From an uncultured Kiritimatiellota bacterium (lineage in GTDB: Bacteria > Verrucomicrobiota > Kiritimatiellia > RFP12 > DVOR01), in NCBI GenBank assembly GCA_944389945.1, contig CALXOF010000012.1, positions 1,261 to 65,260 of the forward strand: a DNA stretch of 64,000 bases, in the 5' to 3' direction. Position numbers and translations under genes: made by a program. The notes beneath the pieces are model-generated. The model was not told where the DNA came from, ran no database searches, and saw only the letters and a program-made list of their open reading frames with translations. Shown piece by piece: positions 1-64,000 of the stretch (position 1 is its first letter; the number at the start of each line of letters is the position of its first letter).

Positions 1-1006
1 GGAATATGCGCTTCGCGTGGCCGAAGAGCCGCGCCGTCATGGGCTTGAAGTGGAGATGTCTGTGGCATTGGCCCAAGCATTTGCGAAGCGAGAGCGGCAA
101 GTGGAGGTCTTTATCGCACGGCAGGATGCCCGACTTAACGAAGATAAAGCGAACGGTAAAACGTGCCTCCTGCAACTCTTAGCGGACTGCGAAGCAATTC
201 GGCAAGCGGTGATTTTGCTTGATGGAGGACGCGGGGAGCTCCGCGTTCGGATTGATTCGTCGTTGTATTGGGCATGCGAACGCTATCTGGTCGCCTATGG
301 AAACGCGACAGGCATTTGGCAGGATTGCACGGGGTTAAACCGACTCTTGGAGGGATTGGCCTGTACCCAGGAGACACGGGCACGTTGGGAAGAAGACGAG
401 GCAATTTTGCAGAGGAACGCAGAGCTCGAGGCGTCGACAGAGGTCTGCCTATTGTGTGGCCGCCATCATGCCAGGTGTGGTAAGTACTTCTGGGGCGCGA
501 CGGTTCTTTTGCATAAAAACGCTCGGAGGTTGCCGACCGGCCAGATAAAAGGTGAGGTGCGCGAAGTATCGTTCCCATGTTGCAAGGTATGCTACAATCG
601 GCTTCCATTGGCATTGAAAGCAGGGGAACGTGACAAAGAACCGGGGCTCTTCCGTGTATGGCCTTCCGGACCGGCGGAGGAATGTTCCGGCAAGGCGATG
701 CGGCGGCGTCTGAAGGATTTCCCGCCAATCGCGGCGTTGTTGCGCGACGGCTGGCTCCTAGAAGAGATACCGACCGATGACACACCAATCCAATCGCCTA
801 CGCCCCCACAAGATGGGAAGCCAACACCGCCAAAGGAGACGCGGCAAGATGGAAGTATCTTGTCTCAGGTGATTCTGAATATACTCGTTTTCTTTGCTGT
901 CCTCTTCGTGTCACTTTTGTTGATGCGTGGATGCGAGTCGGTATTAGAAAAATTTGAGACTTCACCACAGGAAGATCTTATCTCGAACGAATCAATAATG
1001 TGGTGA
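1..1006 (+). CDS. 5'-truncated membrane-anchored Zn-ribbon protein, paralog of the C-terminal half of 1067..2572
   Basis: Frame is open from the window edge. Aligns with the next ORF (CERYLVAYGNATGIW/CNRCLIAYGNRSKTW; CLLC..CKVC/CWKC..CRDC; LLRDGW/LLAQGW). Hydrophobic C-terminal helix. Confidence 0.75.
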   Translation, partial: EYALRVAEEPRRHGLEVEMSVALAQAFAKRERQVEVFIARQDARLNEDKANGKTCLLQLLADCEAIRQAVILLDGGRGELRVRIDSSLYWACERYLVAYGNATGIWQDCTGLNRLLEGLACTQETRARWEEDEAILQRNAELEASTEVCLLCGRHHARCGKYFWGATVLLHKNARRLPTGQIKGEVREVSFPCCKVCYNRLPLALKAGERDKEPGLFRVWPSGPAEECSGKAMRRRLKDFPPIAALLRDGWLLEEIPTDDTPIQSPTPPQDGKPTPPKETRQDGSILSQVILNILVFFAVLFVSLLLMRGCESVLEKFETSPQEDLISNESIMW

Positions 1007-1066
1007 AGGCGTGTGTAAAGGTTGGGGGATTGTGGTATGATTGACATGTAACGTTGGAGCAGTGAC

Positions 1067-2572
1067 ATGGGAGCGAGACCCGAACAAGACGCGTTAATGC
1101 GGATGTGCACGGAGACCGTGTACGCGGACAATCCGTTTCATTTGCTGGGATTGCCGACAACGGCAACGCCGCGGCAGATTCGCCGGCGCAGAGAGGATTT
1201 GGAGGGTGCACGAGAGCTGGGGCAGTCCGCTTGGGAAGAAGCGTTTCACCACCTCTTGGGTAATCGTCCGACACCGAACGAAGAGGATGTGGAGGAGGCC
1301 TTCGCGAAGTTGGAGGACCCAGAGTCGCGCTTGTTGGCGGAGTTCTTCTGGATGTGGCCGCTGGGTGAGGAAGACCCGGCGCTGAAAGCATTACAGGAAC
1401 GTCACAGTGGCGCGGCGTTCGATGCTTGGGAACGAGCGGCGCTGGGATTCGGACGGTCGCGTCCCATCGCGCAGCACAACCTCGCCGTGGCCTATCAGAT
1501 GTACGCAATTGACGCGGAAACACAAGCGATTGACTATGAGGGGACAATCCCAGAAGACTTCGCGCGAACAATGCGTGAATATTGGGAGAAGGCGTTCCTC
1601 TATTGGGAAGAATTGGCGGACAATGATGACTTTTGGGAGCTCTTTGAGGCCCGGATGCGGGAGTTTGACGACCCGCGTTTGACCGGAGGCTTTATCCGCC
1701 GTCTGCGCCAAGAGTTCCCCGTTGCGTTCGACAACATCAACTTGGCATTGGCAGTCCGCTACGTCAAGGCCGGGAAACTCTCTGAGGCTCGTCGTCATGT
1801 AGATTATATGCGCCGCACGATGAGTGGGCTTGACGATGTGGAGCAGAACTTCTCCGCGCTTTTCGCTCCCATCGAAAAGCGTCTGAATTTGTTGGTTGAC
1901 CAATACGATGAGAAAGTACAAGAAGACCCGCTCAACGGAAAACAATGCTTCTTGGACTTAGTGAACCAAGCAGACGGTTTCACCGACCTCGCCAATGGTC
2001 TCCTCGAGGATGACAATTCTATTCGACTTCGCCTTTTGTCCACCATCTTCAAGGCTTGTAACCGATGCCTGATTGCCTATGGCAACAGATCTAAGACGTG
2101 GGCGGAGTGTGCAACGTTAAATGAACGCCTGAAACCTTTTGCATGCACGAAGCAATTGCAGGAGTTATACGTCAAGAACTCTGCAATTTTGCATAGCAAT
2201 GTGCAAGCGGATGAAGAACAGAACACGTGTTGGAAGTGCAAACGAAAAATCTCGGAGGTCGGGCCTCTACATACTTGTGAAGTGCGTATGTATGGGAATA
2301 TTCAGCCAAGTCCCTTGTCGAATTTCTTTGAGCCAAGCGTGACCTATTCCAAATGTGTCGTTAAAATCCCACTTTGTCGAGATTGTTGGATCGTATGGCC
2401 ATGGGAAAAACGAGCCTATCCAGAAGTCAAACGATTGCTCGCACAAGGGTGGCGTATCGGAGAACGCCCCACAGACGCGGAAGTACGCAGTAATGCTTCC
2501 GCAGGGTGTCTATTGCCGTTGATGCTGATGTTGTTGGTTGGTTTGATTGCAGGTTGCACCGCGTTGGCGTAA
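1067..2572 (+). CDS. J-like domain (no HPD) + helical/TPR-like region + CxxC..CxxC Zn ribbon + C-terminal TM anchor
   Basis: NPFHLLGLPTTATPRQIRR and EEAFAKLEDPESR resemble DnaJ helices I-II and III-IV. AQHNLAV is TPR-like. Hydrophobic C-terminus. Confidence 0.7.
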   Translation: MGARPEQDALMRMCTETVYADNPFHLLGLPTTATPRQIRRRREDLEGARELGQSAWEEAFHHLLGNRPTPNEEDVEEAFAKLEDPESRLLAEFFWMWPLGEEDPALKALQERHSGAAFDAWERAALGFGRSRPIAQHNLAVAYQMYAIDAETQAIDYEGTIPEDFARTMREYWEKAFLYWEELADNDDFWELFEARMREFDDPRLTGGFIRRLRQEFPVAFDNINLALAVRYVKAGKLSEARRHVDYMRRTMSGLDDVEQNFSALFAPIEKRLNLLVDQYDEKVQEDPLNGKQCFLDLVNQADGFTDLANGLLEDDNSIRLRLLSTIFKACNRCLIAYGNRSKTWAECATLNERLKPFACTKQLQELYVKNSAILHSNVQADEEQNTCWKCKRKISEVGPLHTCEVRMYGNIQPSPLSNFFEPSVTYSKCVVKIPLCRDCWIVWPWEKRAYPEVKRLLAQGWRIGERPTDAEVRSNASAGCLLPLMLMLLVGLIAGCTALA

Positions 2573-2589
2573 GACGGGAAGGAATGCAA

Positions 2590-3126
2590 ATGAATTGGAG
2601 CAGAAAGATGAGACGGAAACACGGGCGGGAGTCGACACGAAAACTGGTAGATTCACGGTCGGTGCTGGCGTTTGACGTGAGGCAAGTACCGAAGGCGCGA
2701 CCGGAGATGCCGAAATTGACACCGGAGGAGCGCCAACTGACGAAGCTTTACGCGACGTTCGCCACGAATGTGTGGCGACTGAAGCGACAGATTCTGGACG
2801 CGGAAACGGGCGAACCGAAAGAAGGTTTTGAGCGGGTGGCACGCTACGTGACCTCGATGGAGGGTGCGTTGGAAGATGCCCACGTGAAAACCGTTGATTA
2901 CGATGGGCGCCCTTATGACGAGGGTGACGCGGTGAAAGTGATCACCTTTGAGTCACGCGCGGACTTGAAGCGCGATGAGTATGTGGAAACCTTGTTGCCG
3001 ACCGTCCAGTGGACGAACGCAGAAGGGAAGATGACGTTGTTGCAGATGGCGGAGGTTGTCGTCGGACAAGCCCCGCAGAAAGAGGATGAGCAGAAGGAGC
3101 AGGACAATGGCACGGAGCACGATTGA
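2590..3126 (+). CDS. GrpE-like nucleotide exchange factor (short, divergent)
   Basis: GRPYDEG..VETLLPTV..LLQMAEVVVG matches the GrpE beta-domain pattern. Overlaps the Hsp70 start. Alternative ATG at 2584. Confidence 0.65.
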   Translation: MNWSRKMRRKHGRESTRKLVDSRSVLAFDVRQVPKARPEMPKLTPEERQLTKLYATFATNVWRLKRQILDAETGEPKEGFERVARYVTSMEGALEDAHVKTVDYDGRPYDEGDAVKVITFESRADLKRDEYVETLLPTVQWTNAEGKMTLLQMAEVVVGQAPQKEDEQKEQDNGTEHD

Positions 3127-5602
3127 TTTTGGCATCGACTTGGGGACGACGAACAGCGCCATTGCGGTGCTGAAGGGTGTCCGCCCTGAGGTCATCAAGA
3201 ACAACTTGGACGCTGATATCACGCCCTCGGCGGTGTATCTGAACAAGGCCGGAAACGTCACAGTGGGGGCGAGGGCCAAGAATAAGCTGGAGGAAGAACG
3301 CTCGGCGGAGGACGCGTACATCGAGTTCAAGCGGCGGATGGGGACGGACGCGGACTATCTTTTCCGAACATCCGGTCTGCGCAAGACTCCTGAAGAACTC
3401 TCGGCCGAGATTCTGAAGAGTTTGCGCGGGAACGTCTTGCAGCGTTTGGACGAGGACATCTCCGCAGCGGTGATTACCATCCCGGCAGCCTTCGCGCAAC
3501 GGCAATGCGTGGCGACGAAACGCGCAGCGGAACTAGCGGGATTCACGCAGTGCCCGCTCTTGCAAGAGCCGGTCGCCGCCTCACTGGCCTATGGTTTCCA
3601 AGCGGATACGGCCAAGCGCTCGTTTTGGATGGTCTTTGACTTCGGCGGCGGCACGTTCGACGCGGCCGTTATGAAGGCCGAGGACGGCGACATCCAAGTG
3701 GTGAACCACGGTGGCGACAACTTCCTGGGTGGCGCGGACATCGATTGGGCCATCATCGAGACGTACATCATTCCGCAGTTGCAGGATTCCTATAACCTGC
3801 CGGACTTCCGGCGCGGGAACCTGCGTTGGCGCGCGGCCCTCGCTAAACTCAAACGTGCCGTGGAAATGGCTAAGATTGACCTCTCCCGGGCACCGTCCGC
3901 CGCCCTGGACGGGTGCGTCTTTGAAGATGAGGACGGTGAAGAGGTCGACCTGGAAGGGTTTGAGCTGACACAAGCACAGGTGAAACGCGTGGCCGAGCCG
4001 CTCATCCTGCGTGCGGCGGACAAATGCCGGGCCGTCTTGGCAGAGAAACACCTGTCGCCATCGGCCATTGAACGTGTGTTGTTGGTGGGCGGCCCGACCC
4101 TTGCGCCTTACTTCCGTGAGACGTTGGGAGAAGCGTTGGGAATCCCATTGGACCATAGCGTGGACCCGCTGACGGTGGTGGCCCAGGGCGCGGCCATCTT
4201 TGCCGGGACACAACGGATTGAGCGTGGCCTTCGCGCAAGTGCGACCGCGGCTCCCATGGGAGCCTACAAGGTAACGTTAAACTATTCGCCCATCGGCCCG
4301 GACGATGACCCCGCCGTGACCGGCGAGGTCGCCATGCCCACCGGTGGCGTGCCTACGGAGGGGCTTCGCATCGCCTTTGTCAACCGGAACACGCGATGGT
4401 CGAGCGGGGAAATCCCGCTCAATGCGGAGGGTAAGTTCCGCCTCCGTCTGCGCGCCGTGCCGGGGGAGCAAAACATCTTTGACATCACATTGCGTGATTC
4501 CATCGGCAATGCGTTGCCCACGGACGTCAAGGAAATCGCCTACACCGTCGGCGCGACCATCAAGGCGCAGATTACGTGCAACGACATCTCCGTGGAACTG
4601 AGCGGAAACGCGGTCAAACTGGCAGTCCCCAAAGGTACCGCCTATCCCTTCAAAAAGTCCGTCCGTGGCGTGATCACCAACGTCGCCCTCAAACGTGGCG
4701 AGCCTGGGCAAGTCACGATTCCTATTCTGGAAGCCATCAATGGAAACGCCGGCACCAAAGGCGACCACAACATCAAGTTGGGCGATTTGGTCATCAAGTC
4801 CGAAGACATTCGCCGCGATCTACCGTTGGGCAGTGATTTGGAATTGACCCTCACAGCCAAAGAACCGGGTTCCATCAACGCCACGGCATACGTCGAGCTC
4901 TTGGACGAGACCTTCTCCGTGACGCTCCGCTATGACCGTGAATCCATCAGCGAAGAAGAGCTATGGAAGGAGGCAGAACGCGAAAAGGCGCGTATCCCAA
5001 AGGTATTGGAAAAGGCCGGAGACCTCGTTGACGCGGAAACCCGGCAGAAACTGGAAACGTTGCCGCAGGAACTCGATGGCTTGTGGCGCGGCATTGAAGA
5101 CCCCGCCGAGGCTCAGAAGATTCAGCAACGCATCATCGAATTGCGCATCATAATCGATGAGGTGGAGGATACCGTGGAAATCCCGGCGAAACTGCATCTC
5201 ATCGAGATTCGCCTGGATGCCATCGACAAGCAGACCGGCCACATGACCGCCGGGCAGATGACCGCCGCTGACGAATTGCGTCGCCGCTATGAGGAGCAGA
5301 AATCCAAGCGTGACCCCGCCGCCATTGAGGCACTCAACGAAGAGGTGGGGGCGTTACTCTTCGATATCTACTCCGAGTTGCCGGAATATTGGAAGGGATT
5401 CCTTGGCCACCTGTATGGGAAGCGTGAACAGATGTCAGACCAACGCGAAGCCGACCTGCTCTTCGCGCAAGGGGCTCGTGCAACCGAGCGCGACGACATC
5501 GAGGCCATGCGCAAAACCGTTATCCGTTTGTTGGACCTGCTTCCGCCTGAAGCACGAGAAAACGCCCAACGCGGCCACAATTCCGGAATCACCATGCTAT
5601 GA
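3107..5602 (+). CDS. Atypical Hsp70/DnaK-family chaperone (831 aa)
   Basis: GIDLGTTNS, ITIPAAF, QEPVAA, FDFGGGTFD, GGDNFLGG and VLLVGG motifs. Extra domain after the ATPase domain and a long helical C-terminus. Confidence 0.93.
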   Translation: MARSTIDFGIDLGTTNSAIAVLKGVRPEVIKNNLDADITPSAVYLNKAGNVTVGARAKNKLEEERSAEDAYIEFKRRMGTDADYLFRTSGLRKTPEELSAEILKSLRGNVLQRLDEDISAAVITIPAAFAQRQCVATKRAAELAGFTQCPLLQEPVAASLAYGFQADTAKRSFWMVFDFGGGTFDAAVMKAEDGDIQVVNHGGDNFLGGADIDWAIIETYIIPQLQDSYNLPDFRRGNLRWRAALAKLKRAVEMAKIDLSRAPSAALDGCVFEDEDGEEVDLEGFELTQAQVKRVAEPLILRAADKCRAVLAEKHLSPSAIERVLLVGGPTLAPYFRETLGEALGIPLDHSVDPLTVVAQGAAIFAGTQRIERGLRASATAAPMGAYKVTLNYSPIGPDDDPAVTGEVAMPTGGVPTEGLRIAFVNRNTRWSSGEIPLNAEGKFRLRLRAVPGEQNIFDITLRDSIGNALPTDVKEIAYTVGATIKAQITCNDISVELSGNAVKLAVPKGTAYPFKKSVRGVITNVALKRGEPGQVTIPILEAINGNAGTKGDHNIKLGDLVIKSEDIRRDLPLGSDLELTLTAKEPGSINATAYVELLDETFSVTLRYDRESISEEELWKEAEREKARIPKVLEKAGDLVDAETRQKLETLPQELDGLWRGIEDPAEAQKIQQRIIELRIIIDEVEDTVEIPAKLHLIEIRLDAIDKQTGHMTAGQMTAADELRRRYEEQKSKRDPAAIEALNEEVGALLFDIYSELPEYWKGFLGHLYGKREQMSDQREADLLFAQGARATERDDIEAMRKTVIRLLDLLPPEARENAQRGHNSGITML

Positions 5603-6279
5603 CAGAGGAATCCGCAATTTTACGGGCCTATGGATTGGCCACGCAAGGCAAGACCGAAGAGGCCGAACGCTTGCTCGGTAGCGTGAAAACCACAGCGGCC
5701 AAAGATTTGTTGGCGCGCATTCGTTTCGACTCCGGCGATGAAGCCGCCGCAAAACGTCTCTGGGAAGAGGTCCTCGAGGAAAACCCCGACCATGCCGGGG
5801 CCAAAGCCGCGCTGGCTTGCATCGGCAAACCGCGTGAGGTGGTCGATGAAGCTTGCTGGCGATTTCGTTGGACCTTTCTTTCCCTTTTGGTGGGTGTCGC
5901 AGTGGTTTTCCTACTCGCCGGCGTGCTCGTTGGACGGGACTGGAAGTCGGCAAACAACCAACCAACAATCCCCACAGAGACTCCGCAGACCACCTTGCCT
6001 TCGCCGACCACTTCGCCAAATCCAGAACTTCAGTTTACGCTGCCAATGTCAAACGCAGACTTTCTCGTTCAGAAAGCCGCGTTCTGGGACAGTGTACCGC
6101 CGAGGGCAAAAGTCGTTTTGTCAGGCGGCCCGAGTGGCGAAGCTCCTTTACGCCAACGCCGTCTTGCCGTGGTGGCAGATTTGTTGGTTGAAGAATATCA
6201 CCTGACAACCTGGGACCAACTTCTGATTGATCTCTCACCGAAAGAGGATGACGCATATCGTCTGCAAGTCCTCCTCTAG
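5599..6279 (+). CDS. TPR-containing single-pass membrane protein with a degenerate OmpA-like C-terminal domain
   Basis: TPR pattern (LARIRFDSGDEAAAKRLWEEVLEENPDHAGAKAAL), TM helix, Pro/Thr linker, LRQRRLAVVADLL. ATGA overlap with the Hsp70 stop. Confidence 0.65.
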   Translation: MTEESAILRAYGLATQGKTEEAERLLGSVKTTAAKDLLARIRFDSGDEAAAKRLWEEVLEENPDHAGAKAALACIGKPREVVDEACWRFRWTFLSLLVGVAVVFLLAGVLVGRDWKSANNQPTIPTETPQTTLPSPTTSPNPELQFTLPMSNADFLVQKAAFWDSVPPRAKVVLSGGPSGEAPLRQRRLAVVADLLVEEYHLTTWDQLLIDLSPKEDDAYRLQVLL

Positions 6280-6475
6280 TGTCCGGGGAACTTTCTCGCA
6301 AAGCCGGCGCCTATACGCCGCCTTCTACGCTAGTTTCCACTTTTGAACGCCCCTTCAGGGGCACGATAACGTGGGAATTCTAAGCGCGGCGCGACCACCG
6401 TGAGCAATGGAGCTCGCAGCGTTTCCACACCAGACCGTCTTTGCGGTTCTCTCTCATTTTCCCCAAACAGGATTG
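6274..6475. mobile_element. MITE-like element with CAATA(C/G)TGTCCGG-type terminal inverted repeats, carrying module A in reverse
   Basis: Left end ctctagtgtccggggaa, right end ttttccccaaacaggattg. Interior matches 26897-27018 and 32603-32726. Confidence 0.6.
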
Positions 6476-7028
6476 AATGGAGACACAATAGTGTCCGGAG
6501 AAAGTTTAGGATACTGTGCAGTACTTGTAATTGAGGATATACTAGCGCATTCCCAAACGGTGAGTAGTTCTCCAAATGACAGGCCTTAAAGATGACGTAT
6601 CTTACTACAAGCAATGGAATTGTCTTTGATTTAGAAAAGACAAATGACAGGTCTTTGGCAAGGGTGCGTGGTGTGATTCACTGCGATTGGCCGGAGACAC
6701 CCGGTTTGGATGAGGACCCTCTCTCATATTATTAGTAAGTAAGGGGGAGGTGCGATGGCCAAGGGCTTTTCGCACCAGTGTCACCGGCGAAGGCTGGTGT
6801 TTTTGCCCTAAGCACCACGGCTTCCCGCGAAGACATGCGTGCTCCGATGGTGTGCCCAGCTGATTAGTAGATTGGCTGATTGGCATTCTGGGAGAGCTTT
6901 CGCCTCATGCCCTTACGTCGCTCTTAAATCGACCGGTGTGGAATGGAAGGCGGCGGGTACGGTCAACGGCGAAGCCGTAGCGTACCCAATGGCACCCGAG
7001 CGTTGCGCGCCCTCAATGATATCTTTAC

Positions 7029-8494
7029 GCGCGTTTCGTCAAATGATTTGTCCCTTTTTTTGCTACAAGGGAGGGAGTGGCGGCAAGAGCAATTTGGGGT
7101 GGGAGGATTGCGGACCTGCCGTGGCGTCTGTCGGGGAGCGTCCCCGCAGGGGCGGCGCGAAGCGCCGAGCGACCCGACAGACGCCACGGCAGGGGGGGGA
7201 AGAGTCGAAGGTAATCATCCTTGTAGGGTGGCATCGCGACGAAGTCGGGCCAAGGCGTACGTGATTTGTTCCATCAGAACGAGCGCGTTGAGCGTGGCAA
7301 GGCGACGCTTCAAAGCAGCGCGGTGTCGCAGGCGTAGACCGGGGTGTTCAAGCAGGCGTTGAGCGGGTGTGATGGGTGGGGAGTAGTGACGGGAAGACCC
7401 TTTTCCGGAGAGGTGGGGTGTCTTGGAACGCAAGGTCATGGTGGGAAGGCAGTAGTTGTGATGGCAGGAAATCTTGGCGCATTGGCGATTGAGCGCTTCG
7501 GTCTGCGCACGGTTGTCGTAACGACCATAGCCGAAGTTGGTACGGACAAGGCTGTAGTTTCGTTGCTCGACATGGGCATTGTCGTTCTTCTGGCGAGGGC
7601 GGGAGCGTTGGTAGGCGTACTCTGGGTGTCGCCGGACAAAGGCGAGCAGGTGGGCGTTCATGAATTCGTTCCCGTTGTCAAAGTGGAGGATACGCACTTT
7701 GTAGGGGAAGGACGCGAGAGCGTCCTCCAGTGCGGCAAAAACGCCCGCGGCTCCTTTGTTCCAGACGCACCGGATCTCAGTCCAGAGCGTGACGCGATCC
7801 GTCACGGTGAGAATCCAGTGGAAGTTCCCGCTCATGTCGCCCCCGCACAACGCGACGGTATCGACCTGCACCTCTCCAGGCTTGCACAGATAGGCCGGAA
7901 TCGCCTCACCACTGATTTCCTGGGCCAGCGCCTGCGCGGCTGAAGGCGCGCGCGGGGTTCTACGCCTGACGGTGAATCCAGGCTTCTTTCTGGGCCTTCC
8001 CCGTAGGATGCGATCCATGGTCGAGGCGCTCATCCGCCGCAACCTGTCAGCGACCTCTGGGCGAAGATGGCGCACCTCCCCAAACTCCTCTACAAAGCGG
8101 TCAATGCGCGCCTGAAGCGCTTTGGTATTGGGACATCCGGCCCGTTCCCAGAGTTCGATGAGCATATTGCGGACCTCCACCGAATAGGTTGGCCCGCGCC
8201 CGGTTTTTTGCCGGTTCTGACACGGTTCCCACGTAACAACTTCGCCGCGTAATCCTTCGAGAAACCAGTCAATGTCACCAGGAAGTCCCGGATCTCACGC
8301 CTTTCCTTGTTCGTCTTTTTCGTACGATAGATCACCGCGAGTTCTGATATATTGACACTAATTTCTTGTGGTTTCATAGTGTTATCCTTTTTCTATGAAA
8401 AACGGCACATACAAATGACGAAACAATGGAAATCCTACCCCATCGAAGCGCTTCTTTCACTGCAAAAACGGGACTTTATTATGACGAAATGCGC
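7029..8494 (-). mobile_element. Insertion sequence with an integrase-core (rve) DDE transposase (IS481/ISNCY-like)
   Basis: Imperfect TIRs gcgcgtttcgtca..gtccc (7029) and gggac..tgacgaaatgcgc (8494). Extra internal copy of the motif near 8404-8424. Confidence 0.75.
7215..8377 (-). pseudogene. DDE integrase-type transposase, frameshifted at an A6 run
   Basis: VQVDTV / HFDNGNEF / NDNAHVEQRN triad in 7215..8180. N-terminal part in 8090..8377. Adding one A at 8204-8209 gives GKKTGRGPTYSVEV. Confidence 0.85.
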
Positions 8495-8575
8495 ATTTTC
8501 CCCTGATAGGATTGAATGGAGACGTGGGGGGCGGGATTGTGGTAGACTAACAGAAATCGAAAGGATAGGTAGACA

Positions 8576-10390
8576 TTGAGTACAATTGGAAGAGTTGAAC
8601 CGCAGGACATCAGGCTAAATCCGCCTGAGGGCGGGTGGAAGTTGGAGCGTGGGGGAACGCTCCCGGCCATCGATGTGCGCTATGAGATGGTGGGGACGCC
8701 AGCGCCGGACGGCGCAAATGTGGTCTTTATCTGCCATGCACTGACGGGTGATGCGCACGTGGCGGGTTGGCGCCCGGAGGAAAACCCGGAGAAGGACAAG
8801 CCCAGCGGCTGGTGGGACGGCATGGTCGGCCCGGGGCGGGGCATCGACACGGACCGCTTCTGCGTGCTCTGCGCCAATATCTTGGGCGGGTGCGCCGGCA
8901 CGACGGGCCCGAGCTCAATCAACCCGGAGACGGGTGAGCCTTATGGCTCCACCTTCCCTGAAATCACGATGGGCGACATCGTGGATGTCTTCCGTGCGCT
9001 GACGCGTCAGCTGGGCTTCACGCGCCTGGCGGCGGTGGTGGGCGGCAGCTTCGGCGGCATGTTGGCGCTGGAGTGGGCCATCCGCCACCCAGACGACATG
9101 GGGCGCTGCGTCTTGGTGGCGACGGCGGCCTCGCTGAACACGCAGGCTTTGGCCTTTGACATCGTGGCGCGCCAGGCTATCATCCAGGACCCGAACTGGC
9201 GCCACGGCGAATATTACGGTGGCGCGCGCCCCGTGGCCGGTCTGGCGAGCGCGCGCCGTCTGGCCCACATCACCTATCTCTCGCAAGCGGGGATGGACGA
9301 GAAGTTCGGTCGCGAGAAGCGGGAGGAGTGGCTCAAGCAGGGGCAAGACTTCCATTCCCGCATGCGCCAGGACTTCCGTACCTATTTCCAGATCGAGTCT
9401 TACCTTGAATATCAGGGGCAGAAGTTCGTGCGCCGGTTCGATGCGAACAGCTATCTGCAAATCACGCGCGCGCTAGATGCCTATGACCCCGAGGAGACCT
9501 TCGGCTCGCTGGAGGCAGCCATCCGCCGTATCAAGGCCAAGGTGTTGATGATCAGTCTGCGCGGGGACTGGCTCTTCTCGAAGGAGCAGGCGGAGCATTT
9601 CGTGCGGGCGTGCCTGAAGGAACACCGCGACATCTCCTATTGTCGGCTGGACGGCAAGATGGGCCACGACGCCTTCCTCACGCAGATCGACGAGCTGAAG
9701 ACGGTCATCCAGGCCTTCCTCACGGCCACCGAGACGCGCGACCCTTCGACCCTCGACCCCGACCAGGCGAAATTCTACAAAGACTTCGCCCGGCAGATCC
9801 CCGAAGGCGCACGTGTGCTGGACATCGGCTGCGGCGACGGGACGCTCCTCAAGCACCTGGCCACCCACCAACGCGCTTGGGGCGTGGGCCTGGAGCGCGA
9901 CCTGGACAAGATTGTCCAAGCCCTCCACAAGGGCGTGAACGTGGTGATGACCAATATCGACACGCACCTGCGCGACATGCCCGACCACCTCTTCGACGTC
10001 GCCGTCATCTCGCACACCATCCAAGTGTTGCGCCGGCCAGACTTGATGATGAAGCAACTCCTGCGCGTGGCCGATTGGGCGCTCATTGCCTTCCCGAACT
10101 TCGGCTATATCGGGATGCGTTCGCAACTCTTCTTCCTGGGCCGTATGCCGCGCACCAAGGAGTTCCCCTTCGACTGGTACGACACGCCCAACATCCACAA
10201 CTGCACACTGAAGGACTTCTACGACTTCAGCCGGAAATATGACCTCAAGGCGACGCTCCTCTCTTGTCATTCGGCCTCGTGGCTCGGCAAGTTGCTGACG
10301 CGTCTGGGGATGAAGAACCTGGGCGCGGGCGGCGTAATCCTGCGCCTGACCGACGCGACGAAAGACAAGGAGGCGAACGGTGGACGCTGA
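8576..10390 (+). CDS. metX: Homoserine O-acyltransferase fused to a MetW-like SAM-methyltransferase domain
   Basis: CHALTGD, GWWDGMVGPG, GGSFGGM, GHDAFL; then VLDIGCGDG, FPNFG, WYDTPNIH. Confidence 0.93.
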   Translation: MSTIGRVEPQDIRLNPPEGGWKLERGGTLPAIDVRYEMVGTPAPDGANVVFICHALTGDAHVAGWRPEENPEKDKPSGWWDGMVGPGRGIDTDRFCVLCANILGGCAGTTGPSSINPETGEPYGSTFPEITMGDIVDVFRALTRQLGFTRLAAVVGGSFGGMLALEWAIRHPDDMGRCVLVATAASLNTQALAFDIVARQAIIQDPNWRHGEYYGGARPVAGLASARRLAHITYLSQAGMDEKFGREKREEWLKQGQDFHSRMRQDFRTYFQIESYLEYQGQKFVRRFDANSYLQITRALDAYDPEETFGSLEAAIRRIKAKVLMISLRGDWLFSKEQAEHFVRACLKEHRDISYCRLDGKMGHDAFLTQIDELKTVIQAFLTATETRDPSTLDPDQAKFYKDFARQIPEGARVLDIGCGDGTLLKHLATHQRAWGVGLERDLDKIVQALHKGVNVVMTNIDTHLRDMPDHLFDVAVISHTIQVLRRPDLMMKQLLRVADWALIAFPNFGYIGMRSQLFFLGRMPRTKEFPFDWYDTPNIHNCTLKDFYDFSRKYDLKATLLSCHSASWLGKLLTRLGMKNLGAGGVILRLTDATKDKEANGGR

Positions 10391-11261
10391 GACCGAAGCC
10401 TTGGTGGACGCCCTGGCGGGGCGGCTGGTCTGCCGCAACTGCCCGGCGATGAACACGCGCCGTGGCGTTAATCTGCCCGGCCGCCGCGCCATGGTGGCGA
10501 CCCTGCGCGCGCTCCTCTCCGCCCTCTTCCCGGGGTGCCTCTCCTATGAGCCCATCGACCACGAGGACATGGAGGGCATGCGCACCCGTCTGCGCGCCAT
10601 CGCCGAGGGGCTGACCGACCAAATCGCCCGTATCGAGGCCTATCGCGTACTGGAGCACTCCCGCCCGGCGGACTTCGACTGCGAGGGCCGCGCACGCGAG
10701 GTCGTGCGGACGCTCTTCGGGAAGTTGCCCGAGATTCGCTCGCTCCTGCAAGACGACGTGTTGGCCGCCTACGAAGGCGACCCCGCCGCCCACTCGAACA
10801 TGGAGATTGTGATGGCCTACCCCGGCCTCATGGCCGTGGCCACCCACCGCATCGCGCACGTGCTCTACGAGGAAGATGTCCACCTGCTCCCGCGCGTGAT
10901 GAGCGAATACGCCCACAGCCGCACGGGCATCGACATCCACCCCGGCGCGACCATCGGCCGCGGCTTCTTCATCGACCACGGCACCGGCGTGGTCATCGGC
11001 GAGACCTGCGTCATCGGCCGCAACGTCAAGCTCTATCAAGGCGTCACCCTCGGCGCGCGCTCCTTCCAGAAGGACAGCGAGGGACACCTGGTCAAGGGCA
11101 TCAAGCGCCACCCGAACGTCGAGGACGACGTCATCATCTACGCCAACGCCACCATCTTGGGCGGCGACACCGTCATCGGGAAGGGCTCCATCATCGGGGG
11201 CAACGTCTGGCTCGCCCACTCCGTCCCGCCCGGTTCTCGTATCTTCTATAAGGAGGGTTGA
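10380..11261 (+). CDS. cysE: Serine O-acetyltransferase (EpsC type)
   Basis: GDPAA, GIDIHPGATIG, FIDHGTGVVIGET, KRHP. Confidence 0.93.
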   Translation: MDAETEALVDALAGRLVCRNCPAMNTRRGVNLPGRRAMVATLRALLSALFPGCLSYEPIDHEDMEGMRTRLRAIAEGLTDQIARIEAYRVLEHSRPADFDCEGRAREVVRTLFGKLPEIRSLLQDDVLAAYEGDPAAHSNMEIVMAYPGLMAVATHRIAHVLYEEDVHLLPRVMSEYAHSRTGIDIHPGATIGRGFFIDHGTGVVIGETCVIGRNVKLYQGVTLGARSFQKDSEGHLVKGIKRHPNVEDDVIIYANATILGGDTVIGKGSIIGGNVWLAHSVPPGSRIFYKEG

Positions 11262-11262
11262 T

Positions 11263-11895
11263 ATGCGTCCCTTTGCCTGTTTGCTTTGCCTGACCTTGAC
11301 CGCCGCCGCGCACGCCGCCGCGCCGGATGCTTCACAGGTGCCCACCCTGCCCAACGAAGTCATCTTCGCCTGCCTCTCCCCCAATCTCACCGAGCAGGCC
11401 TCCGGTCTCTCTTGGCAGGCCCTTACGCCCGAGGCCTGGGGCAAGGCCATCACCGTGCAGGAGGGCGAGGAGCGCCACACCTTCTCGCAGGACGGCGCCG
11501 CCCATCCGAACGACTGGGTGCGCACGCGCATCACCCTCTCCCAGGCGCCCCAGACCGCGGCCAACCCCGCCCCCATCCAGACCCTCACCGTCACGGCCAT
11601 CCCCTCCGGCATTATCCCCGAGACCACCGTCACCTTCAACCTGCTCAAGGAGGCCGCCCTGCCCCCCTGCACGGCCAAGGTGTGGGGCGGCCGCCCCGCC
11701 CTCGTGGCCAACGCCGGCGACTGGTTCATCATCGCCGAGAGCGCGAAGGCCAAGCTCGTCCGCGTGGAGGGCGAGAAGCCCCGTTGGACCCTCACCGAGA
11801 CCAAGACCGCCAAGGGAATTGACGAGATCTCCGCCTCCTTCCGCGTTGGGGCCGGCTCCCTGCCCCCGGAACCCGCGGCTCCCGCCGAGAAGTAA
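11263..11895 (+). CDS. Hypothetical secreted protein
   Basis: Signal peptide ending AAHA; operon-coupled; C-ending codon bias. Confidence 0.7.
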   Translation: MRPFACLLCLTLTAAAHAAAPDASQVPTLPNEVIFACLSPNLTEQASGLSWQALTPEAWGKAITVQEGEERHTFSQDGAAHPNDWVRTRITLSQAPQTAANPAPIQTLTVTAIPSGIIPETTVTFNLLKEAALPPCTAKVWGGRPALVANAGDWFIIAESAKAKLVRVEGEKPRWTLTETKTAKGIDEISASFRVGAGSLPPEPAAPAEK

Positions 11896-11901
11896 CCCAC
11901 C

Positions 11902-14019
11902 ATGGACTGGCGCGCCAAACTCCTAAAACACGCCCACACCATCCTATGGGTGGCGGGTTACGTCTTTGCCGCCCTCTTCCTCCTGCTTTGCCTAGCGGCC
12001 TACGGCATTCCCGGTGCCTGGGTGCAGACTTTCATCGACAACGCCGTGCCGGCGGAGACCGGCCGCCTCACCATCGAGCGCATCTCCTATCGTCTCAGCG
12101 AAGGCTTCATCCTGGAGCGCCCCCTACTCTGCGAGCCGGACGGCCACGTCCTCGCCAGTGCCGAGCGTTGCGCGGTGGACCTGCGCTTCTTCTCCTTCGC
12201 CGGGCTCACCGACCGCATTGAGGGGCTCTCCTTAGACACGCTCTATCTCGCCCCCGAGTTCGGCACCGTCACCCTCGAGCACCTCACCGCCGATTCCGGC
12301 GAAGGCCTAACGGCCAAAGCCCTCACTGTCTGCGCCGACGATGGCTACGTCCTCGCCCGCTTCGACCAAGCCTTCGCCAAACTCCATGAAGGCTCCCTCG
12401 CCCACCTCCCGGACCTCTTGGAGAGTCTCTCCATCGACGCACTCTACGTGGCGCAAATCCGCTACGACCCCAATCGCGTCATCGAGCGCGAGCTCCCGCC
12501 CCCCGAGCTCCGCCCGCCCTTCCCGGACCTCTCCAAAATCCCTCTCCCGGACCTCAAGAACCTCCCGATTCGCCTCGTCGACCCAGACATCCTGGAGATG
12601 CGCGCACGTGTCATCGAGGGTTTCCTCACCTCCGGCGAAGGGCTCGTCCGACTCAATGGCATCCGCGCCGACGTCGACGGCACTGGCCGCCAGCTCGCCG
12701 AGGCAGATGTCCTCCTAGACCTCCCCAACGCCCTGGCCAAAGCCTCCATCCGCGGTTTCATCTACCACGACAACCTCAACGGCCTCTGGCGCGCCATCGA
12801 CCTCCCCATCATCGAGGACTACACCTCCAACGCCACGCTCAACGGCCCCGCCTGGGGCGACTGCGCCTTTACCATCGGCTTCAACGTCTACGACGACATC
12901 TTCGACCTGCGCGCCAACCTCATTGCCCCCCAGGGCGGCACCTACCTCGGCGTTCCCTTCGACGAGGCCAGCGGCGCCATCGCTTGCCATAGCATCTGGT
13001 ACACCAAGGCCGAAATCGGCCCCATCATCCTGCGGCGGGACGGCCGCGCCGTCGCAACCTGCGACTTCCGGATCGATGCCCCCGCCAACAAACTCGCCTT
13101 CTCCGTCCAGAGCAACGGCCTCTCCCCCGAAGAGTTCATCACCTTCTTGGAGCTCCCGGAGTCCGCGACCATCCCGTCCATCGAAGCAGAGGTCCCTCCC
13201 TCCGTCGACCTCTCTGGCCACTTCCCCTACTACGACGACACCACCCCCAGCACCATCTTCCTCCAAGGCCGCATCGCAGCCCCCCAAGGCGGACGTATCG
13301 ACAAGCTCAACGTCGCCTCGGCCTCCGCGACCCTCTCCATGCGCAACGGTGTCCTCTCCTTCAATGGACTTGATGTCACCCTTCCCAGAGGCGGCACCGC
13401 CAATGGTGCCCTCTCCTTCACCATCCCCGACGACGACACACCTTCCACCCTCTCCGCCGCCATCCACCTCGAAGACGCCTCCCTCGCCGACCTCCTCGGC
13501 CCCTATGGCCAGGACGCGCTCTCCAAATGTGTCGTCACCGGCTTCGTTGACCTCCGCGGCCGCCTGGACGACACCTTCCCCAAGTCCCTCCAGGCGGAAT
13601 ACGACCTCGCCGTCGATGGCGGCCTGATTCAGCGCCTCCCCCTCTTCGCCGGCCTCACCGACCTCCTTGCCGACCACGTCCCCGGCATCGCCTCCGTCAC
13701 CGATTCCTCCTCCGCACGCCTTGTCGGCACCACCGATGGCGGCATCTTCAACATCCCCGACTTCAAGCTAGACGGCGACCTCCTCTCCATCGAGGGCCCC
13801 GCAACCTACGACCTCCCCAACGACAACCTTGACGCCGAAGTCACCGCCGGCAACTTCAAGGAAGACTCCTTCATGGGCCGCCTCACCCGGTGGGCCACCG
13901 TCCCCGTCAACCGCTTCCTCTGGCGTGTCCACGTCTCCGGTCCCATCGCCGCCCCCGAATGGGTCATCGTCACCTTCATTGGCCGTTTCTTCGACCGCGC
14001 CCCGGACGAAAAGGAGTGA
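11902..14019 (+). CDS. AsmA-like C-terminal domain protein
   Basis: N-terminal TM, beta-rich body, AsmA-like C-terminus (VHVSGPIAAPEW). Confidence 0.7.
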   Translation: MDWRAKLLKHAHTILWVAGYVFAALFLLLCLAAYGIPGAWVQTFIDNAVPAETGRLTIERISYRLSEGFILERPLLCEPDGHVLASAERCAVDLRFFSFAGLTDRIEGLSLDTLYLAPEFGTVTLEHLTADSGEGLTAKALTVCADDGYVLARFDQAFAKLHEGSLAHLPDLLESLSIDALYVAQIRYDPNRVIERELPPPELRPPFPDLSKIPLPDLKNLPIRLVDPDILEMRARVIEGFLTSGEGLVRLNGIRADVDGTGRQLAEADVLLDLPNALAKASIRGFIYHDNLNGLWRAIDLPIIEDYTSNATLNGPAWGDCAFTIGFNVYDDIFDLRANLIAPQGGTYLGVPFDEASGAIACHSIWYTKAEIGPIILRRDGRAVATCDFRIDAPANKLAFSVQSNGLSPEEFITFLELPESATIPSIEAEVPPSVDLSGHFPYYDDTTPSTIFLQGRIAAPQGGRIDKLNVASASATLSMRNGVLSFNGLDVTLPRGGTANGALSFTIPDDDTPSTLSAAIHLEDASLADLLGPYGQDALSKCVVTGFVDLRGRLDDTFPKSLQAEYDLAVDGGLIQRLPLFAGLTDLLADHVPGIASVTDSSSARLVGTTDGGIFNIPDFKLDGDLLSIEGPATYDLPNDNLDAEVTAGNFKEDSFMGRLTRWATVPVNRFLWRVHVSGPIAAPEWVIVTFIGRFFDRAPDEKE

Positions 14020-14021
14020 CC

Positions 14022-14471
14022 GTGGACATCGTGCTCCTCCATCCTGAGATTCCCCACAACACCGGCGCCATCGGCCGCCTCTGCGTCGGCCTCGGCTGGC
14101 CCCTCATCCTCATCCGCCCCCTCGGCTTCGCCCTCGACGAGCGCCACATCCGCCGCGCCGGCCTCGACTACTGGCCCCACCTCGATCTCTCCCTCTACGA
14201 CAGCTTCGACGACTACCTCGCCGACCGCCACCCCGATTCCCTCTGCTTCCTCAGCACCAAGGCCCAACGCTCTCTCTACGAGGCCCCCCTCTCCCCCGCC
14301 GGCGCGCTGGTCTTCGGTTGCGAATCCTCCGGTCTCCCCCCGGACTACTACACGCGCTACGCCGACCGCCTCGCCCGCATCCCCATGCCCGGCCCCCACG
14401 CGCGCTCCATCAACCTCGCCAACTCCGTCGCCATCGCCGCCTACGAAGCCTTCCGCCGCTTCTCCGCCTGA
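14022..14471 (+). CDS. trmL: tRNA (cytidine(34)-2'-O)-methyltransferase
   Basis: PEIPHNTGAIGRLC, RRAGLDYW, FGCESSGL, RSINLANS. AAGGAG RBS. Confidence 0.93.
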   Translation: MDIVLLHPEIPHNTGAIGRLCVGLGWPLILIRPLGFALDERHIRRAGLDYWPHLDLSLYDSFDDYLADRHPDSLCFLSTKAQRSLYEAPLSPAGALVFGCESSGLPPDYYTRYADRLARIPMPGPHARSINLANSVAIAAYEAFRRFSA

Positions 14472-14526
14472 TTCCATACCAAAAGGTCCCAATCTCGCGG
14501 TTACGCAACTTTTTCGTAAAAAAGGC

Positions 14527-14556
14527 TTGCGAAGAGGAAACAGATTGTGCTATCTT
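14527..14556 (+). promoter_or_regulatory. Sigma70-like promoter for tRNA-Cys
   Basis: TTGCGA-18-TATCTT with extended TG. Confidence 0.5.
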
Positions 14557-14570
14557 ATGCGTGATTTTAC

Positions 14571-14644
14571 GGCGCGATAGCCAAGCGGCTAGGCAGAGGA
14601 CTGCAAATCCTTTTAGACCGGTTCGACTCCGATTCGCGCCTCCA
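14571..14644 (+). tRNA. tRNA-Cys(GCA)
   Basis: GGCGCGA/TCGCGCC acceptor stem, anticodon loop CTGCAAA, GGTTCGACTCC, encoded CCA. Confidence 0.95.
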
Positions 14645-14650
14645 TTTTCC

Positions 14651-14676
14651 AGCGACCCGCAAGGGTCGCTTTTTTG
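14651..14676 (+). terminator. Intrinsic terminator
   Basis: agcgaccc-gcaa-gggtcgct plus T run. Confidence 0.85.
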
Positions 14677-14689
14677 TTATCGTATAGGC

Positions 14690-16786
14690 GTGAAGCTAGT
14701 CTACTGGACCATCTTTCCGAACCTCCATCAGCGGGCGTGGATTGACGCGCTCCGCGCGGCGGGATGCGATATAGAGGTCTGCTACTTCGGCCGTTACGAC
14801 GCCTATCGCGCGGCGTTGGGATGGCAGGAGCCGGAGGCCTTGCCCCCGCAGGAGCGGCGCATTGCCACCTTGCGCGAGGCCCTCGCCGCCATCCCGGACT
14901 ACGCCGAACGTCTGATTATCCTCACTGGTTACGCCGAAAAGGTCTACTGGGACAACGTGCGCTTCTGCGAGGCGCACAATGTGCCGTGGTGCCTCATCGC
15001 GGAGAAAAGCCAGGGCCGCGTACGCTCCTGGCCCCTACGCCGACTCTTTGCACGCCATGTCAACCGCTCCGCCGTTGCGGCCTTCGGGTTGGGTCCCGGC
15101 GCGGTGGACGATTTGGTGCGCGGCTGGGGCGTACGGCGTGACAAAGTGGCCGAGCTAGCCTACACCACCCCCGGTGCGGGAACCCCTACCACGCCGCGTC
15201 CGCACACGGGTTTCCGCTTTGTCTTCGCGGGGGCCTTCTCCCACCGCAAGGCCGTAGATGTCTTGGCGCGGGCCTGGGCAGAAGCCGCCCCGCATCTGCC
15301 GGACGCTACCTTGCGCGTCATCGGCGCAGGTCCGTTGGAGGCAACCTTCGACGGCTTGCCACGCGTGGAACGTTTCGGCGTTTGCCCACCCGAACGCATC
15401 CCTGAGGCACTGGCTGACTGCGACTGCGGCATCCTGCCGAGCCGTTTCGACGGTTGGGGGATGGTCATCGCCGAGTACGCCCGCGCCGGCCTCACCCTCA
15501 TCGCCACGCAGACCTGTGGCGCCGCCGAGCCACTCATCCGCCCCGGCCGCAACGGCTTCATCGTCCCGCCCAAGGATGTCGCGGCCCTCGCCCAAGCAAT
15601 GGTCGATGCCCCCGGCCTCCGGTCCGACCCCGTCCCCTTGTCCGCAACCGCGCCCGCCTTCTGCGCCCGTAAGTTCCTCGACCATCTGGCCTACCCCATG
15701 CCCTATGAACCGCCGCGCAGAATCCTCCACGTCGTTGCGGGGTGCTGGGCCGATGGTGGCGGACTCTCCGAGCTTGTCGCCGCCACGGTCTTAGCGCAGG
15801 CCCAAGCCGGCTTCCGTGTGACGTTGGCCTTTCTCGGCGGACAACCCGAGCATCCATTGGTGCGCGAGTGCCGCCGTGCGGGCGCGACGGTGTGGGTCTT
15901 TCCACGTTCTCGGCCCCACTGCCTCTATTTCTCCTGGGCGTTGCTCCGTACCCTGCCGCGCTTGATGCGCTGGGCCTCAACCGTGCGGATTTATTCGCTC
16001 TGGACCTTCCCCGTCTGGTGGACGGCAATCCTCGCCAGATTTTATGCCGTGCCCTACGCCATCGCGCCGCAAGGATGCTTGGACCCCGTGCGCCGCGCCT
16101 ATGGCCGCCTGCGCAAAGCCCTCGCCTGGCACTGCTTTGACCGTCGTGCCCTGCGGAGCGCCGCCTGGCTCCACGCCACCGCCGAGACCGAGGCCAGGTG
16201 GATGCGCGATGCATTGGGGCCCGACTGTCCGCCCATCCGCGTCATCCCCAACGGCGTGGACGGCGACCTCTTCGATGCCATCCCCGAACAGCCCCGCACG
16301 CAGACCTTCCTCTATCTGGGCCGCCTCCACCCACTCAAGGGACTCGACCTGCTAGCCGAGGCGTGGCGGCTCGCCGACCTGGGGCCGGACTGGCGCCTCC
16401 TTATCGCCGGCCCGGCCGACGGCGCGGAACCGCCGAACGGCCCGGGCATCGAAGTGATTGGCCCCCTGTATGGTGCGGACAAGGCACGTGCCCTCAAATC
16501 CTCCGCCTGCTTGGTGCTCCCCACGCGCAGTGAAAACTTCGCCATCGTCGTGGCCGAGGCTCTCTGGTGCCGCACGCCCGTCATCAGCACAAAGGGCGCG
16601 CCCTGGCCCGAACTCGGCGATTATTGGGTCGACATCTCCGCCGAAGCCCTCGCCGATGCCCTGCGCCGTTTCGCCGCGATGGCCCCTGCGGACCGCGAAG
16701 CCCGCTTCGCCCCGCTCTTCACCGCCGCCCGCAACCGTTTCGCCTGGCCTGCCATCGCCCGCGCCCTCGCCGACGACCCCCGCTGA
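14690..16786 (+). CDS. Tandem GT4-GT4 (GT-B fold) glycosyltransferase fusion
   Basis: Two GT4 cores (HRKAVD..PSRFDGWGMVIAE; HPLKGLD..PTRSENFAIVVAEA). Start taken as the GTG after the tRNA terminator. Confidence 0.88.
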   Translation: MKLVYWTIFPNLHQRAWIDALRAAGCDIEVCYFGRYDAYRAALGWQEPEALPPQERRIATLREALAAIPDYAERLIILTGYAEKVYWDNVRFCEAHNVPWCLIAEKSQGRVRSWPLRRLFARHVNRSAVAAFGLGPGAVDDLVRGWGVRRDKVAELAYTTPGAGTPTTPRPHTGFRFVFAGAFSHRKAVDVLARAWAEAAPHLPDATLRVIGAGPLEATFDGLPRVERFGVCPPERIPEALADCDCGILPSRFDGWGMVIAEYARAGLTLIATQTCGAAEPLIRPGRNGFIVPPKDVAALAQAMVDAPGLRSDPVPLSATAPAFCARKFLDHLAYPMPYEPPRRILHVVAGCWADGGGLSELVAATVLAQAQAGFRVTLAFLGGQPEHPLVRECRRAGATVWVFPRSRPHCLYFSWALLRTLPRLMRWASTVRIYSLWTFPVWWTAILARFYAVPYAIAPQGCLDPVRRAYGRLRKALAWHCFDRRALRSAAWLHATAETEARWMRDALGPDCPPIRVIPNGVDGDLFDAIPEQPRTQTFLYLGRLHPLKGLDLLAEAWRLADLGPDWRLLIAGPADGAEPPNGPGIEVIGPLYGADKARALKSSACLVLPTRSENFAIVVAEALWCRTPVISTKGAPWPELGDYWVDISAEALADALRRFAAMAPADREARFAPLFTAARNRFAWPAIARALADDPR

Positions 16787-16902
16787 CATTAAAACTTCAC
16801 AAAGCATCTTTCAATCGTGTCGAGGAAAAGGTTCACCTCGAAAACAGGCTTGCGTAAAGTCTTGGAGGCTTGACCAGGCACGTTGAGGAATCCCACCCAA
16901 GA

Positions 16903-16999
16903 GGGGTCTTTCTGAGACCCTATAGTGGTCCGAGGTCAACCACTATAGTGGTCGAGGGCGAGACCCTATAGTGGTCCGACCCGAAACCCTTAGGGGTCC
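16903..16999. repeat. 23-bp-periodic CTATAG palindrome array (copy 1)
   Basis: Cores at 16920, 16943, 16966, plus CTTAGG at 16989. Confidence 0.9.
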
Positions 17000-17114
17000 G
17001 CGAAGTACCCTTTTGTGGGACATCTTTGGCAATGGCGTCTGGCGGAGATGAGGACTGTAAAGACCAAAGCCACCATGCCTCGAAACGTCCACATTCCTCT
17101 GATTCTCCTTCTGT

Positions 17115-17222
17115 GGCACGATAGCATGGAAATCCCAGGGCGGCGCGACCAATGGAAGCAATGGAGCCCGCAGGATTCCCCGCAAGACAGTCTTGCGTAG
17201 AAAACCGTCCCGGACACGACTG
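17115..17222 (-). repeat. MITE module A with terminal repeat (partial)
   Basis: Reverse complement of the 26897-27000 and 32603-32710 sequence; ends cccggacacgactg. Confidence 0.7.
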
Positions 17223-17313
17223 AGACCCGTGGAAGTTCAAACGACAAGGCCGTTTTTTTGGTAGAATGGCGGCATTTAAGATCTACGTGAACACTTTAAG
17301 GAACCCATTTTAG

Positions 17314-18354
17314 ATGAGCGCACAACCACCCGGACGGAAGGTCGCAAAACCGCGCAACAAAATGCCGCGCAGAGGCCAAGCGCGTAAGCCCACCCCGCCC
17401 GAACCGCAACCTTTGCCTTCCCCCACCCCGCCTGAGGTCCTGCCCGAGATGCAACCCGTTGAGGCAACACCCGCGCCGATTGCGCAGGAGCCGATGCCGG
17501 CGCCACAGCCTGAGATGGTGTATGCCGAGCCTCCGCCCGCCGAGCCGGTCCCGGAAGTGCCCACGTCGGCAGAACCTTCCGAGGTGCCGCCCCAGCCGCA
17601 GGTTGAGGCGGAACTTCCCCGCGAAGAGCCGCAGCCGGAGGTGCCGGTCCAGCCTGAGGAGATGTCCCAGCCCGAAAGTGCGCAACCGCGCCAGGAGCCT
17701 CCGCGCGGCCAAGAGCAACCCCGCCGTGACGACCGTTGGGATAATCGCCGCAACCGCGACCGGCGCGACCGCAACGACCGTCGGGACTTCCGTGACAATC
17801 GCCGCGAGGACCGTCGGGACGACCGCCGTGATGACCGGCGCGACGCGCCCCGTCCGCCCCAGCCCGAGATGGGCCCGCCCACGCGCGGCCTGACCCTGCT
17901 CGGCGCGAAGACCACCGTCTACACGGACCAATACACCCCGGCGCTCCTGGAGGCCTTCGACAACCGCCACCTGGAAAACGACTTCTTCGTGAAGTTCAAC
18001 TGCCCGGAGTTCACCTCCCTCTGCCCCATCACGGGCCAGCCCGACTTCGCCACGATTTACATCAGCTACATCCCTGACCGCAAGATGGTGGAGAGCAAGA
18101 GCCTGAAGCTCTACCTCTTCAGCTTCCGCAATCACGGCGCCTTCCATGAGGATTGCGTGAACACCATCCTGAAGGACCTGGTGAAGTTGCTCGCCCCCCG
18201 CTATATCGAGGTCTGGGGCAAGTTCCTGCCGCGCGGCGGGCTCTCCATCGACCCCTACGCGAATTACGGCAAGCCCACGACCCGTTGGGAGGAGTTCGCG
18301 CGCCAGCGCCTCCTGATGCACGACCTGAACCCCGAGCGCGTGGATAACCGCTGA
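17314..18354 (+). CDS. queF: preQ0 reductase QueF with a ~190-aa disordered N-terminal extension
   Basis: [36 protein letters not shown]. Confidence 0.93.
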
Positions 18355-19016
18355 TGGAACCGACCCTCGTTGTTTTCTCCGGCGGGCAGGACAGCACCAC
18401 CTGCCTGCTCCAGGCCATCGCCGAGCGTGGCGCGGTCAACGTCCACACCGTCACCTTCGCCTACGGCCAACGCCACAAGCTTGAGGTGGAGCTCGCCGAA
18501 GGGCTGGCCAAGGAATTGGGCGTGGCCTCGCACAAGACCATCACGGTCGACTGGTACAAGGACATCACGCACAACGCGTTGATGGACACGACCACGCCCA
18601 TCGGCAAAGAGGCGGGCGCGACCTGCCCCAACACCTTCGTGGACGGGCGCAACGCCCTCTTCCTTCTCACCGCCGCCATCTACGCAAAGGGCCTGGGTAT
18701 CCATGACCTCACCATCGGCGTCTCCGAAGCCGACTACAGCGGCTACCCGGACTGCCGCGAAGCCTTTGTCAAGTCCATGGAGCAGACGCTCCGGCTGGCG
18801 ATGGATTGGCCTTTCCGCATCCTCGCCCCGCTTCAACACCTCACCAAGGAGCAGGAGTGGGCGCTGGCCGACAAGCTTGGGCGGCTCGATTTCGTACGGA
18901 CGCGGACGCTGACGTGTTACGAAGGCATCCCCGGCGATGGGTGCGGCAAGTGCCCGGCCTGCAAGCTCCGTGCGGCGGGGCTCGAGGCCTATCTCCGCAG
19001 TAAGGGCGTGCAATGA
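18354..19016 (+). CDS. queC: 7-cyano-7-deazaguanine synthase
   Basis: SGGQDS, YGQRH, GYPDCR, TCY..CGKCPAC. Confidence 0.95.
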   Translation: MEPTLVVFSGGQDSTTCLLQAIAERGAVNVHTVTFAYGQRHKLEVELAEGLAKELGVASHKTITVDWYKDITHNALMDTTTPIGKEAGATCPNTFVDGRNALFLLTAAIYAKGLGIHDLTIGVSEADYSGYPDCREAFVKSMEQTLRLAMDWPFRILAPLQHLTKEQEWALADKLGRLDFVRTRTLTCYEGIPGDGCGKCPACKLRAAGLEAYLRSKGVQ

Positions 19017-20725
19017 CCCGGCGGCGGTGGTTGGGTGCGGCATGCGCGGCGGCCCTGGCGTTCTTCGGTGCCGGGTGCGGCGGCAATGCAACGAACGGTA
19101 ACGAGGTCGACCTGACCTTTCGCCGGGCGCAACCCTCCATCAACACCCTCGACCCCGCGCACGGCTCGGACACGAGCGTGAACAGCGCGATGTCGCTCAT
19201 CTTCCAGCCGCTCGTGGAGTATGACTACACGGCGCGTCCTTACAAGCTGAAGGACGGTGCCGCGGAGCGCTGGGACATCAGCGAGGACGGCCTGGTCTAC
19301 ACCTTCCACCTGCGCGAGGCCTACTACGTGGACGACCCCTGCTTCGGCGGGGCGCGGCGCCAAGTCAAGGCGCAGGACTTCGTCTACGGTTGGAAGCGCC
19401 TGGCCGACCGCAACGTTGGCGGCTCCGGCGAGTGGCTCGTCAAGAACATCAAGGGCATGACCGAGTTCGCCGAGGCCTCCTCCGGCACGGACACCACCGA
19501 TTATTCCATCGAGGTGGCGGGTCTGCGGGCGTTGGACGACCGCACCCTGCGCGTGGAGCTCAAGACCCCCAGCAATCAGTTCCTCTGGTTCCTGACAATG
19601 TGCTACATGGCGCCCGTGCCGCCCGAGGCCGTGGCGCATTATGGTCAGCGCGGCCTCACAGACCACCCCGTGGGGGCCGGCCCCTACAAACTGCGCGAGT
19701 GGCGGCGCAACTACGAGATGGTCTTCGACCGCAACCCGGAATGGTACGGCTGGCAGGGCGTGGACTTCAACGCCGCCGAGGTCCCCTTCGAGACGATCCG
19801 TTACCTCATCGTGAAGGATGCCTCGACACAGTGGCTGATGTTGCTCACGGGTCAACTGGACTTCCTGGAACAGATTGACCGCAACAACATGGATATCGCC
19901 ATCGACCCCGACATGGGGCTTTCGCCGGAGCTCCAGGCGCGCGGCATCCGCCTCTTCACCTCCCCCACGCTGAAGGTCTACTATCTCGGCGTCAACATGG
20001 ACGACCCCGTGCTGGGCGGCAACCGGAAGCTCCGTCAAGCCCTCAACGCGGCCTTCGACACCGAGGCGTGGGAGCGCTACTACCGCGGCCGTGTCGAGGC
20101 GCTGAACACCGTCGCGCCGCGCCACCTGCCAGATGCCCTCCAGACACCCTTCCCCTATTCTTACGATTTGGAGAAGGCTCGCCGTCTCCTCGCCGAGGCC
20201 GGTTATCCCGGCGGCATCGACCCCAAGACGGGCAAGCCTCTCACCATCACCGTGGAGGTCGGCAACGCCACGCAGGACACCACCGAGTCGATGGAGCTCC
20301 TGGCCTCTTTCTACGCCCGCATCGGCATCAAGCTCGAGCTCTCCGTGAACACCTGGCAGGCCCTGTTGGAAAAAATCCGTCTGCGCAAAGCCCAGCTCTT
20401 CCTCATGGGATGGGTCGGCGACTACCCTGACCTCGAGACCTTCATGCAGCTCTTCATCTCGCGCAACCAGTCCCCCGGCCCCAACCGCTCCAACTACGTC
20501 AATGCCGAGGTCGACCGCCTCTACGACCTCGCCGTCTCCTCGCACGACCCCGCCGTCGTCTCGCGTTGTTGGGAAGGCGTGCAGGACATCGTGCTGGAGG
20601 ATTGCCCCTGGGTGCTCCTGCACTATGCCAAAGACTTCTCCCTCGTCAACGAACGCGTACGTAACTACCTCCCCCACAACTTCCCCTACGGCATGGAAAA
20701 GCACTATCGGGTGCGCCGCCGTTGA
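19013..20725 (+). CDS. Family 5 (Opp/Dpp-type) ABC substrate-binding lipoprotein
   Basis: TRRRWL..AGC signal, LDPA, YTFHLR, PVGAGPY, WVGDYPD. Confidence 0.88.
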   Translation: MTRRRWLGAACAAALAFFGAGCGGNATNGNEVDLTFRRAQPSINTLDPAHGSDTSVNSAMSLIFQPLVEYDYTARPYKLKDGAAERWDISEDGLVYTFHLREAYYVDDPCFGGARRQVKAQDFVYGWKRLADRNVGGSGEWLVKNIKGMTEFAEASSGTDTTDYSIEVAGLRALDDRTLRVELKTPSNQFLWFLTMCYMAPVPPEAVAHYGQRGLTDHPVGAGPYKLREWRRNYEMVFDRNPEWYGWQGVDFNAAEVPFETIRYLIVKDASTQWLMLLTGQLDFLEQIDRNNMDIAIDPDMGLSPELQARGIRLFTSPTLKVYYLGVNMDDPVLGGNRKLRQALNAAFDTEAWERYYRGRVEALNTVAPRHLPDALQTPFPYSYDLEKARRLLAEAGYPGGIDPKTGKPLTITVEVGNATQDTTESMELLASFYARIGIKLELSVNTWQALLEKIRLRKAQLFLMGWVGDYPDLETFMQLFISRNQSPGPNRSNYVNAEVDRLYDLAVSSHDPAVVSRCWEGVQDIVLEDCPWVLLHYAKDFSLVNERVRNYLPHNFPYGMEKHYRVRRR

Positions 20726-20773
20726 GCGCGGATGTGATAGAATATCGCAGACTTTTTCAAGGAACACGCCATC

Positions 20774-21790
20774 ATGACCCTTCAGGAATTGCAACAGGAA
20801 CACGCGGCCTCCCTCGCAGCCGTCGCCGCCGCCACCGAAACCGCCGCGCTCGACGCCCTGCGCGTGAAATATCTCGGCCGCAACGGCCTCATCCCCGGCC
20901 TTGTCAAGCAGATGAAGGACGTGCCGCCGGCCGACCGCCCCGCCTTCGGCAAGGAGCTCGGTGCCTGGCGCACCGCCTTCGAGCAGGCCCTCGCCGAGAA
21001 GACGACCGCCGCGCAGGCCGCCGCCGAACCCACCGCGGCCTTTGACGTCACGCTCCCCGGTCGCTGGCGCGCAGAGGGTGTTATCCACCCCGTCAGCAGA
21101 GTCATCGAAGAGGCCTCGGACATCTTCCATCGCTTGGGCTTCACCGTCGCCGACGGCCCGGACATCGAGACGAAGTTCAACAACTTCACGGCGCTCAACA
21201 CCGCCCCGCACCATCCCTCGATGGACCCCAGCGACACCTTCTGGTTCGACCCCGAGTTGCTCCTGCGCACCCAGACCAGCGCCGTTCAGACCCGCACCAT
21301 GCTGGCCAACCCGCCCCCCGTCCGCATCGTCTGCCCCGGCCGTTGCTACCGTCGCGACACCATGGACGCCACCCACTCGGCCAACTTCCACCAGATTGAG
21401 GGACTCTACGTCGACACCAAGCCCGTCTCGCTGGCCGACCTCAAGAGCATCCTGGCCTACTTCGCCCGCGAGATGATGGGCCCCGGCATCGGCGTCCGCT
21501 TCCGTCCGCACTTCTTCCCCTTCACCGAGCCCAGCGTGGAGGTCGACTTCACCTGCCACGTCTGCAAGGGCAAGGGCTGCCGCGTCTGTAAAAACTCCGG
21601 TTGGATTGAGATTGCCGGTGCCGGCATGGTCGACCCCCGCGTCTACGAGCACGTGGGCTACGACCCCGACCAGGTCTACGGCTACGCCTTCGGCATGGGC
21701 ATCGAGCGCATCGCCATGATCAAGTACGGCATCCCCGACATCCGTTACCTCTACGAGAACGATGTCCGCTTCCTCTCCCAGATGCGCTAA
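20774..21790 (+). CDS. pheS: Phenylalanine-tRNA ligase alpha subunit
   Basis: LLRTQTS, DATHS..FHQIEG, FFPFTEPS, AFGMGIERIAM. Confidence 0.97.
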   Translation: MTLQELQQEHAASLAAVAAATETAALDALRVKYLGRNGLIPGLVKQMKDVPPADRPAFGKELGAWRTAFEQALAEKTTAAQAAAEPTAAFDVTLPGRWRAEGVIHPVSRVIEEASDIFHRLGFTVADGPDIETKFNNFTALNTAPHHPSMDPSDTFWFDPELLLRTQTSAVQTRTMLANPPPVRIVCPGRCYRRDTMDATHSANFHQIEGLYVDTKPVSLADLKSILAYFAREMMGPGIGVRFRPHFFPFTEPSVEVDFTCHVCKGKGCRVCKNSGWIEIAGAGMVDPRVYEHVGYDPDQVYGYAFGMGIERIAMIKYGIPDIRYLYENDVRFLSQMR

Positions 21791-21800
21791 AGGAACCGCC

Positions 21801-22307
21801 ATGACCCTCCAAGACCTCCTTGCCCGCCGCAGCGTCCGTAAGTACGCCGACGCCCCTGTGCCCCGCACCGTCGTGGACGCCGCCCTTCAGGCCGCCATGG
21901 CCGCCCCCAGCGCCATGCACTGCGACCCCTGGCGCTGGATCGTCCTCACCAAGCGCACCGACCTCGATGCCCTCGCCGACTGCCTGCCCTACGGCCAGAT
22001 GCTCCGCCACGCCCCGCTCGGCTTCATCGCCTGCGGCGACCTGACGGCGGCCAACCGCGGCCAGCTCTCCTACCTCCTGCAAGACGTCTCCGCCTCCATC
22101 GAGAACCTGCTCCTGGGCCTCCACGCGCAGGGCCTCGGCGGCGTCTGGCTGGGCATCCACCCCAACGCCGAGCGCATCGCGGCCGTTTCCTCCCGCTTCA
22201 GCCTGCCGCCTACGCTCATCCCCGTCTCCGCCGTCGCCGCGGGCTACCCCGCCGAACACCCCGAGCCGCGCACCCGCTTCGACGCGGACAAGGTGCGTTA
22301 CCTCTGA
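21801..22307 (+). CDS. Nitroreductase family protein
   Basis: RRSVRKY, AAPSA, GLGGVWLG. Confidence 0.88.
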   Translation: MTLQDLLARRSVRKYADAPVPRTVVDAALQAAMAAPSAMHCDPWRWIVLTKRTDLDALADCLPYGQMLRHAPLGFIACGDLTAANRGQLSYLLQDVSASIENLLLGLHAQGLGGVWLGIHPNAERIAAVSSRFSLPPTLIPVSAVAAGYPAEHPEPRTRFDADKVRYL

Positions 22308-22309
22308 CG

Positions 22310-23326
22310 ATGGAACCCTGGGTCTCCGACCTCCTCGCGTGGTATCGCTCGCGCGAGCGACCCATGCCATGGCGCGGCCATCCAGACCCCTACGCCGTCT
22401 GGGTCAGCGAAATCATGCTCCAGCAGACGCAGGTCGAGACGGTCCGCCCCTACTTCACCCGATTCCTTGCCGCCTTCCCGGACATCCCCGCCCTCGCCGC
22501 CGCCGCGGATGAGCCGCTCCTCAAGGCTTGGGAAGGTCTGGGCTACTACACCCGCGTCCGCAACCTCCGCAAGGCCGCGCAACGCCTCATGGCCGAGCAC
22601 GGCGGCGCCCTCCCCCGCACCGTCGAAGGCCTCCGCGCCCTCCCCGGCGTGGGTGACTACACCGCCGCCGCCATCGCCAGTATCTGCTTCGGTCTGCCCG
22701 TGCCCGTGGTCGACGGCAACGTGGCCCGTGTCTTCGCCCGCCGCAACCTCCTCGACGGCGACTTCCACAAGCCCGCCCCCCGCCGCGCCCTCGCCGCTTG
22801 GCTCACCCCGCACATCGCCGCGAGCGGCGACCCCGCCGCCTTCAACCAAGCCATGATGGACCTCGGCGCGCAGGTCTGCACCCCGCGTAATCCCCGTTGT
22901 GACGATTGCCCCCTGCGCCCCACCTGCCAAGCCGCCGAACAGGGCCGCCAGGCCGACTTCCCCGCGCCGCCCCCTGCCAAGGCTCTGCCCGAACGCACCG
23001 GCGCCGCCCTCCTCCTCCGCGATGCCCGGGGCCGTCTGCTCCTCGCCAAGCACCCGGGCAACCGTCTCCTCGCAGGCTTCTGGGAACTCCCCGACCCCGA
23101 CGCGCTCCCCTTCCCCAAACCCAAGCGCACCCGCCGTCTGGGCCTCTACCGCCAGACCTTCACCCACTTCCGCCTGACCCTCGAGATCCGCGCCGCCAAA
23201 CCCTTGTCCGACAGCCCCGCCCTGCCCGAGGGCTTCTGCTGGGCCAAAGACCCCGCGGCCCTGCCCCTCACCACCGCCGCGCGCAAAATCCTCGCCGCCC
23301 ACGCGGCGTCCACACCCGCTCACTGA
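22310..23326 (+). CDS. mutY: A/G-specific adenine glycosylase
   Basis: WVSEIMLQQT, GLGYY, LPGVG, VDGNV, CTPRNPRCDDCPL 4Fe-4S loop. Confidence 0.95.
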   Translation: MEPWVSDLLAWYRSRERPMPWRGHPDPYAVWVSEIMLQQTQVETVRPYFTRFLAAFPDIPALAAAADEPLLKAWEGLGYYTRVRNLRKAAQRLMAEHGGALPRTVEGLRALPGVGDYTAAAIASICFGLPVPVVDGNVARVFARRNLLDGDFHKPAPRRALAAWLTPHIAASGDPAAFNQAMMDLGAQVCTPRNPRCDDCPLRPTCQAAEQGRQADFPAPPPAKALPERTGAALLLRDARGRLLLAKHPGNRLLAGFWELPDPDALPFPKPKRTRRLGLYRQTFTHFRLTLEIRAAKPLSDSPALPEGFCWAKDPAALPLTTAARKILAAHAASTPAH

Positions 23327-25089
23327 CGCGGAGGCTGGACCTCTATCCGAAGCTCGGCAATCTTCTCGCGTGAGATGGCGCGGTTGTGCCGTGCCACCAC
23401 GTAATCCCCGTGCGGCGTCCCCAGCACAAACCCCCACAGTCGATAACCCGAGGCCAACTCCTGCTCCGGTGAGATCTCAGAGAATTCCGCCCAACCGCGC
23501 CGCAAAATCCGTAACCGGATCACCTCGAGCGGCGAGAGGGGCGCCGGCGCATCCCGATACGTGGGAATCACGAGCAACGTCGTCCCGGGCCGCAGACTCG
23601 TCCCTTTCGGCAACGGCGCGACCAGCAGGTCCGCGTCCGCCCGTGCGTACCACTCCCCCGGGCACGCCAGGCGATTCCTCGGCTCGGTGAAGGTGTCCCG
23701 CTCGTAAAGCAATGCCCACGTGTCCGCGTCCAGCAACAGGCAAAACGGCTTCCCGTAGAAGCACGCGACGGCGGGCGTATTGCAACTCTCCTCACCGCCG
23801 CCCCACACCAAGAAGCGCTTCGGTTCCCACGTGCGGTCGAACCACGCCAACGGCCGCCAGACACGTACCGTTGGTTCCCGCATGACGCAGTCCGGATTCG
23901 CCCGCCACTCGACGATAACACGCCGGAGCTCTACCGCCCGCAATGCCGTCATAACACCGGTCGTTGCCACGGTCAGCATCGCCAACGCCACCAAGGTCGC
24001 GGTCAACCGCCCGCGCCAACGTCCCCACGGCACACGCCGCACCGCCGGCAACGCCGTCTGCACCATCAGCAACCCCGCCACGGCGGCCGGCCACGCGGCA
24101 CGCGCACGGCCATCGCTCAACAGCCCCGTCAACGCCACGGTCAACCACCCCGCCAACAGCGTCCACCACGCCCGTTCGCTGAGCGCCAGGCGCCTGCGCC
24201 ACACCAGCGCAACAACCGTCACCCCCGCCATCGCGACCAGGAGCGGGTTCGCCACCGCACACCGTGCCGTGGCCATCATCGCCCGTGCCGCCGGCACCAA
24301 CACTTCTCCCTCCGGGAAGAAATTGCGCAGGTTCCCGGCACGCCCCAACGCCGCGGGCGCGAAGACCACCGCCAGCGCGCCCAGCCCGAAGCCGACCGTC
24401 AGCAACAGCCGCCCATTGATTGTAAAGCGCCCCCGCACCATCTCCCGCAACCAATAGACCGTCAACGTCAGGCAGATTGGCAGGTCGATCAACTCATGCC
24501 CACCCGCCGCCAAGAAGCCCAGCGGCAACAACACCGCCATCCACGCATTGCGCCACGCGAAGACCGACTCCCCCAGCCTCGGCCGCAGAAAGAGCAACGC
24601 CAACGCCAACGTCCACGCCATTGGCCACAGATAGTTGCACGCGCCGGAAACCCACAAGCACGCGTCCCAGTTCAACGCGAAGACGAGCATCGCCGCCGCC
24701 GTCGCGCCCAACCACCGCCGCGACCGACCGCCCAACCGCCACACGCACCACGTCAGCCACACCCACACCGTCGCGTTCAGCACCGCGAAGAGCCAGTGCG
24801 GCATCCCCACCAAGAAGCGCAACAGGAAAGCCGCCGCAAAGCGCCCCGTGTTGTCCACCAGGCTCGCCCCCGCCCCACTCCAATGTTCCCACGTTAGACG
24901 AAAGAGATTCTCCCAGAAGTCCGGTACTCCAACAAAGGTCTCCCACGTCGGGAACTGCCCCGGTGCCAACGGGCTAAGCCGATAGAACCCGCGCAGATTC
25001 GGGAAATCGTCGGCTAACAACGGCGTCATCGCCGTCAGCGTGAAAACCGCCACCCAAACGACCACCGCCCATACCCACCGCTTACTCAT
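23320..25089 (-). CDS. DUF6056-like polytopic membrane protein (putative GT-C glycosyltransferase), copy 2
   Basis: PLLADD, GRF, W..GACNYLWP; many TM helices; paralog of the upstream gene. Confidence 0.7.
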   Translation of the reverse strand: MSKRWVWAVVVWVAVFTLTAMTPLLADDFPNLRGFYRLSPLAPGQFPTWETFVGVPDFWENLFRLTWEHWSGAGASLVDNTGRFAAAFLLRFLVGMPHWLFAVLNATVWVWLTWCVWRLGGRSRRWLGATAAAMLVFALNWDACLWVSGACNYLWPMAWTLALALLFLRPRLGESVFAWRNAWMAVLLPLGFLAAGGHELIDLPICLTLTVYWLREMVRGRFTINGRLLLTVGFGLGALAVVFAPAALGRAGNLRNFFPEGEVLVPAARAMMATARCAVANPLLVAMAGVTVVALVWRRRLALSERAWWTLLAGWLTVALTGLLSDGRARAAWPAAVAGLLMVQTALPAVRRVPWGRWRGRLTATLVALAMLTVATTGVMTALRAVELRRVIVEWRANPDCVMREPTVRVWRPLAWFDRTWEPKRFLVWGGGEESCNTPAVACFYGKPFCLLLDADTWALLYERDTFTEPRNRLACPGEWYARADADLLVAPLPKGTSLRPGTTLLVIPTYRDAPAPLSPLEVIRLRILRRGWAEFSEISPEQELASGYRLWGFVLGTPHGDYVVARHNRAISREKIAELRIEVQPPRQ

Positions 25090-26848
25090 CGGCAATCACC
25101 TCGATAGAGACCAGCTTCTCGCGCGGGATATGATGGTTGTGCCGAATCACCACGTAGCGCCCATGCGGGGTCTCCAGCACGCACCCAAAAAGGTCACGGT
25201 TCATCACCATCTCATGGCCCGGCGCGACCTCCGAAAAGGACACCCGCTCGCTGCGATCGATGAACTTCGTGTACAGGCGGTCCCACAGCGTGAAGGGCGG
25301 CACGTCCCGATACGTCGGCTTGGCGCGCAACCGCCAACAGGCCACGGCGCCTTCCCGCGGCATCGGCGAGACCAGGAAATCCAGCGTCGGGTGCGCGTAC
25401 CACTCTCCCGCGCAGTTCGGCAAACGATTCTCGGGCCGACAAACCAAATCACGAAGATAGAGATTCTCCCAGACCTGCTCATCCAGCGTCTGCCACCGTT
25501 CCCCGCCCAGGAATCGCGCCAAGGAATCGTTGTTGTAGGTGCCTCCGCTCCCCCACTCCAGCAGGATCCACAGTGGCCACGAGCGGTCAAACCACGCCAG
25601 CCCCATCGGGGCCTTGGTCGTCAACATCCGCGTCACACCATCCGGACTTGCCAGCCAATCCGCCGTCATCGCCTCGGCCTCACGATTCTTCCGCACCAAC
25701 ATCACGGTCGTCACCGCGAAGGTCATCACGGCCAACGCCGCCAAGACGGGTGTCACCCACGCCCGCACGCGCCCCCACCTCACCGAGGGCGCCATCGCCC
25801 CCGCCGCAAGCGTTCCAAACACCGTCAGCACCCATCCGTTACGGCCCGCCCCATCCGTCAAAACAACCGTCGTCACGGCTGCGAAGAAACAGAAAATCGT
25901 CAGCCACCATGCCCGCGCCGACAGCCGCACCCGCCGCGTCAGCAGCGCCACCGCCGCCAACACCACGACCCCAATTAACAGCGGATTCTCTCCGCAACTC
26001 CGACAGAAGGCAATCCCCCACCGCAAGGGGAAAATCCACACCCCATCAAACCCCGTCGAAAATCGCCAAGCCTCTTTCGCCCGCCCCATGATCGCCGGCG
26101 AGAAGACCACCGCCAGCGCGCCCATCCCGAAACCAACCGTCAGCAACAGACGACCGTTGATTGCGAAACGTCCCCGCACGATTTCCCGCAACCAATAGAC
26201 CGTCAGCCCGAAGCAAATCGGGATGGCGAAGAGCTCATGGCCACCCGCCGCCAGAAAGCCCAACGGCAACAACACCGCCATCCACGCATTGCGCCACGCA
26301 AAGACCGACTCCCCCAGCCTTGGCCGCAGAAAGAGCACCGTCAGGGCCAACAACAACGTCGCCGGCCACACATAGTTGCACACACCCGCCACCCAAAAGC
26401 AAGCTTCGGTGGACAACGAAAAGACCACCAGCGCCGCTGCCACCGCCGGCCACCAACGCCGTGACAGCCCCGTCACCCGCCACGCCAACCACGTGAAGAG
26501 TAGCCACATTGTGACATTCAGCAGCACGAAGAACCAATGCGGCATCGGTGTCACAAAACGAAGCAAAAAAGCCGCCAGAAAACGCCCCGTGTTGTCGGAG
26601 ACGCACGTGCTCAGCCCCGCCCAGTGCTCCCACGTCGTCCGCAGGAGATGGCCCCAGAAGTCGGGCACGCCCAGGTAGGTCCCCCACGTCGGGAACTGTC
26701 CCGGCGCCAACGGCGCCTCCCGATAAAAAACCTCGATGTTCAGGTAATCATCCGCCATCAGCGGCGTCATCGCCGAAATCGCGAAGAACGCCGCACCCAT
26801 CGCCACGACCCACGCATGCCGCGCGCACCATCCAAGGAACCGTTTCAT
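25082..26848 (-). CDS. DUF6056-like polytopic membrane protein (putative GT-C glycosyltransferase), copy 1
   Basis: PLMADDY, GRF, WVAGVCNYVWP. Confidence 0.7.
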   Translation of the reverse strand: MKRFLGWCARHAWVVAMGAAFFAISAMTPLMADDYLNIEVFYREAPLAPGQFPTWGTYLGVPDFWGHLLRTTWEHWAGLSTCVSDNTGRFLAAFLLRFVTPMPHWFFVLLNVTMWLLFTWLAWRVTGLSRRWWPAVAAALVVFSLSTEACFWVAGVCNYVWPATLLLALTVLFLRPRLGESVFAWRNAWMAVLLPLGFLAAGGHELFAIPICFGLTVYWLREIVRGRFAINGRLLLTVGFGMGALAVVFSPAIMGRAKEAWRFSTGFDGVWIFPLRWGIAFCRSCGENPLLIGVVVLAAVALLTRRVRLSARAWWLTIFCFFAAVTTVVLTDGAGRNGWVLTVFGTLAAGAMAPSVRWGRVRAWVTPVLAALAVMTFAVTTVMLVRKNREAEAMTADWLASPDGVTRMLTTKAPMGLAWFDRSWPLWILLEWGSGGTYNNDSLARFLGGERWQTLDEQVWENLYLRDLVCRPENRLPNCAGEWYAHPTLDFLVSPMPREGAVACWRLRAKPTYRDVPPFTLWDRLYTKFIDRSERVSFSEVAPGHEMVMNRDLFGCVLETPHGRYVVIRHNHHIPREKLVSIEVIADE

Positions 26849-26889
26849 ACCCCGCATTATACCACACCGCCCCACTTCCACCGCGCCCC

Positions 26890-27355
26890 CAGTACTTGTC
26901 CGGGGAAGTTTTTCCGCGAAGACGGTTTGGCGTGGAAACCCTGCGGGCCCCATCGCTCCCGTTGGTCACGCCGCCCTTGGGATTTCCACGCTATCGCGCC
27001 CTTGAAAGGGCGCTCAAAGGGTTAACACCGAGTTAAAACCTGGTGATTGGCACCATGCTCTCTTGCCAGAAATCTACCCAAATGGTAGCTGAGCGGCTTA
27101 GAGGCCGGTGAATGTATCATACACCCTTGCCAAAGACCTGTCATTTGACTCCTCTAAATCAACACTAATGCCGTCACACGAAGCTAGATATACCATCTTA
27201 CAGACCTGTCATTTGGAATCAAATATTTGCAAGGCGCGAAACGAAGGGCGGCGGGTGCGGTCAGCGGTGGAGCCGCAGAGTGCCCAATGGAGCCCGAGGC
27301 GTTTCGCGCCTCACGTTGCGTCTTTGCGGCCCACCTTTTTTCCCGGACATTATTG
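26890..27355. mobile_element. MITE-like element (module A ... module B, TIRs)
   Basis: tgtccggggaagtttttccgcgaagacg ... cgtctttgcgg..ttttcccggacattattg. Confidence 0.75.
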
Positions 27356-27456
27356 TACTTGTCCGGGGAAGTTTTTCCGCGAAGACGGTTTGGCGTGGAA
27401 ACCCAGCGGGCTCCATCGCTCCCGTTGGTCACGCCGCCCTTGGGATTTCCCCGCTA
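27355..27456 (+). repeat. Second MITE left end plus partial module A
   Basis: Near-identical to 26892-26993. Confidence 0.8.
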
Positions 27457-27561
27457 TTGTGTTCCTGAAGAGCTCTCAAAGGAGAGATGGAAGGTTGGTC
27501 ATTGAGTGACGTTACACTACTCCCCAACAACTAACGACGCCCTATACAGAGCTTCACCCAT

Positions 27562-27630
27562 CGCGCGCTTGCCGCGCGTTCTGTTCTCTGTTCTCCGTTC
27601 TCTGTTCTCTGGGGCGGCGCAAGCCGCCCC
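27562..27630 (+). repeat. Hairpin-(GTTCTCY)n-hairpin repeat
   Basis: cgcgcg-cttgc-cgcgcg, heptamer run, ggggcggc-gcaa-gccgcccc. Confidence 0.8.
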
Positions 27631-27690
27631 TTCGTGGAAAGTCTCTGCAGGATGTCGCGGGTTTTGGTATACTTTTAGAGTTATTTGTGA

Positions 27691-30198
<2,508 letters not shown>

Positions 30199-30206
30199 CC
30201 CCAACA

Positions 30207-30240
30207 AGCCCCCGCCCCCACACGGGGGCTTTTTTATTTT
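30207..30240 (+). terminator. Intrinsic terminator
   Basis: agcccccg..cgggggct plus T run. Confidence 0.8.
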
Positions 30241-30259
30241 CCCTCCCCGGATTCCCACC

Positions 30260-32446
30260 ATGCACCTCCTCCGCCCCCTCCTCGCCACCCTAGCCCTCTC
30301 CCTCACCCTCCCCCTCTCCGCCGCGCCAGAGGAGAAGACTGTTTACGTCAATACGGAGCCTCATGTGGTGCCGGCAGGAGAGAAAAAGAACTTCACGGAG
30401 TATATAAAGAAACCTCAAGATTATGACGTTGAGGATTCCTTCTTTTGGTTCCGTCTAGAAGATAACGCAATATTAAAGCTTGATCTGCCAGGTGGTTGTC
30501 GACACGCAACAGTTTGTATTGAAACCGCCGCAGACCCAGACCACCCTGCAGAGGTGCATTTTATTAGTGGATACAACCTATTTACCCCCATTATCTTCAA
30601 ACATGCTGATAACACCCCGGATGGTACGCTTGCCCTCTATTCTTCAACATGGAAACAGAAGAAAGCGGACGAGAACAATGACAACTCGGTGCCGATGTGG
30701 AAACCTGCCTCCGTCAAAGTAGACTGTAACCTTACCTTCCGCTCCCCCTTGCCAGTCGCTGGAAATGGTGATGCCAATGTTGACGAAACCTTCACCATCC
30801 CCTCCGGATGCACCTTCCGCCTTGAGGCCTATTCCGAAAACCCAAATCAACTCCCCGAAATCGCCTTCGCTGATGAGACCTCCACCCTCGTCTTCGCCTT
30901 AGGTGATAATGTAACAGCGTCAGATGAGAGTCTCGAGTTGCCAGAAAAGTATCGCAAGCTCCTTACCTCCTCACCAAACCGTTTTATCTTCGAGCGCGAC
31001 ACAACCATCTCTCCTCAACTCACTTTTACAGATTCCCCAACATTGGAAAGCAATGGTGCACGCGTGGTCTTCTCTGCCCCCACGCAATTCGATGCTGACC
31101 TCCCCTCTTTCATTGTTAAAGGCTCTGATGCACAATTAGCTTTCGTGAAGTCTTCAGTATTTAACGGAAACTCGCCATCCTTCATTGTAGAAGGGAAGGA
31201 CGCACAATTAAATTTTTTGACGGCTCCAAAGTTCAACGGAAGCAAACCATCCTTCATCATAAAAGATGGCGGCGCACTACAAGCAAACCACGCGCACTTT
31301 TCAACCGTGACCATAAAAAATGGAGGAAAACTCAATCAACTAGACGCACTTGATTGTCTGACAGGATTTGGGCTTGTAGATATTGACTACGAAACAGAGT
31401 TCATTGATCCCATTTATACCACCATAAATACCATCTATGTCGATTCAGGAGACGAACTCTCTGTTACAGGGAATTGTATTAAAGACGTGCAAAAGATTAC
31501 GGGAAGTGGCACGCTTCTTCTCGCATCTGTCAACACAGACAGCGGTTATTATGGATGGGCAGAGCTAGATGCAGCCCTACGCCAGGGGAAGTTCTCTGGA
31601 ACATTTACATCAACGGCTGTCACTCTATTCACTGACATCGATTTCACCCAAATCAAAGAAAACACCTTTGACTATATCTTCAAGCCTTATATCCCTTCTG
31701 GCATCCTCGATGACGCCGTCATCAAAATCAAGATACGCCTTGATCAATATGACAACATGAAATTCCTATGGCCGACAAAGAAACTCGATCAGATTACTTT
31801 TACGCTTATCGAGTCAGGCTCTTTCCAAGGCTCGGCGACGGTGCCGGCCTTCCCGGAAGAACTCGAGTGCTTTACCCTTCTGAGCGCGGACGGAGAAGAA
31901 ATCCCGTGTCAGGTTGACTACGGCACAGAAACAAACATCCTGACCTGGACGCCAACAGTAATCGGCTTCGCAGGTTTGCCGGAAGCACTGAACCAAAAAC
32001 TGATGGCCGAAATCCAAGAAGGAATGACCGCCGGCAAAGTCACGGGCAAACCCATAAATGAGGCGACAGAGGCCCTACAATCTTTCTCCGGAATCTATGC
32101 GTTCGTTGCCAATCCAGAAAATCCAACGACCGTGACAGACCTCCATGTGGGCTACGACTTCGGCATTTCCCGCCTGACCTTTGTCGATGGCGGCAAGAAC
32201 ATCCTTGTTGAAGTCTCGCTTTCCTCAACCGCAAGCGATGCACCCGACTTCCTTGTGGCCCCCATCCTTGCCGTTAATGGCAAATCGCTTCCATCCCAGC
32301 CGCTTACCCCAGAAGAAATCGCCAAGCGTAAGCTCTCCGCGCCCACCGGCAAAGCCGTCCGTTGGTTCCTCATCCCCTACTCCACCCTCTCAAAGACCGG
32401 GAACCTCGTCTTCACCGTCTCCGCCAATCCGCCACAGGCGAATTAA
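30260..32446 (+). CDS. Secreted beta-rich surface protein with 24-aa internal repeats
   Basis: Signal peptide; PSFIVxGxDAQL repeats; body visibly lower in GC than neighbours. Confidence 0.75.
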   Translation: MHLLRPLLATLALSLTLPLSAAPEEKTVYVNTEPHVVPAGEKKNFTEYIKKPQDYDVEDSFFWFRLEDNAILKLDLPGGCRHATVCIETAADPDHPAEVHFISGYNLFTPIIFKHADNTPDGTLALYSSTWKQKKADENNDNSVPMWKPASVKVDCNLTFRSPLPVAGNGDANVDETFTIPSGCTFRLEAYSENPNQLPEIAFADETSTLVFALGDNVTASDESLELPEKYRKLLTSSPNRFIFERDTTISPQLTFTDSPTLESNGARVVFSAPTQFDADLPSFIVKGSDAQLAFVKSSVFNGNSPSFIVEGKDAQLNFLTAPKFNGSKPSFIIKDGGALQANHAHFSTVTIKNGGKLNQLDALDCLTGFGLVDIDYETEFIDPIYTTINTIYVDSGDELSVTGNCIKDVQKITGSGTLLLASVNTDSGYYGWAELDAALRQGKFSGTFTSTAVTLFTDIDFTQIKENTFDYIFKPYIPSGILDDAVIKIKIRLDQYDNMKFLWPTKKLDQITFTLIESGSFQGSATVPAFPEELECFTLLSADGEEIPCQVDYGTETNILTWTPTVIGFAGLPEALNQKLMAEIQEGMTAGKVTGKPINEATEALQSFSGIYAFVANPENPTTVTDLHVGYDFGISRLTFVDGGKNILVEVSLSSTASDAPDFLVAPILAVNGKSLPSQPLTPEEIAKRKLSAPTGKAVRWFLIPYSTLSKTGNLVFTVSANPPQAN

Positions 32447-32471
32447 AACACCCCCCTTTTACCCCGCTCGC

Positions 32472-32555
32472 GAGACCCTATAGTGGTCCGAGGTCAACCA
32501 CTATAGTGGTCGGGGTCAGACCACTATAGGGTCTCACCTCGAACCCTTAAGGGTT
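32472..32555. repeat. 23-bp-periodic CTATAG palindrome array (copy 2)
   Basis: Cores at 32478, 32501, 32524; CTTAAG at 32546. Confidence 0.9.
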
Positions 32556-32596
32556 TCTCCAAGCCCCCCTTCAGCCCCCTCCAGGAGATGCTGGAG

Positions 32597-32935
32597 CAAT
32601 ACTGCCCGGGGAAAGTTTTTCCGCAAAGACGATCTTGCGTGGAAACCCTGCGGGCTCCATCGCTCCCGTTGATCGCGCCGCCCTTGGGATTTCCACGCTA
32701 TCGCGCCCCTGAAGGGGCGCTCAAAGGAGGATTGGGAAGTTTAGAAGCTTGGAGGCTTGGAAGTTTGGTTTTGTTGGTGGGGCACTACCCCACACCTCGA
32801 CTTCTTATCTCACGGCGCGAAACGGAGGGCGGCGGTCGCGGTCAGCAGCGAAGCCGCAGAGCGACCGATGGAGCCCGAAGCGGTTCGCGCCTCCCCTCGC
32901 GTCTTTGCGGTCCCAATTTTCCCCGGACACTATTG
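32597..32935. mobile_element. Complete MITE with a 9-bp target-site duplication
   Basis: caatactgcccggggaaa ... ttttccccggacactattg, flanked by atgctggag / atgctgaag. Confidence 0.8.
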
Positions 32936-33157
32936 ATGCTGAAGATACCTTTATATATAAGGTAGGGATGAGGCTAAATGTGCCCGAGGAAATTTCCAAG
33001 GAAACACAAGTGTCGTTTTCTTGGAAGAGCGCTCAAGCGACTGGGATGCACAGGAGATGCAGAAACATCCCTGCGGGGTAACGAAGGAAACAAGGTGTCG
33101 GGCTCCAACCTCCTGGGCTCCTCTAAGCTTCCAAGCCTCCAAACTTCTAAAACTCCA

Positions 33158-33194
33158 ATAAAATCCCCCGGCCTGGTGGTCGGGGGCTTTTATT
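33158..33194. terminator. Probable bidirectional terminator downstream of gdhA
   Basis: taaaatcccccggcc..ggtcgggggcttttatt. Confidence 0.65.
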
Positions 33195-33320
33195 AGGGTC
33201 AGAGCCGGAGCAGTTGGCTTTCGGTCACGTTGTCGCCCGTTTGCGGGCGCTCCGTTTTCCGTGGAAGGTTTGCCCCTTCGGGCCTACACGCTCCGTTCTC
33301 CAAAAGGCGCAACGCGCCTC

Positions 33321-34763
<1,443 letters not shown>

Positions 34764-34778
34764 TCAGAGGCCCAAGCC

Positions 34779-36134
34779 TCACGCGGCTGGCGCCTGCGGC
34801 CACGGCTCACGCCGCACCGCATACATCAGCCAAATCAACGGAATCATATAAAGGCAATCCGTGAACACAAGGATTCGGAACGGATTATCCTCGAAGAAGT
34901 GATCGAAGTTGACAGAATCCAACGACAGGAGACTGATGGCGGAGATCCAATAAATCAAGACGCCCAGTGTGCAGACGACCGCGCCGATAATACTCGGCTT
35001 GGGAAGCCTCCAGGTCAGCAAAATGCCAAGCAAGAAGGTAACGGTCACAATGGTCGTGGGGAATCGACTCACATTCCATTGGATGACGCCAAACTCACGC
35101 AAATCCTTTCGCGCTTCGTCCAACTCCTTCTCGATGTACGATTCACTTGGGCCATAATACCCATAATAACCACGGTCATCGTCGCGTTCACGAATTTCCT
35201 CCAGGTCATCCTCGAGGTCTTCAACACGCTCTTCCAAATACTCTTTGCGCTCGCCCATTTGCGAGTACAGGAATGTCGAGAGGCCCAAAAGCGTGAAAAT
35301 CCAAATGGCGGCAAAGATGGTGAAGAGCATCAACGGAGCCAGTGAAGATTTCGTGTCGCAACGCCAGGGCGCGGTATTCTTTTGCGCAATCATCTGCGTG
35401 CCAAACAAAAACGTGAATGGCGGCAGAAGGGCGATACACCAGATGCAAAGCGGAATCACCACTTCCCATTCACGAGGAATGTCGTCAAACAGTTCCTCAT
35501 CCATCCCCATAAAGGCGACAGCGACAAGCCCCACCCAGAGGACGCAGAGGATGATGGAGAATACGTTGACTACCTTCGGCCCGACATCAGTTTCGCCAGG
35601 CTTAGGGGCAACCGTCCGCATACAAACCTGCAACATCATGCACATCAGCAGGAACGGCACCAACACCGTTGTAAGCAGATCGGCAACATTGAGCAGGGAA
35701 AAGTCGCCCCCTAGCATGCCCCCAGAGAAGCTAACACTCTTTGTGAAAAGGGCACCTGCCAACTGCATCAACAATAGCACCAACGTAATGCTGGCCAAAA
35801 CCAGGCGGCGCGTCAGATTACCCTCGGCAGGAGGAAGCGGATAAACGCTTGGCCGCGGCGCGGCATACATCGGCCTGGACTGGGGCGGAGGCGGGGGCGG
35901 GGGCGGAGTCGGCGAAGGCCGACGCGGGACCGGGCGAGGCCCATTAACGAAACGTGAGGCATAGGACGCTCCACGTGCGGTCGAGTGAGGCACCGCACCG
36001 GAAATCGGGGCTGGCGGCGGGGGCGGCGAAGGCGGCGTTGCGGCCCCCGTCATCTGCGTGGGCGCAGGCGCGCCACACTGCGTGCAAAACTTGCTTCCAT
36101 CTGGCACCTCTGCGCCACAACTTGTGCAAAACAT
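34779..36134 (-). CDS. Zinc-ribbon, Pro-rich, multi-TM membrane protein
   Basis: MFCTSCGAEV..FCTQCG, poly-Pro stretch, TM helices. Confidence 0.8.
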   Translation of the reverse strand: MFCTSCGAEVPDGSKFCTQCGAPAPTQMTGAATPPSPPPPPAPISGAVPHSTARGASYASRFVNGPRPVPRRPSPTPPPPPPPPQSRPMYAAPRPSVYPLPPAEGNLTRRLVLASITLVLLLMQLAGALFTKSVSFSGGMLGGDFSLLNVADLLTTVLVPFLLMCMMLQVCMRTVAPKPGETDVGPKVVNVFSIILCVLWVGLVAVAFMGMDEELFDDIPREWEVVIPLCIWCIALLPPFTFLFGTQMIAQKNTAPWRCDTKSSLAPLMLFTIFAAIWIFTLLGLSTFLYSQMGERKEYLEERVEDLEDDLEEIRERDDDRGYYGYYGPSESYIEKELDEARKDLREFGVIQWNVSRFPTTIVTVTFLLGILLTWRLPKPSIIGAVVCTLGVLIYWISAISLLSLDSVNFDHFFEDNPFRILVFTDCLYMIPLIWLMYAVRREPWPQAPAA

Positions 36135-36601
36135 ACCAACATCCTTTCTCTACCCGCTCCATTCGGCAGGATGCTGATACCCTAGCACACCTCTTCCCCC
36201 ATGTCAAACAAGCGTACAGTCCGGAATAGTTGGCGACACAGCGCACACGGAGAACAACAGAGAACCCCAGAGAAGGACTGTCCGTATTGGGAGCCGTAGA
36301 TTTGGGTAACTTAAGGGCGTGTTACCGCACGCAAGACTACTAAGGATTTTCAGCTCACAGAAAACACTGAAACCTGCACAACATGGGTAGTGAGAAAACT
36401 CATCAATACAAGTACTGAATAACGAAGAACGAGCCAGTCGGAATCGAATCTCAAGGGGAGAGGATAGGCACGGTAAATGGCAGAGCCTTCGCGTTTAGCA
36501 CCTAGTCCTCGAGTTGTTTGCGTCTTTGTCGCAAACGTTCCCCGAACAGTATTGATGGTACATGAGTAGTGTCCGAAGGAATTACAGGTCCCCCTGTGAG
36601 A

Positions 36602-37351
36602 TTAAGCCTCTCCATGCCAACGTTCAGTCCAAAGACGAGTGGAGAGGAGATAACGGTTTTGCGGGCGAAGGACGTGGCTACGAATAGTCTTGACAGGACC
36701 AAGACGGCACAAAAGCGGCAGATGCGCACAGATAGTTGCGGCAAAAGTAAGCACACGATTATAGACGCGGCCCAACCACCAATTGAATGACGAAATATCA
36801 CAGGCTTGCCGGATAGTAAGGCCGAATTCGTGACGGACGAAACCATACCACACACGCATGGTATCGCGGTAACCAATTTTCGGAGTAAAACGCAGATGTA
36901 GGAGCGGTTCGCCGATATAGTGAATGAGTGCCGGGCGATCGACGGTGCAGGCCTGTAAGGCATAGACACCCCAGTGCTTGGGAAAGAGGCGGATATGCCC
37001 GGCGCAGACCACGTTAAGCGCGGTTTCGTCAATGTAGGCGGGGTCTTTGTAGGCGCGCAAGAAGTCGAAGCAACGTTGCGTCACGTCATTGGCGCGCATC
37101 CACTTCAAGTTGAGAGCCATGAAGCCGGAGCAAATGTGGTTCTGGCGGTCTGCCTCCAAGCCATTGGCCTCGAACCAATCGAAAATAACCTTACGAACGG
37201 GCGAAAGTTTATCGAAGTCCCAATTCCGTGGACTAACGGATGGATTGAAAAAACCATTGAGAACAAGAGGATTGCCAACGAAGGAAGAGAGCGTTCGCGC
37301 CTAAAGTATCGATGGGATGGGATAGAAGTCGGATTGAGAAACGTTCTCGGT
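36602..37351 (-). pseudogene. GT8 glycosyltransferase remnant with an internal N-terminal deletion
   Basis: IDETALN, IHYIGEP homologous to 37488..38438. RBS+ATG near 37351 is followed by a stop; N-terminal half missing. Confidence 0.65.
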
Positions 37352-37395
37352 CATAGACCTTTCGTTTCGAATCCTCGTTACATCACAACTAGGGT

Positions 37396-38438
37396 CTAGC
37401 AATGCACGCATCTCTGCCACTTTCTTCGCGAGAGCAACCACCTAGTCCGCCCTCGCAAACGATGCCAATTCAGAACCTTGACTGCTCTTATTTGCCCCCC
37501 CCGGGCATCAACTGCAACACTACAGCAATACCAGTCAGACTCCGTGTATACAAACGCCCAAGTATCCATTTCCACTCTGGTACACCACAGGCTTCACGAG
37601 TTCCACATCCCAGCAATGCTTTGGCTGCAGTAACCCAAACGGCAATGACGTCACGATACCCGACCTTCGGAGAAAAGCGTAGGGCTCGTAAAGGTTCGGC
37701 AATATAGTGAATACATTTGGGTTTCAGAACTTCGCACGCATGCATACTAAACAAACCCCACTCATGCGGCAATAGGGAGATATGTCCCCGGCAAATATAG
37801 TTGATGGACATCTCGTCAATATAAGGCACACACTCGTAACTACGTAAGAAGTTCAGACACCTCGCCGTAAAATCAAACTCCCTCATCCACCGCAGATTGT
37901 AAACCAGGAAACCAGCGCAGACATAGACGGGGAAGTCTTCGTCCAAGCCATTCTCCGCACACCAACGCAGGCACCGCGAGACGCCTGATACTCCTTGATT
38001 TGAAATCTGTTCTTGTACATCCCACCCATATCCCCAAAGGCCAACGGAGGGGTCGAAGAAGTCCGTGAGGCTGAGGGGATCATCGACAAAGAGTGTATCG
38101 CCGTCGGCGTAGACACACCAATCCAAGTCGGTAAGAATCTCCGGAGGGCAGAGGCGAGCGTAAGTGGCGATGGAGCCTTTCCAAAGTGGGAGGCCTTCGA
38201 AACGTGAAACATCGATGGTATGGCGATAAAAGCGTTCCGACCCCGTGCGGCGCACCATGTCCGCACGCCAAGTCTCCCAAGCATCATCGGCAATACCACA
38301 GTCCAAAACATGAATAGCTAGGCGTGTGGAGTCACTCGTCTGCGCGAAGGCGCTACACACTGCGACTGCCGTCAAGAAGAGGTAATTCGCGTCCGAGGTA
38401 TAGACGAGATGGAGATCGGGTTTCGCTGTAGCGTCCAT
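37396..38438 (-). CDS. GT8 glycosyltransferase; C-terminus frameshifted at a G8 tract (stop at 37488 as sequenced, 37396 if G9)
   Basis: DANY, TYARL, YADGDTL, IHY. The shifted tail aligns with the paralog C-terminus. Confidence 0.85.
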
Positions 38439-38458
38439 AGTCGTACCGGGATGTCAGG

Positions 38459-38495
38459 AAAAGAAATCGGCGGCGGGCAATGCGGCCCGCCGCCG
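38459..38495 (-). terminator. Intrinsic terminator
   Basis: 11-bp stem cggcggcgggc/gcccgccgccg followed by a T-rich tract on the minus strand. Confidence 0.7.
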
Positions 38496-38512
38496 TGTTG
38501 GTGGCCGGTGCC

Positions 38513-40006
38513 TTACTTAGAGGCGAGGTAGGCGTTGATGGCCTTGGCGGCGCGGCGGCCTTCGCCCATCGCGAGGATGACCGTGGCCGCGCCCAGGACG
38601 ATGTCACCACCGGCGTAGACGCCGGGGATGGAGGTCGCTTGGTTAGCGTCCACCACGATGTGGCCCTTGCGGTCAATCTCCAGGCCGTCGGTGGTCTGGG
38701 GGATGAGGGGGTTCGAGGCGTTGCCGATGGCGATGATCACCGCATCCATGGGCAGGGTGAACTCGGAGCCCTTGATCGGCACGGGGCTGCGGCGGCCAGA
38801 GGCGTCGGGCTCGCCGAGCTCGTAGCGCAAGCACTCAATGGCGTTGACCACGCCGTTCTCGTCGCCCAGGATGCGCTCGATGTTACAGAGGAACTGGAAG
38901 TTCACGCCTTCTTCCTCGGCGTGACCGACTTCCTCGGCGCGGGCGGGCATCTCGGTGCGGCTACGGCGGTAGATGAGGTAGACCTCCTCGGCGCCGAGGC
39001 GGAAAGCCATGCGCGCGGCATCCATCGCCACGTTGCCGCCGCCGAGAACGGCAACGCGCTTGGCGGGATAGTAAGGCGTGGCGGCGTCGGCCTTGTCGTA
39101 GGCCTTCATGAGGTTCGCGCGGGTGAGATACTCATTGGCGGAGAAGACGCCCACGAGTTCCTCGCCGGGGATGCCCATGAAGCGCGGCAGGCCCGCGCCC
39201 GTGCCCACGTAGATGGCGTCGTAGCCGTCCTTGGCCATGAGGTCATGGAGCTTGCGGGTGCGCCCGACCACGAAGTTGGGCTCCACGTCCACGCCCATCG
39301 CCTTGAGGCCCTGGATTTCCTTGTCCACGATGGCCTTGGGCAGACGGAACTCGGGGATGCCATAGACGAGCACGCCGCCCGGCTTCTGGAAGGCTTCGAA
39401 GAGGGTCACGGCGTGGCCCTCGCGGCGCACGTCGGCCGCCACGGTGATGCCCGAGGGGCCGGAGCCGATGACGGCGACCTTCTTGCCGGTCTCAGGCTTG
39501 ACGGAGTTGTCGATGGGGGCCTCGGCCTCGTGGGCGCGCTGCCAATCGGCCACGTAGCGCTCCAGGCGGCCGATGGCGACGCTCTGGTTGACGTCCTTGT
39601 GGATGGCGCCAACGGTGCAGAACTTCTGGCACTGGTTTTCCTGCGGGCAGACGCGGCCGCAGATGGCCGGCAGGATGCTCGTGCGGCGGATAACGGCCAG
39701 CGCCCCGGCGTAGTCGCCCTGCGCGATCTGATGGATGAAGCCCGGGATATCAATGGCCACGGGGCAACCCTTCATGCAGGGGGCGTTCTTGCACTGCAGA
39801 CAACGGCTCGCCTCGACGCGCGCCTGGGTCTCGGAATAGCCCAGCGCCACCTCGTTCATGTTGCGGCGGCGCACCGAAGGCTCCTGCACCGGCATCTCCT
39901 GCTGCGGGAGGGCCGTGCGCTCCTTCGGCGAGAGCGTCTTGTCCTTGATGGCCGCCCAGGTCTCTTCCGCCCGGGCCTCAATCTCTTCCTTGGAAACAAA
40001 GCTCAT
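38513..40006 (-). CDS. gltA: NADPH-dependent oxidoreductase, NfnB/SudA-like (annotated glutamate synthase, homotetrameric type)
   Basis: RCLQC..C..GCP, CGRVCPQE, GSGPSG, YGIPEFRLP, GGGNVAMD. Confidence 0.9.
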   Translation of the reverse strand: MSFVSKEEIEARAEETWAAIKDKTLSPKERTALPQQEMPVQEPSVRRRNMNEVALGYSETQARVEASRCLQCKNAPCMKGCPVAIDIPGFIHQIAQGDYAGALAVIRRTSILPAICGRVCPQENQCQKFCTVGAIHKDVNQSVAIGRLERYVADWQRAHEAEAPIDNSVKPETGKKVAVIGSGPSGITVAADVRREGHAVTLFEAFQKPGGVLVYGIPEFRLPKAIVDKEIQGLKAMGVDVEPNFVVGRTRKLHDLMAKDGYDAIYVGTGAGLPRFMGIPGEELVGVFSANEYLTRANLMKAYDKADAATPYYPAKRVAVLGGGNVAMDAARMAFRLGAEEVYLIYRRSRTEMPARAEEVGHAEEEGVNFQFLCNIERILGDENGVVNAIECLRYELGEPDASGRRSPVPIKGSEFTLPMDAVIIAIGNASNPLIPQTTDGLEIDRKGHIVVDANQATSIPGVYAGGDIVLGAATVILAMGEGRRAAKAINAYLASK

Positions 40007-40015
40007 GGTGCTGCC

Positions 40016-40858
40016 TCACTTAGTCTTTTCTTCGGCCATGCGGAGGAGGTTGCAGTTTTCCTCGCGCTCGCGGGGGACGAAGGTGCGGTTGCGCTTCATC
40101 AGGTTGTCGAAGTCGACCTGGTGGGCATCAAACTCGGGGCCGTCGACGCAGACGAACTTGATCTTGCCGCCGACGAGGACGCGGCAACCGCCGCACATGC
40201 CGGTGCCGTCGATCATGATGGAGTTGAGCGAGGCGATGGTGGGCACGCCGAAGGGACGGGTGGTCTCGGCGCAGAACTTCATCATGATGGGCGGGCCGAT
40301 GGTGACGCACTCATCGACCTTCTCGCGCTCGCACACTTCCTTGAGGGGCTCGGTGACGAGGGCCTTGCGGCCGTAGGAGCCGTCATCGGTGCAGATGATG
40401 AGCTCGTCGGCGATCTTGCGCATGTCCTCTTCCATGATGAGGAGGTCTTTGTTGCGCGCGCCCATGATGACGATGACCTTGTTGCCAGCGGCCTTCATGG
40501 CCTGGGCGATGGGGTGCATGGGGGCGACGCCGATGCCGCCGCCGACGCAGACGACGGTGCCACGCTTCTCAATGTGCGTGGGACGACCCAGGGGGCCGAG
40601 GAAGACGGGCAGGGAGTCGCCCACTTCCATCATGGCGAGCTTCTTGGTGGAGAAGCCGACGGCCTGGAAGATGATGCGCACGTCGCCCTTCACGGGGTCG
40701 GCGTCGGCGATGGTCAGCGGGATGCGCTCGCCGAACTGCTCGTCAATCTGCAGAATGATGAATTGGCCGGCCTTACGCTCCTCGGCGATGAGGGGCGCGT
40801 GAATCCACATCGAGTAGACCTCGGCGGACAGCTGTTCCTTTGCGACAATCGGAAACAT
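40016..40858 (-). CDS. NfnA/SudB-like FAD/NAD-binding 2Fe-2S subunit
   Basis: ERIPLT, GPLG, GGGIG, DGTGMCGGCR..CVDGPEF. Confidence 0.9.
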   Translation of the reverse strand: MFPIVAKEQLSAEVYSMWIHAPLIAEERKAGQFIILQIDEQFGERIPLTIADADPVKGDVRIIFQAVGFSTKKLAMMEVGDSLPVFLGPLGRPTHIEKRGTVVCVGGGIGVAPMHPIAQAMKAAGNKVIVIMGARNKDLLIMEEDMRKIADELIICTDDGSYGRKALVTEPLKEVCEREKVDECVTIGPPIMMKFCAETTRPFGVPTIASLNSIMIDGTGMCGGCRVLVGGKIKFVCVDGPEFDAHQVDFDNLMKRNRTFVPREREENCNLLRMAEEKTK

Positions 40859-40970
40859 CGTTCTCTCCTTTTGGTTGCCCATCATTGTACCACATTCGCG
40901 GGGGGTTGCGGGATGGGTGGGAGGTGCGGTATACTAAAGCAGTCGTTTCAACTCACACGAAGGAACAAGC

Positions 40971-41891
40971 ATGAACAAGAAACCGACGCTTTTGATTCTG
41001 GCCGCTGGCATGGGCAGCCGTTATGGCGGGCTCAAGCAAATCGATTCCGTGGGCCCTTCCGGCGAGACCATCATGGATTACTCCATCTATGACGCCATCC
41101 GCGCGGGCTTCGACAAAATCGTCTTCATCATTCGCCACGACTTCGAGGAAGCCTTCCGCGAGAAGATTGTCGCGAAGTACGAAGGCAAGATTAAGATCGA
41201 GCTCGCCTTCCAGGACCCGCTCGACCTGCCCGCCGGCTGCACCTTCCCCGAAGGCCGTGAAAAGCCCTGGGGCACCGCCCACGCCATCCGTTCCGCCCGC
41301 AAGGTGATTGACGCGCCCTTCGCCGCCATCAACGCCGACGACTTCTATGGCGCGGACGCCTTCAAGCGCCTGGCGGAATTCCTCTCCAACGTCGACACCG
41401 AGTCCCGCCCCAAGCGCTTCGCGATGGTCGGCTACCGTCTGGACCAGACTCTCTCCGACAACGGCTCCGTGGCCCGCGGCATCTGCGACGTCGCCCCCGA
41501 CGGCAAGCTCCTGGGCGTCACCGAGATGACCAAAATCGCCAAGAAGCCCGACGGCGCCATCCAGAACGAGGAAGACCCCGCCAACCCCGTCCCGCTCAAG
41601 GGCGACAGCCGCGTCTCGCTCAACCTCTGGGGCTTCACCCCCGCCCTCTTCGACGGCATGGAGGAGCGTTTCGCCGAGTGGTTCCACGCCCACGAAGGCC
41701 AGCTCAAGGCCGAGTGGTACATCCCCTTCTACGTCGATGAGCTCGTCAAGGAAGGCCAGGCCACCGTGGACGTCCTCCCCACCGATAGCACGTGGTTCGG
41801 CGTGACCTACCGCGATGACAAGCCCATCGTGGTCGAGGCCATCAAGAAGCTCGTCGCCGCCGGCGAGTATCCCGCCAAGCTCTGGGCCTAA
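40971..41891 (+). CDS. Sugar-phosphate nucleotidyltransferase family protein
   Basis: LAAGMGSRYGGLKQ, KPWGTAHA, INADDFYG, WFGVTY. Confidence 0.88.
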   Translation: MNKKPTLLILAAGMGSRYGGLKQIDSVGPSGETIMDYSIYDAIRAGFDKIVFIIRHDFEEAFREKIVAKYEGKIKIELAFQDPLDLPAGCTFPEGREKPWGTAHAIRSARKVIDAPFAAINADDFYGADAFKRLAEFLSNVDTESRPKRFAMVGYRLDQTLSDNGSVARGICDVAPDGKLLGVTEMTKIAKKPDGAIQNEEDPANPVPLKGDSRVSLNLWGFTPALFDGMEERFAEWFHAHEGQLKAEWYIPFYVDELVKEGQATVDVLPTDSTWFGVTYRDDKPIVVEAIKKLVAAGEYPAKLWA

Positions 41892-42031
41892 GCGACCCTC
41901 CGCTTCTCCACAAAAGGGGACAGGCTCCGGCCCGTCCCCTTCTCGTTTCCGCGAGCCTCCGTTTTCCCAAGTGTCAGATTACGGGAAGGTGCGTTGCTTG
42001 ACGGCAAGGTGTGATAGAATAACGCGCCGTT

Positions 42032-43120
42032 ATGATGCCAATCAATCTTTTTTGTTCGTTGCTGGCGATTCTGGTGACGCTGGGGCCGGTGGCCAAGTTG
42101 GGACTGCCGCGCTGGGCGGTGGCGCTCGTGGGACTGGCCTTGGTGGCGTTGGCCCAGCAGGTCATCGTCCATCGGATTTTCCGGGCCTCGGTGATGTCTC
42201 CGGATGGAATGCCCATTTGGTTGGAAGCAGTGCTTCTGTGGGGCACGGCATTTCTACTTGCAACCGGGGCGCTGACAATCCTTTGGTGGGTGGCGCAGTG
42301 GTGCCACTTGGCGATCCCCGGCTGGGTGCCGCTCGCGATTGGCACGGCGCTGGCCTTCACCTTCCTCTATCTGGGGGAACGTCTGCCGCCGGTGAAGGAA
42401 CGCGAGGCCGTCCTACCCGATTTGCCGGCGGAGGCCGAGGGCTTACGCGTAGCCGTCTTGGCCGACGTGCACATCGATGCCTGGCGCGGACGTGAGTGGT
42501 GCGAGCGGTTGGTGGCGCGCGTGAACGCGGCCAAACCGGACCTCATCCTCTTCACGGGTGACCAAGCGGACGGGCCGCTGGCCCTGCGCCGTGAAGACAT
42601 TGCCCCACTGACGAAGTTGGAGGCGCCGCTCGGCAAGTTCCTCATCTCCGGTAACCACGAGCATTACTTCGATACCGAGGCCTATCTGAAGGAATACGAG
42701 CGACTGGGCATCACCATCCTAGAGGGGCGCGCGCAAGAGGTCGCCGGCCTGTGGTTAGTGGGTCTGCCGGATGGGCGCTCCCTCACCCGAGCCGAGGTGG
42801 CCGAGCGGCAACTGCGCGAATTGATGGCGCAAGCGCCCGAAGGGGCCTTCCCCGTGCTCTTGGTGCATAAGCCCGGAATTGCGACGGAGGCCGATGAACT
42901 GGGCGTGAAACTGCAACTCTCCGGCCACACACACGGCGGACAGTTGCCCGGCGTGGCAAGCCTCATCGCCCACTACAACCATGGTTTCGTCCATGGATGG
43001 TATGACCTGCCCCATGGCATGCGCCTCTTTGTCGCACCCGGCACCGGCGTCTGGCTGGGCTTCCCCTACCGTCTCTATCCCTCCGAAATCACCCTGCTCA
43101 CCCTGCGCCGCGGCGCGTAA
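42032..43120 (+). CDS. Membrane-bound metallophosphoesterase (YkuE-like)
   Basis: DVH, GD, GNHE, SGHTHGGQ; N-terminal TM helices. Confidence 0.88.
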   Translation: MMPINLFCSLLAILVTLGPVAKLGLPRWAVALVGLALVALAQQVIVHRIFRASVMSPDGMPIWLEAVLLWGTAFLLATGALTILWWVAQWCHLAIPGWVPLAIGTALAFTFLYLGERLPPVKEREAVLPDLPAEAEGLRVAVLADVHIDAWRGREWCERLVARVNAAKPDLILFTGDQADGPLALRREDIAPLTKLEAPLGKFLISGNHEHYFDTEAYLKEYERLGITILEGRAQEVAGLWLVGLPDGRSLTRAEVAERQLRELMAQAPEGAFPVLLVHKPGIATEADELGVKLQLSGHTHGGQLPGVASLIAHYNHGFVHGWYDLPHGMRLFVAPGTGVWLGFPYRLYPSEITLLTLRRGA

Positions 43121-43129
43121 CCACCGGCG

Positions 43130-43534
43130 TCATTCCATGGGGACGGCGCGGCGGGCGGCCTTCTTGGCGGCGTGCTTGGATTTGTCGTCGAGCATACGGG
43201 CCTTTTGACGGCGGGAACGGCGGCGCTTCTGTCGGCGAACCTTCTCGCGTTCCTGCTGACGGGCGGAACGCTCGCCGTCGCGGACTTCCAGGATGCGTTC
43301 GGCGAGGGCGCGACGGGCCAACCAGCGGTTGTCCTCCCGAGACCGCGAGGCCTGCACCTTGACGCAAAGCCCGGAGGGCACATGCGTCAGGCGAACGGCG
43401 GAGGAGGTTTTGTTGATTTTCTGTCCGCCCGAACCGGAGCCCAAGACAAACTGCTCGCGCAAGTCGGCCTCGGCCACTCCCGCACGCTTCATGAGGGCTT
43501 GGATGGCTTCGATGGTGCTTGGCGCGAGGGGCAT
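43130..43534 (-). CDS. Release-factor-like peptidyl-tRNA hydrolase (ArfB/YaeJ-like)
   Basis: SGGQKINKT GGQ motif; basic C-terminal tail. Confidence 0.85.
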   Translation of the reverse strand: MPLAPSTIEAIQALMKRAGVAEADLREQFVLGSGSGGQKINKTSSAVRLTHVPSGLCVKVQASRSREDNRWLARRALAERILEVRDGERSARQQEREKVRRQKRRRSRRQKARMLDDKSKHAAKKAARRAVPME

Positions 43535-43620
43535 GGCTGACGAAAGGGTGTGCTTCTAAAAGGTCGGCGCCCCGAAGGGCGCCTTATTTTACAACGCCAG
43601 ATGATAGGAGGTCAGACCGC

Positions 43621-44937
43621 TCACAGGCCCTGACGCATACGCTTGGTGGTGCGGACGGCGCAGAAGGCCTTGCCGCACATCGAGCAGTGGTCGTCCTTGG
43701 CGTCGGCGCCGTTCTCGGCGCGCGTGCGGAGCCAACGTTCGCGGGCGGCGCAGGGGTCGATGGCGAGGTCGAACTGGGCGTTCCAGTCGAAGTCGTAGCG
43801 GGCCTGGGCCATCTTGTCGTCGCGCTCACGCGCACCGGGGAGACCGCGGGCGACGTCGCCGGCATGGGCGGCGATGAGGTAGGCCACGCACCCCTGGTGC
43901 ACCTCGTTGGCGTCGGGGAGGCCGAGGTGCTCGGCGGGCGTGACATAACACAGGAGGCTGGCGCCGTAGGTGGCGGCGGCGGTGGCGCCGATGGCCGAGA
44001 CGATGTGGTCATAGGCCGGGGCAATGTCGGTGACGACGGGGCCGAGGACATAGAAGGGCGCGCCGTCGCAGAGTTCCTGCTCGCGCTCCATGTTCATCTG
44101 GACCTCGTTGAAGGGGATGTGGCCGGGGCCTTCGACCATGGCCTGCACGCCGCGCTCGCGGCAACGGCGGACGAGTTCGCCCAGGACGGAGAGTTCGGCG
44201 AACTGCGCGGCGTCGCTGGCATCGGCCAGGCAACCAGGGCGGAGGCCGTCGCCGAGGGAGACGGTGACGTCATGCTCGGCGAGGATGTCCATCACCTCGT
44301 CCCAGTGGGTGTAGAGGGGGTTCTCGGCGTCGTGGTTGCGCATCCACTCGGCCATGATGGCGCCGCCGCGGGAGACAATGCCCATCTTGCGGCCATCGGT
44401 GAGCGGCAGGTGCTTGCGCAGAAGACCGGCGTGGAGCGTCATGAAGTCGACACCCTGCTCGGCCTGTTCGCGGATGACCTCGAGAAGGTAAGCCGGGTCC
44501 ATCACGGGGATGTCGCCGTCGAGGCGGGAGATGGTCTCGTAAATCGGCACGGTGCCGAGGGGCGCGGGGGAATGGTCGAGCATGCCCTGGCGGATGTCGC
44601 GGAGCTCGGCGCGGATTTCCTCAGCGCCCTTGCCCGTACCAACAGAGAGGTCCATAACGAACTGGGCGCCCGCGTCGAGGGCCACCTGGAGCTTGACGAG
44701 TTCATCGCCCTTGCCCGAACGCGTGGGGGAGCGGCCCAGGTTCGCGTTGATCTTGGTGGAAAAGAGTCGGCCGACGCCGGTGGGCTTGACGCCCTTGTGG
44801 GCGGGATTGAGCGGAATGACGGCATGGCCCGCGGCGACGGCCTCGCGCACGGCCTCGGGCGTCACGCGCTCTTCGGCGGCGACGGCGCGCATGGCCTCGG
44901 TGATGATTCCTTGACGGGCGGCTTGCAACTGTGTCAT
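43621..44937 (-). CDS. thiC: Phosphomethylpyrimidine synthase
   Basis: KINANLG, GTVPIY, VSRGG, SLGDGLRPG, EGPGH, CSMCG..C. Confidence 0.9.
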   Translation of the reverse strand: MTQLQAARQGIITEAMRAVAAEERVTPEAVREAVAAGHAVIPLNPAHKGVKPTGVGRLFSTKINANLGRSPTRSGKGDELVKLQVALDAGAQFVMDLSVGTGKGAEEIRAELRDIRQGMLDHSPAPLGTVPIYETISRLDGDIPVMDPAYLLEVIREQAEQGVDFMTLHAGLLRKHLPLTDGRKMGIVSRGGAIMAEWMRNHDAENPLYTHWDEVMDILAEHDVTVSLGDGLRPGCLADASDAAQFAELSVLGELVRRCRERGVQAMVEGPGHIPFNEVQMNMEREQELCDGAPFYVLGPVVTDIAPAYDHIVSAIGATAAATYGASLLCYVTPAEHLGLPDANEVHQGCVAYLIAAHAGDVARGLPGARERDDKMAQARYDFDWNAQFDLAIDPCAARERWLRTRAENGADAKDDHCSMCGKAFCAVRTTKRMRQGL

Positions 44938-44960
44938 GGCGGTCCTTTCTTCGCTGAACG

Positions 44961-44992
44961 CGCATAGTATAGCAAATGTGGTATACTGTGCG
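44961..44992. promoter_or_regulatory. Dyad-symmetric divergent promoter between thiC and argG
   Basis: cgcatagtatagca-aatg-tggtatactgtgcg; TGnTATACT on both strands. Confidence 0.55.
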
Positions 44993-45023
44993 GCGATTTC
45001 AACCCTGAATGGAGTGATTGACA

Positions 45024-46265
45024 ATGGCAATGGTTTTGGATGACCTCAAAGGCATGGTTGCCGGCACGTGCGTTTCCGGCGGCCTCGACTCGCGCACCAT
45101 CGCGAAGGTGATGATGGAAGCCGGCGTGAAGGTGATCGGCTTCACCGGCGGCATCGGCCAGCCCGATGAAAAGGACATCAACGACGTGGCCAAGCGCATG
45201 GCGCCCACCGGCATCGAGACCGTCATCGTCGACCTGCGCAACGAAATGGCCGACGCGTGCCTCGAGGCCATCAAGTGCCAGGCGATGTACGACGGCGGCT
45301 ACTGGAACTCCACCGGCATCGGCCGCGCCGTCACCATCAAGGGCCTCATCCCCGAGATGAAGAAGCGCGGCGTCCAGGTCCTCGTCCACGGCGCCACCGG
45401 CCGCGGCAACGACCAGATGCGCATCGAGCGCTACACCAACGTCTTCGCCCCCGAGATGAAGGTCTACTCCCCCTGGCGCGACGCCGGCCTCCTCAAGAAG
45501 TTCCCCGGCCGCACCCAGATGGTCGACTACCTCGCCCAGTTCGGCATCGTCGCCTTCGCCGGCGGCAAGAAGAAATACTCCACCGACGCCAACATGGCCG
45601 GCCTCTCCCACGAAGCCGAGGACCTCGAGAGCATGGAGACCTCCATGACCATCGTCGAGCCCACCATGGGCGTCTGGCCCTGGCAGGCCCCCGACAAGCC
45701 CGAGCAGATCACCATCCGCTTCTCCAAGGGCCGCCCCGTCCAGATCAACGGCAAGGACGTCACCCCCCTCGAAGCCATGATGCTCGCCAACGAAATCGGC
45801 GGCCGCAACGGCATCGGCATGAAGCACGCCCTCGAAAACCGCATCATCGGCACCAAGAGCCGCGGCGTTTACGAGGCCCCCGGCATGGAGCTCCTCGGCT
45901 CCGCCATCCGCTACGTCTACCAGGCCACGATGGACCGCCGCGCCACCCTCTTCTTCATGCAGCTCTCCAAGCTCATCTCCGACCAGATCTACGACGGCCG
46001 CTACTACGACCCCACCACCGTCGCCGCCCGCAACGCGGTCGACACCCTCGCGCAGTACGCCGACGGCACCGTCAAGCTGAGCCTCTACAAGGGCAACATC
46101 CTCTTCGACGCCCTCACCGACTGCCCCCACACCATCTACAACGAAGCCGACTCCTCCATGGAGGCCTCCGACGGCGTCAACCCCGTCTCCTCCCAAGGCT
46201 TCGCCGAGATCCAGTCCGTCGAGGCCCGCATGCTCGCCCTCTCCGGACAAATCGCCGGCAAGTGA
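45024..46265 (+). CDS. argG: Argininosuccinate synthase
   Basis: SGGLDS, HGATGRGNDQ, ENRIIGTKSRGVYEAPG. Confidence 0.95.
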   Translation: MAMVLDDLKGMVAGTCVSGGLDSRTIAKVMMEAGVKVIGFTGGIGQPDEKDINDVAKRMAPTGIETVIVDLRNEMADACLEAIKCQAMYDGGYWNSTGIGRAVTIKGLIPEMKKRGVQVLVHGATGRGNDQMRIERYTNVFAPEMKVYSPWRDAGLLKKFPGRTQMVDYLAQFGIVAFAGGKKKYSTDANMAGLSHEAEDLESMETSMTIVEPTMGVWPWQAPDKPEQITIRFSKGRPVQINGKDVTPLEAMMLANEIGGRNGIGMKHALENRIIGTKSRGVYEAPGMELLGSAIRYVYQATMDRRATLFFMQLSKLISDQIYDGRYYDPTTVAARNAVDTLAQYADGTVKLSLYKGNILFDALTDCPHTIYNEADSSMEASDGVNPVSSQGFAEIQSVEARMLALSGQIAGK

Positions 46266-46281
46266 GTCTGCCCCGCGTTAT

Positions 46282-46316
46282 AAAAAGCCCCGAGCCCTCC
46301 GGCCCGGGGCTTTTTC
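46282..46316 (+). terminator. Intrinsic terminator
   Basis: aaaagccccg..cggggctttttt. Confidence 0.85.
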
Positions 46317-46318
46317 GT

Positions 46319-46484
46319 CAATACTGTCCGGCAGATTGAAATCACAGCATGGCACAACGGACGTAAGGAAGGGTTCGTTGAGGGACTCTAAGGGACTCTT
46401 TCTGGCCCCTTAAGGGTTTCGGGTCGAGACCCTATAGTGGTCCGAGGTCAACCACTATAGTGGTCCAGGAAGACCCCTTTAGGG
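46319..46484. repeat. Solo MITE end plus 23-bp-periodic palindrome array (copy 3)
   Basis: caatactgtccgg at 46319; CTTAAG 46409, CTATAG 46432 and 46455. Confidence 0.85.
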
Positions 46485-46611
46485 ATGTCTCACGGGGGGC
46501 TTCGCCACGGACCGCACAAGACTATCTTCGCGAAAGACCTCCCCGAATAGCAGTGGTGTGTCATCCTGTATCCTCTTGGAGTCTCCAGTGCACAGCGACG
46601 ATCCGCCGTAT

Positions 46612-46638
46612 TTGACAAAGGAAGGGATGTGCTATAAT
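46612..46638 (+). promoter_or_regulatory. Sigma70-like promoter
   Basis: TTGACA-15-TATAAT with extended TG; spacing is short. Confidence 0.55.
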
Positions 46639-46663
46639 GCAGGGAAAGATGAAAGGGACGCAT

Positions 46664-49600
46664 ATGAAGCGAAACGTTTTTGGGGCCGTTCGGATGTTGG
46701 CCCTTGTGGCGGCGTTGGTTGCCGCCGGTTGGGTGGGCGCGGCCATGCCGCCGATGCCGGAGCGCACGCAGGCCGAAATGGCGAACACCCGCGAAGAAGC
46801 CTTGAAACAGGCGGCGACGGCCACGCGGGCCATCGCGCCGAACGCAAACACGCTCACATTGGCGGAGACCGAGTGGGCGGAATACCAGGCCGACGGCACG
46901 GACATCTCGTGGATCGATTTCTGGGTGAAGGCGCTGACCGACCAGGGCGCGCAGGAGTTGCGCGTGATGCCCCTGTGGTTCAAGGAGGGCTACTCCGAGG
47001 CCGAGTTCATCCAGGCGGAGGTTGTCCGCGCGGATGGCACGATCGAGCCCATTGACCTCGCGGCGAACGTGGCCATCGCCACGAGCAACGACAGCACCGA
47101 CGCGAACATCTATGACCCCAAGGCCAAGCGCGTGGTGCTGACGGTGCCGAAAGTCGCCGTGGGCGACACGTTGCACGTGATTGCGGCCTTCCGCACGGTG
47201 CGCCCGCGCATCCCAGACACCTATTACACGCGAAGCGTCTTTGAGAGCTTCGACGGCCCCGTCCCCTACTCCACGCTCACCGTGGTGGCGCCCAAGGAGT
47301 TGCCCCTGCGCAGCAAGGCCCTGCTGGACGAGGTGCCCGGCACGGTCACGAGCAGCAGCGAAACCCTCGCCGATGGCCGCACGCTCCACCGCTGGGTGGC
47401 GCGCAATGTGCCGCAGAGCTTCCCCGAAGAGAAGATGCCCTCGCCCGAGATCCTCCTCCAACGCGTCGGCCTCTCCACCTTCGCCACCTGGGAAGAGGTC
47501 TCCAAGTGGTACTGGGGCCTCTGCAACCGCCACATGGCGACCACCCCCGCCATCGACGCCAAGGTGCGCGAGCTGACCCAGGGTAAGGACCGCGACGCGC
47601 AGATTGAGGCGCTCTTCGCCTTCGTCGCCCAGGAGGTCCGCTACATGGGCATCATCGCCGAGGAAGAGGCCCCCGGCTTCGAACCCCACGATGTCTCCCT
47701 GACCTTCGACAACCGCTACGGCGTCTGCCGCGACAAGGGCGTGCTCCTGGTCGCCATGCTCCGCAAGGCCGGCTTCGACGCCTATCCCGTCATCATCCAC
47801 GCCGGTAGCCCCCGCGACAAGGAGGTGCCGATGCCCTTCTTCAACCACGCCATCGTGGCCATTGACGAGGGCAACCGCTCCTATCGCCTGTTGGACCCGA
47901 CCGACGACACCGCCCGCGCCGAGCTCCCGGCCTATCTCTCCGTTTGCTCTTACCTCGTGGCGCGCCCGGACGGCGAGACCCTGCTGGAGACCCCCGTCCC
48001 CTCCCCCGAAAAGAACATGGTGGAAATCGAGACCGTCGGCGAGCTTGACGCCGCCGGCACGCTCCAGCTCACCTCCACCCTCCACATCGGCGGCGTGAAC
48101 GACAACGTCTATCGCCCCCTCTTCGTCCGCTCCCAGCCCGACCGCGTGCGCGACGTCTTCGACGGCCTCATGAAGCGCGTGGCCGCCGGCGCCGAGCTCA
48201 CCTCCATCGAAGTCTCCCCGAAGGACGCCTCGGACATCTCCCAGCCGCTCACCGTCACCGTGCGCGCCCGCGTGCCGAAGTTCGGCGTGCCCGACGCCCA
48301 GGGCCACACCCTCGTCCGTCTGCCCTTCGTCAGCCGCGTCGCCGGCATGGTCAACTTCCTCTTCGACGGCCTCGAGCAGCCCACCCGCACCTACGATTGG
48401 GTCATCGAGTCGCCCTGCGGCGTCCGTGAGACCCTCTCCCTCCGCGGCATTGGCACGCTCGGTCAGCCCGAGCTCCTCCCCGACGACCCCATCCTGAAAT
48501 CCAACGGCGCCTCCTACGACATCGTCTGCCGCCGCGCCGAGAACGGCGACCTCACCCTCACCCGCGAGCTCGTCCTCTCCCGCAAGATCTACTCCCCCGA
48601 AGACTACCGCGCCCTCCGCCGCTTCGCCGAGCGCATGGACCGCATTGAGGCCCTCCGCCCGCTCTTCATCAAGCCCGCCGTCCAAGACGTTGACGCCGAG
48701 GTTCTCCTGGCCGACAACAGCGTGACCCTCGCCCCCGACGGCACCGTCACCCAGCGCCAGGCCTCCGACACCCGCGTCCTCACCTTCCAGGGCAAGCGCG
48801 ACCTCGGCGAGGCCGCCTTCACCTACAACCCTGACATCCAGACGCTCACCCTCAACGACATCGTCGTCACCACCGCCTCCGGCGACCGCGTCCCCTTGAA
48901 CGAAAAGGAGATTTCGGAGCTGGACGTCGATGGCGCTGCGCTGTCTCCCCGCTACCCGGCCTTCCGCCAGACGATCCTCTCCCTCCCCGCCGTCGATGTC
49001 GGCGCTACCATCCACCTCGACACCTCCACCGTGACCGCCGCCGACGCGAGTGCGCCCTTCTGCGGCACCACCGTCTTCGGCGCGGGCGCCTATCCCACCC
49101 GCGAGGAGCGCTACACCATCACCGTCCCCGCGGCCCTCGATGGTTCGCTCCGCATCGCCGAGCGCAACTTCGACGGCGTCAACGTCACCCGCACCGTCAC
49201 CTCCGAGGGCGGCATGGTCACCCGCACGTGGGTCGTCCGCGACCTTCCCGCCATCCGCCCCGAGCCCGACACCCCCGCCGCGGTCTTCACCCGCCCCACC
49301 CTCTACTTCGCCCTGGACGCCGCCGCCCCTGGCACTGCCCTCGCGCCCCTCTTCGCAAAGGCCGAGGCCCTGCTGGACGACCTGCCTGAGAGCGTCGAGG
49401 CACTCGCCGAGACCCTCTCCGAGGACCTTGACGACGAAGACCTTGATGGCCGCCTCCGCGCCGTGCAGACCTATCTCGCCCGCAACGTCCGCGCCGTCGG
49501 TCCCGCCTGGTCCTCCCTCCGTTGGGGCACCATGACCCCGCCCGGCGTCACCCTCGCCGAAGGTTACGGCAACCGCCTCGACCGCACCCTTCTGCGCCTG

Positions 49601-50515
49601 GCCCTCCTCCAAGAGATGGACGTCGAGGCCACCCTCGCCTTCGCCTGCTGGGAGGACGATGAATCCGTCGCCGACTTCGGCGAGGCCCTCGCCTTCACGG
49701 AAATCCCCCGCTGGCCCAACTGGGTCTCCCCCTACATCCTCCTGCCCGATGGCCGCGTTATCGGCGATGAAGGTGAGTTTGACGAGCCCGGCGCCGCCGC
49801 CATCTCGTCTCGCCCGCTCCTCACCGCCCAGGGCACCGTCCCCTACGTCCAGAACGAGGCGCTCCGCTCCCGCGTCGAATCCTCCATCCGCGTGATCGTC
49901 CAGCCCAACGGCGACGCCTCCTTCTCGCGCGACGACTACAGCTGGGGCCTCGCCGCCGGCCAGGTCCGCAAGACCGACCGCGACCTCACCCCCGAGCTCC
50001 GCCGCCGCGCCATCGCCGCCATTGCCGAGAGCTTCGCCTCCGGCGCCACACCCTCCAGCCAATACCTCGTGGATGTCGACGCCTATCCCACCCGCCAGGC
50101 CCTCTCCGCCGAGGCCAAGGCCTATGCCCAGCGCCGCGACCGCCTCCTCAGCATCCCCGTTCCCGCCCTCGTCGGTCAGGTCTACGGCCTGCGCGGCGTC
50201 TCCCGCGAGAACCCCATCTGGCAGGGCCGCGTCGACAATGCTCGCAACAAGGTCGACCTGTGGCTTCCCCCGGGTAGCGAGATTATCTCCAAGCCCGAGC
50301 CCTTCGTCTACGCCATCCCCGGCGGCGGCACCTACACCCTCACCTGCACCGTCACCCCCGCCACCGCGAAGGACTGGGGCCGCGTCACCTACGTCGCCGA
50401 GTGCAACATCCGGGCCACCATCCTCGATGCTTGGCAGTTCCCTGCCCTCATCGAGCTGGACCGCCGCCTCTCCGCCCCCACCATGCGCACCCTCATCATC
50501 CGCCTCCCCGAATAA
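46664..50515 (+). CDS. Secreted protein with two DUF3857 + transglutaminase-like modules
   Basis: RYGVCRDK, FFNHAI, LLDPT triad in module 1; module 2 lacks the Cys. Confidence 0.85.
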   Translation: MKRNVFGAVRMLALVAALVAAGWVGAAMPPMPERTQAEMANTREEALKQAATATRAIAPNANTLTLAETEWAEYQADGTDISWIDFWVKALTDQGAQELRVMPLWFKEGYSEAEFIQAEVVRADGTIEPIDLAANVAIATSNDSTDANIYDPKAKRVVLTVPKVAVGDTLHVIAAFRTVRPRIPDTYYTRSVFESFDGPVPYSTLTVVAPKELPLRSKALLDEVPGTVTSSSETLADGRTLHRWVARNVPQSFPEEKMPSPEILLQRVGLSTFATWEEVSKWYWGLCNRHMATTPAIDAKVRELTQGKDRDAQIEALFAFVAQEVRYMGIIAEEEAPGFEPHDVSLTFDNRYGVCRDKGVLLVAMLRKAGFDAYPVIIHAGSPRDKEVPMPFFNHAIVAIDEGNRSYRLLDPTDDTARAELPAYLSVCSYLVARPDGETLLETPVPSPEKNMVEIETVGELDAAGTLQLTSTLHIGGVNDNVYRPLFVRSQPDRVRDVFDGLMKRVAAGAELTSIEVSPKDASDISQPLTVTVRARVPKFGVPDAQGHTLVRLPFVSRVAGMVNFLFDGLEQPTRTYDWVIESPCGVRETLSLRGIGTLGQPELLPDDPILKSNGASYDIVCRRAENGDLTLTRELVLSRKIYSPEDYRALRRFAERMDRIEALRPLFIKPAVQDVDAEVLLADNSVTLAPDGTVTQRQASDTRVLTFQGKRDLGEAAFTYNPDIQTLTLNDIVVTTASGDRVPLNEKEISELDVDGAALSPRYPAFRQTILSLPAVDVGATIHLDTSTVTAADASAPFCGTTVFGAGAYPTREERYTITVPAALDGSLRIAERNFDGVNVTRTVTSEGGMVTRTWVVRDLPAIRPEPDTPAAVFTRPTLYFALDAAAPGTALAPLFAKAEALLDDLPESVEALAETLSEDLDDEDLDGRLRAVQTYLARNVRAVGPAWSSLRWGTMTPPGVTLAEGYGNRLDRTLLRLALLQEMDVEATLAFACWEDDESVADFGEALAFTEIPRWPNWVSPYILLPDGRVIGDEGEFDEPGAAAISSRPLLTAQGTVPYVQNEALRSRVESSIRVIVQPNGDASFSRDDYSWGLAAGQVRKTDRDLTPELRRRAIAAIAESFASGATPSSQYLVDVDAYPTRQALSAEAKAYAQRRDRLLSIPVPALVGQVYGLRGVSRENPIWQGRVDNARNKVDLWLPPGSEIISKPEPFVYAIPGGGTYTLTCTVTPATAKDWGRVTYVAECNIRATILDAWQFPALIELDRRLSAPTMRTLIIRLPE

Positions 50516-51574
50516 ATGACCGTACTCGGTATCGAAAGCTCCTGCGACGAGACCGCCGTCGCCGTCGTTCGTGACGGCGACGAGGTTCTCTCCTCCGTCG
50601 TCTACTCCCAGGTCCCCCTCCACCAACCCTATGGCGGCGTCGTCCCCGAGGTCGCCAGCCGCGCGCACGTCCAGAAGATTCGCGCCGTCGCCGAGGAAGC
50701 CCTTGCCCAGGCCTTCCCCGAAGACCCGGATCCCTGGGCCAAGGTCGACGCCATCGCCGCCACACGCGGCCCCGGCCTCGCCGCGGCCCTCCTCGTCGGC
50801 TGGACCTTCGCCAAAGGCCTGGCCCTCGCCCTCGGCAAGCCCCTCATCCCCGTCAACCACATGCACGCCCACCTCTGGTCCGTCCGCCTGGGACGGCCGG
50901 AGCTCCGCGGCGCCGACCTATGGCCCCAACTCGGCCTTGCCGTCAGCGGCGGCCACTCCGCCTTTGTCGATTCCCCCGCTCCGGGCGCCTTCCGCCTCCT
51001 CGGCCAGACCATCGACGATGCCGCCGGCGAAGCCCTCGACAAAGCCGCCAAGCTCCTCGGCCTCGGCTATCCCGGCGGCCCCGTCGTCGACCGCCTCGCC
51101 CGGACCGTCCCCCCCGAGGCCCGCCGCGCCATCCGCTTCCCGGAAGGCCGCGTCTCCGCCGACCACCCCCTCCCGCCCGGCTGGAGCCCCGAACTCTGCG
51201 TCTCCTTCAGCGGCCTCAAGACCGCCCTCCTCACCTACGTCCGGAAGCACCCCCCGCAGACCGAGACTGACGTCGCCACCATCTGCGCCAGCTACCAAGA
51301 AGCCGTCGTCGACGCCCTCGTCCGCCGCCTCACCCACGCCCTCAACGCCGGTGCCTACCGCTCCATCGCCGTCGGCGGCGGCGTCTCCCTCAACAGCCGC
51401 CTCCGCGAGGCCCTCGCCGACCTTGCACAAAAACGCGGCCTCACCCTCCTCCTCGCCCAGCCCAAGTACTGCGGCGACAATGCCGCCATGATTGCCGGCA
51501 TCGCCTCCGCCGGCCTCACCCACCCCGCCCCTGACGCCCTCTCCCAAGACGTCGACCCCTCTCTCCCCATCTGA
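50516..51574 (+). CDS. tsaD: tRNA threonylcarbamoyltransferase
   Basis: GIESSCDET, GGVVPEVASRAH, NHMHAH, SGGH, DDAAGE, DNAAMI. Confidence 0.95.
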   Translation: MTVLGIESSCDETAVAVVRDGDEVLSSVVYSQVPLHQPYGGVVPEVASRAHVQKIRAVAEEALAQAFPEDPDPWAKVDAIAATRGPGLAAALLVGWTFAKGLALALGKPLIPVNHMHAHLWSVRLGRPELRGADLWPQLGLAVSGGHSAFVDSPAPGAFRLLGQTIDDAAGEALDKAAKLLGLGYPGGPVVDRLARTVPPEARRAIRFPEGRVSADHPLPPGWSPELCVSFSGLKTALLTYVRKHPPQTETDVATICASYQEAVVDALVRRLTHALNAGAYRSIAVGGGVSLNSRLREALADLAQKRGLTLLLAQPKYCGDNAAMIAGIASAGLTHPAPDALSQDVDPSLPI

Positions 51575-51840
51575 GGGGCGGCGTTGCCGCCCCAGAGAAC
51601 AGAAAACAGAGAACGGAGAACAGAAACGCCCCTACGGGGCGACGGGCGAAGCCGGAACCAAACTTCCAATTACGCATCCTGCGTATTCCTTCGTGGTTCT
51701 TCGTGCTTCCTCATGTCAGTTCCGCAAGGCAAGCTTTCCACACTTTCCCACTACTTCGCCCGTCGCGCGCTTGCCGCGCGTTCTGTTCTCTGTTCTCCGT
51801 TCTCTGTTCTCTATGCTTCGGGGCGCGTCAGCGCCCCGAA
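51575..51840. repeat. Inverted pair of hairpin-heptamer-hairpin repeats
   Basis: 51575-51650 is the reverse-oriented counterpart of 51754-51840. Confidence 0.8.
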
Positions 51841-52991
51841 GCATGCATCCGCCACCACCAGAGGGCGTGGACTGCCAGAATAAGCGGCAGGGTAAGCAAG
51901 AAGGCCGGGTAGAACCACGCCAGCGGCGCATGGCCGAAGAGCAACCCTCCGCAGATGGGCCCCAGGGCCATGCCCAAGTCGATGCCGATATAATAAGTGC
52001 CGTTCGCGAGTCCCCGTTCCCCAGGACGCGCCAGTAGGATGGCCGTGGACTGGCACACCGTGCACATGATGCCGTAGCCGCCGGCCATCAACGCCGCCGC
52101 CAGCGCCATCATCCAAAAACCCCGCATGGCCGTAAGCGCCGCAAGCGCTCCCCCCGCGCACCCCACCGAAATCAACAAGAAGACCCAAAAGGGCACGCGG
52201 TCGAACACCCGCCCGAGTCCCAACCGCAACACCACCAAGACGCCCGCGTAAAGCGGGAAGAACCACCCCACCGAGAAGGTCAACCCCTCCGCCTCCGCCA
52301 ACGGCACCAAGAAGGCCTGCGTGGCCATGTAAGGCATCGCGAAGAGCAGGATAATCACCGCCACCGGCACCACCCGCCACTCGACAAGCCGCAACCGATG
52401 GGGCCGTTCCTGCGTCCGCGCCGCCGGCAAGGCCACCCCGCGGTCGCGCACGCACCACGCCAGAAACACCAACATCGCCGAGAGCACGGTCGAGGTCACG
52501 AAGGCGCACCCATAGCCCACGTGCTGATAGATGAAGACCCCGGCCGCCGGCCCCACCGCCATCCCGATTGCCGTCATCATCCCATAGAGTCCCATCCCCC
52601 ACGCCACCCGCTCCCGCGGCAACAGCTCCGAAATCCACGTCGACAGACTCACCGAGCAACAGGCAAAGCCCAGTCCATGCAGCACCCGCACCACCAAGAC
52701 CGCCCACGGCGCCCCCGCCAACAGATAGCCAATCCCCGCCGCCACCATCAGTGCCGCGCCCCCAATCGTCAGCATCCGCTTCCCCATCGTGTCGGCCAGG
52801 TTCCCCACCACCGGACGGCTCAAGAGCGAGACCCCGTTCATCAGCCCACCGGCCAGCCCCATCAGCGCCTCTCCCGCCCCCAGCGACCCCGCATAGCCCG
52901 CCACCAACGGCGCCACCGACATCGGCCCCGTGAAATAAAAGAACGTCGCCGCCAACAGCAACGCAAAATCTCTCTTCCGTTCCTTGGTCAT
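51828..52991 (-). CDS. MFS transporter
   Basis: GNLADTMGKR motif A; about 12 TM helices. Confidence 0.9.
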   Translation of the reverse strand: MTKERKRDFALLLAATFFYFTGPMSVAPLVAGYAGSLGAGEALMGLAGGLMNGVSLLSRPVVGNLADTMGKRMLTIGGAALMVAAGIGYLLAGAPWAVLVVRVLHGLGFACCSVSLSTWISELLPRERVAWGMGLYGMMTAIGMAVGPAAGVFIYQHVGYGCAFVTSTVLSAMLVFLAWCVRDRGVALPAARTQERPHRLRLVEWRVVPVAVIILLFAMPYMATQAFLVPLAEAEGLTFSVGWFFPLYAGVLVVLRLGLGRVFDRVPFWVFLLISVGCAGGALAALTAMRGFWMMALAAALMAGGYGIMCTVCQSTAILLARPGERGLANGTYYIGIDLGMALGPICGGLLFGHAPLAWFYPAFLLTLPLILAVHALWWWRMHASGR

Positions 52992-53040
52992 GCCCCAAAG
53001 ATACCGCGCCCCGCCCCCCTTGTCAAGTTTGGGTTACGCC

Positions 53041-53240
53041 GCCCCGGAGAGTTTTTCCGCAAAGACGCAAGGGGAGCGTGAACCGCTTCGGGCTCCATCG
53101 GGCGCTCTGCGGCTTCGCCGCTGACCGCGCCCGCCGCCCTCCGTTTCGCGCCTGGTCGTTTTCTCGAAGTCTCTCCCGTCGCCCCGCAAGGGCGTTCCGT
53201 TCTCCTTCCTCTATTCTCTGGGGCGCGTCAGCGCCCCTTG
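53041..53240 (+). repeat. MITE module B plus hairpin-heptamer unit
   Basis: Reverse complement of 32814-32930 and 27233-27349. Confidence 0.75.
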
Positions 53241-53315
53241 TCCAGCGTGCGCCAGCACGCCAAAATCTGCCTGAATCTGCGAAATCTGCGTTTCCCTACA
53301 CGGCATGGAGGCTTC

Positions 53316-53425
53316 CAAGAAATCGGCAGAAACGCAAGGGATGGGCACGGTAGTGAGGCCCGGAGGGCCGAACGGTGAAGTGCCCAGGCCCTTGCGTTCC
53401 TTCGTGTCTTCGTGGAACCTTCCCC
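53316..53425. repeat. Conserved 68-nt long hairpin repeat (copy 1)
   Basis: Core 53331-53398 equals 58264-58331 except one loop base. Confidence 0.85.
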
Positions 53426-53533
53426 GACACGCTTGCCCTGCGTTGGGCCTCAAGACACATAGGGGCACTTTGCTATAATAACGGGCAATGCCACGTGGAT
53501 GGCGAGGACTCCCCTATCGAATCGGATTGACGC

Positions 53534-55135
53534 ATGAAAGACGACGACCAAGAAGACTGCCCTGACTATTTGCTCAAGGATCATTCCCCTTCTGATGATG
53601 AAGGCATCTGGGAGGACGATGATGACGGCTGGAAGTACATAAGACCGGAGTTCATCGAGCCGGAGTGTTACTCGGAGAAACGTCTGGCGAAACTCTACAG
53701 GAAGATTCCCGTGGACGCGGCGACGGAAGACCTGCTTCTGCGCGCCTTCCGAGCCGCGGCTCAACTCTACGGCGTCATCTCGCTGAAGGACTTCTGGCCG
53801 CTCTTCAAAGAGATGTTCCCGGACGTGGTCACCGAGAACCTGTTCTACGCCTTCACCAAGGTGGCGCGACACGACATGCGCGAAGAATATGACGGCGCGC
53901 CCATCTTCTATATCCTCGGCCCGGAAGAATTCCTGGGTGCGCGCCAAGTCTCCACCCTCCGCGACCGTTACATCGTGAATGGGGATTATGGGAACCCGGA
54001 TGATGATACATTCGTCGTTGCCATGGCCTGTCAGAGGGACTTGGACCTCGATTTCGCGCGTCTGCCGAAAGAGGTGTTCCTGAAATATGCCGACCCACGC
54101 TACGTGGAGCCGACACCGGAGGGCGAACGCCTGACGGCGCTCTTGAAGGACGACAAGCTGGATATGATGCCCATGTCCAGCAAGAATGAGCGAGAAGAGG
54201 TTGTCCCGGAAATTTTGGTGTATCTCCGCCGCTACGTCATCTTCACCGAGGATACGTTCAAGAACGACCTCTACTGCGAGGACTTCTCTTTCGAGGAAAA
54301 CGAAGAAGAGAACAAGAAGGTCCTCTTCGAGGCCATTCAGGCCTTCCTCGACGCCATCCGCCGTCCCGCCCTCAAAGGACACAAACGAGACGAGGTGCAA
54401 GAGGCGGTGGACAAACTGGAGCAAGACCTGAAACAGGACGAGGAGAGGGATGCACTCCTCTCTGACGACGACCTGGAAGACAAGCCGACGTTCAGATGTT
54501 GCAGGACGCTGGCACAGATTTACGGCGCCATCCCCATGCAGGAGGCCTGGAAAACCATTGAGTCCGCCTTCCCCGGGCTTTTCACTGAGGAATCGCTCAC
54601 GCGCTTTGTCCAAACCTTGGCGCCTTTCAGAGACACGTCCTTTGCCGCCTATGAGTGCAATGGTACGCTTTATCTCGTCGACAAAGACGTTTTTCGCTAC
54701 TCAACGCCGAGCTCCAAAGGTGTCCAAACCTTTCTTGATCGTTGCGCCAAAGACCTGCCTTCCTTGATTCTGACTCCCGAAGAGTTGCTGGAATGCGCCT
54801 CGCGTCCCTCCGAGGATAACTATCTTCCTTGGTGCGCGAACTACGATGCGGAGCGTGCCGTCAAGGATATTCTCCGAAAGCTGGACATCGATGAGGACGG
54901 ATGGAAAGACTTTATCATCGACCTCTCTTGGAACATTGAGCATCTCTCCCCCGACGAGGATCAAGACATCGTCCGTCAAGAAATCCTCCACTCCGCGGCC
55001 TACCTGGAGGTCTCCATCCCGCACGCCACGGTCAACGCCCTCTGCACGGCCTGCGCCAACTACCTCCGCCACCTGCGCCGGCCGCTCCTGCACGGCCACA
55101 CGCTCGCCGAGGTCGAGGCCCTGCGCGCCAAGTGA
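53534..55135 (+). CDS. Acidic hypothetical protein with an internal duplication
   Basis: AAAQLYGVIS..FPDVVTE vs TLAQIYGAIP..FPGLFTE; preceded by TGcTATAAT. Confidence 0.75.
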   Translation: MKDDDQEDCPDYLLKDHSPSDDEGIWEDDDDGWKYIRPEFIEPECYSEKRLAKLYRKIPVDAATEDLLLRAFRAAAQLYGVISLKDFWPLFKEMFPDVVTENLFYAFTKVARHDMREEYDGAPIFYILGPEEFLGARQVSTLRDRYIVNGDYGNPDDDTFVVAMACQRDLDLDFARLPKEVFLKYADPRYVEPTPEGERLTALLKDDKLDMMPMSSKNEREEVVPEILVYLRRYVIFTEDTFKNDLYCEDFSFEENEEENKKVLFEAIQAFLDAIRRPALKGHKRDEVQEAVDKLEQDLKQDEERDALLSDDDLEDKPTFRCCRTLAQIYGAIPMQEAWKTIESAFPGLFTEESLTRFVQTLAPFRDTSFAAYECNGTLYLVDKDVFRYSTPSSKGVQTFLDRCAKDLPSLILTPEELLECASRPSEDNYLPWCANYDAERAVKDILRKLDIDEDGWKDFIIDLSWNIEHLSPDEDQDIVRQEILHSAAYLEVSIPHATVNALCTACANYLRHLRRPLLHGHTLAEVEALRAK

Positions 55136-55171
55136 GCCTGTGCTACAATACCCCAAGAAAGGAACCGAACA

Positions 55172-55888
55172 ATGGCAGAATTGATTGTCGCGCTGGACGT
55201 GCCCAACAAGGCCGCCGTGGCCAAAACCCTCGCCACCCTCGGCGACGCCGTGGACTTCTACAAAATCGGCCTGGAGCTCTTCACCGCCGAAGGCCCGGAC
55301 ATCGTGCGCCTGGTGCGTGACGCCGGCAAGCGTGTCTTCCTGGACCTCAAGCTTCACGACATTCCCCGCACCGTCGAGCGCGCCGTGCGTTCCATCGGCG
55401 GCCTGGGCGCGGAGCTCGCCACCATCCATGCCTCCGGTGGCAAGGCCATGATCCGCGCCGCCGCGGACGCCGCCGCGGAGTTCGGTGCCAACGCGCCCAA
55501 AATCCTCGCCGTCACCTGCCTCACCTCTCTGGACCAGGGTGACCTGGACGACCTGGGCGTCTCCCGCGCCATGCCCGCGCAGGTCGAGGCCCTCGGCCTC
55601 TTGGCCATCACAAACGGCGCCGACGGCATCGTCTGCTCGCCTAAAGAAGTCGCGGCCATGAACCGCGTCCTCATCCCCGCCGCGCAGGGCCGCCCCGTCT
55701 GCTTCATCACCCCCGGCGTGCGCCCCGCCGGCGCCGCGGTGGGCGACCAAAAGCGCGTCGCCACCCCCGCCGGCGCCGTCCGTGACGGCTCCACCCACTT
55801 GGTCGTCGGCCGTCCCATCCTCGAGGCGCCGGACCCCGTGGCCGCCGCCCGCGCCATCCGCGCCGAAATGGACGCCGCCCTCGCCTGA
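55172..55888 (+). CDS. pyrF: Orotidine-5'-phosphate decarboxylase
   Basis: VALD, FLDLKLHDIPRTV, TPGVRP, VVGRPI. Confidence 0.96.
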   Translation: MAELIVALDVPNKAAVAKTLATLGDAVDFYKIGLELFTAEGPDIVRLVRDAGKRVFLDLKLHDIPRTVERAVRSIGGLGAELATIHASGGKAMIRAAADAAAEFGANAPKILAVTCLTSLDQGDLDDLGVSRAMPAQVEALGLLAITNGADGIVCSPKEVAAMNRVLIPAAQGRPVCFITPGVRPAGAAVGDQKRVATPAGAVRDGSTHLVVGRPILEAPDPVAAARAIRAEMDAALA

Positions 55889-55898
55889 GGCAGTGCCC

Positions 55899-56184
55899 CA
55901 ATACTGTCCGGTGAAATCGGCAGTGTGCATTTCCCCGGACAGTATTGGCACAGCGCCGTGTTTGTCGCGCGCTTGCCGCGCGTTCCGTTCTCCGTAGCAG
56001 TGGAAGGTTTGGCGCTTCGCGCCTGCACGCTCCGTTCTCTGTTCTCCGGGGGGGCGCGCCAGCGCCCCTCGCCCCGCAGGGCAAACCTTCCACACCCTCC
56101 CAACGCCTCACCCGTTGCGCGCTTGCCGCGCGCCCCGTTCTCCGTTTTCCGTTTTCCGTTCTCCGGGGCGGCGTACGCCGCCCC
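55899..56184. repeat. 49-bp minimal TIR-only MITE (55899-55947) plus two hairpin-heptamer units
   Basis: caatactgtccggtgaaat..atttccccggacagtattg, followed by copies of the 27562 unit. Confidence 0.8.
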
Positions 56185-56260
56185 TCTGCACGTCGGCAGA
56201 AGCTTTGCTACAATGAATACGAAAGGAGTTGGACGAAGGCAAGACAAGCCGACGCACACA

Positions 56261-56707
56261 ATGAAGAAGTCTCAGGCATATGTCACGCGCGGGGTACCCG
56301 CCGCGCGGGCGCTTCCGGAATGGGAGCCGCCCGTGTCGGTGCCGCGTGTGCCCCATCCCTCCGCGCTCAACCCCGCCGACCTGCCGCGCGACCGCGGGAT
56401 GGCCGGCCCCATCGGCGCCTATGAGATCCCGCCTCTCGCCAACAGCGTGCCGAAGGGACTTGAGGCGTTAGCCGAGCACCTGCGCGGCGAGGACCCGATG
56501 GACATCGTGAACGCCGCGCTGGACACCCTTCTGCCGCCCGCCGAGCGGCACCGCCTGGCCGTGGAATCCTTTGCCAACGGTTTGCTCGTCCTCTCCCTGG
56601 CCCGCCGCGAAGACCGCTTCACCTACAATCGCTTCATCGTGCCCAAACTCCGCGCCGCGCTCACCCCCACGCTGGGCCGCCTCACCATCCGCCTCATCGA
56701 TCGCTGA
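56261..56707 (+). CDS. Hypothetical protein, possibly DciA/DUF721-like
   Basis: C-terminal beta-beta-alpha-beta pattern (FANGLLVLSL..KLRAAL..TIRLI); co-oriented with waaA. Confidence 0.5.
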   Translation: MKKSQAYVTRGVPAARALPEWEPPVSVPRVPHPSALNPADLPRDRGMAGPIGAYEIPPLANSVPKGLEALAEHLRGEDPMDIVNAALDTLLPPAERHRLAVESFANGLLVLSLARREDRFTYNRFIVPKLRAALTPTLGRLTIRLIDR

Positions 56708-56712
56708 CCGCC

Positions 56713-58038
56713 ATGAAATGGTTCCTCTACAACTTCCTCTTCGCCATCGCCTACGTGTTGATGATGCCCAAGTTCCTCCTGCGCATGGCCAAGCGCGGCG
56801 GCTACGCCAACCGCTTCGCCGACCGCTTCGGGCGCTACCCCAAGGAGATCCGCGACCGCCTGGCCGACGGCACGCCGCGCGTCTGGGTGCACGCCGTCTC
56901 CGTGGGCGAGGTCGCCGTGGCCGGCCAGCTGATGGACGAACTCCGCCGCCAACGCCCCGGCCTGGCCTTCGTCCTCTCTGTCACCAGCAGCACGGGCTGG
57001 GCCCAGGCCGAGAAGTGCGTCGGCCCCAATGACGTCCTCATCTACAATCCCCTCGACTATCCCGGCTGCGTGCGCCGCGCCCTGCGCACCTTCCGCCCCT
57101 TGGCCTACGTCATCACCGAGACCGAGCTCTGGCCGAACGTCATCCGCCGCGTCACCGACCTCGGCATCCCCGCCTTCCTCGTCAACGCCCGCATCTCCGA
57201 CCACAGCGCGCCTGGCTACCGCCGCCTCCGCTGTTGGTTTGGCCCCGTCCTCAACCGCCTCACCCACATCTACGCCCAAAGCGACCTCGATGCCCGCCGC
57301 CTGACCGACGCCGGCTGCGACCCCGCCCGCATCACCGTCACCGGCACCATGAAGTTCGACGTCGCCCACCGCGTCCCCGAAAAGGAGGCCACCCTCCGTG
57401 CCTACCTCGACGCCGCCGGCTTCGACCCCGCCGCGCCCATCCTCCTCGGCGGCTCCACCTGGCCCGGCGAAGACACCTTCATCCTCGGCGTCTACCGCAA
57501 GGCCCTCGCCAAATGCCCCGACCTCCGCCTCGTCATCGTCCCCCGCCACTTCGAGAAGGCCGGCGACGTCGAAATCGCCATCCGCACCGCGGGTTTCCCC
57601 TGCCTGCGCAAATCCCGCGCCCCCGCCACCCCCGACCGCCAGCCCAAAGACACCGTCCTCCTGGCCGACACCACCGGCGAGCTCATGGGCTTCTACGGCC
57701 TCTCCACCGTCGCCTTCGTCGGTAAGAGCCTCTACGAAAAGGGCGGCCAAAACATGATTGAGCCCTGCCTCTGCGGCTGCGCCACCGTCGTCGGCCCCCA
57801 CACCGAGAACTTCCGTCCCGTGATGAGCGACCTCCTCGCCCAAGGCGCCCTCCTCCAAGGCTCCGACGTCCCCGACACCGAAGCCAAACTACTCGGCCTC
57901 TTCGCGGACCCCGCCGCCCTCACCGCCCTAGGCCAACGCGCCACCGAAGCCGTCGAGCGCCGCCGCGGCGCCACCCCCCGCATCGCCGCCGCCATCCTCG
58001 CCACCCTCTCTGACCGCCCACCCCCACTCACTCTCTGA
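56713..58038 (+). CDS. waaA: Kdo transferase
   Basis: WVHAVSVGE, ETELWPN, NARISD, VPRH, GGQNMIEP. Confidence 0.95.
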   Translation: MKWFLYNFLFAIAYVLMMPKFLLRMAKRGGYANRFADRFGRYPKEIRDRLADGTPRVWVHAVSVGEVAVAGQLMDELRRQRPGLAFVLSVTSSTGWAQAEKCVGPNDVLIYNPLDYPGCVRRALRTFRPLAYVITETELWPNVIRRVTDLGIPAFLVNARISDHSAPGYRRLRCWFGPVLNRLTHIYAQSDLDARRLTDAGCDPARITVTGTMKFDVAHRVPEKEATLRAYLDAAGFDPAAPILLGGSTWPGEDTFILGVYRKALAKCPDLRLVIVPRHFEKAGDVEIAIRTAGFPCLRKSRAPATPDRQPKDTVLLADTTGELMGFYGLSTVAFVGKSLYEKGGQNMIEPCLCGCATVVGPHTENFRPVMSDLLAQGALLQGSDVPDTEAKLLGLFADPAALTALGQRATEAVERRRGATPRIAAAILATLSDRPPPLTL

Positions 58039-58046
58039 CCACCCCA

Positions 58047-58156
58047 TAAGGGCCCTTTCTGGACCCTTAAGGGTTTCGACCCCGACCACTATAGGGTCTC
58101 ACCCTCGACCACTATAGTGGTTGACCTCGGACCACTATAGGGTCTCAGAAAGCCCC
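58047..58156. repeat. 23-bp-periodic CTATAG palindrome array (copy 4, inverted relative to copy 1)
   Basis: CTTAAG 58066; CTATAG 58089, 58112, 58135. Confidence 0.9.
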
Positions 58157-58248
58157 TTTACGAACGTCCCAAAAGGGCTAGAAGAGACGGGAGGTAGCCG
58201 ACGCTGTCTCCGCACTACAAATCTTACCGTACCGTCTCTGTGCGAGTT

Positions 58249-58360
58249 CAAGAAAACGGCAGGAACGCAAGGGATGGGCACGGTAGTGAGGCCCAGAGGG
58301 CCGAACGGTGAAGTGCCCAGGCCCTTGCGTTGCTTTGGTGTTTTCGTGGAAAACTCCCCC
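58249..58360. repeat. Conserved 68-nt long hairpin repeat (copy 2)
   Basis: See 53316-53425. Confidence 0.85.
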
Positions 58361-58532
58361 CACCAACCCTGCAACCTCAAGCACTCACCAAAGAATCAGT
58401 TGGCAAAATGATTTGCGGCCTCCTCCATGCTTTGCTATGCTAATAGTATGTATGTAGTTGTCGCGATAGACTCAACCCATTTTTGGCCCATGTGCATGGG
58501 CCAGGGGAACGCGTTATCTAGGGGGGACAACC

Positions 58533-59297
58533 ATGATTGAAGCCTCTGTCTACATGATCACGAAGAACGAGGAGCGTTACCTCGAAGCGACATTGGCCTG
58601 CCTAAAGGACTTCGCGGAGGTGGTGGTGGTGGACTGCGGGAGCACCGATCGCACGCCCGAAATCGCCAAGAGCTTTCCAAACGTCCGCTTCTTCCATCAC
58701 GATTGGGAGGGCTTCGCCAAGCAGAAGCAGTGGGCCCTTGACCAATGTACCCATGAGTGGGTGGTCAACGTTGATGCCGATGAGCACGTTCAACCCGAGC
58801 TCGCGCAAGAGATTGGCCGCGTGGTGCAGGAAAACAAGGTCGATGGTCTCTACTTCGTCATCAGCGACGTCTTTATGGGCCGCCCCTGCCGCCTTTGGAA
58901 AGTCAGCGGGCGCCTCCACTGCTTCCGCAAATCCTGCGGGCGTTACGACCTCACCAACGACGTCCACGAAGGCATCCTCTTCACCGGCAAGGCCACCGCC
59001 AAGACCCACGCCGCGGTCCTCCACTACGGCATCCCCGATGCCGCCACCGCCGTCGCCAAGCAGAACCAATACTCCACCCTCCGCGCCCAAGAGAAGTTCC
59101 GCAAAGGCAAGCGCGCCAAACCCCTCAAACTCCTCTTCATCCGCCCCTTCACCTTCCTGGCGCAATACTTCGGCAAAGGCAACTGGCGCGATGGCTGGGC
59201 CGGCTTCATCCGCTCCCAGCTCGCCGCCAACTACGCCTTCATGAAAGAGGCCAAGCTCCTCGCCCTCTGGCGCAATCCCCCCACCGACACCCCCTGA
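58533..59297 (+). CDS. GT2 glycosyltransferase (WaaE/KdtX-like)
   Basis: ITKNEE, VDCGSTD, VDADE, VHE. Confidence 0.88.
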   Translation: MIEASVYMITKNEERYLEATLACLKDFAEVVVVDCGSTDRTPEIAKSFPNVRFFHHDWEGFAKQKQWALDQCTHEWVVNVDADEHVQPELAQEIGRVVQENKVDGLYFVISDVFMGRPCRLWKVSGRLHCFRKSCGRYDLTNDVHEGILFTGKATAKTHAAVLHYGIPDAATAVAKQNQYSTLRAQEKFRKGKRAKPLKLLFIRPFTFLAQYFGKGNWRDGWAGFIRSQLAANYAFMKEAKLLALWRNPPTDTP

Positions 59298-59309
59298 CGC
59301 CGCCGCGCC

Positions 59310-60104
59310 TCACAGGTCGAGGAAGCCGCCGCGATAGGGATTGTTGTGGCAGAAGAGGCCTGACGTGAGATAACGGGGGATGGTGGTGACGTGGAAGGCC
59401 TCGGCGGCATGGGCGGCGAAGCAGTGGATGCCGCGGTAGATGTTGAGGGCGGAGATTTTGTCGGCATAAGGCACGGGGTTGCCATTCAGCTGTGAGGGGT
59501 AGCCCTGCAGCAGGTCGATTTTGCGCGCCAGCAGGTCTTTGTCCATACGCAGGAGTGCGTTGGGCGTCCAAGGCCCGCCCATCGGCATCCAAACCTCGTA
59601 GAAGGCGATGCGGGGGCCGCCGAAGACAATGCCCAGGCGCAGGAGGAGGCGTTTGAAGAGTCTGTTGGTGATGTAGCGGTGCTCGCGGTGGCCGTCGCGC
59701 GGGTGCGGCAGAAAGACACAGGCATACTTGCGAATGTCGCGAAGAGCCTCCAGGTAGTCCGGAACGTGCGCATGAATCTGACGGTACATCGGCGGCTTGC
59801 CGAAGATGCGCGAGATGGAGGCATGACCGCCGGGCGTGCCGTCCGGATTACGCAAAGCCTTGGCCATCACGGCGTGAAACTCCGCGATGCGGATGTCCGC
59901 GTCTTCCTCCGGTGTACGCCCGAACTCGGCGAAACCGGCGCTGCTGAGGCAGAGCACATCACATTGCCCCGGATGGGACAACATAAAGGCGCCGCATCCG
60001 AGCACCTCATCGTCGGGATGCGGACAGACAATCAAGAAGCGGTCCCTCTCCTCGAACGGCGAGGGCCGCAACACATGCGCATCAATCCCATGCTTCGCAA
60101 TCAT
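59310..60104 (-). CDS. PIG-L/LmbE family deacetylase
   Basis: PHPDDE, DGHREH, YPSQ. Confidence 0.88.
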   Translation of the reverse strand: MIAKHGIDAHVLRPSPFEERDRFLIVCPHPDDEVLGCGAFMLSHPGQCDVLCLSSAGFAEFGRTPEEDADIRIAEFHAVMAKALRNPDGTPGGHASISRIFGKPPMYRQIHAHVPDYLEALRDIRKYACVFLPHPRDGHREHRYITNRLFKRLLLRLGIVFGGPRIAFYEVWMPMGGPWTPNALLRMDKDLLARKIDLLQGYPSQLNGNPVPYADKISALNIYRGIHCFAAHAAEAFHVTTIPRYLTSGLFCHNNPYRGGFLDL

Positions 60105-60145
60105 TCCGCTTTCTTTCTATACGCAATGGCTTCTTTTGCCCACAC

Positions 60146-61090
60146 TCACCGATTGCCCAATCCGCAATTCCTGAGACACCGCCGCCACCGCAAAAATTTC
60201 TTTGGTGTCCAGGCAAAGTAAGAAAGCCGATTCCTGCGCATGAGCGCTGCGATTCGGCGAACCACGGCGCGGCGCGTGGCCACGTCATAACGATAATCGC
60301 CAAGCGCTTTGACAAGATCCGAGAACGCCTTGAGCAGAAATTTACGAAGACGTCGGCGGTAACACGCAGGGATGACCGCCGGCAACTTGCGCAGGAAGCG
60401 AAGTTGGGCAAAGAGATAGCGGGGCGGCGCCTGCACGGAGACGGCTCCGTCATGCCGACGATAAAAGTAGTAAGCCCCCGGAAGCAATGCCAATCCTTTT
60501 CGGAACCGAGCGAAGGCTGAGAAGGTAAAAAGCGCATCGTCAGACCCAAACAGCACGGGGTCAAAATGCAACGCTCCGAGAGAAGTGCGACGCCAGAGTT
60601 TGGTCCAAATCGAGACCATAAGCTGGCTTTGCGAAAGCAACCAAGCGCAAGGATCCGCAATCAAGCAGGCACGCCCTGGCGTGGGCTCCCAAGCCGGACC
60701 TTCCGACTGAAACCGCACCATGGCGCAATCCGCTCCCGTGGAGACGATGGCATCCAGAAGCACCTCCAGAAACTGTGGATGATAAACATCGTCTTGGTCA
60801 ATAAAGGCGATAAACTCCCCACGAGCCAGCTCAAGTCCTCGATTTCGCGTGGCGGCAACCCCGGCGTTGGGATACTCGCGCACGATGAAACGCGGATCGT
60901 CCTGGGTGAGCGTGCGCGCGAAGTCGGCCATCCCATTGCCGCTCCCATCGTCCAGGCAAAGGCATTCCCAGTCCGTGAAGGTCTGGGCCTTGATGGAAGC
61001 CACCGTCTCCGGAAGAAAGTCCTTCACGCGATAAAGCGGCAGGATGATGGAAATCCGAGGGGGCACTCCCATGGTATCAGACTTTTCCAT
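60146..61090 (-). CDS. GT2 glycosyltransferase
   Basis: ISIILPLY, DDGS, RNRGL, FIDQDD. Confidence 0.88.
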   Translation of the reverse strand: MEKSDTMGVPPRISIILPLYRVKDFLPETVASIKAQTFTDWECLCLDDGSGNGMADFARTLTQDDPRFIVREYPNAGVAATRNRGLELARGEFIAFIDQDDVYHPQFLEVLLDAIVSTGADCAMVRFQSEGPAWEPTPGRACLIADPCAWLLSQSQLMVSIWTKLWRRTSLGALHFDPVLFGSDDALFTFSAFARFRKGLALLPGAYYFYRRHDGAVSVQAPPRYLFAQLRFLRKLPAVIPACYRRRLRKFLLKAFSDLVKALGDYRYDVATRRAVVRRIAALMRRNRLSYFAWTPKKFLRWRRCLRNCGLGNR

Positions 61091-61102
61091 GTGCACCTCC
61101 GG

Positions 61103-62134
61103 TCAAATGCCAATCCGGCGGCAGTAAGAACGATACCGCTTGGAAAGGAAGAGTTTGGCGGCATGGCCCAACGCCGCCCAACGATGTGCCACCAGAGGCG
61201 TCGCCAAACGGGAGCGTGACCAGATGATTTCGGCTCGGGCTTGACGGCTGCGGCGTTTGGCGGCTTCTTTGGTCTGAGAAAAGATGTTGGCGAAGAACTC
61301 TTGCAACCGCGCCTCACGAAAGGCCTCCGGGCAACGGCCGTCCTTGAAGAGGGGCGCGGCGAGCATGGCCTCGTAGGCCGCATCGTCCGCGTCCAGACGC
61401 TTGACCTCCTCCACGACGGCCTCCAACGAGGGGAACTTGGAACAATCGATGAAGGCCGCGGGATTGAAGTCCTCGGCGACGTTCGGTGCGCCCCAATAAA
61501 TCGGCACGGTGCGAGCCACAAAAGCATCGACAATCTTCTCGGTGACGTAGTCCGGGACGGCGGAGTTCTCGCACGCCAAGGTAAACTTACCCGTGCGCAA
61601 GAAGGCGATTTTGTCCTCCACGCGTTTGCCGCCGAAGGAATTACGCCATTTCCCGCCGGAGGCGATGGGCTTGTAAGCGGAAAGCAGATCAAAGAGCTGT
61701 GTGCACGCGCCATCGCGGTTGGGATTGGAGACGACCGCCGTGCAGAAACAGGTCTTGCTTCCGGCCTCGGCGTGGGCATCGAAGGGAATCACCGTGCCGT
61801 CCTCCGCGAAGAGCGCATGGAACTCCGGCAAGAAACAAAAGAGCGGATAACGCAGATGACGGTCGCCATAGGTGAGGCGCGAGAAGGAAATCGCATAGTC
61901 CGCGTGATTGAAGTCCGGCGCCACGTTTTCCCACACATACTCCACCGCGATGGCGTCCGGGTAGTCCCGCCACTCCTCGTCAAAAAAGGTGTGAAGGATG
62001 ACGTCCGCCTCAGCCAAGTTGTCCGTGAGCGACACCCAAGGGAACCAAACCGGCAATTGCTTCACCCAGTCCTGCTCGTGGGGAAGCACGACGTGTGTGG
62101 TGTTGAGGGCGACTTTGAGCGGTCTCTGCGACAT
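61103..62134 (-). CDS. GT10 alpha-1,3/4-fucosyltransferase
   Basis: ENVAPDFNHADYAI, FCTAVVSN, FTLACENS..YVTEKI, VPIYWG. Confidence 0.88.
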   Translation of the reverse strand: MSQRPLKVALNTTHVVLPHEQDWVKQLPVWFPWVSLTDNLAEADVILHTFFDEEWRDYPDAIAVEYVWENVAPDFNHADYAISFSRLTYGDRHLRYPLFCFLPEFHALFAEDGTVIPFDAHAEAGSKTCFCTAVVSNPNRDGACTQLFDLLSAYKPIASGGKWRNSFGGKRVEDKIAFLRTGKFTLACENSAVPDYVTEKIVDAFVARTVPIYWGAPNVAEDFNPAAFIDCSKFPSLEAVVEEVKRLDADDAAYEAMLAAPLFKDGRCPEAFREARLQEFFANIFSQTKEAAKRRSRQARAEIIWSRSRLATPLVAHRWAALGHAAKLFLSKRYRSYCRRIGI

Positions 62135-62149
62135 GGGGGAAATCCTTGC

Positions 62150-64000
62150 TCAGCGTAGGGTTTTCGGAGGAATGGCACGATAGGTCTCACGCAACCGGCG
62201 CCGCGTCTTCTTCTGCGGCGCGATTCGGGATGCCAAGCGTAACAGGTGCCACCGCAGCGGATAGTGGAAAGCTTTGTCGCGGCGATGCCAAATCGGTTTG
62301 GTGGGGTCCATCGTGGACCAATCCGCCGAACCGCTTGGGAGATTGACGCGCGGGAAACACTCGTAGGCCGAGAAGGCCCCCACCCCGCCGTCCAGCTTGG
62401 CAAGGATGGAAAAGGCCGCTTGGTCGTGCCGATGCTCACGGAAGGTGGGGTCGTTGGGAGCACGCGAAGGAGTGTCGTCCATCAACGCGAAGTCCTCTTC
62501 CCACAGCGCCGCCCATCGCTTGAGAAAAGCGATTGCTTCCGGGCACTTGCGTACGATGAGCGTCCCCGACTGGATGGTGGCGGAATCCAAAATATCCGAG
62601 CGGTCGCGCACGCCCAGACGGTCGAGCAAGTCGCCCTTCGTCCAGTTCCGGTCGCAATAGCCCTCCAGCCTCGTGCCCACGATGCCCGTCGGCGACTGCC
62701 GCGCCATCTCAAAATAGGCCTCCAGCCGCACCCGCCCGGAGCGAAGGAGCCTGCACCCTCCATCCACATAAAGCAGATAGTCCCCCTCGTCCATTCCCTC
62801 GAGCGTCCGCAGAATCACCTCCGGCTTCCACACCCAATAGCCGAACCCGCGCACTCCGGGACGTAACCACTGCCCAAAACGTTCCCGAAACGCGGGAGAG
62901 AGATCACGCTCATCGTAGACGTGCACCGCATTGAACGCCCGCATTGCTCGGGCCTCGCGGCCAATGCGCCGCAGACTCTTCTCCAACCTCCGATCCGCGA
63001 AGGTCAAAAAGACATGGCGTGGACGTTGCTCCAGATGGCACTTACCAAAACGGCCTTTCCACCTCCAAGGCAAGAGTCCCCAGCGCCACCGCAATGGGAA
63101 ATCTTTCAACCGCAGGAACCCGCATGCAAAAAGGCGTGCCAACATCGCATCCGCCGCCTTCTGCAACGCGGAATCGCCTCGCCCCTCTCTACCCAACGTC
63201 TTGATCAACTGCTTGATCATCTTTGGGAAGAGCGTTTGACACATCCGCCGCAACACCTCCGGACGGTCACTGAAGATAAACGCCATGTCACGGAGTGTCC
63301 GCTCGAAGGCTTCCACCCGCTCCACCCCAAACTGCTTTTGGGCGATCGCCTCATCCGTATTCATATAAAAGTAGAGCGGCAAGGGAATCCACACGCCGCG
63401 CTTGGCCTGATGCAGGAAACGAAAATTGAAGTTGACTTCCTCCCCCTCCCGCAATTCCGGCACAAACCGCATCCCGCCCAGGGCCTCGCGCCGATAGAGG
63501 AAGCGACACACCCCAGGCGTCTCCCACTGCGTCCCCTCACCAAAGAAATCCGGCGCCGGATTCTCCAGCCACCGAATCAACGCATTCGGCAACGCACGCA
63601 CCGCCGTCTCCGGCGTCGCGTTGCCTCCGACCCGTTCAAACCCAAAGAGCGCAAAGTCACAATCCGGAGCACCAGACAACGCCTCGACTGTACGAGCCAA
63701 CCATTCCGGATGCACAAAATCATCCGCGTCCACGAACGCCAAGAAGCGCCCCGTTGCCACGTCCATCCCGGCGTTCCGCGCATGGGAGACCCCTCCATTG
63801 GCCTGCGTGACAACCGTTAGTCGGGGTTCGGCGCGAAAGGCCTCCCGCGCCCGCTCCACCGCCCCGTCCGTGCTTCCATCGTCCACCACAATGACTTCGA
63901 AATCCCGCCACGTCTGCGCAAACAGCGAACGCAGACACACCATTAGGTGATCGCCCGCGTTGTACACCGGCACAACAATGGAAACCAACCATTTACTCAT
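62150..64000 (-). CDS. GT2 glycosyltransferase fused to a second DxD-type sugar-transferase-like domain
   Basis: SIVVPVYN, DDGSTD, FVDADD; then GYWVWKP, LYVDGGC, HRHDQ. Confidence 0.85.
   Translation of the reverse strand: MSKWLVSIVVPVYNAGDHLMVCLRSLFAQTWRDFEVIVVDDGSTDGAVERAREAFRAEPRLTVVTQANGGVSHARNAGMDVATGRFLAFVDADDFVHPEWLARTVEALSGAPDCDFALFGFERVGGNATPETAVRALPNALIRWLENPAPDFFGEGTQWETPGVCRFLYRREALGGMRFVPELREGEEVNFNFRFLHQAKRGVWIPLPLYFYMNTDEAIAQKQFGVERVEAFERTLRDMAFIFSDRPEVLRRMCQTLFPKMIKQLIKTLGREGRGDSALQKAADAMLARLFACGFLRLKDFPLRWRWGLLPWRWKGRFGKCHLEQRPRHVFLTFADRRLEKSLRRIGREARAMRAFNAVHVYDERDLSPAFRERFGQWLRPGVRGFGYWVWKPEVILRTLEGMDEGDYLLYVDGGCRLLRSGRVRLEAYFEMARQSPTGIVGTRLEGYCDRNWTKGDLLDRLGVRDRSDILDSATIQSGTLIVRKCPEAIAFLKRWAALWEEDFALMDDTPSRAPNDPTFREHRHDQAAFSILAKLDGGVGAFSAYECFPRVNLPSGSADWSTMDPTKPIWHRRDKAFHYPLRWHLLRLASRIAPQKKTRRRLRETYRAIPPKTLR

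What the first reader, a model, noticed from the sequence alone, without database searches (positions are those of the whole stretch)
1..6279. Candidate undescribed membrane-tethered Hsp70 system: Zn-ribbon/J-like paralogs + GrpE-like + atypical Hsp70 + TPR-TM-OmpA-like
Seen: five co-oriented genes, with overlaps at 3107-3126 and an ATGA overlap at 5599. Their codon style is less C-biased than the core genes, and the block abuts a mobile element. Three of the five products have TM anchors. Established: Hsp70 works with a J-domain activator and a GrpE exchange factor, and both partners appear here in divergent form. Inference: this is a dedicated trans-envelope chaperone or sensor module rather than housekeeping dnaK. 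It may respond to envelope stress or act in defence. I do not recognise it as a named system.
Basis: partly seen in the sequence, partly recalled or inferred. Interest (0 to 1): 0.85.

Follow-up and report, generated by a model that had tools for sequence, protein, structure and literature searches.

The report
Membrane-anchored non-canonical Hsp70 chaperone operon
This is a real, widely spread but unnamed bacterial gene set that pairs an unusual Hsp70 chaperone with its own exchange factor and membrane-anchored helper proteins, and it may be a further class of bacterial Hsp70 machine whose job is still unknown.

Summary
Five co-oriented genes lie at window 1-6279, and the first begins 716 nt upstream of the window.

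- **g1 and g2** are tail-anchored paralogs. Each has an HPD-less J-like head, a TPR-like solenoid and a Zn ribbon.
- **g3** is a divergent GrpE-like protein.
- **g4** is an 831-aa Hsp70. It has intact ATPase residues, SBDbeta and lid, plus a ~100-aa beta-sandwich insert.
- **g5** is a TPR-TM protein. Its homologs often carry an OmpA or LysM cell-wall-binding domain.

A canonical dnaK and grpE-dnaJ lie on other contigs.

The g2-g3-g4 triad is present in 54 of 54 fully flanked related loci from many phyla, and g5 in 39 of 54. A Ser/Thr kinase and a ClpB-like AAA+ protein often join them. The g2 family has 3384 representatives at E<=1e-10, and every source name seen is 'hypothetical protein'.

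Distribution is patchy: 11 of 401 genomes sampled in the phylum and 0 of 14 in the genus.

No PADLOC, NCBIfam or literature match names the system. A flank scan showed no defence-island signal.

Best reading: a dedicated, horizontally spread, membrane- and cell-wall-tethered Hsp70 machine. Its client and purpose are inferred, not shown.

The parts
2..1006 (+). g1: 3' part (334 of 573 codons) of the first tail-anchored J-like/TPR-like/Zn-ribbon protein. The gene starts 716 nt upstream of the window at G000:C12:545.
   Evidence: ORF. Paralog of g2 (31% identity, E 5e-73): 55% identity in the J-like head against 28% in the solenoid. CxxC at aa 388 and 433. TM at aa 522-554. Family HMM E 5e-76.
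1067..2572 (+). g2: 501-aa tail-anchored protein. HPD-less J-like four-helix head (aa ~20-95), alpha-solenoid (aa 104-385), CxxC...CxxC Zn-ribbon beta-hairpins (aa 386-440), C-terminal TM (aa 475-501).
   Evidence: AF2 model pLDDT 91.2. No Pfam or NCBIfam hit. Weak profile hits to DnaJ J domains at profile positions 28-91, E 0.2-0.6. No PDB fold match at E<0.08, only TPR-like proteins. Family found in 71 of 80 related loci.
2590..3126 (+). g3: divergent GrpE-like protein, the putative nucleotide exchange factor (178 aa from ATG 2590; ORF open from GTG 2506).
   Evidence: 20 of 34 family members hit Pfam GrpE at E<=0.1, best 5.8e-5. The window copy itself does not. Family profile's top PDB hit is GrpE 4ani, E 0.026. 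Found in 75 of 80 loci, directly upstream of g4. Start choice.
3107..5602 (+). g4: 831-aa non-canonical Hsp70. NBD (aa 1-370), beta-sandwich insert (aa ~385-490), SBDbeta (aa ~494-606), long helical lid and extension (aa 616-810).
   Evidence: Pfam HSP70 E 9e-70 over aa 8-367 only. Below the NCBIfam DnaK and HscA cut-offs. AF2 pLDDT 88.5. Full-length DnaK/BiP structures align over ~740 columns, E to 8e-40. Catalytic residues are invariant in 37 sequences. Insert and Pro150 in place of the DnaK Arg167 equivalent.
5599..6279 (+). g5: 226-aa protein with a short N-terminal TPR, one TM (aa 88-115) and a ~110-aa C-terminal ectodomain. This domain is OmpA-like in relatives and degenerate here.
   Evidence: Weak TPR hits below cut-off. 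TM. Family HMM E 1.3e-48. Of 41 family members, 34 hit TPR_2, 16 hit OmpA (best 2.9e-14) and 1 hits LysM; the window copy has no OmpA hit.

Best explanation
The block is a self-contained accessory Hsp70 chaperone machine tethered to the cytoplasmic membrane. It is spread by horizontal transfer.

**Shown**
- g4 is a complete Hsp70 (NBD, SBDbeta, lid) with all ATPase residues conserved and an extra beta-sandwich between the NBD and SBDbeta.
- g3 is a diverged GrpE.
- g1 and g2 are tail-anchored paralogs. Their J-like head is conserved. Their TPR-like solenoids have diverged.
- g5 belongs to a TPR-TM family whose ectodomain is often a peptidoglycan-binding OmpA or LysM domain.
- The four families travel together across phyla.

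**Inferred mechanism**
- The J-like heads of g1 and g2 dock g4 at the membrane. Their divergent solenoid and Zn-ribbon parts select different clients or sense different states, as different J-proteins do for one Hsp70.
- g4 clamps and releases client segments under ATP hydrolysis.
- g3 resets g4 by ADP release.
- g5 fixes the assembly to the cell wall and may bind g4 through its cytoplasmic TPR.
- In relatives a soluble Ser/Thr kinase regulates the machine, and a ClpB/ClpC-like AAA+ protein adds unfolding power.

The most likely purpose is remodelling or quality control of membrane- or envelope-associated proteins under stress. This is analogous to HscC with its tail-anchored DjlB and DjlC, and to transmissible protein-quality-control islands.
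For: **Domain identities:**

**Conserved synteny**
- One search found 544 relatives, of which 80 loci were kept.
- By jackhmmer, g2, g3, g4 and g5 families are in 71, 75, 78 and 49 of the 80 loci.
- Among the 54 loci with at least 1.5 kb on both sides, g2 is in 54, g3 in 54, g5 in 39, an adjacent kinase in 17 and an adjacent AAA+ in 6.
- By BLAST clustering the kinase family is in 36 of 80 loci and the AAA+ family in 10 of 80.
- A same-order relative has kinase-g2-g2-g3-g4-g5 (L094).

**Separate housekeeping set:**

**Accessory, patchy distribution**
- g2 homologs occur in 11 of 401 genomes sampled in the phylum, own genome included. None occur in 14 same-genus genomes.
- They occur in 16 of 101 genomes of the genus of G401, whose locus L042 bears a Nocardia record title.
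- The module has lower G+C than its surroundings.

**Adaptor logic**
- The g1 and g2 heads are 55% identical and the solenoids 28%.
- g2 is duplicated in several loci.

**Docking of the g2 head (aa 1-130) on g4 (aa 1-615)**
- Complex prediction gave weak support: score 0.51, best control 0.00.
- That mark was reached by 58 of 80 solved complexes and 2 of 110 mismatched pairs. At 0.60 or under it was reached by only 7 of those 80 and by both mismatches.
- The runs agree in at least 87% of contacts, and the partner's pLDDT is at least 66.
- A DnaK-J-domain complex is solved (5nro), so the pass may come from likeness.

**Precedents**
- HscC with tail-anchored DjlB and DjlC: Mayer review PMC8215388, passages read.
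- tLST islands: PMC8290217, abstract start seen in a search listing only.
Against: - No client, phenotype or biochemical activity is known.
- The g2 head lacks HPD, and g4 lacks the Arg that meets HPD in DnaK. Canonical J-stimulation is therefore unlikely, and the docking role is a guess backed only by a weak in-silico score.
- The window's own g3 and g5 do not reach Pfam GrpE or OmpA by themselves.
- The kinase and the AAA+ protein were not found next to the window's copy. The contig starts 544 nt upstream of g1 in a dispersed repeat. No AAA+ remnant lies at 6201-8700.
- A patchy, HGT-like distribution fits a conflict system equally well.
- The flank survey used crude ORF calls, at most two flanking genes per locus (131 of 180 candidates), and only the 80 best of 544 loci.
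Confidence: 0.5

Rival explanations
1. It is an anti-phage or other conflict system. The Hsp70 and TPR-like proteins sense a phage product or proteotoxic state. The kinase and the membrane-anchored g1/g2/g5 then trigger membrane damage or growth arrest.
For: - Distribution is patchy within the phylum and within a Nocardia-labelled genus.
- G+C is lower than the surroundings, and an IS and dispersed repeats lie at the borders.
- Hsp70-like domains with GrpE, DnaJ or TPR partners and membrane or cell-wall-binding parts are described in predicted conflict systems: Kaur et al. 2020, PMC7159879, section 29 read.
- Hsp70-like domains also occur in CoCoNuT systems: PMC11090510, passages read.
- DnaK-like domains are fused to EACC1-protease modules: PMC12642450, passages read.
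- Paralogous, diverging solenoid proteins resemble sensor diversification.
Against: - PADLOC gave no hit for any of the five proteins at E<=1.
- Among 131 flanking proteins of related loci, the commonest PADLOC models matched 2 of 131 and were generic sigma-54 AAA+ models. The commonest Pfam family matched 3 of 131.
- No recognisable effector domain (nuclease, protease, NADase, known pore-former) occurs in the core genes.
- tblastn found no copy in 72,556 plasmid records or 50,697 phage records.
Confidence: 0.2
2. It is an Hsp70-driven pulling or translocation motor at the membrane. It would resemble the mitochondrial import motor, which combines a membrane-tethered J and J-like pair, Hsp70 and the GrpE homolog Mge1. 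It would extract or thread a polypeptide at the membrane, with g5 as a cell-wall-fixed stator.
For: - The part list is parallel: tail-anchored J-like proteins lacking HPD, a dedicated GrpE-like factor, a complete Hsp70 and a peptidoglycan-anchored TM partner in relatives.
- A listing for PMC9695410 describes the PAM parts Pam16, Pam18 and Mge1. Only its abstract start was seen; the rest of the analogy is recalled.
Against: - No channel, secretin or other translocon gene recurs in the neighbourhoods.
- g1 and g2 have almost nothing outside the membrane in this window.
- The idea is pure analogy.
Confidence: 0.1
3. It is merely a redundant or decaying duplicate of the housekeeping DnaK-DnaJ-GrpE set, with no dedicated function.
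For: - g4 and g3 clearly derive from Hsp70 and GrpE.
- The window copy may lack the kinase and AAA+ genes seen in relatives.
Against: - All five frames are intact and translationally coupled.
- 58 columns are invariant across 37 g4 sequences from several phyla, including the catalytic residues.
- The architecture, with insert, long lid and HPD-less tail-anchored partner, is conserved in thousands of representatives.
- g4 scores far below the DnaK and HscA equivalog cut-offs.
Confidence: 0.03

Closest known systems
E. coli HscC with its tail-anchored J-proteins DjlB and DjlC (Mayer review PMC8215388, passages read; locus seen in NC_000913.3)
   Same: - A specialised, non-housekeeping Hsp70 is encoded beside two paralogous C-terminally membrane-anchored co-chaperone-type proteins.
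- A function at the plasma membrane is proposed for it.
- Sel1-repeat genes sit in the E. coli locus, and Sel1 repeats occur in 3 of 38 g2 homologs.
   Different: - g4 resembles HscC only in the NBD (32% identity, 151 bits). It is no closer to HscC than to DnaK (181 bits to 4rtf).
- The g2 family profile shows no similarity to DjlC (hhalign probability 0.1).
- DjlB and DjlC have true J domains, whereas g1 and g2 lack HPD.
- Here there is a dedicated GrpE-like gene, a beta-sandwich insert, a long lid extension and a TPR-TM-OmpA partner.
Canonical DnaK-DnaJ-GrpE
   Same: - The same three roles are represented.
- ATPase residues are conserved.
- The SBDbeta and lid folds are present.
- A GrpE-like beta-domain motif is present.
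   Different: - g4 scores 243 bits against the 822.55-bit cut-off of TIGR02350.
- There is no VLLLD linker motif.
- A ~100-aa insert is present.
- Pro replaces the Arg167 equivalent.
- The J-like partner has no HPD, no G/F region and no client-binding beta-sandwich domains, and it is membrane-anchored.
- The genome has its own canonical set elsewhere.
HSP70-GrpE theme of GAP1-N2 GTPase-centric conflict systems (Kaur et al. 2020, PMC7159879; section 29 read)
   Same: - HSP70 plus GrpE, with DnaJ- or TPR-fused partners, membrane segments and cell-wall-binding domains.
- Some loci carry a second NBD-only Hsp70 gene, as in L043 and L074 here.
- The phyla overlap: actinobacteria, planctomycetes, verrucomicrobia and chloroflexi.
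   Different: - Those systems are defined by GAP1-N2 GTPases and FNIII-repeat proteins.
- No GTPase or FNIII family recurs in the 80 loci.
- Their figure 6B and source data were not visible to me, because figures are not held and supplements are closed. I therefore cannot tell whether their HSP70 is this family.
Transmissible locus of stress tolerance / protein quality control (tLST; PMC8290217, abstract start seen in a search listing only)
   Same: It is a horizontally transmitted set of proteostasis genes. Some related loci here add ClpB-like and FtsH-like AAA+ genes.
   Different: - The gene content is entirely different. As I recall it, tLST has no Hsp70, GrpE or J-like genes.
- The host range is different.

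Membership tests
Canonical DnaK (NCBIfam TIGR02350 / NF001413) | Whole-protein score above the curated equivalog cut-off | tested here: not met
   243.1 bits against cut-off 822.55, and 240.8 against 648. Only aa 9-368 match.
Canonical DnaK (NCBIfam TIGR02350 / NF001413) | ATPase catalytic residues of the NBD: DxGTTNS, the Lys70 equivalent, the Glu171 equivalent and DxGGGTFD (residue numbers recalled for E. coli DnaK) | tested here: met
   D7, D11, G13, T14, T15, K75, E154, D178, G180-G182, T183 and D185 are invariant in 37 sequences.
Canonical DnaK (NCBIfam TIGR02350 / NF001413) | SBDbeta plus helical lid following the NBD | tested here: met
   Foldseek aligns full-length DnaK/BiP chains (about 600 aa) over about 740 columns. 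E is 8e-40 to 1e-30, and TM normalised to target reaches 0.83.
Canonical DnaK (NCBIfam TIGR02350 / NF001413) | Short hydrophobic interdomain linker (VLLLD type), and the Arg167 equivalent that contacts the J-domain HPD (roles recalled) | tested here: not met
   The own DnaK has ..DVLLLDVTPL.. and ..LRIINEP... g4 has a Y-K-V-T-L-N-Y strand followed by a ~100-aa insert, and ..CPLLQEP...
HscA (TIGR01991) | Score above the equivalog cut-off | tested here: not met
   212 bits against 708.55.
HscC-DjlB/DjlC system | Hsp70 orthologous to HscC, and partners with DjlC-type J domains | tested here: not met
   g4 against E. coli HscC gives 32% identity over the NBD only. The g2 profile against DjlC gives hhalign probability 0.1.
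GrpE (Pfam PF01025) | Match to the GrpE profile | tested here: inconclusive
   The window g3 has no hit at E<=0.1. 20 of 34 family members match at E<=0.1, best 5.8e-5, which is below or near the gathering level. The family profile's best PDB match is GrpE 4ani, E 0.026, across the beta-domain junction.
J domain (Pfam PF00226) | His-Pro-Asp motif in the loop between helices II and III | tested here: not met
   There is no HPD at that loop in the alignment of 78 N-terminal segments. The tripeptide occurs in 2 of 78 segments. In L053 it lies before helix I. The L032 occurrence was not located.
J domain (Pfam PF00226) | Profile match and four-helix J fold | tested here: inconclusive
   0 of 38 members hit DnaJ at E<=0.01. 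The family profile weakly hits six DnaJ J-domain chains at positions 28-91, E 0.2-0.6. The AF2 model has helices at aa 23-27, 35-51, 72-83 and 85-93. No structural superposition could be run on the head alone.
OmpA-like peptidoglycan-binding domain (PF00691), for g5 | Match to the OmpA profile | tested here: inconclusive
   The window g5 has no hit. 16 of 41 family members match (best 2.9e-14) and 1 of 41 has LysM instead.
Known or candidate anti-phage systems (PADLOC-DB 2.0.0) | Any component matching a PADLOC model | tested here: not met
   0 families for each of the five proteins at E<=1.
GAP1-N2 GTPase-centric conflict systems | Linked GAP1-N2-type GTPase(s) and FNIII-repeat protein | tested here: not met
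   The recurrent families in the 80 loci are only g2-g5, a kinase and an AAA+ protein. No GTPase appears among the families hit by 2 or more of 131 flank proteins, though only the top 25 of 86 families were listed.

The most novel reading that the evidence does not exclude
This is a fourth class of prokaryotic Hsp70 machine, beside DnaK, HscA and HscC. It is a horizontally mobile complex fixed to the membrane and peptidoglycan and gated by a kinase. HPD-less J-like, tail-anchored sensor paralogs hand a signal or a polypeptide to a dedicated Hsp70/GrpE pair. It works either as an envelope-spanning stress or infection sensor-effector, or as an Hsp70 pulling motor analogous to the mitochondrial import motor. 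In other words, an Hsp70 has been repurposed from folding to signalling or mechanical work in bacteria.
Probability: 0.2. Interest if true: 0.85.

Novelty: new variant of a known kind. Interest (0 to 1): 0.62.

Why it matters
A standard review counts three types of prokaryotic Hsp70: DnaK, HscA and HscC (PMC8215388, passages read). A 2026 review states that the many DnaK-derived paralogs of bacteria are functionally unexplored (PMC13580251, passages read).

This module gives one such paralog a defined, conserved partner set:
- its own exchange factor;
- a large unannotated family of membrane-anchored J-like proteins (3384 representatives at E<=1e-10);
- a cell-wall anchor;
- often a kinase and a disaggregase-like ATPase.

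That makes its biochemistry directly testable. It also raises a sharp question: how is an Hsp70 driven by a partner without the HPD motif?

If the function turns out to be envelope quality control, stress tolerance or immunity, it would add a widespread accessory system. It is found in Verrucomicrobiota, Planctomycetota, Chloroflexota, Acidobacteriota and Actinomycetota.

Tried and rejected
- **Family libraries.** PADLOC and NCBIfam gave no system-level name.
- **Fold search of g2.** The g2 model gave only weak TPR-like matches against PDB, none at E<0.08. The J-like head could not be tested on its own.
- **Sequence searches of two g4 parts against PDB.** The beta-sandwich insert and the C-terminal helical part found nothing useful.
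- **Domain fusions of long g2 relatives.** Eight were scanned. One had Sel1 and HEAT repeats, one had a sub-threshold nSTAND6 hit, and six had nothing. No Rosetta-stone clue emerged.
- **ESM Atlas for g2.** Only 'hypothetical protein' clusters came back.
- **Ortholog of the module kinase in the own genome.** Six kinases match at 28-33% identity, none next to the module. Whether a kinase lies beyond the contig start cannot be told.
- **AAA+ remnant downstream of g5.** None was found at 6201-8700 by HMM.
- **M. xanthus Hsp70 papers.** PMC8265645 (passages read) and the listing gave no description of this architecture. SglK/GrpS as an analogue is recalled only and was not tested.
- **Laid reads.**
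  - Contigs from RNA libraries X19 and X20 touch 19 and 16 of 30 bins at depths of about 2-6. Such contigs do not prove transcription and may be DNA carry-over, so I draw no expression claim.
  - Bins without cover are not evidence of silence.
  - Independent DNA contigs in X6 and X10 cover window 1-6665 and stop there. They also stop about 1212 nt upstream of the window, near the C12 start. Both ends lie in dispersed repeats, so these breaks are assembly effects.
- **Phylogeny.** I considered a tree of the NBD with DnaK, HscA and HscC but did not build it. The claim 'distinct class' therefore rests on NCBIfam cut-offs, architecture and pairwise scores only.
- **Regex.** The helix III/IV motif pattern was badly written, and its count is not used.
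- **Literature.** That the system is not in print rests on searches of the held library only. Supplements and figures of Kaur et al. 2020 could not be seen and may bear on this.

Full report
**What is there**

The window is G000:C12:1261-65260. Five + strand ORFs fill positions 1-6279. The first is cut by the window edge, not by the contig: the whole gene is C12:545-2266 and encodes 573 aa. The ATG at 3107 lies inside g3, which stops at 3124-3126. The ATGA at 5599-5602 joins g4 and g5. The likely g3 start is the ATG at 2590, behind a GGGAAGGA motif. One strong hydrophobic segment each sits at the C-terminus of g1 and g2 and in the middle of g5. The module has 0.53-0.59 G+C. The other large ORFs of the window have a median of 0.647, from a noisy ORF set.

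Downstream lie short dispersed repeats and an rve/IS481-like transposase at 7215-8180 on the minus strand. One contig from an RNA library joins 7030 to 8494, so a form without this ~1.46-kb element exists.

**The Hsp70 (g4)**

Pfam HSP70 matches only aa 8-367 (E 9e-70). NCBIfam DnaK and HscA models score 243 and 212 bits, far under their cut-offs of 822 and 708.

An AlphaFold2 model built from 37 sequences has pLDDT 88.5. It shows the NBD, a beta-domain at aa ~387-480, a second beta-domain at aa ~494-606 and a long helical region at aa 616-810. Foldseek aligns complete DnaK and BiP chains over about 740 columns. E reaches 8e-40, and the TM-score normalised to the target reaches 0.83. SBDbeta and lid are therefore present.

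Alignment with the genome's own DnaK shows that the first beta-domain is an insert of about 100 residues after a Y-K-V-T-L-N-Y strand, where DnaK has its VLLLD linker. It also shows that the Arg167 equivalent of DnaK is a Pro. The catalytic residues are invariant across the family.

**The exchange factor (g3)**

The window copy has no Pfam hit. In an alignment of 34 homologs the conserved core looks like the GrpE C-terminal half. 20 of 34 members hit Pfam GrpE at E<=0.1, best 5.8e-5. The family profile's best PDB match is GrpE 4ani, E 0.026. I accept it as a divergent GrpE-like protein.

**The tail-anchored paralogs (g1, g2)**

They are 31% identical overall. Identity is 55% in the first 100 residues and 28% in the following solenoid.

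The g2 model has pLDDT 91.2. It shows four short N-terminal helices, an alpha-solenoid, two beta-hairpins carrying CxxC...CxxC, and a C-terminal TM helix. 28 of 38 homologs have such a Cys pair.

The N-terminal ~95 residues read like a J domain (Y-x-x-N-x-F-R-x-L-G-L ... L-x-D-P-x-x-R). The loop between helices II and III is long and carries no HPD. None of 38 members hits Pfam DnaJ at E<=0.01. The profile touches six DnaJ J-domain chains only at E 0.2-0.6.

The whole model has no PDB match at E<0.08. The weak hits are TPR-like proteins. Every source name seen for relatives is 'hypothetical protein', and none of 92 relatives has a precomputed Pfam domain. The Atlas gives the same picture.

**g5**

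The window copy has weak TPR hits and a TM segment. Of 41 family members, 34 hit TPR_2, 16 hit OmpA (best 2.9e-14) and 1 hits LysM. The window copy itself has no OmpA hit.

**Conservation**

A pattern scan of one genome per species found 544 relatives of g4 and kept 80 loci. By their record titles these come from Kiritimatiellae, Verrucomicrobiota, Planctomycetota, Chloroflexota, Acidobacteriota, Desulfobacterota-like MAGs, Nitrospirota and many actinomycetes.

My own ORF calling plus jackhmmer finds the g2, g3, g4 and g5 families in 71, 75, 78 and 49 of the 80 loci. They are almost always co-oriented in the order g2-g3-g4-g5. In Actinomadura the order is g3-g4-g5-g2. Among the 54 loci with at least 1.5 kb on both sides, g2 and g3 are present in 54 and g5 in 39.

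Two further families recur:
- A ~370-aa Ser/Thr kinase (Pkinase, E 3e-43) lies directly upstream. It is in 36 of 80 loci by clustering and in 17 of 54 by a strict adjacency rule.
- A ClpA/B-like double AAA+ protein lies downstream. It is in 10 of 80 loci by clustering and in 6 of 54 by the strict rule.

A same-order relative shows kinase-g2-g2-g3-g4-g5, with the kinase about 530 nt before the first g2. In the window's contig only 544 nt precede g1, and the contig starts in an ~85-nt repeat with more than 40 copies. The presence of a kinase here is therefore open.

The g2 family has 4744, 3384 and 1586 representatives at E<=1e-3, 1e-10 and 1e-30 among 1.84 billion cluster representatives.

**Not housekeeping, and accessory**

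A canonical dnaK (880 bits) is on C17, and grpE with dnaJ is on C26. g2 homologs were found in 11 of 401 genomes sampled in the phylum, including the own genome. None were found in 14 genomes of the same genus. They were found in 16 of 101 genomes of the genus of G401, whose locus L042 bears a Nocardia record title. This patchiness, the lower G+C and the repeats and IS at the borders indicate horizontal spread.

**Is it a defence system?**

The evidence here does not favour it:
- PADLOC has no model for any component.
- I scanned 131 flanking proteins, at most two per locus out of 180 candidates. The commonest Pfam family was a sigma-70 region, in 3 of 131. The commonest PADLOC models matched 2 of 131 and were generic sigma-54 activator models.
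- tblastn with g2 and with the g4 C-terminal half found nothing in the plasmid collection. g2 found nothing in the phage collection.

**Binding test**

Complex prediction was run with g4 aa 1-615 and g2 aa 1-130. It gave weak support: score 0.51 against a best control of 0.00. That mark was reached by 58 of 80 solved complexes and 2 of 110 mismatched pairs. At 0.60 or under it was reached by only 7 of those 80 and by both mismatches. The runs agree in at least 87% of contacts, and the partner's pLDDT is at least 66. A DnaK-J-domain complex is solved, so the pass may reflect likeness.

**Comparison with what is known**

The nearest functional analogue is HscC with the tail-anchored paralogs DjlB and DjlC (PMC8215388, passages read; locus). 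The families differ, however. g4 matches HscC only in the NBD at 32% identity. g2 has no similarity to DjlC.

Kaur et al. 2020 describe HSP70-GrpE-DnaJ/TPR themes inside GAP1-N2 GTPase systems (section 29 read). No GTPase or FNIII family recurs here. I could not see their figure or source data.

A 2026 review calls bacterial DnaK derivatives functionally unexplored (PMC13580251, passages read). My six literature searches found no description of this module.

**Verdict**

The idea of a 'J activator' and the lean towards defence are not shown.

I rate it a new variant of a known kind. It is a widespread, unnamed Hsp70 system with an HPD-less, tail-anchored partner family.

The most likely mechanism is a membrane- and cell-wall-anchored chaperone cycle acting on membrane-associated clients, at confidence 0.5. 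A conflict-system role (0.2) and a pulling-motor role (0.1) are the live rivals.

Noticed in passing
G000:C12:1-85 (L004:1-85); copies inside the window at 58076-58160 (+) and 16902-16978 (-): A dispersed repeat of about 85 nt has more than 40 copies at 91-100% identity across the 34 contigs. It contains three GACCACTATAG-type sub-motifs. The contig starts inside one copy, which probably caused the assembly break upstream of the operon.
   Followed up: partly
window ~6612-6680 and ~6942-7016: Two other short dispersed repeats lie between g5 and the IS, with about 40 matches in the genome at 75-95% identity. DNA contigs from other samples covering the operon all stop at 6665, and depth there is 10-30 times higher. 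No tRNA or Rfam family lies in 6200-8700.
   Followed up: partly
window 7031-8493 (-): An IS481-like element carries its transposase in two ORFs, 8090-8377 and 7215-8180. One contig from an RNA library joins 7030 to 8494 with 6 other letters between, at depth 2. A form without the element therefore exists in another sample.
   Followed up: partly
window 1118-1209 and G000:C12 ~595-687: A 92-nt stretch of the g2 J-like coding region is matched a second time in the g1 J-like region by contigs from two DNA runs. This suggests gene conversion or strong constraint between the paralogs (tables 5 and 8).
   Followed up: no
L073:11451-17097 (-), L076:1815-4990 (-); L018:5536-8004, L043:10533-11753, L074:5707-6870, L048:11515-13197, L078:10636-13114: Some genomes carry a second, diverged copy of the module on the opposite strand. 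Others carry extra Hsp70-like genes next to g4, and some of these are NBD-only (387-406 aa).
   Followed up: no
L006:13747-17325: Downstream of one related module lies a 1192-aa protein that combines AAA_2, AAA and an FtsH-type M41 peptidase domain. This is a second proteostasis-type ATPase in the neighbourhood.
   Followed up: no
window 8576-10390 (+): A 604-aa ORF follows the IS. By eye it looks like a homoserine O-acetyltransferase fused to a MetW-like methyltransferase part. No tool was run on it.
   Followed up: no
L096 (E. coli K-12 674000-690000): The hscC locus holds two repeated gene triplets as annotated: a Sel1-repeat protein, a DUF1266 protein and a tail-anchored DjlB or DjlC. Sel1 repeats also occur in 3 of 38 g2 homologs, a parallel that may be worth a look.
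   Followed up: no
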